The notes beneath the pieces are model-generated. The model saw only the letters and a list, made by a program, of their open reading frames with translations. It was not told the DNA's origin and did no database searches. Positions 1 to 64,000 of a stretch of 64,000 nucleotides of DNA are shown one piece after another. The position numbers and the translations under genes were made by a program. The DNA is from Candidatus Iainarchaeum sp. GTDB lineage: Archaea; Iainarchaeota; Iainarchaeia; Iainarchaeales; DTGL01. Location of the stretch: positions 76,933-140,932 of the forward strand of contig JAVYME010000001.1 of NCBI GenBank assembly GCA_038736825.1, read 5' to 3'. Each line of letters begins with the position of its first letter. Position 1 is the stretch's first letter.

Positions 1-279
1 TGAGCAAAATAAAGAGGTAGAATTAACAAAAACGAAAGCAATAATGCCATTAAAAAAATCTTGCGGTTTGAAGCCATGAAAACCACTCAAAACCCAAAAC
101 AAATACAACATTCCAGTATTTAATATTTCCGTATGAATGCAAAGGGTTTGACTGCTGTTGCAATCTCAAAAAAAAAAAGCCAGCAAATGCAACATTGGAC
201 TGTTTTATGGGTTTGACAAAAAAAAGCAATAAATGGCTTTTTATTTTTTTATGCGTTTTTTTGTTAGAGGGCATAGCGC

Positions 280-723
280 ATGATTTCCGAAATAGAAATG
301 CTGGTAAGGCTTGTTGTTGCCACGCTTTTGGGCATGATGGTTGGCTATGAAAGGGAGATAAGCGAAAAGCCGGCTGGCATAAGGACTTTTGCAATAGTTT
401 CAATTGGAGCCTGCCTTTTTGCAATAATTGGCTTGATTATAGCTGAAGGTAACACTGATGGAAGCATTGACAATACCAGGATTGCCGCAGGCATTGTCAG
501 CGGCATAGGTTTTTTGGGCGCTGGTGTTCTATTTCACTCTGAAAACAAGGTTTTAGGGCTTACAACTGCGGCTGGAATTTGGGCAATGGGGGCTGTAGGG
601 CTTGCTGTTGGCTTGGGTTATTATTTGGCAGCCACTCTTGCAACTGCCCTAATATACATTGTTCTCTTTTCAGGAAGGTTTTATGGCAAAAACCCAATAG
701 CAGTAAAAAAAGAAAAAAAATAA
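280..723 (+). CDS. mgtC: MgtC/SapB family membrane protein
   Basis: Translation contains MgtC-family motifs (YEREISEKPAGIRTF..., GIVSGIGFLGAG, GLTTAAGIWAMGAVGLAVGLG). 147 aa with four hydrophobic helices. Confidence 0.7.
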   Translation: MISEIEMLVRLVVATLLGMMVGYEREISEKPAGIRTFAIVSIGACLFAIIGLIIAEGNTDGSIDNTRIAAGIVSGIGFLGAGVLFHSENKVLGLTTAAGIWAMGAVGLAVGLGYYLAATLATALIYIVLFSGRFYGKNPIAVKKEKK

Positions 724-1011
724 TGCAAGGCAAAATGCAAACCGGCAGTTTAAGGGATTTTAAAAATTGGTTGAATTCAAAAAGTCGTTTGCACAAACCA
801 GTGAAAGCCGCAATACCAACAATAAAAGAAATAATTGCAATTCATTCAAAAACTCCAAGCAAAACCGGTTTTTGCGTTCAGTGAAACATTTATATTTATT
901 TCTGTTTACTATGAATAGAGTTTCCAAAATTGCTTGAATAGATATCTTTGTGGCGATTTTTGCGGCTTTATTGGCTTTCCCTCAGCTTTGGTGAATCCCT
1001 CCTGAAATCGT

Positions 1012-1299
1012 TTGCTAAGGTGCCGGGAACGCAAAACGCCAGTTTTTCCGGTGAAACACGTGGCAGAAAAAACCGAACAAGAAGAAGAAAACTTTTTAGT
1101 GCCAAAACATTTCTTGGTAGATGAAGCCGAAGCAACAGCCCTTCTTGCAAGGCTTGACTGCAAAAAAGAAAACCTGCCAGGCATACTAAAGACAGATCCT
1201 GCAATAAAAAAACTCAAAGCCAAAAAAGGAGACATTATAAGGATTGAACGGAATTCTCCAACTGCAGGAAAAGCGATTTATTATAGGGTTGTAAGGTAA
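1012..1299 (+). CDS. rpoH: DNA-directed RNA polymerase subunit H (Rpb5-like)
   Basis: VPKHFLVDEAEATALLARLDCKKENLPGILKTDPAIKKLKAKKGDIIRIERNSPTAGKAIYYRVV matches archaeal RpoH. Sits directly upstream of rpoB. The true start may be an internal GTG; the N-terminus is uncertain. Confidence 0.85.
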   Translation: MLRCRERKTPVFPVKHVAEKTEQEEENFLVPKHFLVDEAEATALLARLDCKKENLPGILKTDPAIKKLKAKKGDIIRIERNSPTAGKAIYYRVVR

Positions 1300-1301
1300 A
1301 G

Positions 1302-2786
1302 GTGTTTGTGGTGACTGAATTTGACAAATGGCCATTGATTGACAATTATTTCCGCAATAGAACCTTTGCAGACCTTGAAATACAGTCCTTTAACCAGTTC
1401 GTGGAAGAAAAACTTCCAGAAATAGTGGTGGAAAACCAAGACATAAGCCCAAAAATAGAAGAAGTGCGAGTGGAGGTTGCAAACATAGAGGTTTTAAGGC
1501 CGCGCGTTGTTGAAGCCGATGGCTCTCCAAGAAACGATTTTTGGCCAATAGAGGCACGCATAAGGAATCGCACTTATTCTGGACCAATTTATCTGGATAT
1601 GCGTTTGCTGCGAAGGGATGTAGAGCAGGACGTGAAAAGAGCCTATGTGGGCGAACTGCCAATAATGCTTAAATCCAACAAGTGCTGGCTTTACGGAAAA
1701 ACCCCAGAAGAACTAATTGAAATGGGTGAAGATCCTTTAGATTTCGGGGGCTATTTTATAATCAATGGCTCGGAAAAAGCACTCATGACTCAAGAAGTGC
1801 TTAGCTCTGACCGAGTAATGATTTCTGAAAAGGTTCGAGGAGACGTCATAGCAGAAGTAATCAGCACTCGCGGAGCATTCAAGGGCCGCGTGAGAGTCAT
1901 GAGGAAAAAAAACGGCTTGCTTTATGTAAGGTTTCCCAGTTCGCCAAAAAAACTCAAATTGTTTGTGCTCATGAGAGCCCTTGGAATGGAATCCGAAAAC
2001 GACATAAAAGCAGCCTTCACAATCGGTGAAGAACAAGTCCAAAATGATGTGCTCTTGAACCTAGAACAAACCGAAATAACAAAAGAAAAGGACGCTCTTG
2101 ACAAGATAGGGAAAAGCGTTGCCCCAGGCCAAGTAATAGATTACAGGCTGAAAAGAGCCCAAGAAGTGGTTGATGGTTTTTTGCTTCCACACATTGGGCA
2201 AAGCAAAAGCGACAGAATTGCAAAAGCATACTATTTGGGAATGATGGCTTCAAAAGCAATAGAAAGAGCCTATGGTTTGAGGGAAGAGGATGACAAAGAC
2301 CATTATGCAAACAAAAGGCTTGAATTGTCCGGCAAGCTCATGGAGCACCTTTTCAGGTATGCTTTCAAGTATTTCGTTAAAGACTTGAAATTCCAAATAG
2401 ACAGGACTGTAACGAGGAGAAGAAAACTCAACATTAGCACAGTGGTTAGACCTGATGCAATAACTGAAAGAATCAGGTTTGCAATGTCCACTGGCAACTG
2501 GATTGGCAGAGCCACTGGTGTAAGCAAATTCATGGACCGCGTGAACTATTTGAGCCCTTTAACCGATATAAGGAAAGTCAAAAGCCCATTGAACAAAAAC
2601 AGGGAATTATATGAAGCAAGAGATGTCCATGGAACACACTGGGGAAGAGTTGACTCTGTTGAAACCCCGGACGGACCGCAATGCGGTTTAGTGAAAAACC
2701 TTTCCTTGATGGCAAGAGTCACCACTGACAGCCGCACTGAAACAATAGAGGAAATGCTTAAAGCAAAGGGAGTGAAACTAGACTAG
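1302..2786 (+). CDS. rpoB2: DNA-directed RNA polymerase subunit B'' (N-terminal half of split Rpb2)
   Basis: 494 aa with Rpb2 N-terminal lobe/protrusion-like sequence. Followed immediately by the B' half; split B subunit as in euryarchaeal/DPANN-type archaea. Confidence 0.9.
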   Translation: MFVVTEFDKWPLIDNYFRNRTFADLEIQSFNQFVEEKLPEIVVENQDISPKIEEVRVEVANIEVLRPRVVEADGSPRNDFWPIEARIRNRTYSGPIYLDMRLLRRDVEQDVKRAYVGELPIMLKSNKCWLYGKTPEELIEMGEDPLDFGGYFIINGSEKALMTQEVLSSDRVMISEKVRGDVIAEVISTRGAFKGRVRVMRKKNGLLYVRFPSSPKKLKLFVLMRALGMESENDIKAAFTIGEEQVQNDVLLNLEQTEITKEKDALDKIGKSVAPGQVIDYRLKRAQEVVDGFLLPHIGQSKSDRIAKAYYLGMMASKAIERAYGLREEDDKDHYANKRLELSGKLMEHLFRYAFKYFVKDLKFQIDRTVTRRRKLNISTVVRPDAITERIRFAMSTGNWIGRATGVSKFMDRVNYLSPLTDIRKVKSPLNKNRELYEARDVHGTHWGRVDSVETPDGPQCGLVKNLSLMARVTTDSRTETIEEMLKAKGVKLD

Positions 2787-2801
2787 GTTTTTTGAATAAA
2801 G

Positions 2802-4628
2802 GTGTGCTTTATGGCGAAAGGCAATGCAAAGGTTTACATTAATGGAAGGCTTATAGGATTCCATCCAGCACCGGAAAAACTCACTCAAGAACTCATTGAG
2901 GCAAGAAGACAGGCAAAAATAGACTCTCAAATAAACATTGCATTAAACGAAATGACAAACGAAATATACATTAACACTGATTCCGGCAGAGTGCAAAGAC
3001 CAGTGATTGTGGTTAAAGACGGAAAACCACTGTTAACCGAAAAACACGTTGAAAAAGTAAAAAACAATGAACTGTCATGGGATGACCTTGTAGAACAAGG
3101 CATAATAGAATACCTTGACGCAGAAGAAGAAGAAAACGCAATGATTGCCACAAAAGAATCCGAACTCACAAAAGAACACACTCACATGGAAATAGAACCT
3201 GCTGGCATCCTGAGCGTCATAACAAACCTCATTCCATTTGTGAGCCACAACCTTAGCGGAAAAGCATTGCATGGCGCAAAAATGTTCAAACAAGCAGCAG
3301 GCATAGGGCAAATAAACTACAATCTAAGAACGGACACTGAAGGCTATTTATTGCACTACCCGCAAAAAAACCTTGTAAAAACCAAAACAATGGACTTAGT
3401 GCACATGGAATCAAGGCCTCAAAACCAAAACTTTGTAGTAGCAATCTTGCCCTATTACGGTTTCAACACTCTTGACGCAGTAGTAATAAACAAGGGCGCT
3501 GTTGAAAGAAGCCTTGGAAGAATGGCTTACTTTCGCACTTATGAAGCCATGCAAACCAGATACCCCGGCGGGCAAAGAGACAAATTTGAAGTTCCAAGCG
3601 AGGAAACAGTTGGCTACCTTGGAAAAGAATACTATCACGCTTTAGGAGAAGACGGCTTTGCAGAAATAGAATCAAAAGTGAACGGCAAAGATGTAGTAAT
3701 AGGCAGAACCTCTCCACCAAGATTCCTTGAAGAAGTCAGCGAATTCGGGGTAGTAAAAGAAAGAAGACGCGAATCCTCAATTACCGCAAGAAAAGGAAAA
3801 GAAGGATTTGTGGACAAAATATTCATTACAGAAAGCACTGACGGCGACATGCTTGTCAAAGCAAAAATCAGGAGCGACATGAGCCCAGAAGTGGGTGACA
3901 AGTTCTCTTCAAGGCATGGCCAAAAAGGAGTTGTCGGCGCAATAGTGCCGGAAGAAGACATGCCCTTTACAGCAGACGGAATAAAACCAGATTTGCTCTT
4001 GAACCCACACTCTATTCCAAGCAGAATGACAATAGGGCACTTGTTGGAAATGCTTGCCGGAAAAGCCGCTTGCATGAACGGCGAAATAGTTGACGGCACT
4101 CCATTCAAGGACGCAAAAAGAAGCGAGCTAGAGCAAATCCTTTTCGAGCACGGTTTCAGGCCGGACGGCAGAGAAGTCCTTTACGATGGAATTTCCGGTC
4201 AAAGAATAGACGGCAAAGTCTTCATAGGAGTGGTTGGATACAGGCGCCTTTACCACATGGTTGCCCACAAAATGCAGGCAAGAGCGCGCGGTCCAGTGCA
4301 AATACTTACAAGGCAACCAACAGAAGGAAAAGAAAAAGAAGGCGGTTTAAGGTTTGGGGAAATGGAAGGCGAAACCCTAGTAGGACACGGTGCAAGCATG
4401 CTCTTGCAAGAAAAATTCATAGATGACTCTGACAAAGTAGTGGAACTGGTTTGCGAAAAATGCGGAATAATTGCAGTCAACGACAAGATAAGGAACAAAA
4501 AATATTGCCCGGTTTGCGGTAGTTCAAGGGTTTACGGAGTGGAAATGAGTTATGGCTTTAAATTGTTGCTGGATGAACTCAAAGCGTTGGGCGTTTACCC
4601 AAAACTCAACTTGGTGGACAAAGCATAG
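2802..4628 (+). CDS. rpoB1: DNA-directed RNA polymerase subunit B' (C-terminal half of Rpb2)
   Basis: Contains GQKGVVG..., the NPHSIPSRMTIGHLLE motif and a C-terminal Zn-ribbon CEKCG...CPVCG. 608 aa. Confidence 0.95.
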   Translation: MCFMAKGNAKVYINGRLIGFHPAPEKLTQELIEARRQAKIDSQINIALNEMTNEIYINTDSGRVQRPVIVVKDGKPLLTEKHVEKVKNNELSWDDLVEQGIIEYLDAEEEENAMIATKESELTKEHTHMEIEPAGILSVITNLIPFVSHNLSGKALHGAKMFKQAAGIGQINYNLRTDTEGYLLHYPQKNLVKTKTMDLVHMESRPQNQNFVVAILPYYGFNTLDAVVINKGAVERSLGRMAYFRTYEAMQTRYPGGQRDKFEVPSEETVGYLGKEYYHALGEDGFAEIESKVNGKDVVIGRTSPPRFLEEVSEFGVVKERRRESSITARKGKEGFVDKIFITESTDGDMLVKAKIRSDMSPEVGDKFSSRHGQKGVVGAIVPEEDMPFTADGIKPDLLLNPHSIPSRMTIGHLLEMLAGKAACMNGEIVDGTPFKDAKRSELEQILFEHGFRPDGREVLYDGISGQRIDGKVFIGVVGYRRLYHMVAHKMQARARGPVQILTRQPTEGKEKEGGLRFGEMEGETLVGHGASMLLQEKFIDDSDKVVELVCEKCGIIAVNDKIRNKKYCPVCGSSRVYGVEMSYGFKLLLDELKALGVYPKLNLVDKA

Positions 4629-7256
4629 GTGAAAAAAATGCTGCAAAAAAAAATAGGCTCAATAGATTTCAGGGTAATGGACCCAAAAACAATAAGAAAA
4701 ATGAGCGCAATAGAAATAAAAACAGCTGAAACCTATGACAAAGACGGTTATCCAATGGAAGAAGGGCTAATGGACCCACACCTTGGCGTCATAAACCCTG
4801 GCTTGAGATGCAAAACCTGCGGGCAAAAAATGAAGCATTGCCCTGGACACTTTGGCTCCTTTGAACTCGTAAGACCAGTATTGCACGCAAAATTCAGTAA
4901 AAAAATAGAAGAACTCTTGCAATGCACTTGCCGCAATTGCGGGCGCATCCTCTTAGAAGAAAGCGCAATAGAAGAACTCTTGAAAAAAACAGGCGGCAAA
5001 CCAGTTGATTTAACCAAAAAAATAAAAACAAAGGCAAAAAATGCCAAAAAATGCCCTCACTGCAATGCCCCCCGCGACAAAATCTCCCTTGACAAGCCAA
5101 CAAATTTTTACATTGAAAAAAACAGGTTTTATCCAACAGAAATAAGGGACTGGCTGGAAAAAATTCCAGACAAGGATTTACCCTTGTTTGGAGTGGATCC
5201 AAAACTGTTAAGGCCTGAATGGCTTGTGCTAACAGTACTGCCTGTTCCGCCAATAACAATAAGGCCGTCAATAACCCTTGAAACAGGCGTAAAATCCGAA
5301 GACGACCTAACACACAAGCTTGTGGACATCATTCGCATTAATGGCAGGCTAAAAGACAACATTGACGCTGGAGCACCACAACTCATTATAGAAGACTTGT
5401 GGGATTTATTACAATACCATGTAACAACCTATTTTGACAACCAGATAGCTGGAGTGCCGCCAGCAAAACACCGTTCCGGCAGGCCATTGAGAACAATAAC
5501 CCAGCGGCTAAAAGGAAAAAAAGGAAGGTTCAGGCACAACCTCACAGGAAAAAGAGTGAATTATGCAGCGCGTTCAACCATAAGCCCCGATCCCTATATC
5601 TCCATAAACGAGGTTGGCATTCCTGAAGAAATAGCCCAAGAACTGACAGTACCGGAAAGGGTTACAGAATGGAACAAAAAAAGAATAGTGGACGCCATCC
5701 TGAAAACAGACACAATTGTCACTGTAACCAGGCCTGATGGCACAAGAAAACGCATTACAGAGGAAACAAAAGCCGACATAGCAAAAGAAATAGACTTGGG
5801 TTACAAGGTTGAAAGAAAACTAAGAGACGGCGACATAGTGCTATTCAACAGGCAACCCTCATTGCACAGGCTTTCAATGCTAGCCCACAAGGCAAGGATT
5901 TTGCCAGAAAAAACCCTTAAAATGAACCCGATAGTGTGCAAGCCATACAATGCAGACTTTGACGGAGACGAAATGAACCTGCACGTGCCACAAACAGAAG
6001 AAGGACAAGCTGAAGCCAAAGAACTCATGTTTGTCCAAAAACAAATAATAAGCCCGAGATATGGCGCTCCAATTATAACCCTTGACGAAGACGGCATTTC
6101 AGGAGCATACGTGCTCACAATGGATCAAACCGAATTCGACAAAGAAAAAGCCTACCAGTATTTTTACGAAATCGGCTTAAAGGAATTCCCAAAACCGGAC
6201 AGGGGAAACAAGTACTCGGGAAAACTCATATTCAGCCAGTTATTGCCAGAAGACCTCACAATTTCCTACAAGTCAAGAATGTGCGAAACCCTGGCGCAAA
6301 GCGATCCACACTACAAATGCCAGGGCGAAAAATGCAAGTATTGCGTTAAAATAGTGAAAGGAAAACTGTTAAGCGGCGTCATAGATGACAACTCGCTCGG
6401 CGAAGGAAAGGGAAAACTAGTGGACGTGCTCACAAGAAAATACCCGCCAGAAATAATAACCGAATTTTATGACAAAATGAGCAGAATCGTTTCAGACCTA
6501 TTGACAACCCGCGGAATCACAGTAGGATTGGACGAATACGAAGTAAGCGACAACATAAAAAAAATGAAAGAAGAAGCATTAAAAGACCTCCAAAAAAGAG
6601 GCGAAGAACTTGTCAAAAAATACAATGAAAAAAAACTCCAGCTCATTCCCGGAAGAGGGTTAGACGAAAGCTTTGAAATCTACATGCTCCGCCTGACATC
6701 TGAAGTAAAATCCAAAGTGGAAAAAGCACTCTTAAGGGAAAAACTTGAAAACGTGCTAAAGGAAAAACCACAATACAACACAAGCGTAATGATTGTCTCC
6801 GGTTCAAGGGGAAGCAGCACCAACCTAATGAACATTGGCGGCTTTTGGGGCCAGGCATCAGTCAGAGAGGGAAGACCAAAGCGTGGATTCTATCACAGGC
6901 TGATAGTGCAAAACAAAAAAGGCGATGTTGGAATAGACGCAGGCGGCTTCATTAAAAGCAATTTCATGGACGGAATGAATTGCACAGAATACTTTTACCA
7001 CGCAATAGGCGGAAGACAAGGAGAAGTGGACACAGGCGTTAGCACAAAAGTCTCAGGATACCTTTACAGGAGGCTCGCCAATTCATTGAAAGACATAAGC
7101 GTTGCAAAAGACGGCACTGTAAGAACAAGCGGCCACAAATTAATACAATATGTTTACGGTGAAGACGGCGTATTCCCAATGAACAGCAGAAAAGGACGAA
7201 CAATAGACCTTAACAGCATAATAAGCGAAATAACCGGTTCGGAAAAAAAGGTGTGA
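4629..7256 (+). CDS. rpoA1: DNA-directed RNA polymerase subunit A' (Rpb1 N-terminal part)
   Basis: N-terminal Zn-binding [16 protein letters not shown] and the catalytic [10 protein letters not shown] motif. 875 aa. Start abuts the rpoB' stop. Confidence 0.95.
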
Positions 7257-8437
7257 AAATGTCATCAAAGGAAAAAAAAGAAGAAAAAGAACCAAAAGAA
7301 AAAAAAACACTAAAAGAAGAGCTCGAAGAGCTCAGGGGAAACCTTCCCCAAAAAACATGGGATGAAATTTTCAAAAAATCAGAAGAACTCGGCTTGAAAA
7401 GAGAACAAATAGAAAAAATAATAGCCCATGCCAGAGAAGAATACGAAAAAAACCTGGTTCAAAGCGGTGAAGCAGTGGGCATAGTGGCAGCGCAAAGCCT
7501 TGGCGAGCCAGGAACACAGCTCACTCTCAGAACAAAACACTTTGCAGGAGCACTAGAGGTTTCAGTAGGCTCAGGAATCCAGAGAGTGGAGGAAATAGTT
7601 GACGGCAGAAGCAAAACAAAATACCCGACAATGACAATCTACCTCTGTGACGAAATCAAAAAAGACAAAAACAAAGTGGAAAAATTCGCGCAATCACTTA
7701 TTGATGTGCGCGGCGAAGAAATACTCAAAATCACAGAAGATTTCTCCAAAAAAACAGTGGAATTGGAACTAATAGAGGAAAAAATAAAAGAAAAAAACCT
7801 TGACGAAACAGAACTCATAAACAAACTCAAAGAACTAATAAAAAAAGGAAAGGCGGCAAAAAGAGGCACCAAACTGATAGTCACATTTCCCCGCAACTAT
7901 CCATTGATAAAAATAAGAAACGAGCTCATAAAAGTGTTGAGAAAACGCATTCAAGGCGTCAACGGAATAGAAAAAACAATAATTTCAGAAAAAGACGGTG
8001 AATTCGTAATACACACTGTTGGAACAAACCTTAAAACAATCCTGAGAAAAAAAGAAGTGGACGCAAAACGCACCACCACAAACGACATAGCCGAAATAGC
8101 AAAAGTGCTGGGCATAGAAGCAGGCAGAACCGCAATCATTGAAGAACTCCACAAAACATTGGAAGAAAACAACATTGCAGTGGACTTAAGACACATAATA
8201 TTGCTCGCAGACGTCATAACCTTTTCAGGAGAAATCAAGGGAACAGTAAGAACAGGCGTAATGAGAGAAAAAACCTCGCCCTTTGCCAGAGCAGCATTCG
8301 AAGAAACAGTCAAACACCTTCTCAACGCAGCAATGTACGGCGAAAGAGAAGAACTGCAAGGAGTAGTGGAAAACATAATTGTAGGCCAGCCAATAAAAAT
8401 TGGCACAGGCACTGTCGAAATAGTCATGAAAGAATAA
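7253..8437 (+). CDS. rpoA2: DNA-directed RNA polymerase subunit A'' (Rpb1 C-terminal part), with K/E-rich N-terminal extension
   Basis: 4-nt overlap with rpoA'. Conserved A'' core ([28 protein letters not shown]). The first ~60 aa are lysine/glutamate low-complexity. Confidence 0.9.
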
Positions 8438-8450
8438 AAAGGGGATTTAA

Positions 8451-8768
8451 ATGACAGAAATTGATTTAGAAAAAGAATTGAGGCGCGCAATAGACACTGG
8501 AAAAGCAGAATTCGGCTACAGGTCAAGCGAAAAAAACATGCTCTTAGGCAAAGGCAGGCTGCTCATAACAAGCACCAACCTTAACAAAAGGCAAAGGGAA
8601 AGACTAGTGCATCTCGCAGGATTATCAGAAATACCAGTGCTGGATTCAGGAAAAAGCGCTCTAAGGCTTGGCTCAATCTGCGGCAAACCCTTTCCAGTAA
8701 CCGCAATGGTAGTCATTGAAACAGGAAAAAGCAAGATTATGAGCATAGCACAGCCAAAAAAACAGTGA
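8451..8768 (+). CDS. rpl30e: ribosomal protein L30e
   Basis: 105 aa; L30e/L7Ae-fold sequence (LRRAIDTGKAEFGYRSS...). Conserved position between rpoA'' and nusA. Confidence 0.85.
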   Translation: MTEIDLEKELRRAIDTGKAEFGYRSSEKNMLLGKGRLLITSTNLNKRQRERLVHLAGLSEIPVLDSGKSALRLGSICGKPFPVTAMVVIETGKSKIMSIAQPKKQ

Positions 8769-9175
8769 ACCAAATGAAACTAGAAATGGAGGAAATTTTC
8801 TTCATTAATGCATTGGACGCAGAAACAGGAGTGATAGCAAAAGACTGCATAATCAGCCCAAAAATGGTGACATTCCTGGTAAAAAACGAGGACATGGGAA
8901 AAGCAATAGGGCCAAAAGGAATCAAAATAAAAAACCTTTCAAAAAAACTCGGCAGAAAAGTGGAATTGCTGGCATTCTTTGAAAGCCCTGAAGAGTTTTT
9001 CCGAAAAGCATTCCCTGAAACCGAATTCGGGGAAATCAAAAAAGAACAAAACTCGCTTGTCCTGCAGATAAACTCCATGGAAAAAAAGAGAATGATGCAG
9101 GACACAGGCAAATTCAAAAGAATAAAAAAGATAGCGGAGAGGAATTATAATATAACCGGAATAAAAATGAAATGA
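8765..9175 (+). CDS. nusA: archaeal NusA-like transcription termination factor (KH domain)
   Basis: KH-domain GxxG motif ([23 protein letters not shown]). Conserved position before S12. Confidence 0.8.
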
Positions 9176-9615
9176 AAAAAAGGTGTGTTTTAATGGCAAA
9201 CGGGGAATTCTCAGCCAGAAAACTGGAAAAAGACAGAAAAAAATGGAGAAAAAAGAAAACAGGATACAAGAAAAAGCACGAATCGCGCAAGCACAGCCTT
9301 TTAGAGGGCGCACCGCAAGCAAAAGGAATAGTGATTGAAAAGCGCGGAGTTGAAGCCAGACAGCCAAATTCAGGCGTAAGAAAATGCGTGAGAGTGCAAC
9401 TAATAAAAAACGGCAAACAATTGACAGCGCTTGCACCAAAAGACAAAGCAATACAATTCATAGACGAACACGATGAAGTGACAATAGAAGGCATAGGCGG
9501 AAGAAAGCACGGCGCAATAGGCGACCTCTGGGGAGTGCGATTCAAAGTCATAGGCGTCAACAACCAGTGCCTAGAAATGCTTCGCACAGGAAGAAAAGAA
9601 AAGGTAAAGAGGTAA
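9172..9615 (+). CDS. rps12: ribosomal protein S12 (S23e)
   Basis: [25 protein letters not shown]...HDEV matches S12. Confidence 0.95.
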
Positions 9616-10223
9616 TGCTGATGGCAAAAGTTTTTGGCAAGTGGGAAACAGAAAACATAAAAATCAGCGATCCGGGACTGCAAAAATACATTTGCCTTGA
9701 AACAAAAACAATCCCGCACACCTTCGGCAGAGCCTCAAAAAAAAGATTTGAAAAAGCAAAAATAAGCATTGTGGAAAGACTGGTGAACAAAGTAATGCGC
9801 TCAGGGCAAGGCAAAAGAAAACTGAGCGGAAAATACATAAGAGGCCGCGGCTCAACCGGAAAAAAACTGCAAGCAATGCAAATAGTTGAAGTGGCATTCG
9901 ACAAAATAGAAAAAAGAACCAAAAAAAACCCAGTGGAAGTTCTAATAAAAGCAATAGAGTTTTCAGCGCCAAGAGAAGACACCACAAGGCTGAAAAAAGG
10001 CGGCATATCCTATTCGCAAAGCGTGGACGTAGCACCAATGAGAAGGCTTGACGAAGCACTGAAAAACCTTGCCCTGGCAGCCTTTGCAAATTCTTTCAAC
10101 AACAAAACCAGCGTTGAAGACGCACTCGCAGAAGAATTGATTCTGGCAAGCCAGGAAAACCCGAAAAGCCAGGCAGTAAAGAGAAGAAACGAAATTGAAA
10201 GAATTGCAGTAAGCTCGAGGTAA
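9615..10223 (+). CDS. rps7: ribosomal protein S7 (S5e)
   Basis: The ORF track begins at 9567, inside S12. The in-frame ATG at 9615 overlaps the S12 stop by 1 nt and gives [11 protein letters not shown]..., a typical archaeal S7 start. Confidence 0.9.
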   Translation: MLMAKVFGKWETENIKISDPGLQKYICLETKTIPHTFGRASKKRFEKAKISIVERLVNKVMRSGQGKRKLSGKYIRGRGSTGKKLQAMQIVEVAFDKIEKRTKKNPVEVLIKAIEFSAPREDTTRLKKGGISYSQSVDVAPMRRLDEALKNLALAAFANSFNNKTSVEDALAEELILASQENPKSQAVKRRNEIERIAVSSR

Positions 10224-10249
10224 AAAAAAACTGTCTGGAAACAGGTTTA

Positions 10250-12454
10250 ATGGTGGTTTCAATGGGAAGAAGAGAGGAAATGGTGAAACTGGCACAAGAC
10301 ATGATGGAAAACAAAGACAACATAAGAAACATAGGGATTGTGGCACACATAGACCACGGCAAAACCACCATGACAGACTCACTAATTGCAGCAGCCGGCT
10401 TGATGTCAGAAGAACTCGCAGGAAAACAATGCTTGATGGACTTCTATGAACTCGAACAACAGCGCGGCATAACAATCAATGCAGCAAACATTTCCGTAGT
10501 ATACAAACACGAAGACAAGCCCTACCTAATAAACGTGATAGACACTCCAGGACACGTGGACTTCGGCGGAGACGTAATAAGAGCGATGCGCGCAGTCGAC
10601 GGCGTAATAGTTTTAGTTGACGCAGTTGAAGGAGTAATGCCACAAACAGAAACCGTGATAAGGCAAGCCTTAAGGGAAAACTGCAAGCCGGTTTTATTCG
10701 TAAACAAAGTAGACAGGCTAATAAACGAATTAAAAGTAAGCGAAGACGAAATGCAAGACCGCTTGATAAAAGCAATTTCAAAAGTGAACACGCTCATAAA
10801 AAAGAACGCGCCAAAACAGTTTGCAGAAAAATGGATTGCAAAAGTTGAAGACGGTTCAGTAACCTTTGGCTCAGGGCTGTACAAGTGGGCAATCTCAGTG
10901 CCAAAAATGAAAGAAACCGGGGTTTCCTTTAAAGAAATATACAAATACTGCAAAGAAGGCAAAATGAAAGAACTCTCAGCAAAAATACCGCTATACAGGG
11001 CATTAATGGACATGATAATCAGACACCTGCCAAGCCCAGTTGAAGCACAAAAATACAGGATTCCAGAAATATGGAAAGGCGAAATAGAAAGCGAAACCGG
11101 AAAAGCAATGCTAAACTGTTCAAGCGAAGGCCCGCTTGCAATGATGGTAACCGACGTAGTGGTTGACCCGCACGCAGGAGAAATTGCAACAGGCAGAGTA
11201 TACTCTGGAAAAATCACTAGAGGAATGAAAGTATTCCTAATCAACTCCAAAAAAGAAGTCAACGTGCAAGCAGTCGGCGTTTACATGGGACCAGAAAGAG
11301 TCAACATGGAATTCATTCCAGCAGGCAATATTGCCGCAATTTCAGGCACAAAAGAGGTATATGCAGGCGAAACCATTGCCACAGAGCAAATCCAGCCATT
11401 TGAATCCTTTAAAAGCTCTGTCGAACCAGTAATGACTGTCAGCATAGAAGCAAAAAAAACCGCAGACCTGCCAAAACTCATAGAAGTACTAAAACAAGTC
11501 TCAAAAGAAGACCCAAACGTTGTAGCAACAATAAACCAAGAAACAGGCGAACACCTGGTAAGCGGAATGGGCGAACTCCACTTGGAAGTCACAAGGTACA
11601 GAATTGAAGTAGACCACAACGTGCCAATAGAAGTAAGCCAGCCAATTGTCGTATACAAAGAAACAACCCTCAAAAAATCGCCATCCTATTTTGGCAAAAG
11701 CCCAAACAAACACAACCAATTCAAAATAAGCGTTGAACCAATCAAGCCAGAAATCCTTGAAAAACTAATAGAATCAAAACTTGAAGGAAAAATAAGAAAA
11801 AAAGACATTGAAAAAATGGCAAAACTGGAAGAAATAGGCTTTTCAAAAGACGATGCAAAAAACACTTGGTGGGTTCACAACAACAATGTACTAATAGACT
11901 GGACAAAAGGAGTTCAAGCAATCCAAGAAATAAAAGAACTCGTATGCCAGGGATTCGTGGACGCAATGAACGAAGGCCCCCTAGCAAAAGAAAAATGCTA
12001 TGGCTTAATAGTAAGGCTGGAGGACGCAAAACTCCACGAAGACGCAATCCACCGCGGTCCAGCACAAGTATTGCCAGCAATCACTAGAACAATCTATGCA
12101 TGCATGTTAAGCGCAAACGCAGTATTGCTTGAACCAAGACAGAAAATGTTCCTTTCAGTGCCACAAGACTACATGGGGGCTGTCAGCAGGGAACTACAAC
12201 AACGCAGAGCCACAATCAACGAAATTCAAAGCGAAGGCGACCAAACCATAGTGATAGCAATCGCTCCAGTAAAAGAACTCATTGGCTTTAGTTCAGCCAT
12301 AAGGGGCGCAACACAAGGAAGAGCAATCTGGACAGCCGAATTCTATGACTATAAAGCGCTACCGGAATCACTGCAAAAAGAAGTAATAAAACAAGTGAGA
12401 ACAAGAAAAGGAATGGAACCAGAACCAAAACCAGCAGCCTTCTTCCTAGAATAA
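10250..12454 (+). CDS. fusA: translation elongation factor 2 (aEF-2)
   Basis: G-domain NIGIVAHIDHGKTT, DTPGHVDF and NKVD. Diphthamide-region AIHRGPAQ. 734 aa. Confidence 0.95.
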   Translation: MVVSMGRREEMVKLAQDMMENKDNIRNIGIVAHIDHGKTTMTDSLIAAAGLMSEELAGKQCLMDFYELEQQRGITINAANISVVYKHEDKPYLINVIDTPGHVDFGGDVIRAMRAVDGVIVLVDAVEGVMPQTETVIRQALRENCKPVLFVNKVDRLINELKVSEDEMQDRLIKAISKVNTLIKKNAPKQFAEKWIAKVEDGSVTFGSGLYKWAISVPKMKETGVSFKEIYKYCKEGKMKELSAKIPLYRALMDMIIRHLPSPVEAQKYRIPEIWKGEIESETGKAMLNCSSEGPLAMMVTDVVVDPHAGEIATGRVYSGKITRGMKVFLINSKKEVNVQAVGVYMGPERVNMEFIPAGNIAAISGTKEVYAGETIATEQIQPFESFKSSVEPVMTVSIEAKKTADLPKLIEVLKQVSKEDPNVVATINQETGEHLVSGMGELHLEVTRYRIEVDHNVPIEVSQPIVVYKETTLKKSPSYFGKSPNKHNQFKISVEPIKPEILEKLIESKLEGKIRKKDIEKMAKLEEIGFSKDDAKNTWWVHNNNVLIDWTKGVQAIQEIKELVCQGFVDAMNEGPLAKEKCYGLIVRLEDAKLHEDAIHRGPAQVLPAITRTIYACMLSANAVLLEPRQKMFLSVPQDYMGAVSRELQQRRATINEIQSEGDQTIVIAIAPVKELIGFSSAIRGATQGRAIWTAEFYDYKALPESLQKEVIKQVRTRKGMEPEPKPAAFFLE

Positions 12455-12507
12455 AAAAAACACAAAAAAACAGCATTTATGCGGCTTTAAAAGCAAAAAA
12501 GCCAAAG

Positions 12508-12524
12508 AATAATATTTAAATTTA
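12508..12524 (+). promoter_or_regulatory. putative BRE/TATA promoter element for tuf
   Basis: AT-rich aatatttaaattta about 80 nt upstream of the tuf ATG. A hairpin GCCCTGTCAAGGGC and an RBS-like GGAGGG follow. Confidence 0.3.
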
Positions 12525-12599
12525 TTCCTTTAACTATTATTAGAAGCCCTGTCAAGGGCAAAGGAATTCTAGCATTTTAATCGGTTAGGAGGGCATTTT

Positions 12600-13871
12600 A
12601 TGGCTGAAAAGAATCACTTGAACCTGATCTTCATTGGCCATGTTGATCACGGTAAATCAACCACTGTTGGAAGGCTCTTGTATGACTCTGGCACGCTAAG
12701 CGAGCAAGAATACAGGAAGCTGGAAGCAGAAGCAGCAGCACAGGGAAAGGCAAGCTTTGCCTTTGCCTATGCAATGGACAGGCTGAAAGAAGAAAGAAAA
12801 AGAGGCCTGACAATAGACCTGGCATACAAAAAATTCAAGGCAAAAAAGAACGATTTCACAATAATTGACGCTCCAGGCCACAAAGACTTTGTAAAAAACA
12901 TGATTACCGGAACAAGCCAAGCGGATGCCGCAGTCCTAGTGATTTCGGCAAAAGAAGGCATCCAGCCGCAAACCAAAGAGCACGCCTTCCTCGCCCAAGT
13001 AATGGGCATAAAACAACTAGTAATAGCAGTCAACAAAATGGACGAAGTGAATTATGACAAGGGTCGCTTTGAACAAATGCAAAAAGAAATCCTGAAGTTC
13101 TTGACAGGCGTTGGAATAAAAGAAGACCAGCTCAAATTTGTGCCAATTTCCGCCTTTAAAGGAGACAACGTGGTAAAAGGCAAGGGCAAGCTGGACTGGT
13201 GGAATGGCCCAACACTCCTAGACGCACTAGACGAACTAAAAGCACCACCACTGCCAACAGATAAACCGCTCAGGCTGCCAATACAGGACGTATACAACAT
13301 TAAAGGCGTTGGCACAGTTCCAGTGGGAAGAGTTGAAACAGGAATAATGAAACCAGGCGACAAAATAGTGATAATGCCAGCAAACAAGACAGGCGAAGTA
13401 AAAACAATTGAAATGCACCACGAACAATTATCGCAAGCAGTTCCAGGAGACAACATTGGCTTCAACGTGAGAGGCTTGGGAAAAGAAGACGTGCAAAGAG
13501 GCGATGTTGCAGGACACACAAACAACCCGCCAACAGTCGCCGAAGAATTCATTGCACGAATTGTGGTCCTAAACCATCCAACCGCAATCCCAGTAAACTA
13601 CACTCCAGTATTCCACTTGCACACAGCACAGCTTTCCTGCCAGATAACCGAAATCCAGAAAAAACTTGACCCGAAAACAGGAGCAGTAGTTGAAGAAAAC
13701 CCCAAGTTCTTGAAAACAGGCGATGCGGCAATAGTAAAAGTAAAACCAACAAAACCAGTAGTAGTGGAAGAATACAAAAAATTCCCACAACTAGGCAGGT
13801 TTGCAATCAGGGACATGGGGCAAACCGTTGCAGCAGGAATGGTTGAAAGCGTTACACCAAAGAAAATGTAA
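12600..13871 (+). CDS. tuf: translation elongation factor 1-alpha (aEF-1A)
   Basis: [17 protein letters not shown] and NKMD motifs. 423 aa. Confidence 0.97.
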
Positions 13872-13924
13872 CGCTTCCCTTTTTTCTCTTCCAAATGATT
13901 TAAAAGCAATGGCAGTGGTGAAAA

Positions 13925-14233
13925 ATGCAAAAAGCACGCATCAAACTAGCAAGCCCAGACTACAAGCAATTAAACGAAGTAAGCGCAAAAATCGTTGAAG
14001 TCGCAAAACGCACTGGAATAAAGTTTTCAGGACCAGTTCCACTGCCAACAAGAAAACTGGTTGTCCCCACAAGAAAAAGCCCTGCTGGCGGGGGAACAGA
14101 AACCTACGAGCGATGGCAAATGCGCATCCACAAGCGCATAATAGACATAGAATCCGATGAAAGAACACTGCGCAAAGTAATGCACATAGAAATACCGGAA
14201 AAAGTGCACATAGAAATAGAACTAATAGAATAA
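13925..14233 (+). CDS. rps10: ribosomal protein S10 (S20e)
   Basis: ARIKLASPDYKQLNEVSAKIVEVAKRTGIKFSGPVPLPTRKL matches S10. Conserved position after tuf. Confidence 0.95.
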   Translation: MQKARIKLASPDYKQLNEVSAKIVEVAKRTGIKFSGPVPLPTRKLVVPTRKSPAGGGTETYERWQMRIHKRIIDIESDERTLRKVMHIEIPEKVHIEIELIE

Positions 14234-14246
14234 AGCTGTTTTTTAT

Positions 14247-15758
14247 TTGCGCAAAAAAGTTAAAAATTTCGCGCCTGCTTTGTCTGTGCAAGAAAGCATT
14301 TTTTTAGGTTTTGCAAAAGGAATTATTGCACGCATTGAAGAAAACCGCCAAGGCATTGCCTTTTGGATCGCACTTCTCTATTTTGTGTGCATTGTCAAGG
14401 CAATTTTTGGCTGGTTTGCAAGCCTGCTCACAACGTTTTCAAGGCCTGTTTTTTTCCTTGCCGGCTGGCCCTTGTTCTATTTCAACATATTTATTTCACT
14501 GGCACTAATTCTCTCTTTTTTCACTAAAGAAACAGTGGATAAAACCTCAAAAGCAGTTTTTGCCTTTTCTTTCATTGTAATCATTATTCCGATTGTTGAT
14601 TTCATTGCATATGGCCCTGAAGTGTGGCGCATCTTTCCAATGAGCATTGAAGAAATTGCTGCACAGTTTTTCTCTTTAGCTGGTCTTTTGCCTGGTTCTG
14701 TCCTGCACTTGGGGCAGGGCTTGACGTTTTGGTTAGCCCAAGCCCTGATTGCAGTGTATGTTTTCACCAAAAAAGGAAGTTGGCTGAAAGCATTGGGAGC
14801 AATGTTTTGCTTTTATGTAGCCTGTTTGGCATTATCCTCAGTCCCTTTCCTTGCATCCATCCTTTTTAGCCTTGGCAACACCTACAATTACACAGTAATA
14901 ATGCACGGGCTCGCGCTATATGCGCTCTCAGCATTTTTGCTTGCTGTAATCTGGCTCTTTATCTATGACCGCGCACTCCTAAAAAAAGTGGTTTTGGAAT
15001 GCAAGCCTGAACGAGCCGCACATTATCTTGCCCTTGTGCTAATGGGCTGGCTTTATGCACTAACGCTTTTCTCAATAGAAAAGCCCAATTTTTTGGGACT
15101 TTTTTTTGCGTCATTTTCAATTTTTTTGGCATTTGAAAGTGCTCTGGCGTGCAATAATCTATTTGACAAGGAATTGAAGGGTATCAAGGCAAGGCAATAC
15201 CGCGGGATTTGCCTTTCGCTGTTCACCCTTGCCCTTGTTTTGGCATATTTTGTAGGAGAAACAATTTTTGCATTAGTGCTTTCAACAATGCTCCTTGGAA
15301 TTGCCTACTCTGCAAAGCCAATTAGCCTAAAAAATCTCGGCTTTCTCAACAATGTGGTAATAGGCCTAATTTCAGCACTCGCATTCATTGTAGGCATTAT
15401 CACACAAAACCCAAAAATTCCCTTTAATGCAACGCTTGCAGTTTTTGCAACATTCTCACTTGCAGCCAACATAAAGGACCTTAAAGACTTTGAATCCGAT
15501 AAAAGGAAGGGCATTCAAACCCTGCCAGTGCTTTTGGGCAAAGAAAAAGGATTGAAAGTGATTGCTGTGCTTTCATCAGTTTCCTTTATTATTCCAGCAG
15601 CTTTTTTAGACTATCCTAATTTATTGCTTGCGGGCATAATTTTTGGCACTCTAAACTTTCTGGCACTAATGAAAACAAAAAAAGAAACTGCAACATTTGC
15701 ACTATACTTCGCTTATGCCTTGCTATTTGCGCTTTCACTGCTTTATCGAATCCCTTGA
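14247..15758 (+). CDS. polytopic membrane protein with C-terminal UbiA-family prenyltransferase-like domain fused to a ~290-aa N-terminal membrane domain
   Basis: The second UbiA Asp-rich motif is present (KDLKDFESDKRKGIQTLPVLLG = DxxDxxxD...TLPV). The first motif is degenerate (NNLFDKELKG). About 14 predicted TM helices. Confidence 0.55.
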   Translation: MRKKVKNFAPALSVQESIFLGFAKGIIARIEENRQGIAFWIALLYFVCIVKAIFGWFASLLTTFSRPVFFLAGWPLFYFNIFISLALILSFFTKETVDKTSKAVFAFSFIVIIIPIVDFIAYGPEVWRIFPMSIEEIAAQFFSLAGLLPGSVLHLGQGLTFWLAQALIAVYVFTKKGSWLKALGAMFCFYVACLALSSVPFLASILFSLGNTYNYTVIMHGLALYALSAFLLAVIWLFIYDRALLKKVVLECKPERAAHYLALVLMGWLYALTLFSIEKPNFLGLFFASFSIFLAFESALACNNLFDKELKGIKARQYRGICLSLFTLALVLAYFVGETIFALVLSTMLLGIAYSAKPISLKNLGFLNNVVIGLISALAFIVGIITQNPKIPFNATLAVFATFSLAANIKDLKDFESDKRKGIQTLPVLLGKEKGLKVIAVLSSVSFIIPAAFLDYPNLLLAGIIFGTLNFLALMKTKKETATFALYFAYALLFALSLLYRIP

Positions 15759-15762
15759 AAAT

Positions 15763-16335
15763 TCAGGTTGCATTCGCATAAACCTTTAACAAATTGCCAC
15801 CATCAGCGCAACCAGAAATGCATGCAACCTCAAAAACCAAAACGCCCTTTTCTTTTTTTTCTGCTTTTGCGCCACTCTTTTCAACAATATCGCCAAAATA
15901 GGGCAATATAACCAAATCCAAAACCGTTGTCTTAGCCGGTGCAACAACAAACTGCACTGCAGAATAATTGGTTCCATCAATTGCTGGAGAGGTAATCGCA
16001 AATGAAAAGGTTTTGCTCGACTTGTTGGATAAAACCAATCCCGTGGATTCCCCAATTGCAATCTCTGTCAAAGAAAAACCTTGTTCTGAAAGTGGCACCT
16101 CAATCATTGACACTTTGTCAAAAGAGAGAACCAATGGTTGTGATGGTTTGTAGTCAGGGTTTTCCTTCAAAAACTGGGAAACAAAATATGGTTTCAAAAC
16201 AATATGAGGATTAGGATCTGGAGGCGGTTCGGCGGAAGGCCGTCCACCCCAATTAAAAACAAAAACAAATAAAGCCAGCAATATTGCAAAAACAACTATT
16301 CCCAAAACAGCCAGCTTCAAATACTTTTTATCCAT
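15763..16335 (-). CDS. hypothetical N-terminally anchored secreted protein
   Basis: N-terminal TM/signal anchor (LAVLGIVVFAILLALFVFVF). No recognizable domain. Convergent with the upstream gene across a 4-nt gap. Confidence 0.45.
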   Translation of the reverse strand: MDKKYLKLAVLGIVVFAILLALFVFVFNWGGRPSAEPPPDPNPHIVLKPYFVSQFLKENPDYKPSQPLVLSFDKVSMIEVPLSEQGFSLTEIAIGESTGLVLSNKSSKTFSFAITSPAIDGTNYSAVQFVVAPAKTTVLDLVILPYFGDIVEKSGAKAEKKEKGVLVFEVACISGCADGGNLLKVYANAT

Positions 16336-16388
16336 TCTATCACCAATCCAAGCATAGTAAAATTAATATATGAGGTTATATATAATGC

Positions 16389-17639
16389 TTGTGCATTACA
16401 TTGCATTGTTTTGACTCTTGTGAAGGTGAAAAATTGGAAAAATCTGGAAAAAAAGGAACTATCGTGTTTTTACTAATTACACTTTTAGTTGCACAAGTTT
16501 TTGCTGCAGATTGCCTGGATTGGATGGAATCACAATCTGGAAAAGAAGTGGGAGACAATATGAATGATGACGGCGTTTTAGGACCTGGGGAAACACTCGC
16601 AAATAATAAAACAAATAAGCCTGGAGAAATCGGAGTTAATAATGCAAGTACTGTTAAACAAATTGGCGAGAACTACATTAATGGCTCAACTGTGCCTGTA
16701 ACAATATCAAACGATAATGGCACAACAGTACAGACAGACCCAAACCTAAAATATGAACTCACTCCAATTTGGGGTTACAGCAAAGAGTACGGATTTTACG
16801 TTAGCGGTTGGAAAGTCAGTGCTGTGGAAGAGGAAACTGAAAAAGATCTGGATTTTGGTGAGGGTTGGACTCCAGTTAGTCCGACTCCAAAGCCTGTGAC
16901 CCCTACTCCAACTCCAACGATAACTCTAACGCCAACACCTACGCTAACCCCTCTCCCAAACCAAGCACCAACCGCAGACTTTGAAATGTATCCAGAGCCA
17001 GCAAATGGCATGGTTCCTTTGACTGTAAAGTTTAAAGATAAAAGTTTTGACCCAGACGGTTCCATTGTTTCATGGAATTGGGAGTTCGGGGTAGGTACAA
17101 TTGAAGGAACAAATTGTTGCACAAATAAGGAAACAAGCCATGTTTACACTTCAGCTGGCTATTATACTGTCCGGCTAACCGTAACAGACAACTTGGGGGC
17201 AACAGCATCTAATCAAAAATCTATAATTGCAATACAAAAAGCGGCAATAACAATTTTCAAATCAAACAATCCAGAAAACCCAAACCAGCCAGCACAAATT
17301 ATTATTGCATGCGGCAAGCAGGCAGCCCTCCAATTGGAATTCCTTGACAAGGACAGCCAGCCACTTTCCGGAGTTCCAACTCAACTAATGGATGGAGCTC
17401 ACGGCCTGCCATTTTGCAATATCACACCTACAATTCTCAACATAACTGGCTTTCCAAAACCAGGGCTTTATCAAATAAAGGCAAACATTCTTGGAGAGGA
17501 GTGCACTAATTGTCCAAAAACGATCCACATAGTTGTCGGTCAAGAAATGCCAGAACTCCAAACTCCAGAAATCCCAGCAATACTAACCGCAGTAATCGCA
17601 CTTGCAGTGATTGTCATCACAAACAGGAAAAAGAAATAA
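16389..17639 (+). CDS. secreted surface protein with Thr/Pro linker, PKD domain and conserved C-terminal sorting signal (PEIPAIL-TM-NRKKK)
   Basis: Signal peptide (alternative TTG start at 16434). TPTPKPVTPTPTPTITLTPTPTLTP linker. PKD-type domain (PTADFEMYP...GMVPLTVKF...WNWEFG). The C-terminal ~35 aa are almost identical to the 27182..29317 protein. Confidence 0.75.
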   Translation: MCITLHCFDSCEGEKLEKSGKKGTIVFLLITLLVAQVFAADCLDWMESQSGKEVGDNMNDDGVLGPGETLANNKTNKPGEIGVNNASTVKQIGENYINGSTVPVTISNDNGTTVQTDPNLKYELTPIWGYSKEYGFYVSGWKVSAVEEETEKDLDFGEGWTPVSPTPKPVTPTPTPTITLTPTPTLTPLPNQAPTADFEMYPEPANGMVPLTVKFKDKSFDPDGSIVSWNWEFGVGTIEGTNCCTNKETSHVYTSAGYYTVRLTVTDNLGATASNQKSIIAIQKAAITIFKSNNPENPNQPAQIIIACGKQAALQLEFLDKDSQPLSGVPTQLMDGAHGLPFCNITPTILNITGFPKPGLYQIKANILGEECTNCPKTIHIVVGQEMPELQTPEIPAILTAVIALAVIVITNRKKK

Positions 17640-17700
17640 AAAAAGCCAATATATTAGTTCAAAGAGAAAAAAAGCAGGGGGACAATTTTTGGTTTGCTCC

Positions 17701-19275
17701 CTATTTTTTTCCTTTTTTTTCTTGTGTTGATTTTTTTAACAATAGTTCTCTTTCTTGTTGTAGTTTGAGGAGTCTTTCCCTGTAAGCGCTTTCTGAAAGC
17801 CGTCTCTTGAAAAAATCCAGTTTTGCTTTTTTTTCAAGTTCTGAAATTTTTTCAAGGCGCCTTTCAATGGAGCGCTTTTCCAGTTGCTTGAGTTTTTTTC
17901 TCCAAAAAAATGCTGAAATTGAAAGAATTAAGGCTGTTATTCCGCCTCCAAAAACAATTATTTTGCCCCAATCTATGGGTTCAATTATTTCTGTTGAAAT
18001 CTTTGCTTTTCCTGAAAAAGGCGGTTTTAAAACAATTTCAATGGTGTGGGTTCCCTGTAAAGCAAATGGCAGGCTTGCAGAGCAAAAGCCTTTTTCAGTG
18101 CAGGAAAGAGTAATTGAGTGCTGTTTTTCGTCAATGTAAAGCAATGCTTCAACCTCATTGCTTGCAACTTGTTGTCCTTCCACTTGTACTTCTATTTTTG
18201 TAGCTCCGCCACGACTTTCAGTTCTGCCTTCCATTGGGAAAACGAACAAAACCTGGTTTTCAGTCGGGCTTGCCCCTTCTGGAGAAAGCATTTCAAGAGA
18301 AAAACTGTTTTTTTCAGTTTTTGTTCCAGAAGCGTTTTTGCCTGAAACAGTTATCTTCAATTCACTGTCTTTCTCGCTAACGGGGCGCGTGAATTCTGCA
18401 CTCCAGGCTCCTCCTGCAAAAGACAATTTTTTTCTTTCCAGTATTTTTTCTTTTGACAAAAGCCAAGCCTCAAAATCCCCGCTGTTGACAACAGTTTCTT
18501 TTTGGTGAAGAGAAAAGGAAATTTTTCCAACAGGCGAGCCAAAAAAATATTTCTGTTCTTCATTGAAGGGATTGCGGACTTGAATGGTTGCTGGCTTGAA
18601 GAAAAGCGGAATGAAAAAAGTTTTTTCCTTTGAGCCTGCAAGCGCTGCCTTCAATTCCAGTTTTTCAAATTCTTCAAAGGAAGCGTCTGGAACAAAAGAG
18701 CCTTCCAAAAAAAGGTTTTTGGAATCCCATTGCAAGGCAATGCTTTTGCCTTTTATTAAGGCACTAAAATGGGAAAAGGCTTCCTTTTCACTTGAACCCA
18801 AAAACCTTTGAATGTAGGAATTGTCTTTGTCCAAGAAAGCAATACGTATCTTTTTTTCAACTCCTGTTTCGATTGCAATATCCTGTCTTGCCTCTGAAGA
18901 GGGCGGCAAAAATGCTTTGAATTCAGTTCTCGTGATTCGCACTGGCACTGTTTTTTCCCCTAAAAGCATGCCGTTGTCCTTAAGCTTTATTTGTGCTTTT
19001 ACTTGAAAGGTTTTCGGGGAAAAATCTATTGCTTCAAGGTAATATGCATGGCTTGCAAAAGGGCTTTCGGTTGAAATTTCAGTGCCATCCCCAAAACTCC
19101 AAACAAAATCCAAAACGCTTTCAGGAAAATTTTCCAGCTTTAAATTGAAATCCACTGCTTGCGCTTCAAATGCCTCGCTAGTGCTCGCTGAAAGCCCGAA
19201 ATCAAGCGAGCTATGGGCAAATGGCAAAAGCAAGAAAAGAAAGGCTGCCAAAAAAAGGCTTTTTGCCATTTTCAC
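17701..19275 (-). CDS. type-I membrane surface protein (PKD-like repeats) with coiled-coil K/E/R-rich cytoplasmic tail
   Basis: N-terminal signal peptide, WSFGDGTE PKD-like motif and a C-terminal TM (ITALILSISAFFW). The tail LEKKAKLDFFKRRLSESAYRERLLKL is homologous to the tail of the upstream 1059-aa protein. Its stop overlaps the next gene's start by 4 nt. Confidence 0.7.
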   Translation of the reverse strand: MKMAKSLFLAAFLFLLLPFAHSSLDFGLSASTSEAFEAQAVDFNLKLENFPESVLDFVWSFGDGTEISTESPFASHAYYLEAIDFSPKTFQVKAQIKLKDNGMLLGEKTVPVRITRTEFKAFLPPSSEARQDIAIETGVEKKIRIAFLDKDNSYIQRFLGSSEKEAFSHFSALIKGKSIALQWDSKNLFLEGSFVPDASFEEFEKLELKAALAGSKEKTFFIPLFFKPATIQVRNPFNEEQKYFFGSPVGKISFSLHQKETVVNSGDFEAWLLSKEKILERKKLSFAGGAWSAEFTRPVSEKDSELKITVSGKNASGTKTEKNSFSLEMLSPEGASPTENQVLFVFPMEGRTESRGGATKIEVQVEGQQVASNEVEALLYIDEKQHSITLSCTEKGFCSASLPFALQGTHTIEIVLKPPFSGKAKISTEIIEPIDWGKIIVFGGGITALILSISAFFWRKKLKQLEKRSIERRLEKISELEKKAKLDFFKRRLSESAYRERLLKLQQERELLLKKSTQEKKGKK

Positions 19276-22200
19276 CTCTCCTTGTAAAGCCTTGCCAAAA
19301 CCATTTCAATTACTTTTTCACTATAGCCCTCGTTTCTAAGCCCTCTTGCCACCTCTTCTCTTGAAAACTCTCCGATTCTTCCGCAAAGTCTTGTTGTGAG
19401 CACTATGGCTTGAACTTTTTCAGGCGCTTTCTTGAAATCCTTTGAGGGAAAAACTGTTTTCCAAAAGCCTGTTTTAATCCAAAAACCGCTTTTTAATAGA
19501 GAATCAATGCATTTCAGTCCTTTGCTTAAAAGCCTTATTTGTTCGCCGAGCTCGCTTTCAGAAATATGCCTTTTGAAAAACTCAAACTTGTATTTTTTCT
19601 CCAGTCCAGTCAAGCGCTCTTTTTCCCTAAGCAAGAAAGCCCTTTCAGAAAAAACATTTCTTAAAAGCAATGCAAGGAAAACCAGGATTACAATGCAAGC
19701 AAAACCGAAAGCCAGCAAAGCAAGGCTTAAGCCTTGCTCAATGGTTGCAATAACTGTTCCTTCTCCAGAAAAATCTTCTTTTAAAACAAGCTTGAGTGAA
19801 TGCGTTCCAGCCAGCAAGGGCGAACTCAAAACCCCCTTGTGCAATTTTTCTTTTTCGTCAAACTTGAGTGAAACAGGCTGCAGGTTGCCGTCAACCAGCA
19901 AATCGCTGTTCAATGCAATGTTGGCAAACAAGTGGTTGTTGGGCTGGAAAAACCTAACACTTATCTCGCTTATTTTGCCATTCCAGGGCTTGTTCAAGCC
20001 AGCGCTGGGTTGAACAAAAACCATTTGCAGGTTGTTTGAAAGTGAAATTGTTAAAAACTCTAAATCCATCAATTCTTTGCCGTCAAGAGTGGCGTGTGCT
20101 TCAAGCCGGCAGCTCACGCTTTTTTTGCCAGAATCCTGCAATGGCAAAAGGATTTTCGCAGAATATTGCTGGCTTTCTTTATCAAAATCCATTTCCTCCA
20201 AAAAATCCAGTTCAGGGCATTCCACAATGATTTTTTTGTTTTTAACCTTGTAATTGTCTGAAAGAATTTTTGCCTTCAAGTTAACTGTTTGCCCGAAAGC
20301 ATACTCGCGCTCACTGTTCACTGGCTCCAATATTGAAATAACCAGTGCCGAGTTTTTTGCAAGCGGAACCGCTTGCACTTCATCAACCTTGTTGCCTGCA
20401 GCATCCCTGCCCTTCAATTTCAACTTTAAACCATGCAAAAAATCGGTTTCATTCACAGTATGGTCAAAATAAAGCGTGTAATCAAACTCGTTTTTTTCAA
20501 TTCTCACTTCTTCCTCTTTTTTGCCTGAAACAAGCACTGCCCTTAACTCGCTTGGAAAAACCACGATTATGCCGTTCAACAAAAACATTACTTTGGCTTT
20601 TTCAAGGGAATCAAGCAAAAAATATTTTTTGCCCTTGAAGACATTGGTTGCCTTGAAAAAAGAAGGCTCAAAAAACACTGGCGCTTTTGCATGGAACTCG
20701 CGCTTTTCCCCCTTAACCTCACTCAAAGCATGAATTTCCAAGAATTCAGTTTCAGAAAGCGAACTCCAAGGCTTAAAAATTCCCTCAAAAATTGTTCCAG
20801 AACAATGCATTTCAACCAGCGAGCCAGCAAGCAAAACCCTGAGCGAAATTCCTTGACAAGCAATCCTTTCATCGGCTTCATCCAAAAACTCCAAGCGCAC
20901 ATTCAAATCCCTTTGCTTTGAATTTGTCTGCACATGGGTTGGCTCCAAAACTCTTGCCTTAAACTTGGACTTTAAAACCTTAACCTTAACCTCTGCGCCT
21001 GCAGTCTGCCCTTTGGAATCACTAACGCGAACCTTCACCAAAAACTCTCGCTCTTTCTCCAAACCCAAAAAATAAGCGTGAAATGCCTCTCTCTGGCTTG
21101 CATTAGAGTCATCACCGAAATCCCAGAAAAATTCAAGCGACTCTTCATTCAAAGCATTAGTGATTGCAGTGAAATAAAAATATTGTCCTTCAAATTGCTG
21201 CCTGCTTTCAGGGTCAACCAGTACTGTCAAAACCTGCAATGGCTCGTCCTTTAAAGAAGTTTTAAAGGACAAAACAGGGCTTTCCCTTGAAAGGCTTTGC
21301 GTTGAAGAAACTGCCTTGAAAAAATAGTTTGTTTCCGGTTTCAATCCAAGCAAGTGGATTTTGTGGTGAATTGTTTTAGTGCCGTCAAAAACCCTTGAAC
21401 CCAAAGCACTGGTTTCACCGAACTCCACTGCAGAATCGGATTGCACTAAAGTGTTCCAGTAAACCTTTGCATGAGTGGCAAAAGCAAAAACCTGAACATT
21501 TTTTGGATCAATATCCTGCAATCCTGCTTTCAAAATGCAGCGGTTTTCTTGACTGCAATAAAAGCCTTCCTCGCACTTTGCAGTGCAATCAATTTTTTGC
21601 CCGCAATTATTGCTTTTAGAACCACACTCGCTCTCGGAACACGAAAGGGCTTTGCAGCATTTTCCATTAATGCAATTCCAGCCAGCACTGCAAGAGCACT
21701 GAATTGTGCCACCGCAATCATTTGAAAAAGAACCGCATTGTCCTGCAAAATCCCTTGAACACGACTTGCAGGATTGCAAGCATTTCCCGTTCAAGCAACC
21801 CCCCGAACAAAACTCGCTTTCAATCCTCGAGCAATCCGCATTAGAGTAAACCCTTGTAGAACCAGAACAAAACCATCCTTGAACACAAGGTTGAAGCAAA
21901 CCACTAGAAGCAGCACTAGAACCCTGTGGTTTGCACTCAGGACACAAAGAACTGCCATCACCTGATTGTGATAAATTTTGTCCTGGCATTTGATAAACAG
22001 CTGCAGGAGAGCCCTTAGCTTTTGATTGCAAATAATCATCATATGGGTCGCCCCCCTTAGACAAATCCTCATAAGAACCACCGGCAGGTGCCGCTCCATC
22101 ATCTTGTCCTAGCTCATTTACTCCTCCTGTAGCTCCTGTTTGACTCAAGCCATCATCATTTTGGACAAAAGTTGGAGTGGAAGCGCCATCAGCAGCCCCG

Positions 22201-22451
22201 CTAGGCAAACTTGGGCCAGGCGAGTTGTTAGTTGGGGGATTGAGTGCGTCGTCTGAAACAGGGCAATCTGGACAGTAGTATGCGCCTGTGCCTTCGGTTA
22301 CAGCAAAATATGCTGTTTTTTCTTTAGGCAAGGCTAATGAAAAGAAACCGGTTTTTTCGCTTAAAATGGTTTCATAAAACAGCCAGGTTATGGCTAGCAC
22401 TAAAACTATTGCCAACAAAAAGGCAGGCTTTTTTGAAAAAACTGAAGGCAT
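19272..22451 (-). CDS. giant type-I membrane surface protein: acidic G/D/S/P-rich region, Cys-rich EGF/laminin-like module, FN3/PKD-like repeats, TM and ~150-aa cytoplasmic tail
   Basis: 1059 aa with signal anchor and a run of CxxxxC repeats (CSGGCLNGKCLQSCKSC...CGQKIDCTAKCEEGFYC). WDFGDDSNA PKD-like and PETNYFFKAVS FN3-like motifs. C-terminal TM followed by LEKKYKFEFFKRHISESELGEQIRLL. Confidence 0.75.
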   Translation of the reverse strand: MPSVFSKKPAFLLAIVLVLAITWLFYETILSEKTGFFSLALPKEKTAYFAVTEGTGAYYCPDCPVSDDALNPPTNNSPGPSLPSGAADGASTPTFVQNDDGLSQTGATGGVNELGQDDGAAPAGGSYEDLSKGGDPYDDYLQSKAKGSPAAVYQMPGQNLSQSGDGSSLCPECKPQGSSAASSGLLQPCVQGWFCSGSTRVYSNADCSRIESEFCSGGCLNGKCLQSCKSCSRDFAGQCGSFSNDCGGTIQCSCSAGWNCINGKCCKALSCSESECGSKSNNCGQKIDCTAKCEEGFYCSQENRCILKAGLQDIDPKNVQVFAFATHAKVYWNTLVQSDSAVEFGETSALGSRVFDGTKTIHHKIHLLGLKPETNYFFKAVSSTQSLSRESPVLSFKTSLKDEPLQVLTVLVDPESRQQFEGQYFYFTAITNALNEESLEFFWDFGDDSNASQREAFHAYFLGLEKEREFLVKVRVSDSKGQTAGAEVKVKVLKSKFKARVLEPTHVQTNSKQRDLNVRLEFLDEADERIACQGISLRVLLAGSLVEMHCSGTIFEGIFKPWSSLSETEFLEIHALSEVKGEKREFHAKAPVFFEPSFFKATNVFKGKKYFLLDSLEKAKVMFLLNGIIVVFPSELRAVLVSGKKEEEVRIEKNEFDYTLYFDHTVNETDFLHGLKLKLKGRDAAGNKVDEVQAVPLAKNSALVISILEPVNSEREYAFGQTVNLKAKILSDNYKVKNKKIIVECPELDFLEEMDFDKESQQYSAKILLPLQDSGKKSVSCRLEAHATLDGKELMDLEFLTISLSNNLQMVFVQPSAGLNKPWNGKISEISVRFFQPNNHLFANIALNSDLLVDGNLQPVSLKFDEKEKLHKGVLSSPLLAGTHSLKLVLKEDFSGEGTVIATIEQGLSLALLAFGFACIVILVFLALLLRNVFSERAFLLREKERLTGLEKKYKFEFFKRHISESELGEQIRLLSKGLKCIDSLLKSGFWIKTGFWKTVFPSKDFKKAPEKVQAIVLTTRLCGRIGEFSREEVARGLRNEGYSEKVIEMVLARLYKER

Positions 22452-22654
22452 ACTATACTTAAGGTTTCTTTTTTATTAATCTTTTCCTTGCTCTTTCAGA
22501 AAGGTTTGAGAAAGCAAAACCATTAAAACACAAAAAAACAGCAAAACAATAAAAAGTTATGGCCAGGCAGTGCAATTAAAAACATTTTTAAAAACATACA
22601 ACATAACTATTTTTAATTAAATAATGAAATTTTTTGGCGTGGAGGGGTTTGAGA

Positions 22655-23926
22655 ATGCTTTTCGGTTTTCCTTTGAAATTCTTTGACCAAAAATTTAAAC
22701 CAGTTGCTTTTTTATCGGTTTTGGCTTTACTGGTTTTTTTTGCCTCGAATTCTTTTGCTCAACAAAGAGTGGAACTGGCAAATCCAGTGTGCTTTTATGA
22801 TGTCAATCAAATGCACGAATACTTTACTGACTTGCAGGGCAATAAAATTCCAAACCTGGACTTTATAAGGCTTTTTAGCGCTATTGAAGCAAAACCCCAA
22901 AACGACCCTTCAATAAAGGACGAAATAAAGCGCGCGCTCAGGGGACAATTTTATACTGGTTATTTGCAGCTCGCTTACACTATTGAAGGCGGAAAAAAGA
23001 ACCCTTTCAAGGGAGGCAATTATGCTAAATGCGATTTAGGTTGCTTTCCACAATTTACTTATTTTGGGAGAACCTATTACAACAAGTGCATTACAAGGAT
23101 TTGCACTGAGGGCAGAATGGTTGGCACTCCTCGTTTTTGTGATCCAAAAATCGGACCCGATATTTACATTCACTACCTGACTTTTTGGTGCGAAGATGTT
23201 CCACAGGCAACAATGATTTGCGGGCCGTCAGCTCATTGCGAGCAAAGAGCGGATGGCACTTTTTTGTGTGAATACAATAGCGCAACTTCTTCAAACCAAA
23301 GCAATGGCGTGGAATATGTTTTGGTTGCTCCAGCGGATTCAAGCTCTCAAATAATGGTTGCAGCATACCAGAACGGAAAGCTCATTGCAAGCAAGCCGAT
23401 TGGCACAACAGGCCCTGTTCATGCAAGCCAGGCTTATGCTTTTGCGCAAAGCACTGGATTGGCTTCGGTTGTGGCTTCAGCACTCCAGCAAAAAACAACA
23501 ACCACTGCTTCCAGTAAGCCTAGCACAACCTATTCTGCATCATACAATGGCAGCACAAACTATTCTTCAACTCCAATAAGAATGCAGGTTGTTGCTAGTG
23601 CCACAAAAGGCCTTTCAGCCTATAGAGCGCCAACTGCAACCTACAAAACATATTCAACCACAAGCACAGCCAGCACTGCAACATACGCTTACAGCACAAG
23701 CCAAACCAAAAGCACTTCTGCAAGCAGTTATTCTTCAAGCACAACTTATTCGCCAACAAAAACCACTTATAGCAATACGGTTTCACCTTATTCAACTTCA
23801 AATTACAGGATTCAAGCAACAACTTATAATCCGACAAGGACAGCATACTCTACAAACGCTTACACAAGCACTTACAGCACCACAACACAGGCTACGGCGA
23901 GTGTTTCAAAATACAGGCAAACCTGA
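22655..23926 (+). CDS. secreted protein with Cys-containing N-terminal domain and ~170-aa Ser/Thr/Tyr-rich low-complexity C-terminal region
   Basis: Signal peptide MLFGFPLKFFDQKFKPVAFLSVLALLVFFASNSFAQQ (the track begins at a TTG at 22634). The C-terminus is dominated by S, T, Y and A (TYSTTSTASTATYAYSTSQTKSTSASSYSSSTTYSPTKTTYS...). Confidence 0.6.
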   Translation: MLFGFPLKFFDQKFKPVAFLSVLALLVFFASNSFAQQRVELANPVCFYDVNQMHEYFTDLQGNKIPNLDFIRLFSAIEAKPQNDPSIKDEIKRALRGQFYTGYLQLAYTIEGGKKNPFKGGNYAKCDLGCFPQFTYFGRTYYNKCITRICTEGRMVGTPRFCDPKIGPDIYIHYLTFWCEDVPQATMICGPSAHCEQRADGTFLCEYNSATSSNQSNGVEYVLVAPADSSSQIMVAAYQNGKLIASKPIGTTGPVHASQAYAFAQSTGLASVVASALQQKTTTTASSKPSTTYSASYNGSTNYSSTPIRMQVVASATKGLSAYRAPTATYKTYSTTSTASTATYAYSTSQTKSTSASSYSSSTTYSPTKTTYSNTVSPYSTSNYRIQATTYNPTRTAYSTNAYTSTYSTTTQATASVSKYRQT

Positions 23927-23953
23927 AACCGCATGTATTTTTTCTTTTGACAA

Positions 23954-25285
23954 TCAGGTCGTTTCCAGAAGCCATTTCCATAAAGGCATAAACCTTATTT
24001 TTTTACCCTTGTATTCTTCAATTCCTTCAAAATCAGCGTTAACCACCAGCAAATTGTTACACTTGAGCTCTGTGCTTGCTTTGAGCAGTCCTTCAAGTTC
24101 TCGTTTTTTGGTTTCAAAATCACTCAAATCATAGCAAACCTGAATTAACTGGAGCACCTTTGGACCTTCCTTTAAAACAAAATCAACCTCTTTGCCTGAA
24201 GAGTCCTTCCAGTAATAGATTTCTGCAGGGGCTTCCAAATAAGACTTTCTCCTAAGCAATTCAATTGCAACCGCATTTTCAACAAGCTTGCCATAATTTT
24301 GGCTTAATTTGAAAGAAACCGCGTTTACAAGGCCAGTGTCAATACAATAGATCTTTTTAGGGGCTTTGATTTGCTCTTTCAACTTGGGTGAAAATCTTTC
24401 AAGTTTGAAAAACAAATAGGAGTTTTCCAAATAAGCAATCCAATTGGACACCGTGTGAGTGCTCTTTAAGCCCAAAATGTTTTTCAGCCGGTTGTAAGTT
24501 AATTCAGAAGAGGTATTGGAAATCAAATACCTTGAAAGCTCTTTAAGTTTCGAAACATATTTTATTTTATACCTTTGAATTACGTCCTTTTCAATGATGT
24601 CACTATAAGTTTCTATAAGAAACAGTCTGCCCAGCTTAAAAGCCAGGGGAAACCCGCCTTCACGCAAATATCTTTCCAAAAAATTCTTTAATTTTGCAAC
24701 AGACTTTGTGGAATACTGGTCTTTTTTATCAAACTCAACCCCAGCATAATCCAAAAACTCTCTGAAGCTGAACGGAAAAAGAACAAAATCAATATGCCTG
24801 CCGGTTAAAAAAGTGGAAAGCTCTTTACTCATCAATCGCGCATTGCTGCCAGTGACAATTACCTTCTTCCCAGTGCTGACTCTAGAAACAAAACGCTCCC
24901 ACCCACTAACATTCTGGATTTCGTCAAAAACAAGAAGGCTAACATCGCCTTTTAAAGAATAAACTGCCTCTATAACTGAATTCAAGTCACGAACAGCCAC
25001 GCCGAGTCGCTCATCTTCAAAATTCACATATCCTCTCCGGTCTGATTCAAAACATTGAAAAGCAAAAACAGACTTGCCACATCGCCTGACACCGGTTATT
25101 ATCACTATAACATCCGTGGAAATAAACTTTTTAACTTGGCTAAGGCATTCCCTCTCAATAATTCGCTCACTCTTGAACTTATCAAGCAAAGCCTCTTCTC
25201 TGTCCACAATTGCAGATTTAATATCCCCCAACAAAACCATAAAAAAAAAGTAACGCAAAGATTTTAAAAAACTTTGCGTTGGCAA
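23954..25285 (-). CDS. AAA+ ATPase of the COG1373/DUF4143 family
   Basis: Walker A ITGVRRCGKS and Walker B LLVFDEIQ. Overall archaeal 'ATPase + DUF4143' architecture, 443 aa. Confidence 0.8.
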   Translation of the reverse strand: MPTQSFLKSLRYFFFMVLLGDIKSAIVDREEALLDKFKSERIIERECLSQVKKFISTDVIVIITGVRRCGKSVFAFQCFESDRRGYVNFEDERLGVAVRDLNSVIEAVYSLKGDVSLLVFDEIQNVSGWERFVSRVSTGKKVIVTGSNARLMSKELSTFLTGRHIDFVLFPFSFREFLDYAGVEFDKKDQYSTKSVAKLKNFLERYLREGGFPLAFKLGRLFLIETYSDIIEKDVIQRYKIKYVSKLKELSRYLISNTSSELTYNRLKNILGLKSTHTVSNWIAYLENSYLFFKLERFSPKLKEQIKAPKKIYCIDTGLVNAVSFKLSQNYGKLVENAVAIELLRRKSYLEAPAEIYYWKDSSGKEVDFVLKEGPKVLQLIQVCYDLSDFETKKRELEGLLKASTELKCNNLLVVNADFEGIEEYKGKKIRFMPLWKWLLETT

Positions 25286-25457
25286 CGCTAACCTGTTTTA
25301 GCCTAGCAAATCCAGCATCCAATACCTTATCGTATACCAAAAACGGTTTTCGATTTAGAGAATTGATAAAAAAAGCCTGCAGGTTAAAGCCAAAGCAAAC
25401 CTGAAGCCAGCTATTGCTTTTTTCTCTTTTTCTTTTCTTTTCACTATAGTGAATTGA

Positions 25458-25895
25458 ATGGATTTTTTTTTGGGTTCAGACCATGGCGGGTATCCCTTAA
25501 AGGAAAAAGTCAAAAAATGGCTGGAAAGCGAAGGCCATTCAATAAAAGATTTTGGCTGTTTTTCAGTGGAAAGCTGTGATTATCCCGAGTTTGCTGAAAA
25601 GGTTGCAAGAGCAGTTACAAAAAATAAAGATTCAATTGGATTGCTTTTTTGCGGCACTGGAATTGGCATGAGCATTGCAGCAAACAAAATCAAGGGAATA
25701 CGGGCAGCACTCTTGCATAACGCTTTTGAGGGAAAAATGGCAAAAGAGCACAACAATGCAAACGTGCTCTGCTTTGGAGGCAGAACTGTTTCTTTCAGGA
25801 ATGCAAAAAAGGCAATCACTGCTTTTTTAAAGGCAGAATTTGTGGGCGGCAGGCATTTGCGGAGAATAGAAAAAATTGCAGCACTCGAGAGATGA
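25458..25895 (+). CDS. rpiB: ribose-5-phosphate isomerase B (RpiB/LacA family)
   Basis: LGSDHGGYPLKE...FCGTGIGMSIAANKIKGIRAAL is characteristic of RpiB. 145 aa. Confidence 0.9.
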   Translation: MDFFLGSDHGGYPLKEKVKKWLESEGHSIKDFGCFSVESCDYPEFAEKVARAVTKNKDSIGLLFCGTGIGMSIAANKIKGIRAALLHNAFEGKMAKEHNNANVLCFGGRTVSFRNAKKAITAFLKAEFVGGRHLRRIEKIAALER

Positions 25896-26317
25896 AAATG
25901 TTTGAATTGTTTGAGCACAAGGCAGACATTGGAGTGCGCGGTTATGGAAAAACGCTTGAAGAAGCCTTTCAAGAGTGCGCGAAGGCAATGTTCAGCGTAA
26001 TGTCAAACCTGAAAAAAGTCAAAGCCAGAGAAAGCATTGAATTGCGAGTTAGAGCGAGAAATGAAGAAGAATTGCTTGTTGCCTGGTTAAACGAATTATT
26101 GTTTGAAAAAGGCACAAAAGAAATGCTGTTCTCTGAATTCAAAGTGAAAATTTCAAAGGAAAAAGAAGGACTGGTTTTGAAAGGCACAGTGAAAGGCGAA
26201 AAAATGAACCACAAAAAACATGAAATGAAAACAGAAGTCAAAGGAGCAACCTATTCTGGCTTGAAAGTGATTAAAGAAAAAGAAAAGTATTTAGCGCAAT
26301 GCATTGTCGATGTATAA
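25892..26317 (+). CDS. archease (RtcB ligase activator)
   Basis: MFELFEHKADIGVRGYGKTLEEAFQECAKAMFSVM matches the archease N-terminal signature. 141 aa. Overlaps the rpiB stop. Confidence 0.85.
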   Translation: MKMFELFEHKADIGVRGYGKTLEEAFQECAKAMFSVMSNLKKVKARESIELRVRARNEEELLVAWLNELLFEKGTKEMLFSEFKVKISKEKEGLVLKGTVKGEKMNHKKHEMKTEVKGATYSGLKVIKEKEKYLAQCIVDV

Positions 26318-26379
26318 AGCAATTGCAGCAAAGCCGCGTGGTTTGACAATAATGTTTAAATAGTGGAAATGCGTAATAT

Positions 26380-27185
26380 TTGAGAATGAAAAGATTTGGT
26401 TTTTTGCCTTCAGTTTTTTACTGTCTCGCCATGTTCGGCTTGATTTTCACGCTAGTGGCAGCCCAAGAAGAAGTAAGGCAGCTTTCCATTAAAATTGAAG
26501 GCTTGCGCTATGTAAGGCATGAAACAGTAACCATTACGGCGCTTTTTGATGGGCAACCCGTTGCTGGCGTTGATGTAAATGTTTTTTTCAAAGATTTGAA
26601 CCTGAAAAAACAGACCAAAACAAAATAATATTGCAAAGAATAGAAGATTATAAGACAGACAGTCAAGGCAAGTTTTCCTTTAAATTGCATGAAGCCGGCA
26701 CTTACTTTTTATTTTTTGCCAAAAAAGAAGGAACCATTTTTTACGCAGCAAGCGAAAAAATAGATTTTTTGATAAATCCAAGACCATATTTCAGTGCAAG
26801 CAATGGCGTTTACAATCTTTGCTTTAGGGAACCAATTGGCTCAATAACAATCATTGAAGGCGAGAAAAGAACAACCCAAAGCCTTGATGAAAACAATTGC
26901 ACTCAATACTCTCCAAAAACAGAGTCCTTCACAGTTGAAACCCCTTACAGCAAAGAATTCAAAAAGATTTCAATACCAGTAAAAGTTGAAACAGAAAAAC
27001 CAACCCCTGTCCCAACACAACCCACTCCAATACAAACACAATTTGAAGAAAAAACAAAGCCGATTTCACAACCAAAAACACAAACCCAGCCAGACTTACT
27101 GTTACCTATCAGCATATTGTTAGTTGCAAGCATATGCTTGGTTGCTGCAGGAGTTTACCTCAGAAAACGGAGGATGAATTCATGA
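26380..27185 (+). pseudogene. frameshift-interrupted gene for a small surface protein (signal peptide + carboxypeptidase-regulatory/transthyretin-like beta-sandwich + Thr/Pro linker + C-terminal TM anchor)
   Basis: Two consecutive ORFs (26380..26628 in frame 1, 26631..27185 in frame 0) together encode one domain (VTITALFDGQPVAGVDVNVFF | YKTDSQGKFSFKLHEAGTYF). Frame 0 is open from 26574. A T7 run (26582-26588) and an A6 run (26605-26610) lie in the overlap. Confidence 0.5.
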
Positions 27186-29317
27186 AAAAAATACTCTTTG
27201 TTTTGGCTCTTTTTTTAATGCTTTCCTGTGCCAATGCAGCAAAAAAAATCCAGCTCACTGTAGAAGACGACGGCATTGACCCAGTAACCCCAGAAGAAGA
27301 TGCTGACACAAAAGACAAAGCATACCTTGTAGTAGGACCAGGGCCTTACACTTTGACAGTCAAAATCCAAAACTTGCAGGAAATAGAAGAGTTTGGCGGT
27401 CCAGTTGATGTAATGGCTTTATTTGATGCCAGTTATAGCTTTAATGATGAAATCGAGGTTGTCAAAAATGACATAGAAAAACTTGGAGCAGAACTGGATC
27501 AAAACTGCCAAAAAATAGGCATTCCGGGGTGCTTCAATTTAGGGCTTTACGTTTTTGAAGGAGGCACTTGCGCTAGAAATTGTTCCAACCAATATGTTTG
27601 CACTCAAATAAATTGCAGAATAGTCACAGTTAAAGATTGGTGCACTGAGTGTACTGTAATAACAATTCCAGGCAAGTGCCAAGTTTGCGATTATGAAACT
27701 GAATGCCGTGAGGTTTGTGAATTGCGTGATAACGTGAAAGTATGCTGGCCAGAGTGCCACGAAGTGCCAAAAAACTGTCGAATGGAGCCATGTGACACAT
27801 ACAAGTGGGATTGCAAACTAGTGCCTTGCTTTGTAGAAGAAGAGGTATGCGATGAACATTGTGAATGGCAAGAAGTTTGTGGTTGGACTGTGTGCAAAAG
27901 GCCTGATGCTGCTTTTTGGAATTCCACTGATTTCCAGCAACCAGTGACTCCGCCATTGCCTTTGGATTATGCAAACGATGTTGGCTTGCTTCCCATAACA
28001 AACAATATGACGCTTGTCAAAAACAACTTGGAAAAAATTAGTGCTCCAAACTTTTCAACACAACAGCTAGAGCCATGGGGTAGCATTATAACCTATGTTT
28101 TGAATGCACCTGAAGTAAAATGGCAGGAAAACCACCGGAGGGCAATAATATTAATCACGGATGAAAAAGATGATTCTGGCACTTACAAGACTGCAGCACA
28201 ACTTGCAAAAGACCAAAACGTGGTTGTGTTCGGCATTATTGGAAAAGGAGTGGGTTCAGATGAAGCGAAAGCCAATGCTGAATATGTTGCAAACCTGACA
28301 GGCGGAAAGGTTTTCACTTATACAAATTCTGAAGAAATAAAAGCCCTATTGCGTGAAATAATGGGCTCACTCATAAAAGAAGACACTTTTGTTTTTTCAA
28401 AAGAATTAGGGCCTAACTGGGATGGAATAACTGCAAATTTTGATCTGCCGCCGGTTCCAAGAAAGGGACCCGGACTTGTTTACCCAATCAAGGGCCTTGC
28501 TCCAGCGGTTTGGCCTACAACTGAGGAATATTTCCATTACAGGGTTTCCTTGAAAAGCAATCCGGCTGTTTTTGATGATGCTTGGGTTAGAGTGACCATT
28601 AATACGCCGCCAACTGCCGATTTTGAAATGATTCCAACTCCGCCAACTGGAATGGTGCCTTTAAGCGTAAAATTCGTCAACAAATCAACAGACAACGAAG
28701 GAAACATTACAAACTACCATTGGGTTTTTGGCGATCCATCTTCAGGAGCAGACAATGAAAGTAATGAAGAAAACCCAACACACGTTTTCCAATATGCTGG
28801 AGAATATTCAGTCACTCTTACAGTAACCGACAGCGGGCAAGCAAGTCACAGTGTTACAAAAAAAGTCATGGCAAAAGAAAGGCCCCTAATTTCTGCGTTC
28901 AAGGCGAATAATCCCAAGACACCAGATGAAGGACTGGACATCACGGTTTACTGCACAAAATTCCAAGCCTTAATCAAAATAGAAATACTGGACAAGGATG
29001 GATTGTTGGTGACAAAGGACAAAGACGGCAACCCCATAACAAACCCAATAAAAATTCCTGGAACAAATGATTGGCCGAGATGCGGAAGCACCATTAGCCC
29101 TGACATCAGGCTTTCAAGCGGAGTCTACCAAATAAGGGCAACAATAATGAAAGATGATGGCAGCGGTCCAGACCCGGATTGCACTAATTGTCCGAAAAGC
29201 ACACACATAACCGTGGGAATGAGCGCACCAGAAATGCAAACCCCAGAAATTCCAGCAATACTAACAACAATAATAGCGCTTGCAGTGATTGTCATTACAA
29301 ACAGGAAAAAGAAATAG
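27182..29317 (+). CDS. secreted multidomain surface protein: vWA-like domain (MIDAS DxSxS) with Cys-rich insertion, PKD domain, conserved C-terminal sorting signal (PEIPAIL-TM-NRKKK)
   Basis: Start chosen at MKKILFVLALFLMLSCANA, preceded by GGAGG. LFDASYSFNDE (DxSxS), AIILITDEKDD, VVVFGIIG. 26 Cys within ~120 aa. PTADFEMIPTPPTGMVPLSVKF PKD. C-terminus is near-identical to the 16389..17639 protein. Confidence 0.75.
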   Translation: MKKILFVLALFLMLSCANAAKKIQLTVEDDGIDPVTPEEDADTKDKAYLVVGPGPYTLTVKIQNLQEIEEFGGPVDVMALFDASYSFNDEIEVVKNDIEKLGAELDQNCQKIGIPGCFNLGLYVFEGGTCARNCSNQYVCTQINCRIVTVKDWCTECTVITIPGKCQVCDYETECREVCELRDNVKVCWPECHEVPKNCRMEPCDTYKWDCKLVPCFVEEEVCDEHCEWQEVCGWTVCKRPDAAFWNSTDFQQPVTPPLPLDYANDVGLLPITNNMTLVKNNLEKISAPNFSTQQLEPWGSIITYVLNAPEVKWQENHRRAIILITDEKDDSGTYKTAAQLAKDQNVVVFGIIGKGVGSDEAKANAEYVANLTGGKVFTYTNSEEIKALLREIMGSLIKEDTFVFSKELGPNWDGITANFDLPPVPRKGPGLVYPIKGLAPAVWPTTEEYFHYRVSLKSNPAVFDDAWVRVTINTPPTADFEMIPTPPTGMVPLSVKFVNKSTDNEGNITNYHWVFGDPSSGADNESNEENPTHVFQYAGEYSVTLTVTDSGQASHSVTKKVMAKERPLISAFKANNPKTPDEGLDITVYCTKFQALIKIEILDKDGLLVTKDKDGNPITNPIKIPGTNDWPRCGSTISPDIRLSSGVYQIRATIMKDDGSGPDPDCTNCPKSTHITVGMSAPEMQTPEIPAILTTIIALAVIVITNRKKK

Positions 29318-29383
29318 GCTTTGCTGGCAGAGCACTAGTTTCTTTTTTTAATCCTTAATTTCCAAATATTTTAGGTTTTTTCT

Positions 29384-30826
29384 ATGGCATTGTTAAAAAT
29401 AAGGGATTTTGTTTGGGAAATCCCGAAAGAGGGAAAAATGCGCGTTCCAGCAAGGCTTTACGTGGACCAAAAAATGATTCAAGAACTGGAACGCGAAGAG
29501 CAAACCAATTGGAGCACTTTAAGGCAGTTGAAAAACATTGCTTCCCTGCCTGGCATTCAAAGCCCTGCACTGGCTTTGGCTGACTGCCATCCAGGTTATG
29601 GCGCGCCAATTGGCAGTGTTGCCGCCATGGATTTAAAGGAAGGCGTTATTTCTTTTGGATGCATTGGGTTTGATGTGAATTGTGGAGTGCGCACTCTTGC
29701 AACCCTGTTAAAAAAAAGCGAAGTGGAGAAAAGGAAAAAAGAGCTTGCAGAAGAGCTTTTCAAAAACGTGCCAGCAGGGCTTGGCGTTACAGGAAAACTC
29801 AAATTAAGCCAAAGCGAAATTGACGAGGTTTTAGTGAAAGGCGCTGAATTTTCCCTTGCAAAAGGTTATGGTTTCAAAGAGGACTTGGAGTTCATTGAAA
29901 TGAATGGAAAAGCAAGGGACGCAAACCCGGAAAATGTTTCGCTCAAGGCAAAACAAAGACAGTTCAAGGAAGTCGGCACTCTTGGTTCAGGCAATCATTA
30001 CCTGGAAGTGCAATTCGTGGAAAAAATATTCGATGAAGAAATCGCACAAGCCTTTGGATTGTTTGAAGGGCAAATCGTTGCAAGCATTCACTGTGGAAGC
30101 AGGGCATTGGGCCACCAGATTGGCGCAGACTATCTGGTGGAACTGAAAAAAGCCTCAGAAAAATACAAATTGCATTTGGCAGACCCTGAACTGGTGTCAG
30201 CGCCAATTGAAAGCGAAGAGGGAAAAAAATATTTTTCCGCTGTGAGCGCTGGAATGAATTGCGCTTTTGCAAACAGGCAGGTTTTAGCACACCTTGCAAG
30301 GGAATCCTTTGCAAGGGTTTTTGGAGTGAATGAAAGGGAAATACGGACTTTTTACGAGGTTGGCCATAATACTGCAAAAATAGAAGAGCATGAAGTGGAA
30401 GGAAAGCAAAAGGAATTGCTTGTGCAAAGAAAAGGCTCTACAAGGGGTTTTGGCCCTGAAAGGAAAGAAGTGCCAGCACAGTATAGAAAGTTTGGACAGC
30501 CAGTACTGGTTGGCGGGACAATGGGCACTGCCAGCTATGTTTTGGCTGGAACAATAAAAGGAATGAAGGAAACCTTTGGTTCGGCAGTGCATGGTGCTGG
30601 AAGAAAACTTAGCCGGAATGCAGCAATCAAGTCTTTCAAGGGAGAACAAATTGCAACAGAATTGAACAAAAAGGGAATAATAATCAAAACGCATTCATGG
30701 AAAGGCATTTCAGAGGAAGCTCCTCAAGCTTACAAGGACATAGATGAAGTAATAGAAATAATGGCTGTCACAGGAATCAGCAGAAAAGTTGCAAGGCTCA
30801 AGCCAATGATAACAATAAAGGGATGA
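29384..30826 (+). CDS. rtcB: RNA-splicing ligase RtcB
   Basis: GSGNHYLEVQ..., HCGSRALGHQ and HNTAKIEEHE motifs. 480 aa. Confidence 0.93.
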   Translation: MALLKIRDFVWEIPKEGKMRVPARLYVDQKMIQELEREEQTNWSTLRQLKNIASLPGIQSPALALADCHPGYGAPIGSVAAMDLKEGVISFGCIGFDVNCGVRTLATLLKKSEVEKRKKELAEELFKNVPAGLGVTGKLKLSQSEIDEVLVKGAEFSLAKGYGFKEDLEFIEMNGKARDANPENVSLKAKQRQFKEVGTLGSGNHYLEVQFVEKIFDEEIAQAFGLFEGQIVASIHCGSRALGHQIGADYLVELKKASEKYKLHLADPELVSAPIESEEGKKYFSAVSAGMNCAFANRQVLAHLARESFARVFGVNEREIRTFYEVGHNTAKIEEHEVEGKQKELLVQRKGSTRGFGPERKEVPAQYRKFGQPVLVGGTMGTASYVLAGTIKGMKETFGSAVHGAGRKLSRNAAIKSFKGEQIATELNKKGIIIKTHSWKGISEEAPQAYKDIDEVIEIMAVTGISRKVARLKPMITIKG

Positions 30827-32292
30827 AAATGCAGTTAGAGGAAAAAAAAATCCTTTTTTTAACATTGTTCTTTTTCTTTATTTCTTTTGGTGTAAGGCTT
30901 TCATTAATGGAATTAAGGCCATTGCATCACGATGAGGGCGTGAATGGCTATTTTATAAGCAATATAGTGGAAGGACGCGGCTGGAAATATGATCCAGAAA
31001 ACTATCATGGACCGACATTTTTCTACATAACAGCGGTTTCTTTCCTTGCTTTCGGCGGAAATATTTTTGCGCTCAGGATTGTGCCAGTAATTTTTGGCTG
31101 CCTGCTGGTGCTAGTGCCATTCCTTCTCAGAAAAAGGCTCGGGTTTTGGGGTGTGCTAACAAGCACGTTTTTCCTCGCTTTCTCACCTGCACTCCTCTAT
31201 TATTCCATGGATGCAATTCACGAAATCCTCTTCACGTTTTTCATGACTGCATCGCTCGTGCTTTTCCTTGAATTTGCTTCAGAAAAAAAGCCATGGATGC
31301 TTTTCGGGGGAAGCGCTTGCCTTGCAATGTTTTTGGCTACAAAGGAAGCTGCCTTCATAATAGGCCCTTTTATAGTGATTCTTGCAATTTTCTTCAGTTT
31401 TGCAAAGGAAAAAAAAACAGAGAATAAATTGGAAGGCAAAAAAATTGCATTTTTAATTGAATTTTTAGTTGCAATTGCAATATTTTTTTCAATTTACATT
31501 CCTCTTTTCACTTCTTTTTTTCAGAACTGGAATGGGTTGGAGGATTCTGTTAAAACCCTTGGATTGTGGGGTCCAAGAGTGATTGTGGAAAAAGGTCATG
31601 ACAAGCCTTTCCCTTATTATTCTGGATTGCTGTTGTTCAGCGAGTTGCCGCTTCTAGTGGCAGGCATTGCGGGAATGCTTTTGGCGTTCTGGAAAAGGAA
31701 CGTTTATTTTTGCGTTATCGGCGTTTTTTTCATTGCAATGTTTTTAGGGGTTTCCGCTGTTCCCTACAAAACCCCTTGGATTGCAATAAACTTTTTGCCG
31801 CCTCTTGCGCTTCTCTCGGGATTTACAGCAAGAGAGTTTTTTGGCGTTAAAACTGGACTTTCAAGGCAAGCCGGCTTGCTGGTGCTAGGAGTGGTTTTTG
31901 CTCTTGTGTTATGGCAATCATATTATGTGAATGTTGTTGCTCCTGCAGCAGAGCGCTCTGAGGAAAATCCCTGGGTTTATGTGCAGACAACAATGAGTGC
32001 AAAGAAGGCATTTGAAAGGGCACTGGCAGCAGATGGAAAAATCCTCATTGCATTGGAGAATGAGAGCACTTGGCCCATGCCTTGGCTTTTAAGGGAAAAA
32101 AAAGTGGAATACCATGGAAGGGACTCTTTGGAGTCTGCTGAATTCTTGCATGGTTTTGAAGTGCTCATAGTGCACAGGAATCTGGGGGAAATTGTTGTAG
32201 GAAAGATTCCAGAATATGAGCGCTTTGGGTTTGATTTGCGTCCAGGAGTGCCTTTGGATGCATTTTTCGCGCAAAAAAAGCAAAATCCCTGA
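30823..32292 (+). CDS. GT-C fold glycosyltransferase-like polytopic membrane protein (PMT_2/ArnT/TIGR03663-like)
   Basis: N-terminal loop LRPLHHDEGVNGYFISNIVEGRGWKYDPENYHGPTFFY resembles the DE-containing first loop of GT39/GT83 enzymes. About 11 TM helices. 4-nt overlap with rtcB. Confidence 0.55.
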   Translation: MKMQLEEKKILFLTLFFFFISFGVRLSLMELRPLHHDEGVNGYFISNIVEGRGWKYDPENYHGPTFFYITAVSFLAFGGNIFALRIVPVIFGCLLVLVPFLLRKRLGFWGVLTSTFFLAFSPALLYYSMDAIHEILFTFFMTASLVLFLEFASEKKPWMLFGGSACLAMFLATKEAAFIIGPFIVILAIFFSFAKEKKTENKLEGKKIAFLIEFLVAIAIFFSIYIPLFTSFFQNWNGLEDSVKTLGLWGPRVIVEKGHDKPFPYYSGLLLFSELPLLVAGIAGMLLAFWKRNVYFCVIGVFFIAMFLGVSAVPYKTPWIAINFLPPLALLSGFTAREFFGVKTGLSRQAGLLVLGVVFALVLWQSYYVNVVAPAAERSEENPWVYVQTTMSAKKAFERALAADGKILIALENESTWPMPWLLREKKVEYHGRDSLESAEFLHGFEVLIVHRNLGEIVVGKIPEYERFGFDLRPGVPLDAFFAQKKQNP

Positions 32293-32368
32293 TTTTAACT
32301 TGTTAACTCAATAAAAGGAAATATTTAAATACTTGAAGGGCGCTATTTATTATATCTACTAAATCCGG

Positions 32369-33583
32369 GTGGTTGGTTTGAGGAATGAATTTTTTGCTCT
32401 AGCCGTTTTTTCGCTCTTGCTTTTGGGCAGCAATGCTTTTGCCTTGCCCAACTGCAACATGGTTTTCTTTGAATTGTACAATGTGGAATTATGGGAAGGC
32501 TCCAAGGAAACATTCACTTTTGCAATTAACAACACAGGCAATGAAAGATTCTACATTGACAAAGTAAACGCTTTTGATTTCTCTGAGGGAATTGCAGTGC
32601 AAGAAGAATACTGGGGCGACGTAGTTCTCCCAGGAGAAAAAGCCTTTGCCACAATATCCGTTAAAGCAGACAAAGGAACAGAGGAAAGGGAAAGAAAGGC
32701 ATACATAGAGCTCAGCGGCCGCTTTTTGGGAGGAAAAAGGTGTTCTTTTTCGGATGTGCACGGCGAATTCAATGTAAGCGTGCTCAAAGAACCAGTGCAC
32801 AAGATTGAACCCAGGTGTGATGGCTTTTCACTCACTGCCCCAAAAGAAAAATACATTGAGGGCGAAGGCACAATAGAGTTTTTTGCCTCAAACAAAACCA
32901 ATTATGATGCAATCATAACACTGGAAAGCGAAAGCATTAGCGTAAGCGAAAGCGTTTTCCAGTTAAGGAAAGGCGAAGAAAAAAAGTTTTCTGCCTTCAT
33001 TAAAAGCGATGCTGACCGGGCAACACTCAAATACAATGTAAGGGTAAGCGATTGCGGCATACCCTCTCAGGAAACAAGAATTTATTCAGCAATGGAAACA
33101 CCAATTCCAACACCAACCCCTCAACCCTTTAAAGCCATTGAAATAGGAGCATCAGCCTCTAAAGACGCAAACGGCTTCCTTGTAACAGTGGAAATCCACA
33201 ATCCAAACAGTGAAGGCATTATCGGAAACCTTGAAGCAATTGTGCCACAAGGGTGGACTGTAATAGGGGAAAAGGCGGTTTTGGCTGAACCTCTTTCAAA
33301 AACAATTTCCCTTATAAGGATTGCACCACCAAAGGGAGCAAGCGGAACACACCCCGTACAAATAGTATTTTCATATGATGGAATTGAGGAAAGCACAAAA
33401 TTAGAGCTTGCAACCGGAAGCGAAGGCTTTGACTTTGGCGGAGCAGCCTTTGCAGTGCTTGGCTCAGGAGCATTCCTTATAGGACTAATAATCGTGGCAA
33501 TAATACTGATAATAATGCTTTTCTCAAGCCCGCCAAGGCAATACTTTGAACCATGGCTGGAAGCAAAGGAAACCAAAAAATGA
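32369..33583 (+). CDS. secreted surface protein with C-terminal TM anchor
   Basis: Signal peptide, short Thr/Pro linker (ETPIPTPTPQPF), C-terminal hydrophobic helix and a short basic tail. No recognizable catalytic domain. Confidence 0.5.
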   Translation: MVGLRNEFFALAVFSLLLLGSNAFALPNCNMVFFELYNVELWEGSKETFTFAINNTGNERFYIDKVNAFDFSEGIAVQEEYWGDVVLPGEKAFATISVKADKGTEERERKAYIELSGRFLGGKRCSFSDVHGEFNVSVLKEPVHKIEPRCDGFSLTAPKEKYIEGEGTIEFFASNKTNYDAIITLESESISVSESVFQLRKGEEKKFSAFIKSDADRATLKYNVRVSDCGIPSQETRIYSAMETPIPTPTPQPFKAIEIGASASKDANGFLVTVEIHNPNSEGIIGNLEAIVPQGWTVIGEKAVLAEPLSKTISLIRIAPPKGASGTHPVQIVFSYDGIEESTKLELATGSEGFDFGGAAFAVLGSGAFLIGLIIVAIILIIMLFSSPPRQYFEPWLEAKETKK

Positions 33584-33748
33584 AAACAGCACAAGTTTGA
33601 AAATCCCGCCCAAAAAGCTTTTAAACCAATCTTTGGGATATTAATAGTGGTGCATAGTACACTGTGCCCTTAACAGTTGTTTCAGAATAAAGTTCAGGAA
33701 TCAAGCAAAAAAAAAGGGCATAAATGCTGGCATTGAATTTCTCTTTTT

Positions 33749-33770
33749 ATTGCATTCCATTGAATGCAAT
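33749..33770 (+). promoter_or_regulatory. perfect 9-bp inverted repeat (ATTGCATTC-CATT-GAATGCAAT) in the leader of the L3 r-protein operon
   Basis: Seen directly in sequence. The palindromic core TTGCAA recurs at 33776-33784. Lies about 50 nt upstream of the rpl3 GTG start. Confidence 0.4.
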
Positions 33771-33820
33771 TTTGAAATTGCAATGCCATTTTTCTGGTGA
33801 GCCATAAGGGTGTTTGAAAG

Positions 33821-34849
33821 GTGACAAGAAAACACAAGCCAAGAAGCGGTTCGCTTGCATTTTATCCCAGAAAAAGGGCAAAATCCGAAAAACCCTTGAT
33901 GAGAGCCTTCAAGCGCGACGGCGAAACAGTGAAAGTACTCAATTTTTATGGATATAAGGCTGGCATGACACACGTGACAGGCATAAACCAGCACCAGAAA
34001 AGCCACATGTTCGGGCAAAAAACCGTTGTGCCAGTAACCTTGATAGAATGCCCTCCAATAAGAATCACTGGATTCAGGGCATACGGTTCAAACCCTTACG
34101 GGGAATTCGCAATAAGCGAAGAATGGGCAAAAGAACTGCCAAAAGAGATTTCGAGAACCATTGCTGGAAAAAAAGAAGCGAAAAAAAAGGAAAAAGAAAG
34201 CACTGAAAACAATAAAGAAAAAGCAAAAAAAGGCATTGAAAAAATAATGGAATCCCTTGCAGCGGGCGAAGTCAAAGAAATAAGGCTTATTGGGTGCTTG
34301 AGACCGGATTTGACTGGAATTGGCAAAAAAAAGCCAGAAATAGTGGAATTGTTCCTTGACGGCACGCCGGAAAAACAATTTGAATTTGCAAAACAGTTTT
34401 TGGGAAAAGATGTTTCCGCAAGCGATGTATTCAATGCAGGCGATTTCTTGGATGTTTGCGCCATAACAACCGGCAAAGGCTTTAGCGGAGTAGTGAAAAG
34501 AGCCGGAGTGAAAAGCGACAACCGAAAAGCAAAAAAAGAAAGAATTGTCGGCAGCATTGGCCCATGGCATCCACCAACAGTAATGTTCACTGTTGCAAGA
34601 GCCGGACAGCTTGGCTACCACAAGAGAACAGAATTCAACAAAAAACTCCTAAAAATAGACTCCGATCAAAGCATTAACCCGAAAAGCGGCTTCAAACACT
34701 ATGGCTTGATAAAAAACCCATACTTGATTGTAGAAGGCTCAATTGCTGGACCAGTCAAGAGATGCGTTGAAATGAGAAAAGGCATTAGGCCAAAACCCCT
34801 TGAAAAAGTGCTAATAACGGAGGTTGACTTTATTGCCTCAAAAGCATAG
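33821..34849 (+). CDS. rpl3: ribosomal protein L3
   Basis: GTG start. HKPRSGSLAFYPRKRA...GYKAGMTHV matches archaeal L3. Confidence 0.95.
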   Translation: MTRKHKPRSGSLAFYPRKRAKSEKPLMRAFKRDGETVKVLNFYGYKAGMTHVTGINQHQKSHMFGQKTVVPVTLIECPPIRITGFRAYGSNPYGEFAISEEWAKELPKEISRTIAGKKEAKKKEKESTENNKEKAKKGIEKIMESLAAGEVKEIRLIGCLRPDLTGIGKKKPEIVELFLDGTPEKQFEFAKQFLGKDVSASDVFNAGDFLDVCAITTGKGFSGVVKRAGVKSDNRKAKKERIVGSIGPWHPPTVMFTVARAGQLGYHKRTEFNKKLLKIDSDQSINPKSGFKHYGLIKNPYLIVEGSIAGPVKRCVEMRKGIRPKPLEKVLITEVDFIASKA

Positions 34850-35651
34850 GCTTGCAGTGCCGGTTTTCTCCCTTGACGGAAAAAAAATCAAGGAAGAAAT
34901 CCTTCCAGAGGTTTTTTCAGAAGCAATAGAGCCAGAACTAATAGAAAGAGCAGTGCTCTCAATAAATTCTGCGAGAAAACAACCCCAAGGGGTAATGCCG
35001 CACGCTGGAATGAACACTACCGCAGAATACCGTGGAAGCAGAAAACTGCCGGCTGACGTGAGAGGCATAAACATTGAAAGGTCAAGATTGCCTAGAACAA
35101 AAAACCGCAGGGCAAAAAATGCTGGAAGGGTTGCAGGCGTGCCAAGAGCAGTAGGTGGCCCAAAAGCCCACCCTCCAAAAGTGGAAAAGAAAATATTGGA
35201 AAAAATAAACAAAAAGGAAAAAAGAAAAGCATTGAAAAGCGCTGTTGCAGCCGCAAAAGAGTTCTCGCTTGTATCCAAAAGGCACTCGCTTGAAAAAGAA
35301 ATTCCCCTCCCAATTGTGATAGAAGACAAATTTGAAGAACTCAAAAAAACAAAAGACGTTATTAAAGCGCTTTCAGCAATAGGCCTTTCAAGAGACCTGG
35401 AAAACGCGAAAAAAAAGACAGTAATGCGCTCTGGAAAGGCAAGAAGGCGCGGCAGAACAAAAAAGGAAAAAAAGAGCGTTTTGATTGTAACAGGAAAGGA
35501 CGCGCCTGTTTACAGGGCAGCAAGAAACATTGAAGGCGTGGACATTTCCCCAGTAAACAGGCTTAACGCTGCATTATTGGCGCCAGGCGGAATGCCCGGA
35601 AGGCTTGCAGTATTCACTGAAAGCGCTCTGGCTGAAATGAAAAAGTGGTAA
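34824..35651 (+). CDS. rpl4: ribosomal protein L4 (L1e)
   Basis: Likely real start is the GTG at 34857, just after the L3 stop (VPVFSLDGKKIKEEILPEVF). L4 family by sequence and position. Confidence 0.85.
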   Translation: MTLLPQKHRLAVPVFSLDGKKIKEEILPEVFSEAIEPELIERAVLSINSARKQPQGVMPHAGMNTTAEYRGSRKLPADVRGINIERSRLPRTKNRRAKNAGRVAGVPRAVGGPKAHPPKVEKKILEKINKKEKRKALKSAVAAAKEFSLVSKRHSLEKEIPLPIVIEDKFEELKKTKDVIKALSAIGLSRDLENAKKKTVMRSGKARRRGRTKKEKKSVLIVTGKDAPVYRAARNIEGVDISPVNRLNAALLAPGGMPGRLAVFTESALAEMKKW

Positions 35652-35654
35652 AAA

Positions 35655-35951
35655 ATGAAAAAAAAGGAAGAACAGAAAAAAACAATTTCCGGAAAACACA
35701 AAGAGATAATTTTGTTCCCGCTAATAACAGAAAAAGCAGTTGACGCAATCGAAAAAGACAACAAAATAGCCTTTGTTGTCGGAAAAAAAGCCACCAAAAC
35801 AGAAATAAAAAACCAGATTGAAAAAGAATTCAATGTCAAGGTTGACAGCGTGAATGTTTTAAACGACATGAAGGGAAGAAAAAGAGCAATAGTGAAAATC
35901 GCAAAAGAATTCAAAGCAAACGACATTGCAATGAAATTAGGCGTAATATGA
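35655..35951 (+). CDS. rpl23: ribosomal protein L23
   Basis: 98 aa; ILFPLITEKAVDAIEKDNKIAFVV... Confidence 0.9.
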   Translation: MKKKEEQKKTISGKHKEIILFPLITEKAVDAIEKDNKIAFVVGKKATKTEIKNQIEKEFNVKVDSVNVLNDMKGRKRAIVKIAKEFKANDIAMKLGVI

Positions 35952-35962
35952 TGGTGAACTGA

Positions 35963-36676
35963 ATGGGAAAACGAATTGAAATCCAGCGCAGGGGAAAAGG
36001 AGGACCAGTCTGGACAGCAAGAAAAAAAGGAAGAAAATCCAGTTACCCTCCACTTGAAAAAGGAAAAGATGTTGAAAAAGGCCAAATAGTGGAATTCTCC
36101 AAAGAGATTGGAAGAAACGCGCTTTTGGCAAGAGTTTTAATGGATTCGGAAAAGGAATTCTATGTGGTTGCAGCAGAAGGGGTTTTCCTAGGGCAAGAAA
36201 TAGAAATGGGCAGAAAGGCTGAAATCAAAATAGGCAATATTCTGCCATTGTCAGAAATCCCTGAAGGATGCCCAGTATTCAACATAGAAATGAGGCCTGG
36301 CGATGGAGGCAAACTGGTAAGGGCAACCGGCAGCTATTCATTACTCGTATCAAAAAACAACAAAACAGCGGTTTTAAGGCTGCCTTCAGGCAAAAACAAA
36401 GAAGTTTTGGCTGAATGCAGGGCAAGCATAGGAAACGTTGCATGCGGTGAAAGAACTGAAAAACCATTCATTAAAGCAGGCGCAAAATTCCATTACATGA
36501 AGGCAAAAAGCAGGCCTTGGCCGGTTGTCAGGGGAGTTGCCAAAAATGCATTGGATCACCCCTTTGGCGGAGCACAACACCATGCTGGAAAAAGCAAGAG
36601 CGTTTCAAGGAATGCGCCTCCTGGAAGGAAAGTTGGAGCAATCGCTTCAAGGCGCACTGGGAGAAGAAAGAAATGA
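35963..36676 (+). CDS. rpl2: ribosomal protein L2
   Basis: GRNA...GSYSLLVSK... and C-terminal HPFGGAQHHAGKS. Confidence 0.95.
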   Translation: MGKRIEIQRRGKGGPVWTARKKGRKSSYPPLEKGKDVEKGQIVEFSKEIGRNALLARVLMDSEKEFYVVAAEGVFLGQEIEMGRKAEIKIGNILPLSEIPEGCPVFNIEMRPGDGGKLVRATGSYSLLVSKNNKTAVLRLPSGKNKEVLAECRASIGNVACGERTEKPFIKAGAKFHYMKAKSRPWPVVRGVAKNALDHPFGGAQHHAGKSKSVSRNAPPGRKVGAIASRRTGRRKK

Positions 36677-36701
36677 ATTTGGAGTGAAAGAAGGGATGTA
36701 A

Positions 36702-37097
36702 ATGGTTAAAGCCAGTTTCACTTACAAGGGCAAAACGCTTGAAGAACTCAAAAAAATGTCCATTGAAGAGTTCGCAAGCCTTGTCCCATCAAGAGCGAGA
36801 AGATCATTGTTGCGTGGCACCAACAAACTCATACACAAAAAAATAGATGAAGCAATCAAACTCAAACAAACACAAAAAGTGATAAGAACACATGACAGGG
36901 AAGCAGTTGTCACTCCAAAAATGCTTGGCTTCAAAATAGGCATTCATTCAGGCAAAGAATTCCAGCAAGTGGAAATAGTGCCTGAAATGCTTGGCCACAA
37001 GCTGGGCGAACTAGCCCTCACAAGAAAAAGATTAAAGCACGGCAAAGCCGGCGTGGGCGCAACCAAATCCAGCACTGCAATTACAGCGAGAGGATGA
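36702..37097 (+). CDS. rps19: ribosomal protein S19
   Basis: FTYKGKTLEEL..., EMLGHKLGELALTRK and GKAGVGATKSS. Confidence 0.9.
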   Translation: MVKASFTYKGKTLEELKKMSIEEFASLVPSRARRSLLRGTNKLIHKKIDEAIKLKQTQKVIRTHDREAVVTPKMLGFKIGIHSGKEFQQVEIVPEMLGHKLGELALTRKRLKHGKAGVGATKSSTAITARG

Positions 37098-37098
37098 A

Positions 37099-37575
37099 AT
37101 GGTTAAGGAAAAATACCAAGCAATAGAGGCAAGGGATGAAATTACAGCCAAGGCAATGCTCAAAAACAAGCCTGTCAGCCTCAAATACTCCACTGAAATA
37201 TGCAATCTGATAAGGGGACAGCCTGTGGCAAAAGCCGAAAGGCTTTTAAATGAAATAATTGCCCACAAAAAATTCCTTCCCTTGCTAAAATACAAAAAAA
37301 AGGTGCCGCACAGGAAAGGACAGAGTTTTGCAGGCACAAAGGCAGGGCGCTATCCTGAAAACACTTGCAAGGCATTCCTTGAACTTTTGGGCTATGCAAA
37401 GGCAAACGCTGAAAACAAGGGATTGGACAGCGAAAAACTCTTGATAAGGCATTGCTTTGCAAGCAAGGGCTTTAGGAGATTCAAAATGCAACCCAAGGGA
37501 AGGATTGCTGGAAAAAGAAGAAGGGCAAAATCCGCACACCTTGAAGTCATCCTGCAAGAGGTTGAATCAATATGA
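37099..37575 (+). CDS. rpl22: ribosomal protein L22
   Basis: 158 aa. Position and sequence are consistent with archaeal L22. Confidence 0.85.
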   Translation: MVKEKYQAIEARDEITAKAMLKNKPVSLKYSTEICNLIRGQPVAKAERLLNEIIAHKKFLPLLKYKKKVPHRKGQSFAGTKAGRYPENTCKAFLELLGYAKANAENKGLDSEKLLIRHCFASKGFRRFKMQPKGRIAGKRRRAKSAHLEVILQEVESI

Positions 37576-38423
37576 TAGAACGTTACTTCATAGAACAGGG
37601 AATGAAAAAAATCAAGCTTGAAGAGTATTTCAAAAACGAGCTTGACAGGGCTGGCTTCACTGGAATGAAAATACAAAAAACCCCTCTCGCCACAAAAATA
37701 ACATTGAGAGTTGCAAAACCAGGGCTTGCAATCGGAAAAAAAGGAAAAACCATTAGAACAATCACTGAAGAAATAGCTGAAAAATTCGGCATAGAAAACC
37801 CAGAACTGGAAATACAGCAAATAGAAAAACCAGAACTTGACGCACAAGCAATGGTGGACAGAATAATCACACTATTAGCGCGCGGCTATTCTTGGAGAAG
37901 CGTTGCATACAAAAGCATTGAAGACATAATGCAGGCTGGAGCGCAAGGAGTTGAATTGATTTTCAAGGGAAAGCTTGCAGGCAAAAGCGGAAGAAAAAAG
38001 AAAGAAAGACTGGCAAAAGGCTACATGAAAAAAGCAGGCGAACAATCCAGTCTTGTGGATTACGCTCACGGCACAGCATACCCCAAAGTTGGAGCAATAG
38101 GAGTAAAACTGCGCATTATCAAACCAGACGTGGTTTTCCCAGACAAAAAGAAAATAGAAGACATAATAGAAGAAAAAAAGAGAGGCAAAACAGAGGAAAA
38201 AAAAGAAGAAAAAACAGAAACAACAGAAAAAGAAGAACCCGAAAAGGAAACCACTGAACCCGAAAAAACACAAGAAAAAGAAAAAACCCAGGAACCAGAA
38301 AGCAAAGAAAAAACAGAAAAAAAAGAAAACAAAAAGAAAGAAAAAAGCGAAAAAGAAGCAAAAAAAACAGAAAAAGAAAAAAAAGCCAGCGCAAAAAAAG
38401 AAACAGAAAAAAAGGAACAGTGA
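37572..38423 (+). CDS. rps3: ribosomal protein S3 with ~85-aa K/E/T-rich C-terminal extension
   Basis: KH-domain core (KIQKTPLATKITLRVAKPGLAIGKKGKTIR). The low-complexity tail is EEKKRGKTEEKKEEKTETTEKEE... Confidence 0.9.
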   Translation: MIERYFIEQGMKKIKLEEYFKNELDRAGFTGMKIQKTPLATKITLRVAKPGLAIGKKGKTIRTITEEIAEKFGIENPELEIQQIEKPELDAQAMVDRIITLLARGYSWRSVAYKSIEDIMQAGAQGVELIFKGKLAGKSGRKKKERLAKGYMKKAGEQSSLVDYAHGTAYPKVGAIGVKLRIIKPDVVFPDKKKIEDIIEEKKRGKTEEKKEEKTETTEKEEPEKETTEPEKTQEKEKTQEPESKEKTEKKENKKKEKSEKEAKKTEKEKKASAKKETEKKEQ

Positions 38424-38656
38424 AAAACATGAAAAAAACAGCAGAAATAAGGGAAATGCCATTGGCTGAAATAAAGGAAAAAACAGCCGCTTTGAGAAAA
38501 ACCCTGGCAAAAGAAAAAGCAGTTCTGGCATCAGGCACAAGACCTGAAAACCCCGGAAAAATCCGCTCTATAAAAAGAGACATTGCAAGAATGCTCACAA
38601 TAATAAAAGAAAAAGAAACAGAAACTGAAAAGAAAGAAAAAGAGGTGAAGAAATAG
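38420..38656 (+). CDS. rpl29: ribosomal protein L29
   Basis: 78 aa; EIREMPLAEIKEKTAALRKTL... Confidence 0.85.
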   Translation: MKNMKKTAEIREMPLAEIKEKTAALRKTLAKEKAVLASGTRPENPGKIRSIKRDIARMLTIIKEKETETEKKEKEVKK

Positions 38657-38658
38657 AA

Positions 38659-38961
38659 ATGGCTGAATTCTGCCCTGTCTGCGGCCAGCTCAAAGAACTG
38701 TGTGTTTGCGGAGAAATGGCAAAAGAATCTCAAAAAATCAGGGTGCGAACACTGCAAAGAAGGTTTGGAAAATTTGTCACAACAGTAAGCGGCCTTGACA
38801 AAGACATCAATATTGACGAACTCAACAAAGAACTAAAAAAAAGGCTTGCATGCGGTGGAACCGTGAAAAACGGCATAATAGAATTGCAGGGCGCCCACAA
38901 AGAAAAAGTCAAAGAAATCCTGTTAAAACAAGGATTCAAAGAAGAACAAATAGACGCTTAA
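38659..38961 (+). CDS. sui1: translation initiation factor SUI1 (aIF1)
   Basis: N-terminal Zn-ribbon CPVCGQLKELCVC followed by the SUI1 fold (KIRVRTLQRRFGKFVTTVSGL...LACGGTVKNGIIELQG). Confidence 0.85.
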   Translation: MAEFCPVCGQLKELCVCGEMAKESQKIRVRTLQRRFGKFVTTVSGLDKDINIDELNKELKKRLACGGTVKNGIIELQGAHKEKVKEILLKQGFKEEQIDA

Positions 38962-38973
38962 AACGGTGAAAAA

Positions 38974-39270
38974 ATGCAAGAAAACTACGGAATAAATGAA
39001 AAAAACCTCTTAGCCCACGAACTAATAGGGCTCAAAGCAAGAGTGAGTGAATCAAATTGCAAAGAAAGAATTGGAATTGAAGGAACAATAGTTGACGAAA
39101 CAAAAAACACCTTCAAACTGGAAACAAAAAAAGGAGAAACAATACTGCCAAAAAAAGAATGCATTTTTGAATTCTCACTGCCAAAAAACAAAAAAGCCAC
39201 AGTTAAAGGAAAGACTTTGTGCTTTAGGCCAGAAGACAGAATCAAAGAATACTGGAGGAAAGCCATATGA
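38974..39270 (+). CDS. rnp1: RNase P protein component 1 (Rpp29/Pop4)
   Basis: [39 protein letters not shown] is Rpp29-like. Conserved position between SUI1 and S17. Confidence 0.75.
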
Positions 39271-39563
39271 ACGAATGCAATGACAGCAAGTGCCCAATCC
39301 ATGGAACCACAAGAGTAAGAGGACAATCCTTTAAAGGCAAAGTGATAAGCGCAAAGCCAACCCGCACAGTCACAGTGGAAAGAACCATTATACGGTTTGT
39401 GCCAAAATTTGAAAGATACAAAAAAACAAGGTCAAGAGTGCACGCCCACAATCCCCCGTGCATTAACGCAAAAGAAGGCGACACAGTAATAATAGGTGAA
39501 ACCAGAAGGCTAAGCAAAACAAAAAATTTTGCGGTTTTAAAAATAGTGAGTGGTGAAAAATGA
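39267..39563 (+). CDS. rps17: ribosomal protein S17
   Basis: [35 protein letters not shown]. Confidence 0.9.
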
Positions 39564-39958
39564 AAGCAATAAGTGCCTCTCAAACAAAATGCCTTACGCT
39601 CAGAAGCTCGCTCTTTTGCACAGACAATTCTGGCGCAAAAGAACTCTACATTATAGGAGTTTTCGGGCACAAAACAAGAAAAAAAATGAGCCCAAAAGCA
39701 GGAATAGCTGACATGCTGAACGTAGTTGTAAAAAAAGGAAAACCGGAAATAAGGAAAAAAGTTGAAAGAGCGGTTGTAGTAAGAGTCAAAAAAGAATACC
39801 GCAGACCTGATGGAACCCGCGTAAAGTTTGAAGACAATGCAGCAGTGCTTGTGGACGACAAAGGAGTTCCAAAAGCAAGCGAGATAAAGGGGGCTGTTGC
39901 AAAAGAAGCAGCAGAACGCTGGCCGAAAATCGCAGGCCTTGCAGAACAAATAGTTTGA
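39560..39958 (+). CDS. rpl14: ribosomal protein L14
   Basis: 132 aa; ...[16 protein letters not shown]... Confidence 0.9.
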
Positions 39959-39959
39959 A

Positions 39960-40358
39960 GTGATGGTCATGAAATCAAGCAAGCCGAAAAAGAACAGAAA
40001 GGCTTTCTATGAAAAGCCACTCCACAAAAAACAAAAAAGCCTGGCAGCACACCTCTCCAAAAAACTAGCGGAAGAACTCGGCAGGCGCTCGGTTCCGCTC
40101 CGCAAAGGAGATGAAGTGAAAATCATCAGAGGAGACTTCAAGGGCAAAAAAGGAAAAATATCCAGGGTTGACCTTTCAAGAGGACGCGTTTACATTGAAA
40201 AAATTTCCAGAAAAAAAGCCGATGGAACTGAAACACAGGTTCCATTTCAAGCATCAAAGCTCATCGTGGAATCACTTGACAGGGGAGACAGCAAAAGGCT
40301 TAAATTCTTGAAAAAAGAAAGGGAAAGCAAAGGCAAAAAAACAGCTGAAAATGAATAA
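39960..40358 (+). CDS. rpl24: ribosomal protein L24 (KOW)
   Basis: KGDEVKIIRGDFKGKKGKISRVDLSRGRVYIE. Confidence 0.9.
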   Translation: MMVMKSSKPKKNRKAFYEKPLHKKQKSLAAHLSKKLAEELGRRSVPLRKGDEVKIIRGDFKGKKGKISRVDLSRGRVYIEKISRKKADGTETQVPFQASKLIVESLDRGDSKRLKFLKKERESKGKKTAENE

Positions 40359-40370
40359 AGGTGAAAAACA

Positions 40371-41087
40371 ATGGCTAAAAAAGGCGGAAATAAAAGGCAA
40401 AAACGCTTTACTGCAAGCAAAGCCAGGCAAATGAACACAAAAAGCGAAAAATGGACAGTAAAATCCATTCCAGGGCCATTTTCAAAAGAAAAAAGCATTC
40501 CTCTGGGAGTTCTTTTAAGAGACTTGCTTGGAATTGGCAGAAATTTGCGCGAAACAAAAATAGTTTTGCACCAGGGAAAGGTTTCAGTCAATGGAAAAAA
40601 AAGACGCGATTACAGGTTTCCGGTTGGATTGTTTGACATTATTTCAATTGAAGGCTTTGAAAAAGATTTCATGATGGTTTTTGACAGGAAGGGAAAACTC
40701 TTGCCAAAAGAAAAAAGCAAAGAAGAAAAAAAATCCAAGGTTTGCAGAATTGAAGGAAAAAAAACAGCAAAAAAAGGCAAAACCCAGCTATTAACCAATG
40801 ACGGCAGAAACATTCTGGTTGAAAAAGGCAGTGAGATCAATACAAACGATTCAATAGAAATAGAAGTACCATCCCAAAAAGTGCTGAAAATATTTCGCTT
40901 TGAAAAAGGCGCAAAAGTTTTCATACGAGGTGGAAAGCACGCAGGACAAGAAGGCATAATAAAGGAAATAATTGAAGGAAGCACAGAACAGGCTCTCAAG
41001 CCAGAAAAGCTTGTGCTGGTAAAATCCGGCTCAAAAGAATTTCAAACCAATTCAAAAAACATTTTCGTAATAGGTGAAGCAAAGTGA
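40371..41087 (+). CDS. rps4e: ribosomal protein S4e
   Basis: 238 aa. S4e family by sequence and position between L24 and L5. Confidence 0.85.
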   Translation: MAKKGGNKRQKRFTASKARQMNTKSEKWTVKSIPGPFSKEKSIPLGVLLRDLLGIGRNLRETKIVLHQGKVSVNGKKRRDYRFPVGLFDIISIEGFEKDFMMVFDRKGKLLPKEKSKEEKKSKVCRIEGKKTAKKGKTQLLTNDGRNILVEKGSEINTNDSIEIEVPSQKVLKIFRFEKGAKVFIRGGKHAGQEGIIKEIIEGSTEQALKPEKLVLVKSGSKEFQTNSKNIFVIGEAK

Positions 41088-41602
41088 GCGCTCAAGAAAA
41101 CCCAATGAGAGAAATACGCATTTCAAAGGTAGTCGTAAACATGGGTGTCGGCGAAAGCGGAGAAGAGCTTGAAAAAGCAATCAAAATAATGCAACAAATT
41201 ACTGGCGCAAAAATAGTGAAAACCAAAGCCAAAGTAAAACTCCCAACATGGGACATAAGGCCAGGGCTTGAAATTGGCGCCAAAACAACGCTTAGGGGCG
41301 CAAGAGCGCTTGAATTCCTGAAAAACGCTCTTGCAGCAAAAGAAAACACTCTCTCTGAAAGAAACTTTGACAATTGCGGCAATTTTGGCTTTGGCATAAG
41401 GGAACACATTGAATTGCCAAAAACAAAATATGACCCAAAACTTGGAATCAGGGGATTTGATGTTTTAGTGTGCCTTGAAAGACCGGGCTACAGGGTAAAA
41501 AAAAGAAAGCATTGCAGGTCCATGGTTGGAAAAAAACACTGCATTTCAAGGAAAGAGGCAATTGCATTTGTTAAAGAAAAACTTGGAGTGAGCGTGAACT
41601 GA
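41084..41602 (+). CDS. rpl5: ribosomal protein L5
   Basis: MREIRISKVVVNMGVGESGEELEKA... Confidence 0.9.
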   Translation: MSAQENPMREIRISKVVVNMGVGESGEELEKAIKIMQQITGAKIVKTKAKVKLPTWDIRPGLEIGAKTTLRGARALEFLKNALAAKENTLSERNFDNCGNFGFGIREHIELPKTKYDPKLGIRGFDVLVCLERPGYRVKKRKHCRSMVGKKHCISRKEAIAFVKEKLGVSVN

Positions 41603-41734
41603 ATGGTCAAAAAGAGGCCGAGATGCAAGTTTTGCGGTGCAGCAGACGCGGTAATAAGAAAGTACAGGTTGAACATTTGCAGGAGATGCTTTAAAGAAAA
41701 GGCTGAAAAGCTAGGATTTAGGAAATTTGACTAG
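41603..41734 (+). CDS. rps14: ribosomal protein S14 (type Z, zinc-binding; S29e)
   Basis: A 43-aa ORF absent from the track because it is under 60 aa: MVKKRPRCKFCGAADAVIRKYRLNICRRCFKEKAEKLGFRKFD, with CxxC...CxxC. Begins directly after the L5 stop. Confidence 0.85.
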   Translation: MVKKRPRCKFCGAADAVIRKYRLNICRRCFKEKAEKLGFRKFD

Positions 41735-41743
41735 GTGAAGTGA

Positions 41744-42136
41744 ATGACTCTGACTGACCCCATATCTGATGCCCTTGTTTCAATAAAAAACTGTGAGCTT
41801 GTGGCAAAAAAAGAAATGCTTTTCAGGCCCGGTTCAAAACTGTTGGGCAGCATCTTGGAAGTAATGAAAGCCCACAACTACATAGTCGACTATGAATTCA
41901 TAGATGACGGAAAAAGCGGCATTTACAGGATAAAACTGGCAGGCAAAATAAACGAGTGCAGGGCAGTAAAGCCCCGTTACACAGTAAAAAAGAACGGGTT
42001 TGAAAAATTCGAGAAAAGGTTTTTGCCGTCAAGGGACATAGGGTTGCTCATTGTGAGCACTCCAATGGGCGTGATGTCCCACAAAGAGGCAATAGCCAAA
42101 AAAACAGGGGGAAGGCTGCTAGCATACGTTTACTAG
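41744..42136 (+). CDS. rps8: ribosomal protein S8
   Basis: DPISDALVSIKNCELVAKKE... Confidence 0.9.
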   Translation: MTLTDPISDALVSIKNCELVAKKEMLFRPGSKLLGSILEVMKAHNYIVDYEFIDDGKSGIYRIKLAGKINECRAVKPRYTVKKNGFEKFEKRFLPSRDIGLLIVSTPMGVMSHKEAIAKKTGGRLLAYVY

Positions 42137-42152
42137 AAAAAAGAGTGGTTTT

Positions 42153-42701
42153 ATGGAACTAAAAATTGATTTCAAGGAACCGTATAAGGTGTCTCTCTCT
42201 GGACAAACAGTTACAATTTCAAAAGGGGAAAAAAGCGAATCCAAAACCTTTAGGTGCAAAAACGTTGATTTTGCAATTGAAGGAAATTCCCTTGTTTTGA
42301 GAGGCCTCAACGAAAAAAAGAGAACAAGTTCAATCATTAAAACCGTAAAAAAACAGCTTGAAAACCTGGTTGTAGGCCTTGAAAAAGGCTATGAATACAG
42401 GCTAAGAGTGGTTTTCTCACACTTTCCAATAAACCTGCAAGTGTCAGGAAAAAATGTGGTGATAAACAATTTTGGCGGAGAAAAAAAACCAAGAAAGGCA
42501 AAAATTGTTGGAGAAAACACCAAAGTGGAAATAAAAGGCAAAGAAATAACAATAACCGGAAGCAACAGCGAACACGTCGGCCAAACCGCGGCAAACCTTG
42601 AAAGGGCTACAGCTATAAAAAACAAAGACTTGAGGGTTTTCCAGGACGGAATTTACTTGATAAGCAAAGGCTTGGCGCAAAAAGAAAAGGAAGGTGCTTG
42701 A
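42153..42701 (+). CDS. rpl6: ribosomal protein L6
   Basis: 182 aa. L6 two-domain repeat pattern and operon position. Confidence 0.85.
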   Translation: MELKIDFKEPYKVSLSGQTVTISKGEKSESKTFRCKNVDFAIEGNSLVLRGLNEKKRTSSIIKTVKKQLENLVVGLEKGYEYRLRVVFSHFPINLQVSGKNVVINNFGGEKKPRKAKIVGENTKVEIKGKEITITGSNSEHVGQTAANLERATAIKNKDLRVFQDGIYLISKGLAQKEKEGA

Positions 42702-43212
42702 AATGGCTGGAGAGAAAGAAACCGAAAAAAAAGCCATTGCAAAAAAAGACAAAGACAAAAAGCCGGAAACCAAAAAAAGCGAAGAAAAAAAGAAAACCTC
42801 AAAGGCTTACGCAAGAAAAGCAAAAATTGCAAAAAGCGCCATCCTGAAAAAGATTGCAATAAAAATTGCAAAAAAGAAAAGAAAAAAATTCCGCGGTAGG
42901 TTTGGCAAAAACTCCATTCGGAGAAAAAGCATAAAAAAATGGCAAAAATGGCGTTATCCGAGGGGTGCAGACCTGGAAAAAACCAAACAGTACACTTGCA
43001 TGCCCTCAAGCGGCTGGCGTTCAAGAAAAGAAACCAGAGGATTGCACCCGAGCGGCTATAAAGAAAAAATTGTGAGAAACTTAAAAGAACTTGAAATGAT
43101 TGCAGGGGAAAAAGAAACAGTTGCTGCAAGAATTGCAGCCACAACAGGTGGAAGAAAAAGAACTGAAATCATAAAAAAGGCAAACGAGTTGGGCATAAAA
43201 GTGTTGAATTAG
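42694..43212 (+). CDS. rpl32e: ribosomal protein L32e with K-rich N-terminal extension
   Basis: ...WQKWRYPRGADLEKTKQY...GYKEKIVRNLKELE is L32e-like. Confidence 0.8.
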   Translation: MLEMAGEKETEKKAIAKKDKDKKPETKKSEEKKKTSKAYARKAKIAKSAILKKIAIKIAKKKRKKFRGRFGKNSIRRKSIKKWQKWRYPRGADLEKTKQYTCMPSSGWRSRKETRGLHPSGYKEKIVRNLKELEMIAGEKETVAARIAATTGGRKRTEIIKKANELGIKVLN

Positions 43213-43220
43213 GTGAAAAA

Positions 43221-43670
43221 ATGAAAGGGGAGAAAGCGAAAAAAATCGCAGCGGAAATCCTTAACACTTCAAGCAAAAAAATCTGGGTTAACCCAGAAGA
43301 AAGCGAAGCACTAAAGGATGCAATAACAAAGGATGACATTCGCGCCCTAATAAAGGATGGAATAATAAAAAAGAAAAAAACCCCGTTTCAGAGCAGGGTT
43401 AGAGCAAGAGAGAAAAAAGCAAAAAAAGAAAAAGGCAGAAGGCGTGGTCCAGGCAGAAAAAGGGGAACCAAAAAAAACCGCATTGGAAAAAAGAAAAGCT
43501 GGATGAAAAGAGTGCGATCCCAAAGACAGGCATTGCGAGAATTAAGGAAAAGCGACAAAAAAGCTGTTGAAAAAATCGGCTATAGAAAGGTTTACAGCAT
43601 GATAAAAGGCAATTATTTCAAGGGAAAGCGCTATCTCGTGCAATTCGTTAAAGAAGGTGCTGGAAAATGA
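43221..43670 (+). CDS. rpl19e: ribosomal protein L19e
   Basis: MKGEKAKKIAAEILNTSSKKIWVNPEESEALKDAITKDDIRALIKDGII. Confidence 0.85.
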   Translation: MKGEKAKKIAAEILNTSSKKIWVNPEESEALKDAITKDDIRALIKDGIIKKKKTPFQSRVRAREKKAKKEKGRRRGPGRKRGTKKNRIGKKKSWMKRVRSQRQALRELRKSDKKAVEKIGYRKVYSMIKGNYFKGKRYLVQFVKEGAGK

Positions 43671-44257
43671 CCAAGGGAAAGGGAAAGCTAAAGTTCAGAA
43701 GGCGCAGGGAAGGCAAAACCGATTTCAAGAAAAGACTGGCATTGCTGAAAAGCGCAAAAAACCGCGCGGTTTTCAGGAAATCCAACAAGCGCATAATCAT
43801 GGAACTCGTTGAATTCAAACCAGACGGCGACAAAACCCTTTTCAGTGTCAATTCCAGTGAACTCAAAAAAGCAGGCTTTCCGGGAAAATGCAACATTCCC
43901 TCAGCATACCTTGCAGGCTATTGGCTTGGAAAAAAAGCCATTGCAGCAGGAATCAGCGAAGCAATATTTGACATTGGAAGAAACACGCCCGTGCGCGGAG
44001 GAAGAGCCTTTGCTGCACTAAAAGGATTAATAGACGCCGGAATGAATGTGCCAGCTGGAGAGCAAGCATTCCCTTCAAAAGAAAGAATTGAAGGACAACA
44101 CATAAAAAAATACGCGGAAAGCCTGGGTGAAAAAAAGGAAAAAAGGTTTAGCGGTTATGCAAAAGAAAAAATCAGCATTGAAAGCATTACAAGCCTTTTC
44201 AATGAAGCAAAGAAAAAAATAGACTCTTTTGAGGCAAAAGACAAGGTGGTCCAATGA
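43667..44257 (+). CDS. rpl18: ribosomal protein L18 (L5e)
   Basis: 196 aa. Position and sequence (RLALLKSAKNRAVFRKSNKRIIMELVEF) match. Confidence 0.85.
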   Translation: MTKGKGKLKFRRRREGKTDFKKRLALLKSAKNRAVFRKSNKRIIMELVEFKPDGDKTLFSVNSSELKKAGFPGKCNIPSAYLAGYWLGKKAIAAGISEAIFDIGRNTPVRGGRAFAALKGLIDAGMNVPAGEQAFPSKERIEGQHIKKYAESLGEKKEKRFSGYAKEKISIESITSLFNEAKKKIDSFEAKDKVVQ

Positions 44258-44922
44258 AGCACGAGGAAAGAGAAGAAATGGAAAAAGAAAAAGAGCTAAG
44301 GGAATGGATTCCGAAAACTTCACTGGGCAGAAAAGTCATCAATGGCGAAATAAAATCACTGGAAGAAATACTGTCCAGCAATGTTCCAATACTTGAACCG
44401 GAAATCGTGGACTATCTTGAACCAATGGAAGAAAAAACCATAGATGTTCAAAAAACAGCCCGTGTCGTGAGAGCAGGCAGAAAGTTCTCCTTCCGGGTAA
44501 GCGTTCTCGTGGGAAACAGGAACGGAATTGTCGGCATAGGCACAGCCAAAGACAAAGAAAGATGGCCTGCCACAAGAAAGGCTGCAAGAAACGCAAAACT
44601 CAACCTAGTGCTTGTGAAAAGAGGCTGTGGAAGCTGGGAATGCCCGTGCAACACGCCACACTCTGTGCCATTCAAAGTGGAAGGCAAAAATGCTTCAGTA
44701 AGGGTAACCCTCATTCCAGCACCAAAAGGCCTTGGACTGGTGGCCGGCGACCACATAAAAGACGTGCTGGAACTCGCAGGAATAAAAGATGTTTGGACAA
44801 AAACAAGGGGGGCAACAGCAACAACCCTTAACTTTGCAAGAGCCACAATAGATGCACTCGCAGCAACCTCGCGGGTCAGGGTATCCAATGAAATGGAGAA
44901 AAAGCTTGAACTAGAAAGGTGA
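44254..44922 (+). CDS. rps5: ribosomal protein S5
   Basis: ...VVRAGRKFSFRVSVLVGNRNGIVGIGTAK... Confidence 0.9.
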   Translation: MKHEEREEMEKEKELREWIPKTSLGRKVINGEIKSLEEILSSNVPILEPEIVDYLEPMEEKTIDVQKTARVVRAGRKFSFRVSVLVGNRNGIVGIGTAKDKERWPATRKAARNAKLNLVLVKRGCGSWECPCNTPHSVPFKVEGKNASVRVTLIPAPKGLGLVAGDHIKDVLELAGIKDVWTKTRGATATTLNFARATIDALAATSRVRVSNEMEKKLELER

Positions 44923-44926
44923 TTTT

Positions 44927-45385
44927 ATGTTTGCAGTTATAAGAGTCAGGGGAAGCATTAAAGTAAACGCAAAAATGGAGAAAACCCTTGCAATGATGAA
45001 CCTTAACCGAGTAAACAGGCTCACCCTCTTGCCAGAGGAAGAGAAAACCAAAAAACTGCTCAAAAAAGCAGAAAACTATGTTACTTGGGGCGAAATAAGC
45101 AAAGAAACCCTTGCAAGAGTGCTGGAAAAAAGAGGAAAGACAAGCATTGAAAAAAAAATCTCTCTGGACACATTAAAGGAAAAAAACATTAACTCTTTTG
45201 AAGAACTCGCGGAAAAAATCCTTGAAGGCAAAAAACCAAGAGATTTTGGCTTAAAACCATTTTTTGCACTAAAACCGCCAAGCAAAGGCTATGAAAGAGC
45301 AGGAATAAAAAAACCATACGCAATAGGGGGAGCACTGGGTTACAGGGGCAAAGAAATAAACCAGTTAATTGAAAGAATGGTTTAG
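44927..45385 (+). CDS. rpl30: ribosomal protein L30 (L7e)
   Basis: MFAVIRVRGSIKVNAKMEKTLAMMNLNRVNRLTLL. Confidence 0.85.
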   Translation: MFAVIRVRGSIKVNAKMEKTLAMMNLNRVNRLTLLPEEEKTKKLLKKAENYVTWGEISKETLARVLEKRGKTSIEKKISLDTLKEKNINSFEELAEKILEGKKPRDFGLKPFFALKPPSKGYERAGIKKPYAIGGALGYRGKEINQLIERMV

Positions 45386-45841
45386 GTGAAAAAAATGTCT
45401 GTTAGAAAGAGAAGGAAAAAAGACAAATTGCGAGGCCAGAGAACCCATGGAAAGGGGGACACAAAAAACAGGCGCGGTTCTGGCTCCAAGGGCGGAAAGG
45501 GAAGAGGCGGTTCCCACAAAAACAAGTGGAGCAAATACTATCTTGAATTTGGCGGAACAAAAAAAATGACGCCAAAGAAAAAACCACTGGCATTAAATGT
45601 TGGCGATTTAGAAAAAAAAGCAGAACAGTTGGCATTGGAAAAAAAAGCAGAGATTAAAGGAAACGAAATATTCATTGATGGAAAAAATGCTGGCATTGGC
45701 AAAATCCTTTCCCGGGGAAATGTTTCAAAAAAGTTTTTCCTCAAAAATGTGAGAGTGAGCGCAAAGGCAAGGGAAAAAATAATTGCAGCTGGCGGAAAAA
45801 TAGAGGAAACCGAAATTCAATCCAAAGAGAGCAAAAAATGA
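45386..45841 (+). CDS. rpl15: ribosomal protein L15
   Basis: KLRGQRTHGKGDTKNRRGSGSKGGKGRGG. Confidence 0.85.
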   Translation: MKKMSVRKRRKKDKLRGQRTHGKGDTKNRRGSGSKGGKGRGGSHKNKWSKYYLEFGGTKKMTPKKKPLALNVGDLEKKAEQLALEKKAEIKGNEIFIDGKNAGIGKILSRGNVSKKFFLKNVRVSAKAREKIIAAGGKIEETEIQSKESKK

Positions 45842-45859
45842 AAAAAAAGGCGATGCAAA

Positions 45860-47272
45860 ATGGGCATAGTTGACGCACTGGAACCCATTTATTCCATTCT
45901 TCCTGAAGTGAAAACCCCAGAAGTGGCTCCCCCGCTCAAAAAAAAGATAATGTGGAGTGCAGCAGCCCTGCTGATATTCTTTATTTTGGGCAGAATTTGG
46001 CTTGTGGGAATACCAAAAGAAGACCTAAACCAGTACAACCAACTGTTAGCGTTCCAAGAACTGCTGGCAAGCGAAACTGGAACACTTTTGACTGCAGGAA
46101 TCGGCCCAATAGTTTTCGCTTCAATCATACTGCAATTGCTGGTTGGAGCAAAAATAATAGAAATAGACTTAACTGACCCAAAAGGCAAAGCCAAATTCCA
46201 GGGAATGCAAAAGCTTTTCACTATAGCAATGTGCTTTTTTGAAGGCATTATTTATCCGCTCAGTGGAATGCTGGGCCCCAATATTGGTTTTTCCAGTGCA
46301 GTCTTTTTGGGATTGCAAATAGCACTGGGCTCAATGATATTGTTGTATCTTGATGAAGTTGTAGGCAAATACGGAATTGGCTCCGGAATAGGATTGTTCA
46401 TTGCCGGAGGTGTAACGCAAAGCTTTTTCTGGCAGGTTTTCAGACCGCCATTATTTGAAAGCGAAGGCTTGGCTCCCGGAATAATCTGGCGTTTCATGTC
46501 AACACCAAACTTAATACTATTGCTTCCAATAATAGTTGCAATAATCATTTTCGCAATAATTGTTTACGCTGACGCAATCCATGTAAACATTCCAATAACA
46601 ATGGGCAGAAGAGGCTTTGGCGGCAGATATCCTGTAAGCCTCTTGTATGTCAGTGTAATGCCAGTAATACTGGCAGTAGCGCTTTTTGCAAACATTCGGC
46701 TGTGGGGCTCACTTGTATCTAATGTGCCGTTTGTTGGTGATGCAATGCGTTATCTTATATGGGCTACGGGCAATCCAGTAAGCGCTCCTGGCTGGCAATA
46801 CTTTGATTCATACATTTACAATTTATTTCCAGAACTAATAACTCAAATTGGAGCTTCAGGTTTTGAAATACTTGGAACAGTGGCCTGGCAAATGAGAATA
46901 TTGCAAGGCATTGTCTACCTTTTATTTTTGTGCATAACCTGCGTTGTTTTCGGCAAATTTTGGGTTAAAATGGGCGGCCAGAGCTCAGAAGACATTGCAG
47001 AACAGCTTGAAAGCTCTGGCATGTATGTTCCAGGCTTTAGGAGAGACAGCAGGATAATAGAGAAAATCCTTGACAGATACATTCCCCCAATAGTTGTAAT
47101 AGGCTCAATATTTGTAGCATTGCTTGCCGGAATAGGCAATATGACTCTCACTTCTGTAACCTCTGGAACAGGCATTCTTTTGACAGTTGGAATAGTCTAC
47201 AAATTGTACGAGCAAATTGCAAGAGAGCAAGCCAAAGAGTCAAGCGTGCTCTTGAAAAAACTTTTCATTTAG
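45860..47272 (+). CDS. secY: preprotein translocase subunit SecY (Sec61alpha)
   Basis: 470 aa, 10 TM. Conserved position after L15. Confidence 0.92.
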   Translation: MGIVDALEPIYSILPEVKTPEVAPPLKKKIMWSAAALLIFFILGRIWLVGIPKEDLNQYNQLLAFQELLASETGTLLTAGIGPIVFASIILQLLVGAKIIEIDLTDPKGKAKFQGMQKLFTIAMCFFEGIIYPLSGMLGPNIGFSSAVFLGLQIALGSMILLYLDEVVGKYGIGSGIGLFIAGGVTQSFFWQVFRPPLFESEGLAPGIIWRFMSTPNLILLLPIIVAIIIFAIIVYADAIHVNIPITMGRRGFGGRYPVSLLYVSVMPVILAVALFANIRLWGSLVSNVPFVGDAMRYLIWATGNPVSAPGWQYFDSYIYNLFPELITQIGASGFEILGTVAWQMRILQGIVYLLFLCITCVVFGKFWVKMGGQSSEDIAEQLESSGMYVPGFRRDSRIIEKILDRYIPPIVVIGSIFVALLAGIGNMTLTSVTSGTGILLTVGIVYKLYEQIAREQAKESSVLLKKLFI

Positions 47273-47354
47273 GAGGGAAAAGGTTTTATAATCATGGCTT
47301 TAAAAATATTATAATGGCGCCCAAAAGGGCTTTTCTGCATTTTTTGGTGGTTTT

Positions 47355-47801
47355 ATGGTGTTTATTGACCCACTTATAGAAGTTGCAATAATTGCAATTG
47401 CACTGGTAGCATTCAGCACTTTTATAAGAAACCGCTTTATGGACAAAGAAGCGGAAAAAGGCATGAAGGAAAAACAAAAAGAATTCAAAGAACTCTTAAA
47501 AAGCAAGGACAAAGCCTCAATGAAAAGACTGGAAGAAGTGCAAAAGGAACTGCTTGAACTGCAATACAAGGTCATGAGAAGCTCTATTCCCTCCATGCTC
47601 GTAATGCTTGGAGTGTTTTTCCTCCTATTACCCATAATGAATTCAAGTTATGGAGGCATACAATTCCCGCCAGCACCCTACATAGTGCTTCCAGGGCAAA
47701 GCTGGATATGGTATTACATTCTCATAGGACTAATGGTTTCAATAGCGGTTGCAATCGGAAAAAAAATAATGAAAAAAAACAAGGAAACAAAAACAGAGTG
47801 A
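47355..47801 (+). CDS. DUF106 family membrane protein (archaeal YidC/Oxa1/EMC3-like insertase homologue)
   Basis: 148 aa with three TM helices and a coiled-coil loop. Occupies the conserved archaeal position downstream of secY. Confidence 0.7.
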   Translation: MVFIDPLIEVAIIAIALVAFSTFIRNRFMDKEAEKGMKEKQKEFKELLKSKDKASMKRLEEVQKELLELQYKVMRSSIPSMLVMLGVFFLLLPIMNSSYGGIQFPPAPYIVLPGQSWIWYYILIGLMVSIAVAIGKKIMKKNKETKTE

Positions 47802-47805
47802 TTTT

Positions 47806-48147
47806 ATGCCAAAACAAAGGGAAACCAGGAAAAAAAAGGTTTTCAGGAAAACCCCTGGCGGTAAAACCAAAACAGCCTTCCTGAAAAGGCGCACTTCAAG
47901 AAAAAAATGCTCTGTATGCGGCAAAAAAATCAGCGGAACACTTCCTGCAAAAAAAGAAGCAAAAGCCAGCAAAACAGAAAAAAGACCTTCAGCACCACTT
48001 GCCGGCATACTTTGCAATTCATGCAGGGCAATTGCAGTGGAGGAAGCATTAAAGGTAAAGGAAGGCATTAAAAAGGAAAGCGAAGTGGAACTGCGCTTTA
48101 GGAAATACGCGCTTTCAGTCCTAAGCGGAATCAAAGGAGGGCTATAA
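47806..48147 (+). CDS. rpl34e: ribosomal protein L34e
   Basis: ...FRKTPGGKTKTAFLKRRTSRKKCSVCGKKISG. Confidence 0.85.
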   Translation: MPKQRETRKKKVFRKTPGGKTKTAFLKRRTSRKKCSVCGKKISGTLPAKKEAKASKTEKRPSAPLAGILCNSCRAIAVEEALKVKEGIKKESEVELRFRKYALSVLSGIKGGL

Positions 48148-48151
48148 AAAA

Positions 48152-48673
48152 ATGATTTTGGCAATTACAGGTTTGCCCGGGACTGACACCAGGAACCTGT
48201 GCAAAAGCCTGGCATTGCAGCTCGGCATAAAGTATTTGCCAAAAGAAAAAATCCTTGAAAAAACACTGGAGGAAAAAAAGGGCGGAGGAAAAAAAGAAGA
48301 AACAGAATTGAGCGAAGAATTCGTTCAAAAGCTAAGGCAGGCAATACTCGCAGAAGCAAAACAGGACCACATAATAATAGACTGGGGCCTTGCAACATGG
48401 GTTTTGAACGAAGCAGACCTAAAAGTGTTCATTCTGTCCAAGCAAAAAAACCGCGCAATGGAAATTACAAAGGCAAAAAAAATTCCCTTTGTTGAAGCAA
48501 AACAGGAATTGGAAGAAATGGAGGAGGAAGAAAGAAAAAAACTCTTGCATTTTCTCGGCGTTAACATTCATGACTTGAAATACTTTGACTTGGTAATAAA
48601 CGCAGACAAGCTTGAAATGGAAGGAATAACAGCAATAATAATGAAATTCATGAAAAACTTTAAGGTGAAATGA
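48152..48673 (+). CDS. cmk: archaeal cytidylate kinase-like protein with degenerate P-loop
   Basis: Cmk-family C-terminal half is present. The N-terminal Walker A reads ITGLPGTDTRN instead of the canonical G-PGSGKTT, so the catalytic Lys is absent. Confidence 0.65.
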   Translation: MILAITGLPGTDTRNLCKSLALQLGIKYLPKEKILEKTLEEKKGGGKKEETELSEEFVQKLRQAILAEAKQDHIIIDWGLATWVLNEADLKVFILSKQKNRAMEITKAKKIPFVEAKQELEEMEEEERKKLLHFLGVNIHDLKYFDLVINADKLEMEGITAIIMKFMKNFKVK

Positions 48674-48975
48674 TGCCCGCAATAGAAATAGGCAGAGTGT
48701 GTTATCTTGAAAGGGGCAGGAATGCAGGCACAAAAGCCATAATTGCCGAAAAACCAGAAGGCACAATCGTTACAGTGCTTGTTGGTGGAAAAAGAAAAAA
48801 ATGCAATATCAGGCACTTGTTTCCAACAAAGGAAATTGTTGACATTAGAGAAATAAAAGAAGCAAAAGTTGAAGAAAAAAAAGCAGAAAAACCAGAAAAA
48901 CCAAAACAAGAAAAGAAAAGGAAAGAAAAAAATAAAGAAAAGGCAAAAGAAGCCAAAAAAAAGAAAAAAAAGTGA
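48670..48975 (+). CDS. rpl14e: ribosomal protein L14e (KOW) with K/E-rich C-terminal tail
   Basis: EIGRVCYLERGRNAGTKAIIAEKPEGTIVTVLVGGKRKKCNIRHL. Confidence 0.85.
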   Translation: MMPAIEIGRVCYLERGRNAGTKAIIAEKPEGTIVTVLVGGKRKKCNIRHLFPTKEIVDIREIKEAKVEEKKAEKPEKPKQEKKRKEKNKEKAKEAKKKKKK

Positions 48976-48992
48976 AAAAATAGCGTTAAAAA

Positions 48993-49526
48993 ATGTGGAA
49001 AGGGAAAAAAATGAAACAAGAAACCGCAAAAGAAGAAATGCGCTACATTGTAAGGATTGCAGGAAAAGACCTTGACGGCACCAAACCAATATTTTCAGCC
49101 TTAAGGGGAATAAAAGGAATAAGCCACAGGTTTGCAAGAGTTGCAGCAATACAATTCGAAAAAGAAACAGGCATCAAATTCGATTCAAGGCTTGGAACAA
49201 TTCCAGAAAACCACGACAAAACCCTTGAAGCAATAATAACCGAACCAGAAAAGCACGGTTTTCCAGAATGGATGCTTAACAGGAGAAAAGACTTTTACAC
49301 TGGAAAAAGCAGCCACCTAATCATGGGCGACCTAGACTTTGCAAAAAGAGAAGACATCAAAAGACTCAACATAATAAAAAGCTATAGGGGCTTAAGGCAC
49401 AGCTGGGGCTTGCCAGTAAGAGGGCAAAGAACAAAAAGCACTCACAGAGGCAAAGGCCCAGTAGTCGGAGTCATGAAAAAAGAAGCCAAAAAGGGTGGCG
49501 GCGGCCAAAAAAAAGAAGGAAAGTGA
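48993..49526 (+). CDS. rps13: ribosomal protein S13
   Basis: YIVRIAGKDLDGTKPIFSALRGIKGISHRFA... Confidence 0.9.
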   Translation: MWKGKKMKQETAKEEMRYIVRIAGKDLDGTKPIFSALRGIKGISHRFARVAAIQFEKETGIKFDSRLGTIPENHDKTLEAIITEPEKHGFPEWMLNRRKDFYTGKSSHLIMGDLDFAKREDIKRLNIIKSYRGLRHSWGLPVRGQRTKSTHRGKGPVVGVMKKEAKKGGGGQKKEGK

Positions 49527-49532
49527 CAATAA

Positions 49533-50282
49533 ATGGGCGACCCCAAACGGCAGAAAAAACACTATGAGCGACCCAAAAAAATCTGGGATAAAGCAAAAGT
49601 GGAAGAAAGAAGGCATTTCACAGAAGCCTATGGCTTGAAAAACAAGAGGGAAATCTGGAAAAGCGAAACATTCCTGAGAAAAAAAAGAGCCAGTGCAAGA
49701 AAGCTTTTAGCACAACCAGTGGAAACAAGAAAACAAAGAGAAAAAGAACTATTGGAAAGCCTATTGAAAGTAGGCATCTTGAAAAAAAATGCAACACTGG
49801 ACGACGTGCTCGGCCTAAAAGTAGAAGCAGTGCTGGAAAGAAGACTGCAAACAATAGTTTGGAAGCAAGGACTGGCAGCCACGCTTAAACAGGCAAGACA
49901 ACTAATAACACATGGACACATTGGAATAAACGGAAAAAAAATAACCGCTCCAGGCTACATTGTAAGAAAAGACGAAGAAACAAAAATAGGGTTTTTGGAC
50001 AAAGCACTGGAAATAAAAATAAAAAAAGCAGCGCAAAAGAAAAAAGAAACCTTGAAACCAGAAGGAAAAGGCGCAGAAAACAAGCCAGTGGAAACAAAAA
50101 CAGTCGCTCAAGAAACAATGCCGAAAGAGGAAAAAACTGAAAAAAAAGAAGACATTGAAAAAGAAAAACCAGAAAAAAAGGAAAGCAAAGCAAAACCAGA
50201 GCAAGCAAAAACAGAAAAACCGCACAAAAAAGAAACAATCCAGAGAAAAAAAACAGGCAAGGAAGGGCAAAAAGGAGAGTGA
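49533..50282 (+). CDS. rps4: ribosomal protein S4 with ~90-aa K/E-rich C-terminal extension
   Basis: GDPKRQKKHYERPKK... and the S4 domain (RLQTIVWKQGLAATLKQARQLITHGHIGINGKKITAPGYIV). The tail is lysine/glutamate low-complexity. Confidence 0.9.
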   Translation: MGDPKRQKKHYERPKKIWDKAKVEERRHFTEAYGLKNKREIWKSETFLRKKRASARKLLAQPVETRKQREKELLESLLKVGILKKNATLDDVLGLKVEAVLERRLQTIVWKQGLAATLKQARQLITHGHIGINGKKITAPGYIVRKDEETKIGFLDKALEIKIKKAAQKKKETLKPEGKGAENKPVETKTVAQETMPKEEKTEKKEDIEKEKPEKKESKAKPEQAKTEKPHKKETIQRKKTGKEGQKGE

Positions 50283-50288
50283 AAGGAA

Positions 50289-50678
50289 ATGGTTTCACAA
50301 CGAGAAGGAATAATCCACATTTTTGCCTCACACAACAACACACTAATGCTCTTAACAGACATTACAGGCAGTGAAACACTTGCAAAATGCACTGGCGGCA
50401 TAGTGGAAAAATCCGACCACAAGCACGGCTCGCCATACACTGCAATGAAAATAGCTGAAATAATAGCAGAAAAAGCCAAAGAAAAAGGCATAACCAACGT
50501 AATAGTCAAAGTAAGAGCGCAAGGCGGCAACAAAAGCGCTTCCCCTGGAAAAGGAAGCGAAGCAGCAATAAGAAGCCTTACAAGAAACGGCATACGCATA
50601 AAATCAATAGAAAACGTAACACCAATACCGCACGATGGCTGCAGGAGAAAGAAAAAATTTAGATCAAAAAAGGGCTGA
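50289..50678 (+). CDS. rps11: ribosomal protein S11
   Basis: GIIHIFASHNNTLMLLTDITGSETLAKCTGG. Confidence 0.9.
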   Translation: MVSQREGIIHIFASHNNTLMLLTDITGSETLAKCTGGIVEKSDHKHGSPYTAMKIAEIIAEKAKEKGITNVIVKVRAQGGNKSASPGKGSEAAIRSLTRNGIRIKSIENVTPIPHDGCRRKKKFRSKKG

Positions 50679-50683
50679 AAAAA

Positions 50684-51436
50684 ATGAATGTAAAAAAAAT
50701 AAGCGAAGAAGGCAACACACTAGTGCTCTTAGTCAGCGGCACACACCCGCAATTCATGAACGCAATAAGAAGAATCGTAATGAAATCTGTTCCCACGCTT
50801 GCAATAGAAAACGTAACAATATACAAAAACGATTCAGTATTGTTTGATGAATTCCTGGCAAGCAGGCTAGGCGCACTCCCAATAAAAATAAAAAAAAGCA
50901 TGAAAAAAGGCGAAAAAGCCAAGTTTGTGCTAAAAGCAAAAGGCCCAAAAATGGTTTACGCCAGCGACATAGAATCAAAAGATGACGATGTTGAAATAGT
51001 CAACAAAGAAACCCCATTGGTAAAACTAAAAGAAGGCCAAGAAATAAAAATAGAAATGGAAGCAGTAATGGAATCAGGAAGAGAGCACGTAAAATGGCAG
51101 CCTGCAATAATATACTACAAAGAACTCCCCGAAATAAGCAACAAAAACGCCAAAATAAAAAACGCTCAAAAAATAGTTGAATCCTGTCCAAAAAAAGTGC
51201 TTGAAATAAAAGCCGGAAAAATAGTGATGAAAAACCCTTACGAATGCACTTTATGCGGTTATTGCGAAGACATTAGCGAAGAACAAATAGAAGTAAAAGC
51301 AAACTCAAACTCTTTCGTGCTCACAATAGAAACATTTGGACAGCGTGAAAGCACAAAATTGCTGGAAGAAGCTGCAGAAATACTCAAACAAAAAACTGAA
51401 TCACTGGAAGAGGAGGCTGGCAAAAAAATAAAATGA
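50684..51436 (+). CDS. rpoD: DNA-directed RNA polymerase subunit D (Rpb3-like)
   Basis: 250 aa with an Rpb3 dimerisation-like N-terminus and the Cys cluster ESCP...YECTLCGYCE. Conserved position after S11. Confidence 0.85.
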   Translation: MNVKKISEEGNTLVLLVSGTHPQFMNAIRRIVMKSVPTLAIENVTIYKNDSVLFDEFLASRLGALPIKIKKSMKKGEKAKFVLKAKGPKMVYASDIESKDDDVEIVNKETPLVKLKEGQEIKIEMEAVMESGREHVKWQPAIIYYKELPEISNKNAKIKNAQKIVESCPKKVLEIKAGKIVMKNPYECTLCGYCEDISEEQIEVKANSNSFVLTIETFGQRESTKLLEEAAEILKQKTESLEEEAGKKIK

Positions 51437-51457
51437 AAAAAAACAGCATTTCTTAAT

Positions 51458-51581
51458 GCAGGAGTACCCAAGCGGCCAAAGGGGCAGGACTTAAGAAAAT
51501 GCTCAAAAAAAAACCCGGCATTTAAAGGTTGAGATATCCTGTGGCTTAGTGCCTTCGGGGGTTCGAATCCTCCCTCCTGCA
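51458..51581 (+). tRNA. tRNA-Leu (anticodon UAA) with ~39-nt intron at the canonical 37/38 position
   Basis: Acceptor stem GCAGGAG/CTCCTGC with discriminator A. D-arm with GG. Anticodon stem CAGGA/TCCTG, loop CTTAAGA. Insertion aaatgctcaaaaaaaaacccggcatttaaaggttgagat contains a CTCAA/TTGAG helix. Long variable arm TGGCTTAGTGCCTTC. T-arm GGGGG-TTCGAAT-CCTCC. No encoded CCA. Confidence 0.8.
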
Positions 51582-51617
51582 ATACAAGAAAAAAAAACTA
51601 GAAAAAAAAGTGGTTTT

Positions 51618-51980
51618 ATGAAAGAATTAAAGAAAAAAAAGGCAACAAAAGCCTTGCTGGCAGAACTGAAAAAAGCCTCAAATGAAAGAAAGGAACAGTT
51701 ATGGGCAGACCTTGCAAAAAGGCTTTCAAAACCGTCAAGGCAGTTGCACTCAGTGAACATTGAAAAAATTTCAGCAATTGCTGGAAAAAACAAGGGCAAA
51801 ACCATAGTGGTTGCAGGCAAAGCCTTGGGCAAGGGCGAAATGCTGGAAAAAGCAGAAGTAAGCGCCTTTGCATTCAGCAAAGAGGCAAAGGAAAAAATCA
51901 ATTCCAACGGAAAAGCAATGGATTTATGGGAACTCATGGAATCCAAAAAAAAGGCAAGCGAAATCGTGGTTATATGGTGA
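51618..51980 (+). CDS. rpl18e: ribosomal protein L18e
   Basis: The track start at 51549 runs through the tRNA. The internal ATG at 51618 gives MKELKKKKATKALLAELKKAS...IVVAGKALGKGEMLEKAEVSAFAFSKEAKEKI, which is L18e-like. Confidence 0.8.
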   Translation: MKELKKKKATKALLAELKKASNERKEQLWADLAKRLSKPSRQLHSVNIEKISAIAGKNKGKTIVVAGKALGKGEMLEKAEVSAFAFSKEAKEKINSNGKAMDLWELMESKKKASEIVVIW

Positions 51981-51986
51981 AATGAA

Positions 51987-52406
51987 ATGGCAGTCATAGA
52001 TGCTTCAAACCTTGTGTTTGGAAGAATTGCAAGCATTGCAGCAGAAAGAGCACTCAAAGGCGAACAAATAGACATAGTGAACGCTGAAAAAGCCATTATA
52101 ATCGGCCACAAAGACTGCATTGTGGAAAAATTCAAAAAAAGGATAAGAATGGGAGCAAAAGGAAATCCCGAAAAAGGCCCCAAATACCCGAAAACACCGC
52201 ATGGCTTGCTAAGGCATGCAGTGAAAGGAATGCTGCCAGACAGAAAAGAGAGAGGCGTGAAAGCATTAAAGAGAGTGCGCGTATATGTTGGAATTCCAAA
52301 AAAACTGGAAAAAGAGCCAAGGGAAACAATAAAAATCGCACTATACAATGGAAAAGAGGAAGCTTCAGAGCTTGGAGAGATAAGCAAAGCACTTGGATGG
52401 AAGTGA
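51987..52406 (+). CDS. rpl13: ribosomal protein L13
   Basis: MAVIDASNLVFGRIASIAAERALKGEQIDIVNAEKAIIIG. Confidence 0.9.
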   Translation: MAVIDASNLVFGRIASIAAERALKGEQIDIVNAEKAIIIGHKDCIVEKFKKRIRMGAKGNPEKGPKYPKTPHGLLRHAVKGMLPDRKERGVKALKRVRVYVGIPKKLEKEPRETIKIALYNGKEEASELGEISKALGWK

Positions 52407-52818
52407 TTGTTTGACCAAAAAGAAAGGAATTACTGCAAAAGCGAAAAAAAAGGAAGCCAGGGCAAGAGCAGTGATAAGAAAGGGCACTGGCAAGATAAAA
52501 ATCAACAAGTTAAACCTTGAATGCGTGGAACCAAAATATGTAAGGCTTTACATTTCTGAACCGCTTGAACTGGCTGGCCCGCTTGCAAAAGAAGTGGACA
52601 TAGATGTTTCCGTTAAAGGCGGCGGCTTCATGGGTCAAGCGGTAAGCGCAAGAGCAGCAATAGCGAAAGCGCTTTTGCGGATTCACAAGTCAAGCGAACT
52701 CAAGCAAAAATTCCTCAAATATGACAGAATGCTTTTGGTTGACGACCCGAGAAGGACAGAACCGAAAAAGCCGCTGGGCACTGGCGCCAGAGCCAAAAAA
52801 CAGAAAAGCAAAAGGTGA
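52393..52818 (+). CDS. rps9: ribosomal protein S9
   Basis: GKRKEARARAVIRKGTGKIKIN... and C-terminal ...GTGARAKKQKSKR. The start may be slightly downstream. Confidence 0.88.
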   Translation: MDGSDCLTKKKGITAKAKKKEARARAVIRKGTGKIKINKLNLECVEPKYVRLYISEPLELAGPLAKEVDIDVSVKGGGFMGQAVSARAAIAKALLRIHKSSELKQKFLKYDRMLLVDDPRRTEPKKPLGTGARAKKQKSKR

Positions 52819-52823
52819 ATTGA

Positions 52824-53018
52824 ATGATTGTTCCAGTAAGATGCTTTAGTTGTGGAAAAATTGTCGGAGACAAGTATGAAGTTCTAGTGAAAGAAGTGCA
52901 AAACGGAAAAAAGGCAGAAACAGTTCTTGACGAGCTTGGAATCAAGAGATATTGTTGCAGGAGAATGCTTTTGTCCCATGTGGACTTGATTGATGAAATA
53001 ATAAAGTATGGAAAGTGA
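52824..53018 (+). CDS. rpoN: DNA-directed RNA polymerase subunit N (Rpb10)
   Basis: [19 protein letters not shown]...[19 protein letters not shown]. Confidence 0.92.
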
Positions 53019-53022
53019 TTGC

Positions 53023-53703
53023 ATGGTTGAAAAAACTCTAGTGCCAGCAAAAGAATACCTTCAAACAGGAGCTCACATTGGCGCCAAATTCAAAAGCGAT
53101 GGAATGCGCAAATACATTTTCAAGCACAGAAAGGACAGCCTGAAAGTCCTTGACGTCAGCACAATAGATGAAAGGCTGAGGATTGCAGCAAAATTCCTTT
53201 CCTCTTTTGAACCATCAAAAATCGCAGTAGTATCACAAAAAGAATACGGTCAAATAGCAGTCAAAAAATTTTCAGAACTGGTGGGTGCAAAAGCCATAAC
53301 CGGACGGTTTGTGCCTGGAACCTTCACAAACCCTATCTCCAACAATTTCATGGAACCGCAAGTGCTAATAGTGACAGACCCAAACAGTGACAGACAGGCA
53401 ATAAGGGAAGCAAAAAAAATGCGTTTTCCGGTAATAGCCTTTTGCAGTACAGACAATCAGACAAAAAACATAGATTTGATTGTGCCAATAAACAACAAGG
53501 GAAGAAAAAGCCTAGCACTCGCCTACTGGTTGCTTGCAAGAGAGATTTTGCGAGAAAAGGGCATTGTCAAAAAAGAAGCGGATTTCAGTGTAAAAATAGA
53601 CGAATTCGAGTTTTCAATGGATGAAAAAGCACAACAAAAATACCGCCAGCCAGAAGAAGGCAAAGACCGCTTTGAAAGGCATGGAAAGCATTACAAGGAA
53701 TAA
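53023..53703 (+). CDS. rps2: ribosomal protein S2
   Basis: In-frame ATG at 53023 just after the rpoN stop; the track start at 53008 overlaps rpoN. S2 family sequence. Confidence 0.88.
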   Translation: MVEKTLVPAKEYLQTGAHIGAKFKSDGMRKYIFKHRKDSLKVLDVSTIDERLRIAAKFLSSFEPSKIAVVSQKEYGQIAVKKFSELVGAKAITGRFVPGTFTNPISNNFMEPQVLIVTDPNSDRQAIREAKKMRFPVIAFCSTDNQTKNIDLIVPINNKGRKSLALAYWLLAREILREKGIVKKEADFSVKIDEFEFSMDEKAQQKYRQPEEGKDRFERHGKHYKE

Positions 53704-53776
53704 TTGAAAAGGCTGTCAGGCAGCGTTTGCTGAAAAAAACCCCTGATTAAAAATTTTTTCACTGCATAAATTTTTT

Positions 53777-54568
53777 ATGAACGCGCGCATGCCGGCGGTT
53801 GCAGGACAGTTTTATCCGAAAAGCGAAAGCCAGCTTAAGAAAACCCTGGAAAACCTTTTCTTGAATGCAAAAACCACGCCCAGTTCGAGGGCAATAATTG
53901 CCCCGCATGCAGGCTACATTTACAGCGGGCGAACTGCAGCACTGGCGCATGCACGGCTTGAAAAGGCTGAAACCTTTGTATTGCTTGGCCCCAATCACAC
54001 CGGGCTTGGTCCAAGCATTTCGGTTTCTGAAAGCAGTGAATGGATTACGCCGCTTGGCAGAATAAAAACAGATGCTGTTATTGCAAAAAAAATAATTGAA
54101 AAATCTGCAGCAGAATTTGACTTGCTTGCACACATTGGAGAGCACTCTCTGGAAGTGCAATTGCCTTTTTTGCAGTATCGTTTTGGCGAATTCAAAATTG
54201 TTCCACTGACAATTGCATCTTGCAGTTTGAAAGAATTGCTTGAACTGGGAAATGCGATTGCTGAACTCAAAGGGGACATTGCGGTTATTGCCTCAAGCGA
54301 TTTCTCCCACTTCATTCCACTCAAAAAAGCGAAGGAAAAAGACCTTGAAGCAATAGAATTAGCCTTAAAAGTAAATCCCGAGGGATTCCATTCCCTTGTC
54401 AGCCAAAAAAACTTGAGCATTTGCGGTCATAATGCAATAACTGTCTTGCTTCAATACTGTAAAAAGAAAGGATTGAAAAAAGGCGAATTGCTGGAATACT
54501 GCACTTCTGCTGACAGGACAGGCGACCAAAGCAGTGTTGTTGGCTATGCAGGCATTGCATTTCATTAA
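53777..54568 (+). CDS. MEMO1/AmmeMemoRadiSam system protein B family protein
   Basis: MPAVAGQFYPKSESQL...AIIAPHAGYIYSGRTAALAHA...LGPNH is the Memo-like signature. Conserved archaeal neighbour of S2. Confidence 0.85.
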   Translation: MNARMPAVAGQFYPKSESQLKKTLENLFLNAKTTPSSRAIIAPHAGYIYSGRTAALAHARLEKAETFVLLGPNHTGLGPSISVSESSEWITPLGRIKTDAVIAKKIIEKSAAEFDLLAHIGEHSLEVQLPFLQYRFGEFKIVPLTIASCSLKELLELGNAIAELKGDIAVIASSDFSHFIPLKKAKEKDLEAIELALKVNPEGFHSLVSQKNLSICGHNAITVLLQYCKKKGLKKGELLEYCTSADRTGDQSSVVGYAGIAFH

Positions 54569-54755
54569 AAACAAAAGCAAAGCACTAATGCAAAAAAATT
54601 GTTTGAAAAAGCAAAAAAAGGCATATAAAGCCATAAAAACAGCTTAAAAGGCTAAAAAAAGAAAAAAAGCCAAAAAAAGGGCTGAAAACAGCAAAAAACA
54701 AAAAAAAAGGCAAAAAACCCAAAAAACAGTATGTTTAAATAAAATTAACTCGCTA
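54569..54755 (+). repeat. phased A-tract low-complexity intergenic region
   Basis: About 185 nt of A5-9 runs punctuated by short G/C elements (aaaaaaaggc, aaaaaaagcc, aaaaaaagggc, aaaaaaaaaggc, aaaaaaccc). Immediately upstream of the trmB-like gene. Confidence 0.6.
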
Positions 54756-54830
54756 ATGTTATATGTAAAGTATATAAATGAGAATGTTGTTATAATATTG
54801 TTTGTTTTGGCTGGACAGGGATTGGTTTAT

Positions 54831-55571
54831 ATGGATTTTCGCGAAATTCAAGGGCTTCTTGCAAGACTGGGTTTGACTGAATACGAGTCAAAAACCCTTA
54901 CAAGCCTTTTAAGATTGAACGAGGCAAAAGCGCCGGACATAAGCAGGGAAGCACAAGTGCCAAAAACCAGGGTTTACGATGTATTGGACAGCCTGGTGGC
55001 AAAAGACCTAATAATAGAAATCCAAGGGCGCCCTAAAAGATACCGTGCAAGAGAACCAGACAAGGTTTTCTCAGAATTGCTTAACAGCAAAAAGCAGGAA
55101 ATAAGAGAGCTTGAAAACGAAACAGCCAGCCTTCAAGCAAAAATAGGTTCGGTTTTTTCCGAAGATGAAGTCGGAGAAAAAGTATTGAAAGTAAAAGAAC
55201 CACAAGACTTTGTGAGAATCCTGGCACAAGAAATCAGCAAAGCCAAGAGCTCTGTAATAGCATTCACAGAAATCACTCCAAAACAGGCAGTGCTAAGGAA
55301 CGCAATCGCCCAAGCAAAAGCAAACAAAGTAAACGTGAAAATGTTGCACGCCTTGGACGAAACAGACATTAGCAAAATAAAAGAACTCGGCGTTGAACTA
55401 AAAAAATCAAAACACGGCCTTGAAGCATTCATTATAGACGGAAAAAAGCTTGTCATGGCATTAAGCGATTTCAGCAAGGCACAGCCAGAATACCATTTTG
55501 CAATCTGGACAGACGCTCCAATCATAGGACCGCTAAACGACCATTTCTCAAAGCTCTGGAATGCAAAATAA
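54831..55571 (+). CDS. TrmB-family transcriptional regulator (wHTH)
   Basis: LGLTEYESKTLTSLLRLNEAKAPDISREAQVPKTRVYDVLDSLVAKDLI is a TrmB N-terminal wHTH. The start was moved to the internal ATG; the track start at 54756 adds an implausible hydrophobic leader. Confidence 0.75.
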   Translation: MDFREIQGLLARLGLTEYESKTLTSLLRLNEAKAPDISREAQVPKTRVYDVLDSLVAKDLIIEIQGRPKRYRAREPDKVFSELLNSKKQEIRELENETASLQAKIGSVFSEDEVGEKVLKVKEPQDFVRILAQEISKAKSSVIAFTEITPKQAVLRNAIAQAKANKVNVKMLHALDETDISKIKELGVELKKSKHGLEAFIIDGKKLVMALSDFSKAQPEYHFAIWTDAPIIGPLNDHFSKLWNAK

Positions 55572-55623
55572 CCAGAAAAAACCCCTTTTTAAACTATTTC
55601 TGCAATCTTTAGTTTGAAGTAAG

Positions 55624-57288
55624 GTGTTTTTTGTGGGCTTGGAAGAACAAGCATACAAGTATGCAGTGAAAAACGCGTTTTTGCACGGCGGAAAAGCAGA
55701 CGCAGGCGCAGTAGCAGGCAAGCTCAAGGCATTGAATCCCGAAAAAGAAATGAAAGAGCTAGCGCTTGCTGCACAAAAAGCAGTGGCTACAGTCAATGCA
55801 CTGCCAAAGGCAGAACTTGAATCAGATTACAAAAAATTTGAAGCAGAAGGCTATGAATTGAAACCAAAAGAAAAAACCGAAGGGCTGGCAGAACTTGCAT
55901 GGGCTGAAAAAGGCAAGGTTATAACAAGGTTCGCCCCAAACCCGAACGGCCCAATCCATTTGGGCTCTTCAAGAGCAGCAATACTAAGCCATGAATACGC
56001 AAGAAAATACGAAGGCAAATTCATACTGAGATTTGATGACACTGACCCGAAAGTGAAAAAACCAATGGAGGACGCAGAAACAGTTTTCAGAGAAGACCTG
56101 GAATGGCTGGGCTGCAAAATAGACAAGCTTTTTTTCGCCTCAGACAGACTGCAAATCTATGAAGCATACATGGAAAAACTCTTGAAAAAAGGCCATGCTT
56201 ATGTTTGCACTTGCCGCCCAGAAGAATGGCGGGAAAAAATAAAAAACGAAAAAGCCTGCCCTTGCAGGGATTTGCCGCCAACCGAACAAATGGAAAGATT
56301 TGAAAAAATGCGCTCTCACAAGTTCAAGGAAGGACAAGCAGTCTTGCGCATTAAAACCTCGTTATCACACAAGGATCCAAGCGTGAGAGACTGGTGGGCT
56401 GCAAAAATAGTTGACAGGCCAATTCATCCGAGAGCAAGCGAAACACAACATGTTTGGCCGAGCTACAATTTTGCATCCGCAATTGACGACCACGAAATGG
56501 GAACAACGCTAATCATAAGGGGGCAAGAGCACGCTCAAAACGAAACAAAACAAATGTTTTTGTACAATTATTTTGGCTGGGAGTACCCGCACACTTTTTA
56601 CACTGGCAGGGTAATGCTTGAAGGCGCAGTATTATCCACTTCAAAAATAAAGGAAGGAATAGAAAAAGGCGAATTTATTGGGTGGAGCGATCCAAGGCTT
56701 GGAACAATAGCCTCACTGCGCAGGCGCGGCTTTCACCCAGAAGCAATTCGCAAAATAATAATAAGCATTGGCACAAAACCAAATGACACCACAATAACCT
56801 GGGACCAGCTTGCTGCAGAAAACCGTGAAATCATAAAAGACGAAGCCGAAAAAATAAAGGTATTGGAAAAGCCCTTCAAACTTGTAGTGGAATACGCTCC
56901 AGAAAAGAAAATAAAGTCAGAATTCGGTGACGTGGTATTGCACGAAGGACTCCAAGACTTTTTTGTTGAAAAAAGCGCAGTGGAAAAAAGCGCGGGCACA
57001 ACCATAAGGCTTAGAGAAGCATATAATGTTAAAATCAAGAAAGTCAGCGAACTCCAAGCAATAGGCGAATACGCTGGCGAACAAAAAATTGAACCAATCG
57101 TGCCATGGATTTCTGAAGGAATAGAAATCCATGTTATTCTGCCAACAGGCAAAAAAATCACCAAGATAGCGGACACCCGCATAATGTCAAAAAACATTGG
57201 CGACAGGGTTTACTTGGACAAAATCGGTTATTGCCGCATAGACCGCAAAGAAGAAAAAAAAGTAGTGGCTTGGTTCACTCACAAGTGA
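55624..57288 (+). CDS. gltX: glutamyl-tRNA synthetase (archaeal/eukaryal type Glu/GlnRS family)
   Basis: Class-I HIGH region FAPNPNGPIHLGSSRAA. 554 aa. GTG start. N-terminal ~100-aa appended domain. Confidence 0.88.
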   Translation: MFFVGLEEQAYKYAVKNAFLHGGKADAGAVAGKLKALNPEKEMKELALAAQKAVATVNALPKAELESDYKKFEAEGYELKPKEKTEGLAELAWAEKGKVITRFAPNPNGPIHLGSSRAAILSHEYARKYEGKFILRFDDTDPKVKKPMEDAETVFREDLEWLGCKIDKLFFASDRLQIYEAYMEKLLKKGHAYVCTCRPEEWREKIKNEKACPCRDLPPTEQMERFEKMRSHKFKEGQAVLRIKTSLSHKDPSVRDWWAAKIVDRPIHPRASETQHVWPSYNFASAIDDHEMGTTLIIRGQEHAQNETKQMFLYNYFGWEYPHTFYTGRVMLEGAVLSTSKIKEGIEKGEFIGWSDPRLGTIASLRRRGFHPEAIRKIIISIGTKPNDTTITWDQLAAENREIIKDEAEKIKVLEKPFKLVVEYAPEKKIKSEFGDVVLHEGLQDFFVEKSAVEKSAGTTIRLREAYNVKIKKVSELQAIGEYAGEQKIEPIVPWISEGIEIHVILPTGKKITKIADTRIMSKNIGDRVYLDKIGYCRIDRKEEKKVVAWFTHK

Positions 57289-57374
57289 AACCAGCACTTG
57301 CATAAAACAGAAGGAGTGGAAAAAGAAAAAAACAACAGGAATCTTTGCCAGCCCATCTTTCCAAACAAAAACCA

Positions 57375-57489
57375 AAAAACCGGTTTTTAACCCAAACAAT
57401 CACCCTTTTAAAGGGTTTCTTGGCATTTTATATCAGTAAAATCATCGCTTTTTTTCAAGCCGATGACCAAAACAAAACCCAAAGGGTTT
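57375..57489 (+). promoter_or_regulatory. cluster of three palindromes/hairpins in the L7Ae 5' leader
   Basis: AAAAACCGGTTTTT (57375-57388), CCCTTTTAAAGGG (57403-57415) and AAAACCC-AAA-GGGTTTT (57473-57489), followed by GGAGGTG and the ATG. Confidence 0.35.
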
Positions 57490-57504
57490 TATTTGGAGGT
57501 GTAA

Positions 57505-57870
57505 TTGATGGACTTCAATGTTCCAGACGGAGTAATGGCTGAGGCCCTCGCAGTCCTTGCAAAAAGCAGGGAAAAAGGAAAAATAAAAATTGGCGTAAAC
57601 GAGGTCACCAAAGCAGTTGAAAGAGAAGTTGCAAAACTTGTCCTGATAGCGGAAGACGTGGAACCAAAGGAAATAGTAATGCACATTCCACTAATCTGTG
57701 ACGAAAAAAAAATACCCTATTGCCCGGTGAAAACCAAAAAAGAACTGGGAGAAAAAGCAGGCATTGAAGTGGGAACAAGCAGTGTGGCAATAATTGACCC
57801 TGGAATGGCAAAAAAAGAACTTGCAGATTTGACAAAAAAAATCTTGGAACTCAAGGGCGCAAAGGAGTGA
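57505..57870 (+). CDS. rpl7ae: ribosomal protein L7Ae
   Basis: [29 protein letters not shown]...[27 protein letters not shown]. Confidence 0.92.
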
Positions 57871-57874
57871 TTGC

Positions 57875-58081
57875 ATGGAACAAGGAACCCCGGCAAAAGT
57901 AGTTGAAATAGTCAAGAGAACAGGCGTGCAAGGAGAAATCGTTCAAGTAATGCTGGAAATAATGGACGGCCCGGAAAAAGGCCGCGTCAAAAGGCGCAAT
58001 GTAAAGGGCAACGTGCAAAAGGGAGACATAGTGATACTCTTAAGCACTGAAAGAGAAGCAACTGAAATAAAAGCCCAATAA
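57875..58081 (+). CDS. rps28e: ribosomal protein S28e
   Basis: [56 protein letters not shown]. Confidence 0.92.
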
Positions 58082-58134
58082 AAAAAATTCCAAGCAACAT
58101 CAAAGCAAGCGGAATTTTTTAAAGAGGTGATAAG

Positions 58135-58350
58135 GTGAAGTGCTCTTTTTGCGGAAAAGAAATATTGGATGGCACCGGCACAATGTTTGTTTTCAGGACT
58201 GGAAAAAGATACCATTTTTGCTCCAAAAAATGCGAAAAAAACATGCTAAAACTCGGTCGCAAGCCATCCAGACAGAAATGGACAGAATTGGGCAGATCAG
58301 AGCGAAAACCTGAAAAGGCAAGTGCAGACAAAAAGAAAAAAGGTGACTGA
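58135..58350 (+). CDS. rpl24e: ribosomal protein L24e
   Basis: VKCSFCGKEILDGTGTMFVFRTGKRYHFCSKKCEKN. GTG start. Confidence 0.9.
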   Translation: MKCSFCGKEILDGTGTMFVFRTGKRYHFCSKKCEKNMLKLGRKPSRQKWTELGRSERKPEKASADKKKKGD

Positions 58351-58355
58351 AAAAA

Positions 58356-58793
58356 ATGCAGTTCAAAGTCAAAGTTCAAAAAACCTGTGCTTGGGCAAAA
58401 CTCCCAGAAATGGCACACAAGGGCGATTCCGGCTTTGACCTTTTTGCAAGCGAAACCGTTTTATTGAAACCAGGGGAAAGAAAACTGGTTGGAACAGGAT
58501 TGAAAATGGAAATGCCTGAAGGCATAGAGGCACAAGTAAGGCCTAAAAGCGGGCTTGCAATAAACTATGGCATTTCAGTGCTCAATTCGCCTGGAACTGT
58601 TGATTCAGGATACCGTGGCGAAGTGAAAGTAATTCTTGCAAATTTTGGGGAAAAAGATTTTTTGGTTGAAAAAGGCTCAAAAATAGCACAAATGGTTTTT
58701 GCAAGAGTGGAATGCCCTGAATTTGAAGAAACCCTGAAATTGAATGAAACCAAGAGAAGCAATGGTGGTTTTGGCTCAACCGGCTTAAAGTGA
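58356..58793 (+). CDS. dut: dUTP diphosphatase
   Basis: AHKGDSGFDLFA...RPKSGLAINYGISVLNSPGTVDSGYRGEV matches trimeric dUTPase motifs. Confidence 0.88.
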   Translation: MQFKVKVQKTCAWAKLPEMAHKGDSGFDLFASETVLLKPGERKLVGTGLKMEMPEGIEAQVRPKSGLAINYGISVLNSPGTVDSGYRGEVKVILANFGEKDFLVEKGSKIAQMVFARVECPEFEETLKLNETKRSNGGFGSTGLK

Positions 58794-58799
58794 TTAATT

Positions 58800-60557
58800 A
58801 TGATGATAAGGGAACCGATTATTTCGGTGTTAGGCCATGTTGACCATGGCAAAACAACTTTTTTGGACAAAATCAGGGGCACCACTCTGGCTGAAAGAGA
58901 GGCTGGCAGGATAACCCAACACATAGGCGCAACAGAAGTGCCAATTGAAACCGTAAAAGAGCTCAGCGGTGAACTCATAAAAAGGTTTGGCTTTCAATTA
59001 AACATTCCAGGGCTTTTGTTCATTGACACTCCAGGGCATGCTGCCTTCACCAACCTGAGAAAAAGAGGCGGTTCAATTGCAGACCTTGCAGTGCTAGTAG
59101 TGGACATAACCCAGGGATTCCAAGAACAAACAGTTGAAGCAATAGAAATACTGCGCTCTTACAAGACACCCTTCATTGTTGCAACAACAAAAATAGACAA
59201 GCTCAGGGAATGGAATTCAAGGGAAGGCTCTTTCATTGCAAACCTTAAAAGGCAGGGAGCGCAAGCAGAACAAGAATTGAATGAAAAAATTTACGCTATT
59301 GTGGCATCACTCTTCAAGCACGGCTTTGAATCCGAAAGAGTTGACTTGTGCGCGGATTTCACCAAACAAGTGCCAATAGTTCCGGTTTCAAGCGTTTCAG
59401 GGGAAGGCATTCCAGAAATCCTTGTCCTATTGGCAGGCTTAAGCCAAAAATTCTTGAAAAAAGAGCTTGAAGTTCTGGAAAGCGAAGAAATGAAAGGCAC
59501 AGTCCTAGAAGTAAAAGAGGAAAAAGGCTTTGGCACAACAGTGGACTTGATACTTTACAGTGGAACCCTTCACACTGGCAGCGAAATAGTGTTAGGCGGA
59601 AAAAACGGCATCATTAAAACAAAAGTCAGGGCTCTCTTGAAACCAATGCCGTTAGAGGAAATGCGTGACACGAAAAAAAAATTTTTGAAAGTGAAAGAGG
59701 CTGTTGCCGCTTGCGGAGTCAAGGTTGCAGCACCAGGGCTTGACGAAGCGCTTGCTGGCTCGCCAGTAAGAGTGCCATCTGAAAAAAAAGACGTGGAAAG
59801 CGAAATACTAAAGGAAATAGACTCAATAAAAGTCAAGGGCACAAGCGGAATAGTGATAAAGGCAGACACATTGGGATCTCTTGAAGCACTCACTAGGGTT
59901 TTCTCTGAAAAAAACATTCCAATAAAAAAAGGCGATCTTGGAAGCATAACAAAACACGACATCCTTGAAGCACACTCTGTAAAAACAAAAAACCCATTGC
60001 ACGGTGTTGTCATTGGTTTCAACGTTGAAACCGAGCACCACGCAACAGAGGAAGCAAAAAGGCTCGGCGTAAAAATATTTTCAGAAAAAGTCATTTATTC
60101 GCTCATAGAAGCATACTTGAAATTTGTTGAAGAGGAAACACAAAAAGCAAGAGCGGAAAAAGAAAAAAAACTGGCATTCCCTGCAAAATTTGTCTTCCTT
60201 AAAGGATTTGTCTTCAGGAGAAGCGATCCCGCAATTTTTGGCGTCAAAATCCTTGCCGGAAAACTCAAACCCAATGCAAGAATAATGGATTCATGCGGAA
60301 GGGAAATTGGAAAAGTCGAATGCCTGCAATGCAATGGCAAAAACCTGCAAGAAGCACGAGAAGGTCAAGAAATAGCGCTTTCCCTTTCAGGAGGCATAAT
60401 CGGCAGAAACTTGAAGGAAGGCGATATTCTGTTCACAATAATACCTGAAAACTCTTTCGGGGAACTGCTCTCGCTCGACCTAAGCGAAAGCGAGTGCACT
60501 CTATTGGAAGAAATAAAAAAGATATGGCAAAAAGAAGCAAAGGAGGCGGTTGAATGA
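58800..60557 (+). CDS. infB: translation initiation factor aIF5B (IF-2)
   Basis: PIISVLGHVDHGKTTFLDKIRGT, DTPGHAAF and TKIDK. 585 aa. No intein. Confidence 0.95.
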   Translation: MMIREPIISVLGHVDHGKTTFLDKIRGTTLAEREAGRITQHIGATEVPIETVKELSGELIKRFGFQLNIPGLLFIDTPGHAAFTNLRKRGGSIADLAVLVVDITQGFQEQTVEAIEILRSYKTPFIVATTKIDKLREWNSREGSFIANLKRQGAQAEQELNEKIYAIVASLFKHGFESERVDLCADFTKQVPIVPVSSVSGEGIPEILVLLAGLSQKFLKKELEVLESEEMKGTVLEVKEEKGFGTTVDLILYSGTLHTGSEIVLGGKNGIIKTKVRALLKPMPLEEMRDTKKKFLKVKEAVAACGVKVAAPGLDEALAGSPVRVPSEKKDVESEILKEIDSIKVKGTSGIVIKADTLGSLEALTRVFSEKNIPIKKGDLGSITKHDILEAHSVKTKNPLHGVVIGFNVETEHHATEEAKRLGVKIFSEKVIYSLIEAYLKFVEEETQKARAEKEKKLAFPAKFVFLKGFVFRRSDPAIFGVKILAGKLKPNARIMDSCGREIGKVECLQCNGKNLQEAREGQEIALSLSGGIIGRNLKEGDILFTIIPENSFGELLSLDLSESECTLLEEIKKIWQKEAKEAVE

Positions 60558-60982
60558 ACATAGTCTTAAGCGATCCAAAAAGCGGAAAAGCATATTCAAA
60601 AAAAATAGAGTCTGTTGCATTCATGGGAAAAAAACTGGGTGAAACAGTTTCACTGGAAACAATTGGATTGAAAGGCTACAAGGCAATAATAACAGGCGGA
60701 AGCGACAAAGATGGCTTTCCAATGAAACCCTCAGTGGAAGGACAATCCAGAAAAAAAATCTTAATGTCAAAAGGCATAGGCATAAAAGGGCTTAAAAAAG
60801 GCGAAAAGCGCAGGAAAAGAGTGAGAGGAAACACTGTTGCAAAAGACATTCACCAGCTCAACCTCAAAATAACAGAATACGGTCCAGAAAGCCTTGCCGA
60901 AATATTCAAAAAAACCGGCGAAGAAAAAAAAGAAGAAGCAAAAGATGAAAAAAAAGCAAAAAAAGAACCAGCAAAAGAATAA
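60554..60982 (+). CDS. rps6e: ribosomal protein S6e
   Basis: NIVLSDPKSGKAYSKKIE...GYKAIITGGSDKDGFPMKPSVEG. Confidence 0.88.
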   Translation: MNIVLSDPKSGKAYSKKIESVAFMGKKLGETVSLETIGLKGYKAIITGGSDKDGFPMKPSVEGQSRKKILMSKGIGIKGLKKGEKRRKRVRGNTVAKDIHQLNLKITEYGPESLAEIFKKTGEEKKEEAKDEKKAKKEPAKE

Positions 60983-61002
60983 AAAAAATCAACAGAGAAG
61001 GG

Positions 61003-62355
61003 TTGCCTTTGAAGGAAAAAAAGGAAACTGCAAAAACCAAAAAGCCAAAACTGCAAAAAAAAACAGCGGAAGCAGAGCCATTGCACGCAAAAAAAAAGCA
61101 CACAAAAGAGGAAAGCAAAAAAACACCACCCCATGAAAAGCCAGCAAAAACAAGCACTGCCTTGGAAAAAGAACCATTGCAGGCAGAAATAAACATTGGC
61201 ATGATAGGCCACGTTGATGCTGGCAAAACAAGCCTGGTTGAAGCACTAACAGGGCAATGGGTTGACACTCACAGCGAGGAATTAAAGCGAGGCATTTCCA
61301 TAAGAATAGGGTATGCTGACACTTCCTTTTACCATTGCCAGAAATGCTCCTTAAACTTTTCAATAAAAAACGAATGCCCGGCATGTGGCGCAAAAGGCTC
61401 CTTTCTTAGAAAGGTTTCATTTGTGGATGCACCAGGGCATGAAACCCTGATGACAACAATGTTGAGCGGAGCTGCAATGATGAACGGCGCCATACTAGTG
61501 GTTGCTGCAAACGAGTTTTGCCCGCAAGCCCAAACCATAGAGCACTTGAACGCAATGAAGATTGCGGGAATAAAAAACATAGTTGTGGCACAAAACAAAA
61601 TAGACTTGGTGGACAAAAACAGGGCACTGGAATCCTACAAAGAAATACAAAAATTCTTGAAAGAAAACAATTATGAAGGCTCACCAGTAGTGCCTGTTGC
61701 AGCCCACTCAAAAGCCAACATCAGTGCACTCATAGAGGCAATACAGCAAACAATGCCATCCCCAGTGCTGGATCCATTAAAACCAGCAAAAATGTATTGC
61801 GGGCGATCCTTTGACGTGAACAGGCCTGGCACCAAGCCAGCTGACTTGAAGGGAGGCGTTCTCGGAGGAACCTTGCTCCAAGGAACAATCAAAAAGAACG
61901 AAATCATTGAAATTGCTCCAGGGTTTAACGGCAAAAAAATTGCAACCAAAGTGTTCAAAATAAATTGCGCTAGCGGAGAGCTTGAAACAGCCAAACCAGG
62001 GGGATTGATAGCAATAGAAACCGGCATAGACCCAAGCCTTGCCCAAAACGACCAGTTGAAAGGGCAAGTGATAGGAGCCCTTGGCTCTCTTCCAGAACCT
62101 ATAAGCACTCTCAAACTCGAAATTGAATTTCTCAAAAGACAGGCTGTTGAAGCAGTTCCAGAAATAAAAACAAACGAATCAATTGTGCTCACAATTGGCA
62201 CAATGACAGTAATGGGCACAGTCATAGAAGCCAAGCCTGGTTCAATAACAGTATTGTTGCCTCGCCCTGTTATTGCTGAAAAAGGACAACAAGTGGCAAT
62301 AAGCAAAAAGGAAAAAATGAAGTGGAGGCTGATTGCCTTTGGAAGAATGGAATAA
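61003..62355 (+). CDS. eif2g: translation initiation factor 2 subunit gamma (aIF2gamma) with ~60-aa K-rich N-terminal extension
   Basis: INIGMIGHVDAGKTSLVEALTG, DAPGHETL and NKIDL. Zn-ribbon CQKCS...CPACG. Confidence 0.9.
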   Translation: MPLKEKKETAKTKKPKLQKKTAEAEPLHAKKKHTKEESKKTPPHEKPAKTSTALEKEPLQAEINIGMIGHVDAGKTSLVEALTGQWVDTHSEELKRGISIRIGYADTSFYHCQKCSLNFSIKNECPACGAKGSFLRKVSFVDAPGHETLMTTMLSGAAMMNGAILVVAANEFCPQAQTIEHLNAMKIAGIKNIVVAQNKIDLVDKNRALESYKEIQKFLKENNYEGSPVVPVAAHSKANISALIEAIQQTMPSPVLDPLKPAKMYCGRSFDVNRPGTKPADLKGGVLGGTLLQGTIKKNEIIEIAPGFNGKKIATKVFKINCASGELETAKPGGLIAIETGIDPSLAQNDQLKGQVIGALGSLPEPISTLKLEIEFLKRQAVEAVPEIKTNESIVLTIGTMTVMGTVIEAKPGSITVLLPRPVIAEKGQQVAISKKEKMKWRLIAFGRME

Positions 62356-62719
62356 GGTTGCCCTTGACACCAGCATTCTACTGTCAATTCCAGAAAACGG
62401 AGCGCAAGTCTTTGAGGGAATAACAGAAAAACTGGGCAAAACAGAATTTTTTGTCACTGAAAGCGTTTTGCGGGAACTTGAAATATTGAAGCAAAAAAAG
62501 GGAAAAAAGCAGGAAATCGCAATAGTGGAAAAAGCACTTAAAGCCAACAAAGTAAAAAAAATAGGCAACAATTATGCAAATGCAGATGACTGCCTTGAAG
62601 AAAAAGCCAGGAACGGCTTTATTGTGGCAACAAGCGACAGAGAGCTTAAGAAAAGAATTAAAGGCTTTGGTGGAAGGATTATTTATTTAAAAAAAGGAAA
62701 GCTAATTGAAACTGAATGA
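62333..62719 (+). CDS. PIN-domain protein (conserved aIF2gamma-neighbour PIN nuclease)
   Basis: VALDTSILLSI... and ...IVATSDRELKKRIKGFGGRIIYLKKGKL show PIN-domain acidic residues. Conserved position before rpoE. Confidence 0.7.
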   Translation: MPLEEWNKVALDTSILLSIPENGAQVFEGITEKLGKTEFFVTESVLRELEILKQKKGKKQEIAIVEKALKANKVKKIGNNYANADDCLEEKARNGFIVATSDRELKKRIKGFGGRIIYLKKGKLIETE

Positions 62720-62736
62720 CAACAGGTGGAAGCCAA

Positions 62737-63384
62737 ATGTTTGAAGTTGTAAAAATAAAGGACACTGTGAGAGTGCCCCCTGAAAAATTCGGAAAAGACA
62801 TGCCTGAATCCCTAGTGAAACTCACCCAAGAAGAATACGAAGGACTATTAGACGAAGACCTTGGAATAGTGGTTGCAGTAATAAGTGCAGTCAAAAGCGG
62901 TGAAGGAAAGGTTGTTTTAGGGGATGGAGCAGCATACTATAAAACCGATATAGAATTGCTGGTCTTTAAACCTGAAATGCACGAACTAGTGGAAGGAAAG
63001 GTAAGCGAAATAACCGAATTCGGTGCATTTGTCGGAGTCGGTCCAATGGAAGGCTTAATCCATGTAAGCCAGATAATGGACGAATACTTGAATTATGATT
63101 CAAAGGCAGCGTGCTTTACTGGAAAAGAAAGCAAAAAAAAGCTAAAAGTGGATGACCGCGTTCTTGCAAGGATTGTGAGCATAAGCTTGAAGGGAACATT
63201 GCAGGATTCAAAGCTGGGGCTTACAATGAGACAACCCTTTTTGGGAAAAGATGCATGGATAGAGCAAGAAATAAAAGACACAAGAAAAGGCAAGCCCAGG
63301 AAAAGCGAAAAACCAGCCAAGGCAAAAAAACCAGAAATTGAAAAACAGGCAAAAAGCGAAAGAAGAGAGGGTGGAAGAAGATGA
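62737..63384 (+). CDS. rpoE: DNA-directed RNA polymerase subunit E' (Rpb7-like, S1 domain) with K-rich C-terminal tail
   Basis: MFEVVKIKDTVRVPPEKFG... and the S1-domain VEGKVSEITEFGAFVGVGPMEGLIHVSQI. Confidence 0.88.
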   Translation: MFEVVKIKDTVRVPPEKFGKDMPESLVKLTQEEYEGLLDEDLGIVVAVISAVKSGEGKVVLGDGAAYYKTDIELLVFKPEMHELVEGKVSEITEFGAFVGVGPMEGLIHVSQIMDEYLNYDSKAACFTGKESKKKLKVDDRVLARIVSISLKGTLQDSKLGLTMRQPFLGKDAWIEQEIKDTRKGKPRKSEKPAKAKKPEIEKQAKSERREGGRR

Positions 63385-63578
63385 CATTCAAGGGAAAAGC
63401 CTGCAGGAATTGCAGAAAAATAATAGAAAAAGGAAAGGACTGCCCTGTCTGTGGAAGCACTTCCTTTACAACATTTTGGCGTGGTTATGTGGTAATACTG
63501 GATCCGCAAAATTCAGAAATCGCGCAAAAAATGGGGGTTTCAACAATTGGAAAGCATGCTTTACGGCTTAGCAGGTGA
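63381..63578 (+). CDS. spt4: transcription elongation factor Spt4 / RNAP subunit E''
   Basis: KACRNCRKIIEKGKDCPVCGSTSFTTFWRGYVVILDPQNSEIAQKMGV. Confidence 0.9.
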   Translation: MTFKGKACRNCRKIIEKGKDCPVCGSTSFTTFWRGYVVILDPQNSEIAQKMGVSTIGKHALRLSR

Positions 63579-63585
63579 GAACAAA

Positions 63586-63933
63586 ATGGATTTAAGAATA
63601 ATCAAAGAAAAAGAAGACAGTTTGCTTAAAAGAACAGAAATAGATTTTGAAATTGAGAACGCCCAGAAAACCCCTGCAAGAGCCGAATTAAGGAAAAGGA
63701 TTGCTGCACTCAAAAACGCAAGGGAAGAGCTTGTGTCAATTTACTGGGAAAGACAGTGCTTTGGCGAGCACAAAGCAAAAGGAAAAGCATTCGTTTATTC
63801 AGACGAAGGAACATTCAAGCTGGTTGAACCAAAATTCCTTGCTGAAAGGGAAAACAAAGGCGGAAAGAAAAAAAAGGAAAAAAGTGAAACCCAGACAGAA
63901 AAAAGCGAAGCAGCGGAAAAAGGTGAACAATAA
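63586..63933 (+). CDS. rps24e: ribosomal protein S24e
   Basis: Internal ATG start gives MDLRIIKEKEDSLLKRTEIDFEIENAQKTPARAELRKRIAALKNAREELVSIYWERQCFGEHKAKGKAFVY. Confidence 0.85.
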   Translation: MDLRIIKEKEDSLLKRTEIDFEIENAQKTPARAELRKRIAALKNAREELVSIYWERQCFGEHKAKGKAFVYSDEGTFKLVEPKFLAERENKGGKKKKEKSETQTEKSEAAEKGEQ

Positions 63934-64000
63934 TGGCTGAAAAAGGAGAGAAAACTGGAAAAAAGCAAAAAAAGAAAAAGGCAAAAATGAAAAAATCCGC
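63934..64000 (+). CDS. 5' end of a following ORF (possibly ribosomal protein S27ae); truncated by the window end
   Basis: MAEKGEKTGKKQKKKKAKMKKS... Lysine-rich N-terminus directly after S24e, where S27ae usually sits. Confidence 0.3.

Follow-up and report, generated by a model that had tools for sequence, protein, structure and literature searches.

The window, by which is meant the whole stretch of 64,000 nucleotides analysed here, carries a co-directional ribosomal super-operon that runs from L18-S5-L30-L15-SecY through EMC3/DUF106, L34e, a cytidylate kinase (Cmk)-like open reading frame and L14e to S13-S4-S11-RpoD and onward (Table 1). The Cmk-like open reading frame is real according to both the list of open reading frames and the sequence itself, and it was found, with the Walker A reading GLPGTDTRN, where the preliminary description had placed it. 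Four nucleotides separate the stop codon of L34e from the start of the Cmk-like gene, with a GGAGG located 11 nt upstream of the ATG, and at the other end the TGA of the Cmk-like gene and the ATG of L14e overlap by 4 nt (ATGA), with the sequence AAGGTGA before them. This 4-nt gap and this 4-nt overlap indicate that the gene is on one predicted transcript with L34e and L14e, and its translation is probably coupled to that of both neighbours. The gene for uS11 lies three genes downstream of the Cmk-like gene. For tRNA in the window, the ARAGORN search gave none and the Rfam search was positive.

Table 1. Genes and sequence features at and around the Cmk-like gene (window positions)
Feature	Position	Strand	Basis
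secY gene	45860..47272	+	Pfam SecY, 2.2e-62
82-nt spacer between secY and the EMC3/DUF106 gene, site of adk in some archaea, here empty	47273..47354		ORF list
EMC3/TMCO1-like (DUF106) membrane protein gene	47355..47801	+	PF01956, 2.9e-09
Ribosomal protein L34e gene	47806..48147	+	PF01199, 4.6e-10
GGAGG, Shine-Dalgarno-like sequence for the Cmk-like gene, in the 3' end of L34e	48136-48140		sequence
Gene for a probable Cmk-derived pseudoenzyme, 173 aa; predicted NMP-kinase fold, 5/21 family-signature residues	48152..48673	+	
Degenerate P-loop codons, G7-L-P-G-T-D-T-R-N15	48170..48196	+	sequence
D77-W78-G79 codons, in place of the family [DE]-G-R motif	48380..48388	+	alignment
Ribosomal protein L14e gene	48670..48975	+	position; tblastn conservation relative to the L14e adjacent to canonical Cmk; own Pfam match of the protein weak
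Ribosomal protein S13 gene, opening the S13-S4-S11-rpoD block that continues the operon	48993..49526	+	synteny and Pfam annotation of orthologous loci

The protein encoded by this gene is the ortholog, by position, of the archaeal-type (d)CMP kinase (TIGR02173; Pfam PF13189/PF02224), with which it has in common the length, the predicted fold, the genomic slot, a collinear full-length homology, the hydrophobic core and the residues K18, K91, R101, D141, D146 and N150. It passes the gathering threshold of the Pfam family PF13189, Cytidylate_kin2 (57.6 bits versus 28, E 2.4e-15), and its residues 1-165 align with positions 1-166 of the 169 in the NCBIfam model TIGR02173, cyt_kin_arch (E 2.6e-23), an end-to-end match that, at 82.8 bits, misses the equivalog cut-off of 102.1 bits. 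By BLASTP it is 30% identical to one canonical Cmk over the full length. The databases label the proteins of its clade as "cytidylate kinase family protein" or "cytidylate kinase", and an identical NCBI protein, from Candidatus Diapherotrites archaeon, carries the first of these names. Membership of the Fap7/AK6 family was considered and rejected, with a score of 28.6 bits against NF003012 (cut-off 152), a match restricted to residues 1-92 and no GKT.

Residues 7-15 of the window protein do not match the Walker A motif of TIGR02173, G-x-x-G-x-G-[KT]-[ST]-[TS]. The comparison motif of the preliminary description, G(P/L)PGSGKTT, is inaccurate for the archaeal-type family. The other reading frames across nt 48170-48196 do not restore a GK[ST], one having a stop codon and the other reading VCPGLTPGT. 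Thirteen further homologues, with 64-79% identity, were retrieved from independent NCBI, JGI, ENA and Logan assemblies; ten of these proteins have the very same loop and the remaining three each differ at one position, which gives the consensus G-[LPQ]-P-G-T-[DN]-T-[RK]-N for all 14 close sequences. The codons of the loop vary synonymously between assemblies (GGT/GGC/GGG, TTG/CTT/CTC/CTG and CCC/CCT/CCG). An error of sequencing or assembly within the first 60 nt, for which the preliminary description had left room and which might be feared in a metagenome-assembled genome, is refuted as the cause of the odd loop, because independent assemblies spell the same amino acids with different codons and no alternative frame yields GK[ST].

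The degenerate loop is found throughout the lineage. Six species-representative genomes, all of Candidatus Iainarchaeum, hold the gene, and their loops read GLPGTDTRN in the three closest, GLPGSNTAN in two at 51% identity and SLPGSGVED in one at 46% identity. When 1.84 billion representative proteins were searched with a profile, about 30 further degenerate loops were found at the top of the list, and canonical archaeal Cmk ranked below them. Examples from this wider clade are SYPGTETKE, GWPGTNTRN, AYPGSDIER, FMPETKVEA and SNGYEDIEP, and the pattern x-P-G-T-[DE]-T-[KR]-[NE] is common in it. In a neighbour-joining tree, which is indicative only and may be subject to long-branch effects, 33 degenerate sequences form one group with no canonical sequence inside. 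All the degenerate members that carry a taxonomic label belong to Iainarchaeota/Diapherotrites, a range based on few labelled sequences. A profile word-index search contributed few additional sequences, which are unlabelled. The destruction of the P-loop noted in the preliminary description is thus seen in the 14 close sequences and in the wider degenerate clade.

The extent of the change beyond the P-loop was evaluated in a MAFFT alignment of 152 family members, of which 117 are canonical. Twenty-one columns serve as the signature of the canonical family, namely (with the numbering of the window protein) G7, G10, G12, K13, T14, T15, G32, R36, D58, D62, G78, R79, R101, R104, R108, R123, R130, Y135, D138, D141 and D146. 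Canonical archaeal Cmk have 18-20 of the 21 signature residues, an intermediate sequence with the loop GPPGSGATT (P0020) has 13, the members of the wider degenerate clade have 3-8, and the window protein has five (G7, G10, R101, D141 and D146). With respect to the archaeal-type (d)CMP kinase, it is without G12, the K/T13-S/T14-T15 triplet, G32, D58, D62, G78-R79, R104, R108, R123 and Y135. Position 12, which is Gly in 100% of the 117 canonical sequences, is Asp in the window protein and Asp, Asn or Glu across the clade, and positions 14 and 15, which are Ser or Thr in 94% and 93% of the canonical sequences, are R14 and N15 in the window protein. Within the LID and C-terminal set (R101, R104, R108, R123, R130 and Y135) only R101 is retained: R104, an Arg in 99% of the canonical sequences, is Glu in the window protein and Glu or Lys in the clade, R108 is Ala, R123 is Met, Y135 is L, and R130 is replaced by a K that is not conserved in the relatives. 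D58 has become Val, and D62 has become Arg, with R or K in the clade. After strand 3, the [DE]-G-R motif that contains R79 is D-W-G, so that R79 is replaced by Gly, and W78 is invariant in the close clade. The NMP-site motif S-x-G-x-x-F-R (G32, R36) is P-K-E-K-I-L-E in the window protein, with Glu in place of G32. Pairwise BLASTP against canonical Cmk gives the same correspondences as MAFFT with one exception: MAFFT sets E36 opposite the NMP-site Arg and BLASTP sets K37 there, which leaves this residue ambiguous and dependent on the placement of gaps. At least eight signature residues outside the P-loop are clearly gone (G32, D58, D62, R79, R104, R108, R123 and Y135), a loss that exceeds the one originally noted and that favours a non-catalytic role.

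Summed over the 18 polar signature positions, the net charge is +2.4 for canonical sequences and falls to -1.1 and -0.7 in the close and far clades, respectively, indicating that the former substrate cleft is shifted, as far as can be predicted from the alignment, from net positive to neutral or negative. A gain of basic charge that would be a sign of RNA binding was not found, the overall median pI and net charge being no different from those of canonical Cmk.

It is clear that the Walker A lysine, which the preliminary description had treated as invariant, cannot carry the argument. In the 117 canonical representatives, the corresponding column 13 holds K in 68% and T in 20% of cases (loops GSGTTT, GAGTTT and GSGTST for the latter), and given that these Thr forms keep 19-20 of the 21 signature residues, an archaeal-type Cmk cannot be judged inactive from the missing lysine alone. 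The GSGTTT-type proteins (e.g., P0039, P0044 and P0045) are like the window protein in having no Walker A lysine and a Thr at T13, but unlike it they retain all the arginines, and presumably they are active enzymes. The GSGTTT type is probably the ancestral state of the Iainarchaeota loop, from which T13 of the window protein may have been inherited, and the loops GSGATT (P0020), GSGVED/GSGVEK (L006 and P0016) and G[ST][DNE]T[KR][NE] have the appearance of consecutive steps in its change. The weight of the argument is carried by the replacement of G12 by Asp, Asn or Glu and by the loss of most arginines. The finding that about one-fifth of otherwise intact archaeal-type Cmk are without the Walker lysine also means that the catalytic rules of this family are not understood and that its P-loop rules are looser than those of textbook kinases. 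A basic residue (R or K) is retained at position 14, directly after the site of the canonical Lys.

The fold of the window protein was modelled with AlphaFold2. A model with a shallow alignment of 14 sequences (pLDDT 44.5) was replaced by one with an alignment of 141 sequences, which reached a pLDDT of 86.2 and a pTM of 0.79 and has the five-strand alpha/beta topology of NMP kinases, residues 44-50 being the sole disordered stretch. The NMP-kinase fold is therefore retained in the predicted structure. Foldseek against the PDB returned 3hdt and 3fdi (TM about 0.8), followed by bacterial Cmk and the Fap7-Rps14 complex (TM 0.65). A search of the PDB by sequence found no structure of an archaeal-type Cmk, the best matches being bacterial Cmk and uncharacterised PF13189 proteins. 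The two best structural matches are bacterial PF13189 "cytidylate kinase-like" proteins (Foldseek E 7e-12 to 7e-10) whose loop is likewise non-canonical (GSGG, no Lys) and which have the C-terminal motif YDLxINT in common with the window protein; they are 16-20% identical to it, lie outside ribosomal operons and offer no mechanistic lead.

Purifying selection acts on the gene, which is no pseudogene. The dN/dS ratios (Nei-Gojobori) are 0.12 for L001 versus L002 (dS 0.25), 0.18 for L004 versus L005 (dS 0.11) and 0.09 for the window versus L001. With growing distance, the identity of the Cmk-like protein stays about equal to or above that of its neighbours L34e, L14e and DUF106: in L003 it is 66% identical, versus 56% for L34e, 61% for L14e and 41% for DUF106, and in L013 it is 38% identical, versus 46%, 42% and 34%, respectively. 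Among more than 30 homologues, with lengths of 147-184 aa, there is no frameshift or stop codon, and the protein is retained in relatives whose SecY is only 50% identical. Two hallmarks of a pseudoenzyme are thus seen, namely homology with the loss of near-invariant residues (5/21 versus 18-20/21) and purifying selection with long-term retention (dN/dS 0.09-0.18; SecY 50%).

The order L15-SecY-EMC3-L34e-X-L14e-S13-S4, where X is the gene under study, was found in all eight related loci, down to 35% identity. These comprise the six Iainarchaeum loci and two loci of far-degenerate members (L008 and L013) with SecY 50-52% identical to that of the window. The slot between L34e and L14e is conserved, as the preliminary description had it, given that a canonical Cmk sits there in L014, and canonical Cmk also lies 3' of EMC3 in L009, L011 and L015. 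The absence of adk after secY is borne out in the window and in all eight related loci. In the window there is no room for it because EMC3/DUF106 starts 82 nt after secY, and the SecY-EMC3 spacers are about 90-135 nt in L001-L006 and tighter in L008 and L013. The accompanying claim, that adk is usually found between secY and DUF106, held only in part: of the three canonical contexts in this small sample, one has a kinase there. In the canonical GKTT locus L009, a kinase of 181 aa (AAA_17/AAA_18) is encoded at this point, and the GSGTTT loci L011 and L015 encode none.

Other nucleotide enzymes were looked for in the window. No NMP-kinase-like open reading frame was found in the 64 kb, a six-frame scan for [AG]xxxxGK[ST] returning only translation GTPases and an AAA_14 ATPase, and Pfam scans of the 20 non-ribosomal open reading frames of the window found no NMP kinase, only a dUTPase. 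When compared with a published relative, ndk is absent from the slot beside the dUTPase gene. For the reduced nucleotide metabolism suggested in the preliminary description, these findings speak for the 64 kb of the window only. Many DPANN are without nucleotide biosynthesis, and some Diapherotrites may have it (PMC6349945); in one Diapherotrite, nucleotide salvage depends on a route based on RuBisCO (PMC5905446). A route of this kind, if present here, could make the re-phosphorylation of CMP dispensable.

Taken together, these results make it probable that the window protein is a Cmk-derived pseudoenzyme kept as a non-catalytic binding protein, for which a link to ribosome production or translation would be the most likely purpose. 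The separate parts of this proposal differ in strength. Judging by the residues replaced, it is likely that productive binding of ATP and CMP, and activity with it, have been lost. The role linked to the ribosome is put forward tentatively. A non-catalytic role was already proposed in the preliminary description and is still the most economical reading, strengthened by the losses beyond the P-loop and by dN/dS values of 0.1-0.18. The further suggestion that the protein may be ribosome-associated is read from operon position only, and this position is explained equally well by inheritance of the ancestral cmk slot.

The proposed mechanism starts from the phosphate-binding turn. Replacement of the Walker A glycine by Asp or Asn, and of the Lys/Thr-Ser/Thr-Thr triplet by Thr-Arg-Asn, would place a usually acidic side chain in this turn, and most of the arginines for the phosphates of ATP and CMP would have been replaced, several of them by acidic residues, which would leave the cleft neutral or negative. 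Such a cleft would be a better fit for a basic peptide than for a nucleotide, and the Cmk-derived protein might then chaperone a basic ribosomal protein or partner with it, as Fap7 does with uS11. More speculatively, the pair formed by Asp/Glu12 and Arg/Lys14 might imitate a bound phosphate and keep the loop locked. Fap7/AK6 (hCINAP; PDB 4cvn, 4cw7) is an ATPase of NMP-kinase fold that chaperones uS11, with a TM of 0.65 to the window protein, and provides the precedent for this fold acting on a ribosomal protein and not on the nucleotide pool. Nonetheless, Fap7 depends on ATP and its loop is a canonical GxxGxGKT, whereas the window protein belongs to the Cmk family, and the likeness is one of analogy. 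Among the roles for a non-catalytic protein, the ribosome-linked one is favoured because the expression of the gene is locked to that of ribosomal proteins, because the cleft appears neutral or acidic and because Fap7 uses the same fold.

A wider form of this proposal is that archaeal Cmk in general has a second, non-catalytic function in ribosome production, which would explain the presence of cmk in ribosomal operons, and that Iainarchaeota kept only that function. Bacterial cmk is likewise co-transcribed with rpsA. We consider this extension unlikely as matters stand; if it were true, the Iainarchaeota protein would be a natural separation-of-function variant in which the hidden function is directly testable. 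The kinase activity would in that case have been shed perhaps because CMP feeds the AMP-phosphorylase/RuBisCO salvage route (PMC5905446).

It is similarly doubtful that the protein is a non-catalytic sensor of a ligand, or a regulator, unrelated to the ribosome and placed in the operon only by its ancestor. Purifying selection alongside the loss of catalytic residues would be expected of such a protein, the operon position was inherited from canonical cmk, and no basic surface charge has been gained. However, the binding residues for the two nucleotides are gone, which makes the obvious ligands unlikely, there is no positive sign of any ligand, and a tight, probably translational coupling to L34e and L14e is found in all relatives.

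A lower probability is given to the protein still working as an NMP kinase, on CMP or a different substrate, through a remodelled site in which R/K14 stands in for Lys13, K37 for Arg36 and other residues for the missing arginines. The loop is strictly conserved among close relatives and not drifting, with a basic residue held at position 14, and the change of Lys to Thr is tolerated in otherwise intact members of the family. Position 37 is K or R in all close relatives, with BLASTP pairing K37 with the NMP-site Arg, and D77, R101, D141 and D146 are retained. These features are outweighed by the replacement of G12 by Asp, Asn or Glu, which puts a side chain, usually an acidic one, in the phosphate turn, by the disappearance of R104, R108, R123 and R79 with no conserved basic replacement nearby, and by the inverted charge of the cleft. 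Furthermore, the loops of far members such as FMPETKVEA and SNGYEDIEP have decayed past recognition, though the protein and its slot persist. That the gene is decaying and serves as a mere spacer carrying the ribosome-binding site and translational coupling for L14e is highly improbable: the Shine-Dalgarno-like AAGGTGA and the ATG of L14e do lie inside its 3' end and DPANN genomes are undergoing reduction (PMC6349945), but dN/dS is 0.1-0.18 over the whole length, the more than 30 homologues keep intact frames within a narrow range of lengths, its protein matches the adjacent ribosomal proteins in conservation even where SecY identity has dropped to 50%, and 520 nt of dead sequence would be deleted from a streamlined genome.

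Our preferred reading, that of a conserved pseudoenzyme, would be of interest for several reasons. Full-text searches of the literature turned up neither a degenerate archaeal Cmk nor any biochemistry of an archaeal Cmk, and no account linking Cmk to the ribosome. Pseudoenzymes are common in general, and what appears to be new here is a lineage-wide one derived from archaeal Cmk. Metabolic reconstructions of Iainarchaeota that start from automatic annotation would credit these organisms with the CMP kinase step, and the sequence argues against it. An enzyme that would be dead and yet is maintained by selection in the streamlined genome of a DPANN archaeon, its translation always predicted to be coupled to that of L34e and L14e, amounts to a natural experiment, and it bears on why nucleotide-kinase genes occupy ribosomal-protein operons and on what would be a second recruitment of the NMP-kinase fold, after Fap7, to a non-metabolic role.

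The clade of the window protein also has invariant residues of its own, which are T11, D12, N15, Q23, D72-H73, W78, K97, K99, P112-F113, K117, K153 and K165.

The substitution of the Walker A lysine is not confined to the degenerate proteins. In the search of representative proteins, about 20% of the canonical archaeal-type Cmk representatives carry a threonine in its place (GSGTTT or GAGTTT), while still holding 19-20 of the 21 signature residues. Examples of these threonine-type or otherwise variant P-loops are the related proteins P0039, P0044, P0045, P0056, P0063 and P0072, among others, and minor groups of canonical Cmk have GSGKN[ST] or G[ST]GKD[ST] loops. Judged from the sequences, the P-loop chemistry of this family looks unusual; no characterisation of it was found in the literature.

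The related protein P0020, with the loop GPPGSGATT and 13 of the 21 signature residues, is by both measures an intermediate between the canonical and the degenerate forms, and may represent one stage of Cmk degeneration. Downstream of it lie three short ORFs, and tblastn matches two of them to the L14e, S13 and S4 proteins of the window. P0029, P0030, P0033 and P0037 have 355-379 aa and two Cmk-like stretches each; these two-domain proteins represent a tandem duplication or fusion inside the archaeal Cmk family.

L14e and S4 both have long C-terminal tails rich in Lys and Glu. The L14e of the farther relatives, at loci L008 and L013, has just 76-78 aa, and therefore only the close clade has the long L14e tail.

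Across the window (1-64000), the str/L30e, S10-spc, alpha/L18e and L7ae clusters are contiguous in a single run. The same super-cluster has been published for the DPANN archaeon GW2011_AR10, where an assembly artefact was raised as a possible cause (PMC10833476). That it occurs again here, in an independent assembly, is an argument for a real arrangement. The published order in GW2011_AR10 is L7ae-S28e-L24e-ndk-dUTPase-infB (PMC10833476), whereas in the window L24e is followed by dUTPase and then infB, which means that ndk is absent from this slot. After adk, this is the second nucleotide-kinase gene absent from a place where some other archaea have one.

A tRNA detected with Rfam lies between rpoD and L18e, and its length of 124 nt presumably reflects an intron. 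ARAGORN reported zero tRNAs in the entire 64-kb window. In the published relative GW2011_AR10, a tRNA-Leu occupies the corresponding position (PMC10833476). The GTG listed as the start of the L18e ORF (51549) falls within the tRNA and is probably not the true start.

The archease and RtcB genes are approximately 3 kb apart; between them lie one ORF without assignment and the gene for a protein that looks secreted and has PKD and VWA domains.

Features considered in this section, in window coordinates unless a locus is named
Feature	Position	Strand	Remarks
PKD-domain ORF	16389-17639		upstream of archease/RtcB region
PKD-domain ORF	19272-22451		upstream of archease/RtcB region
Archease	25892-26317		
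RNA ligase RtcB	29384-30826		
L14e	48670-48975		101 aa
S4	49533-50282		249 aa
tRNA	51458-51581	+	41.6 bits, E 1.6e-06
L24e	58135-58350		
dUTPase	58356-58793		5 nt after L24e
P0020	locus L007, 1-1669
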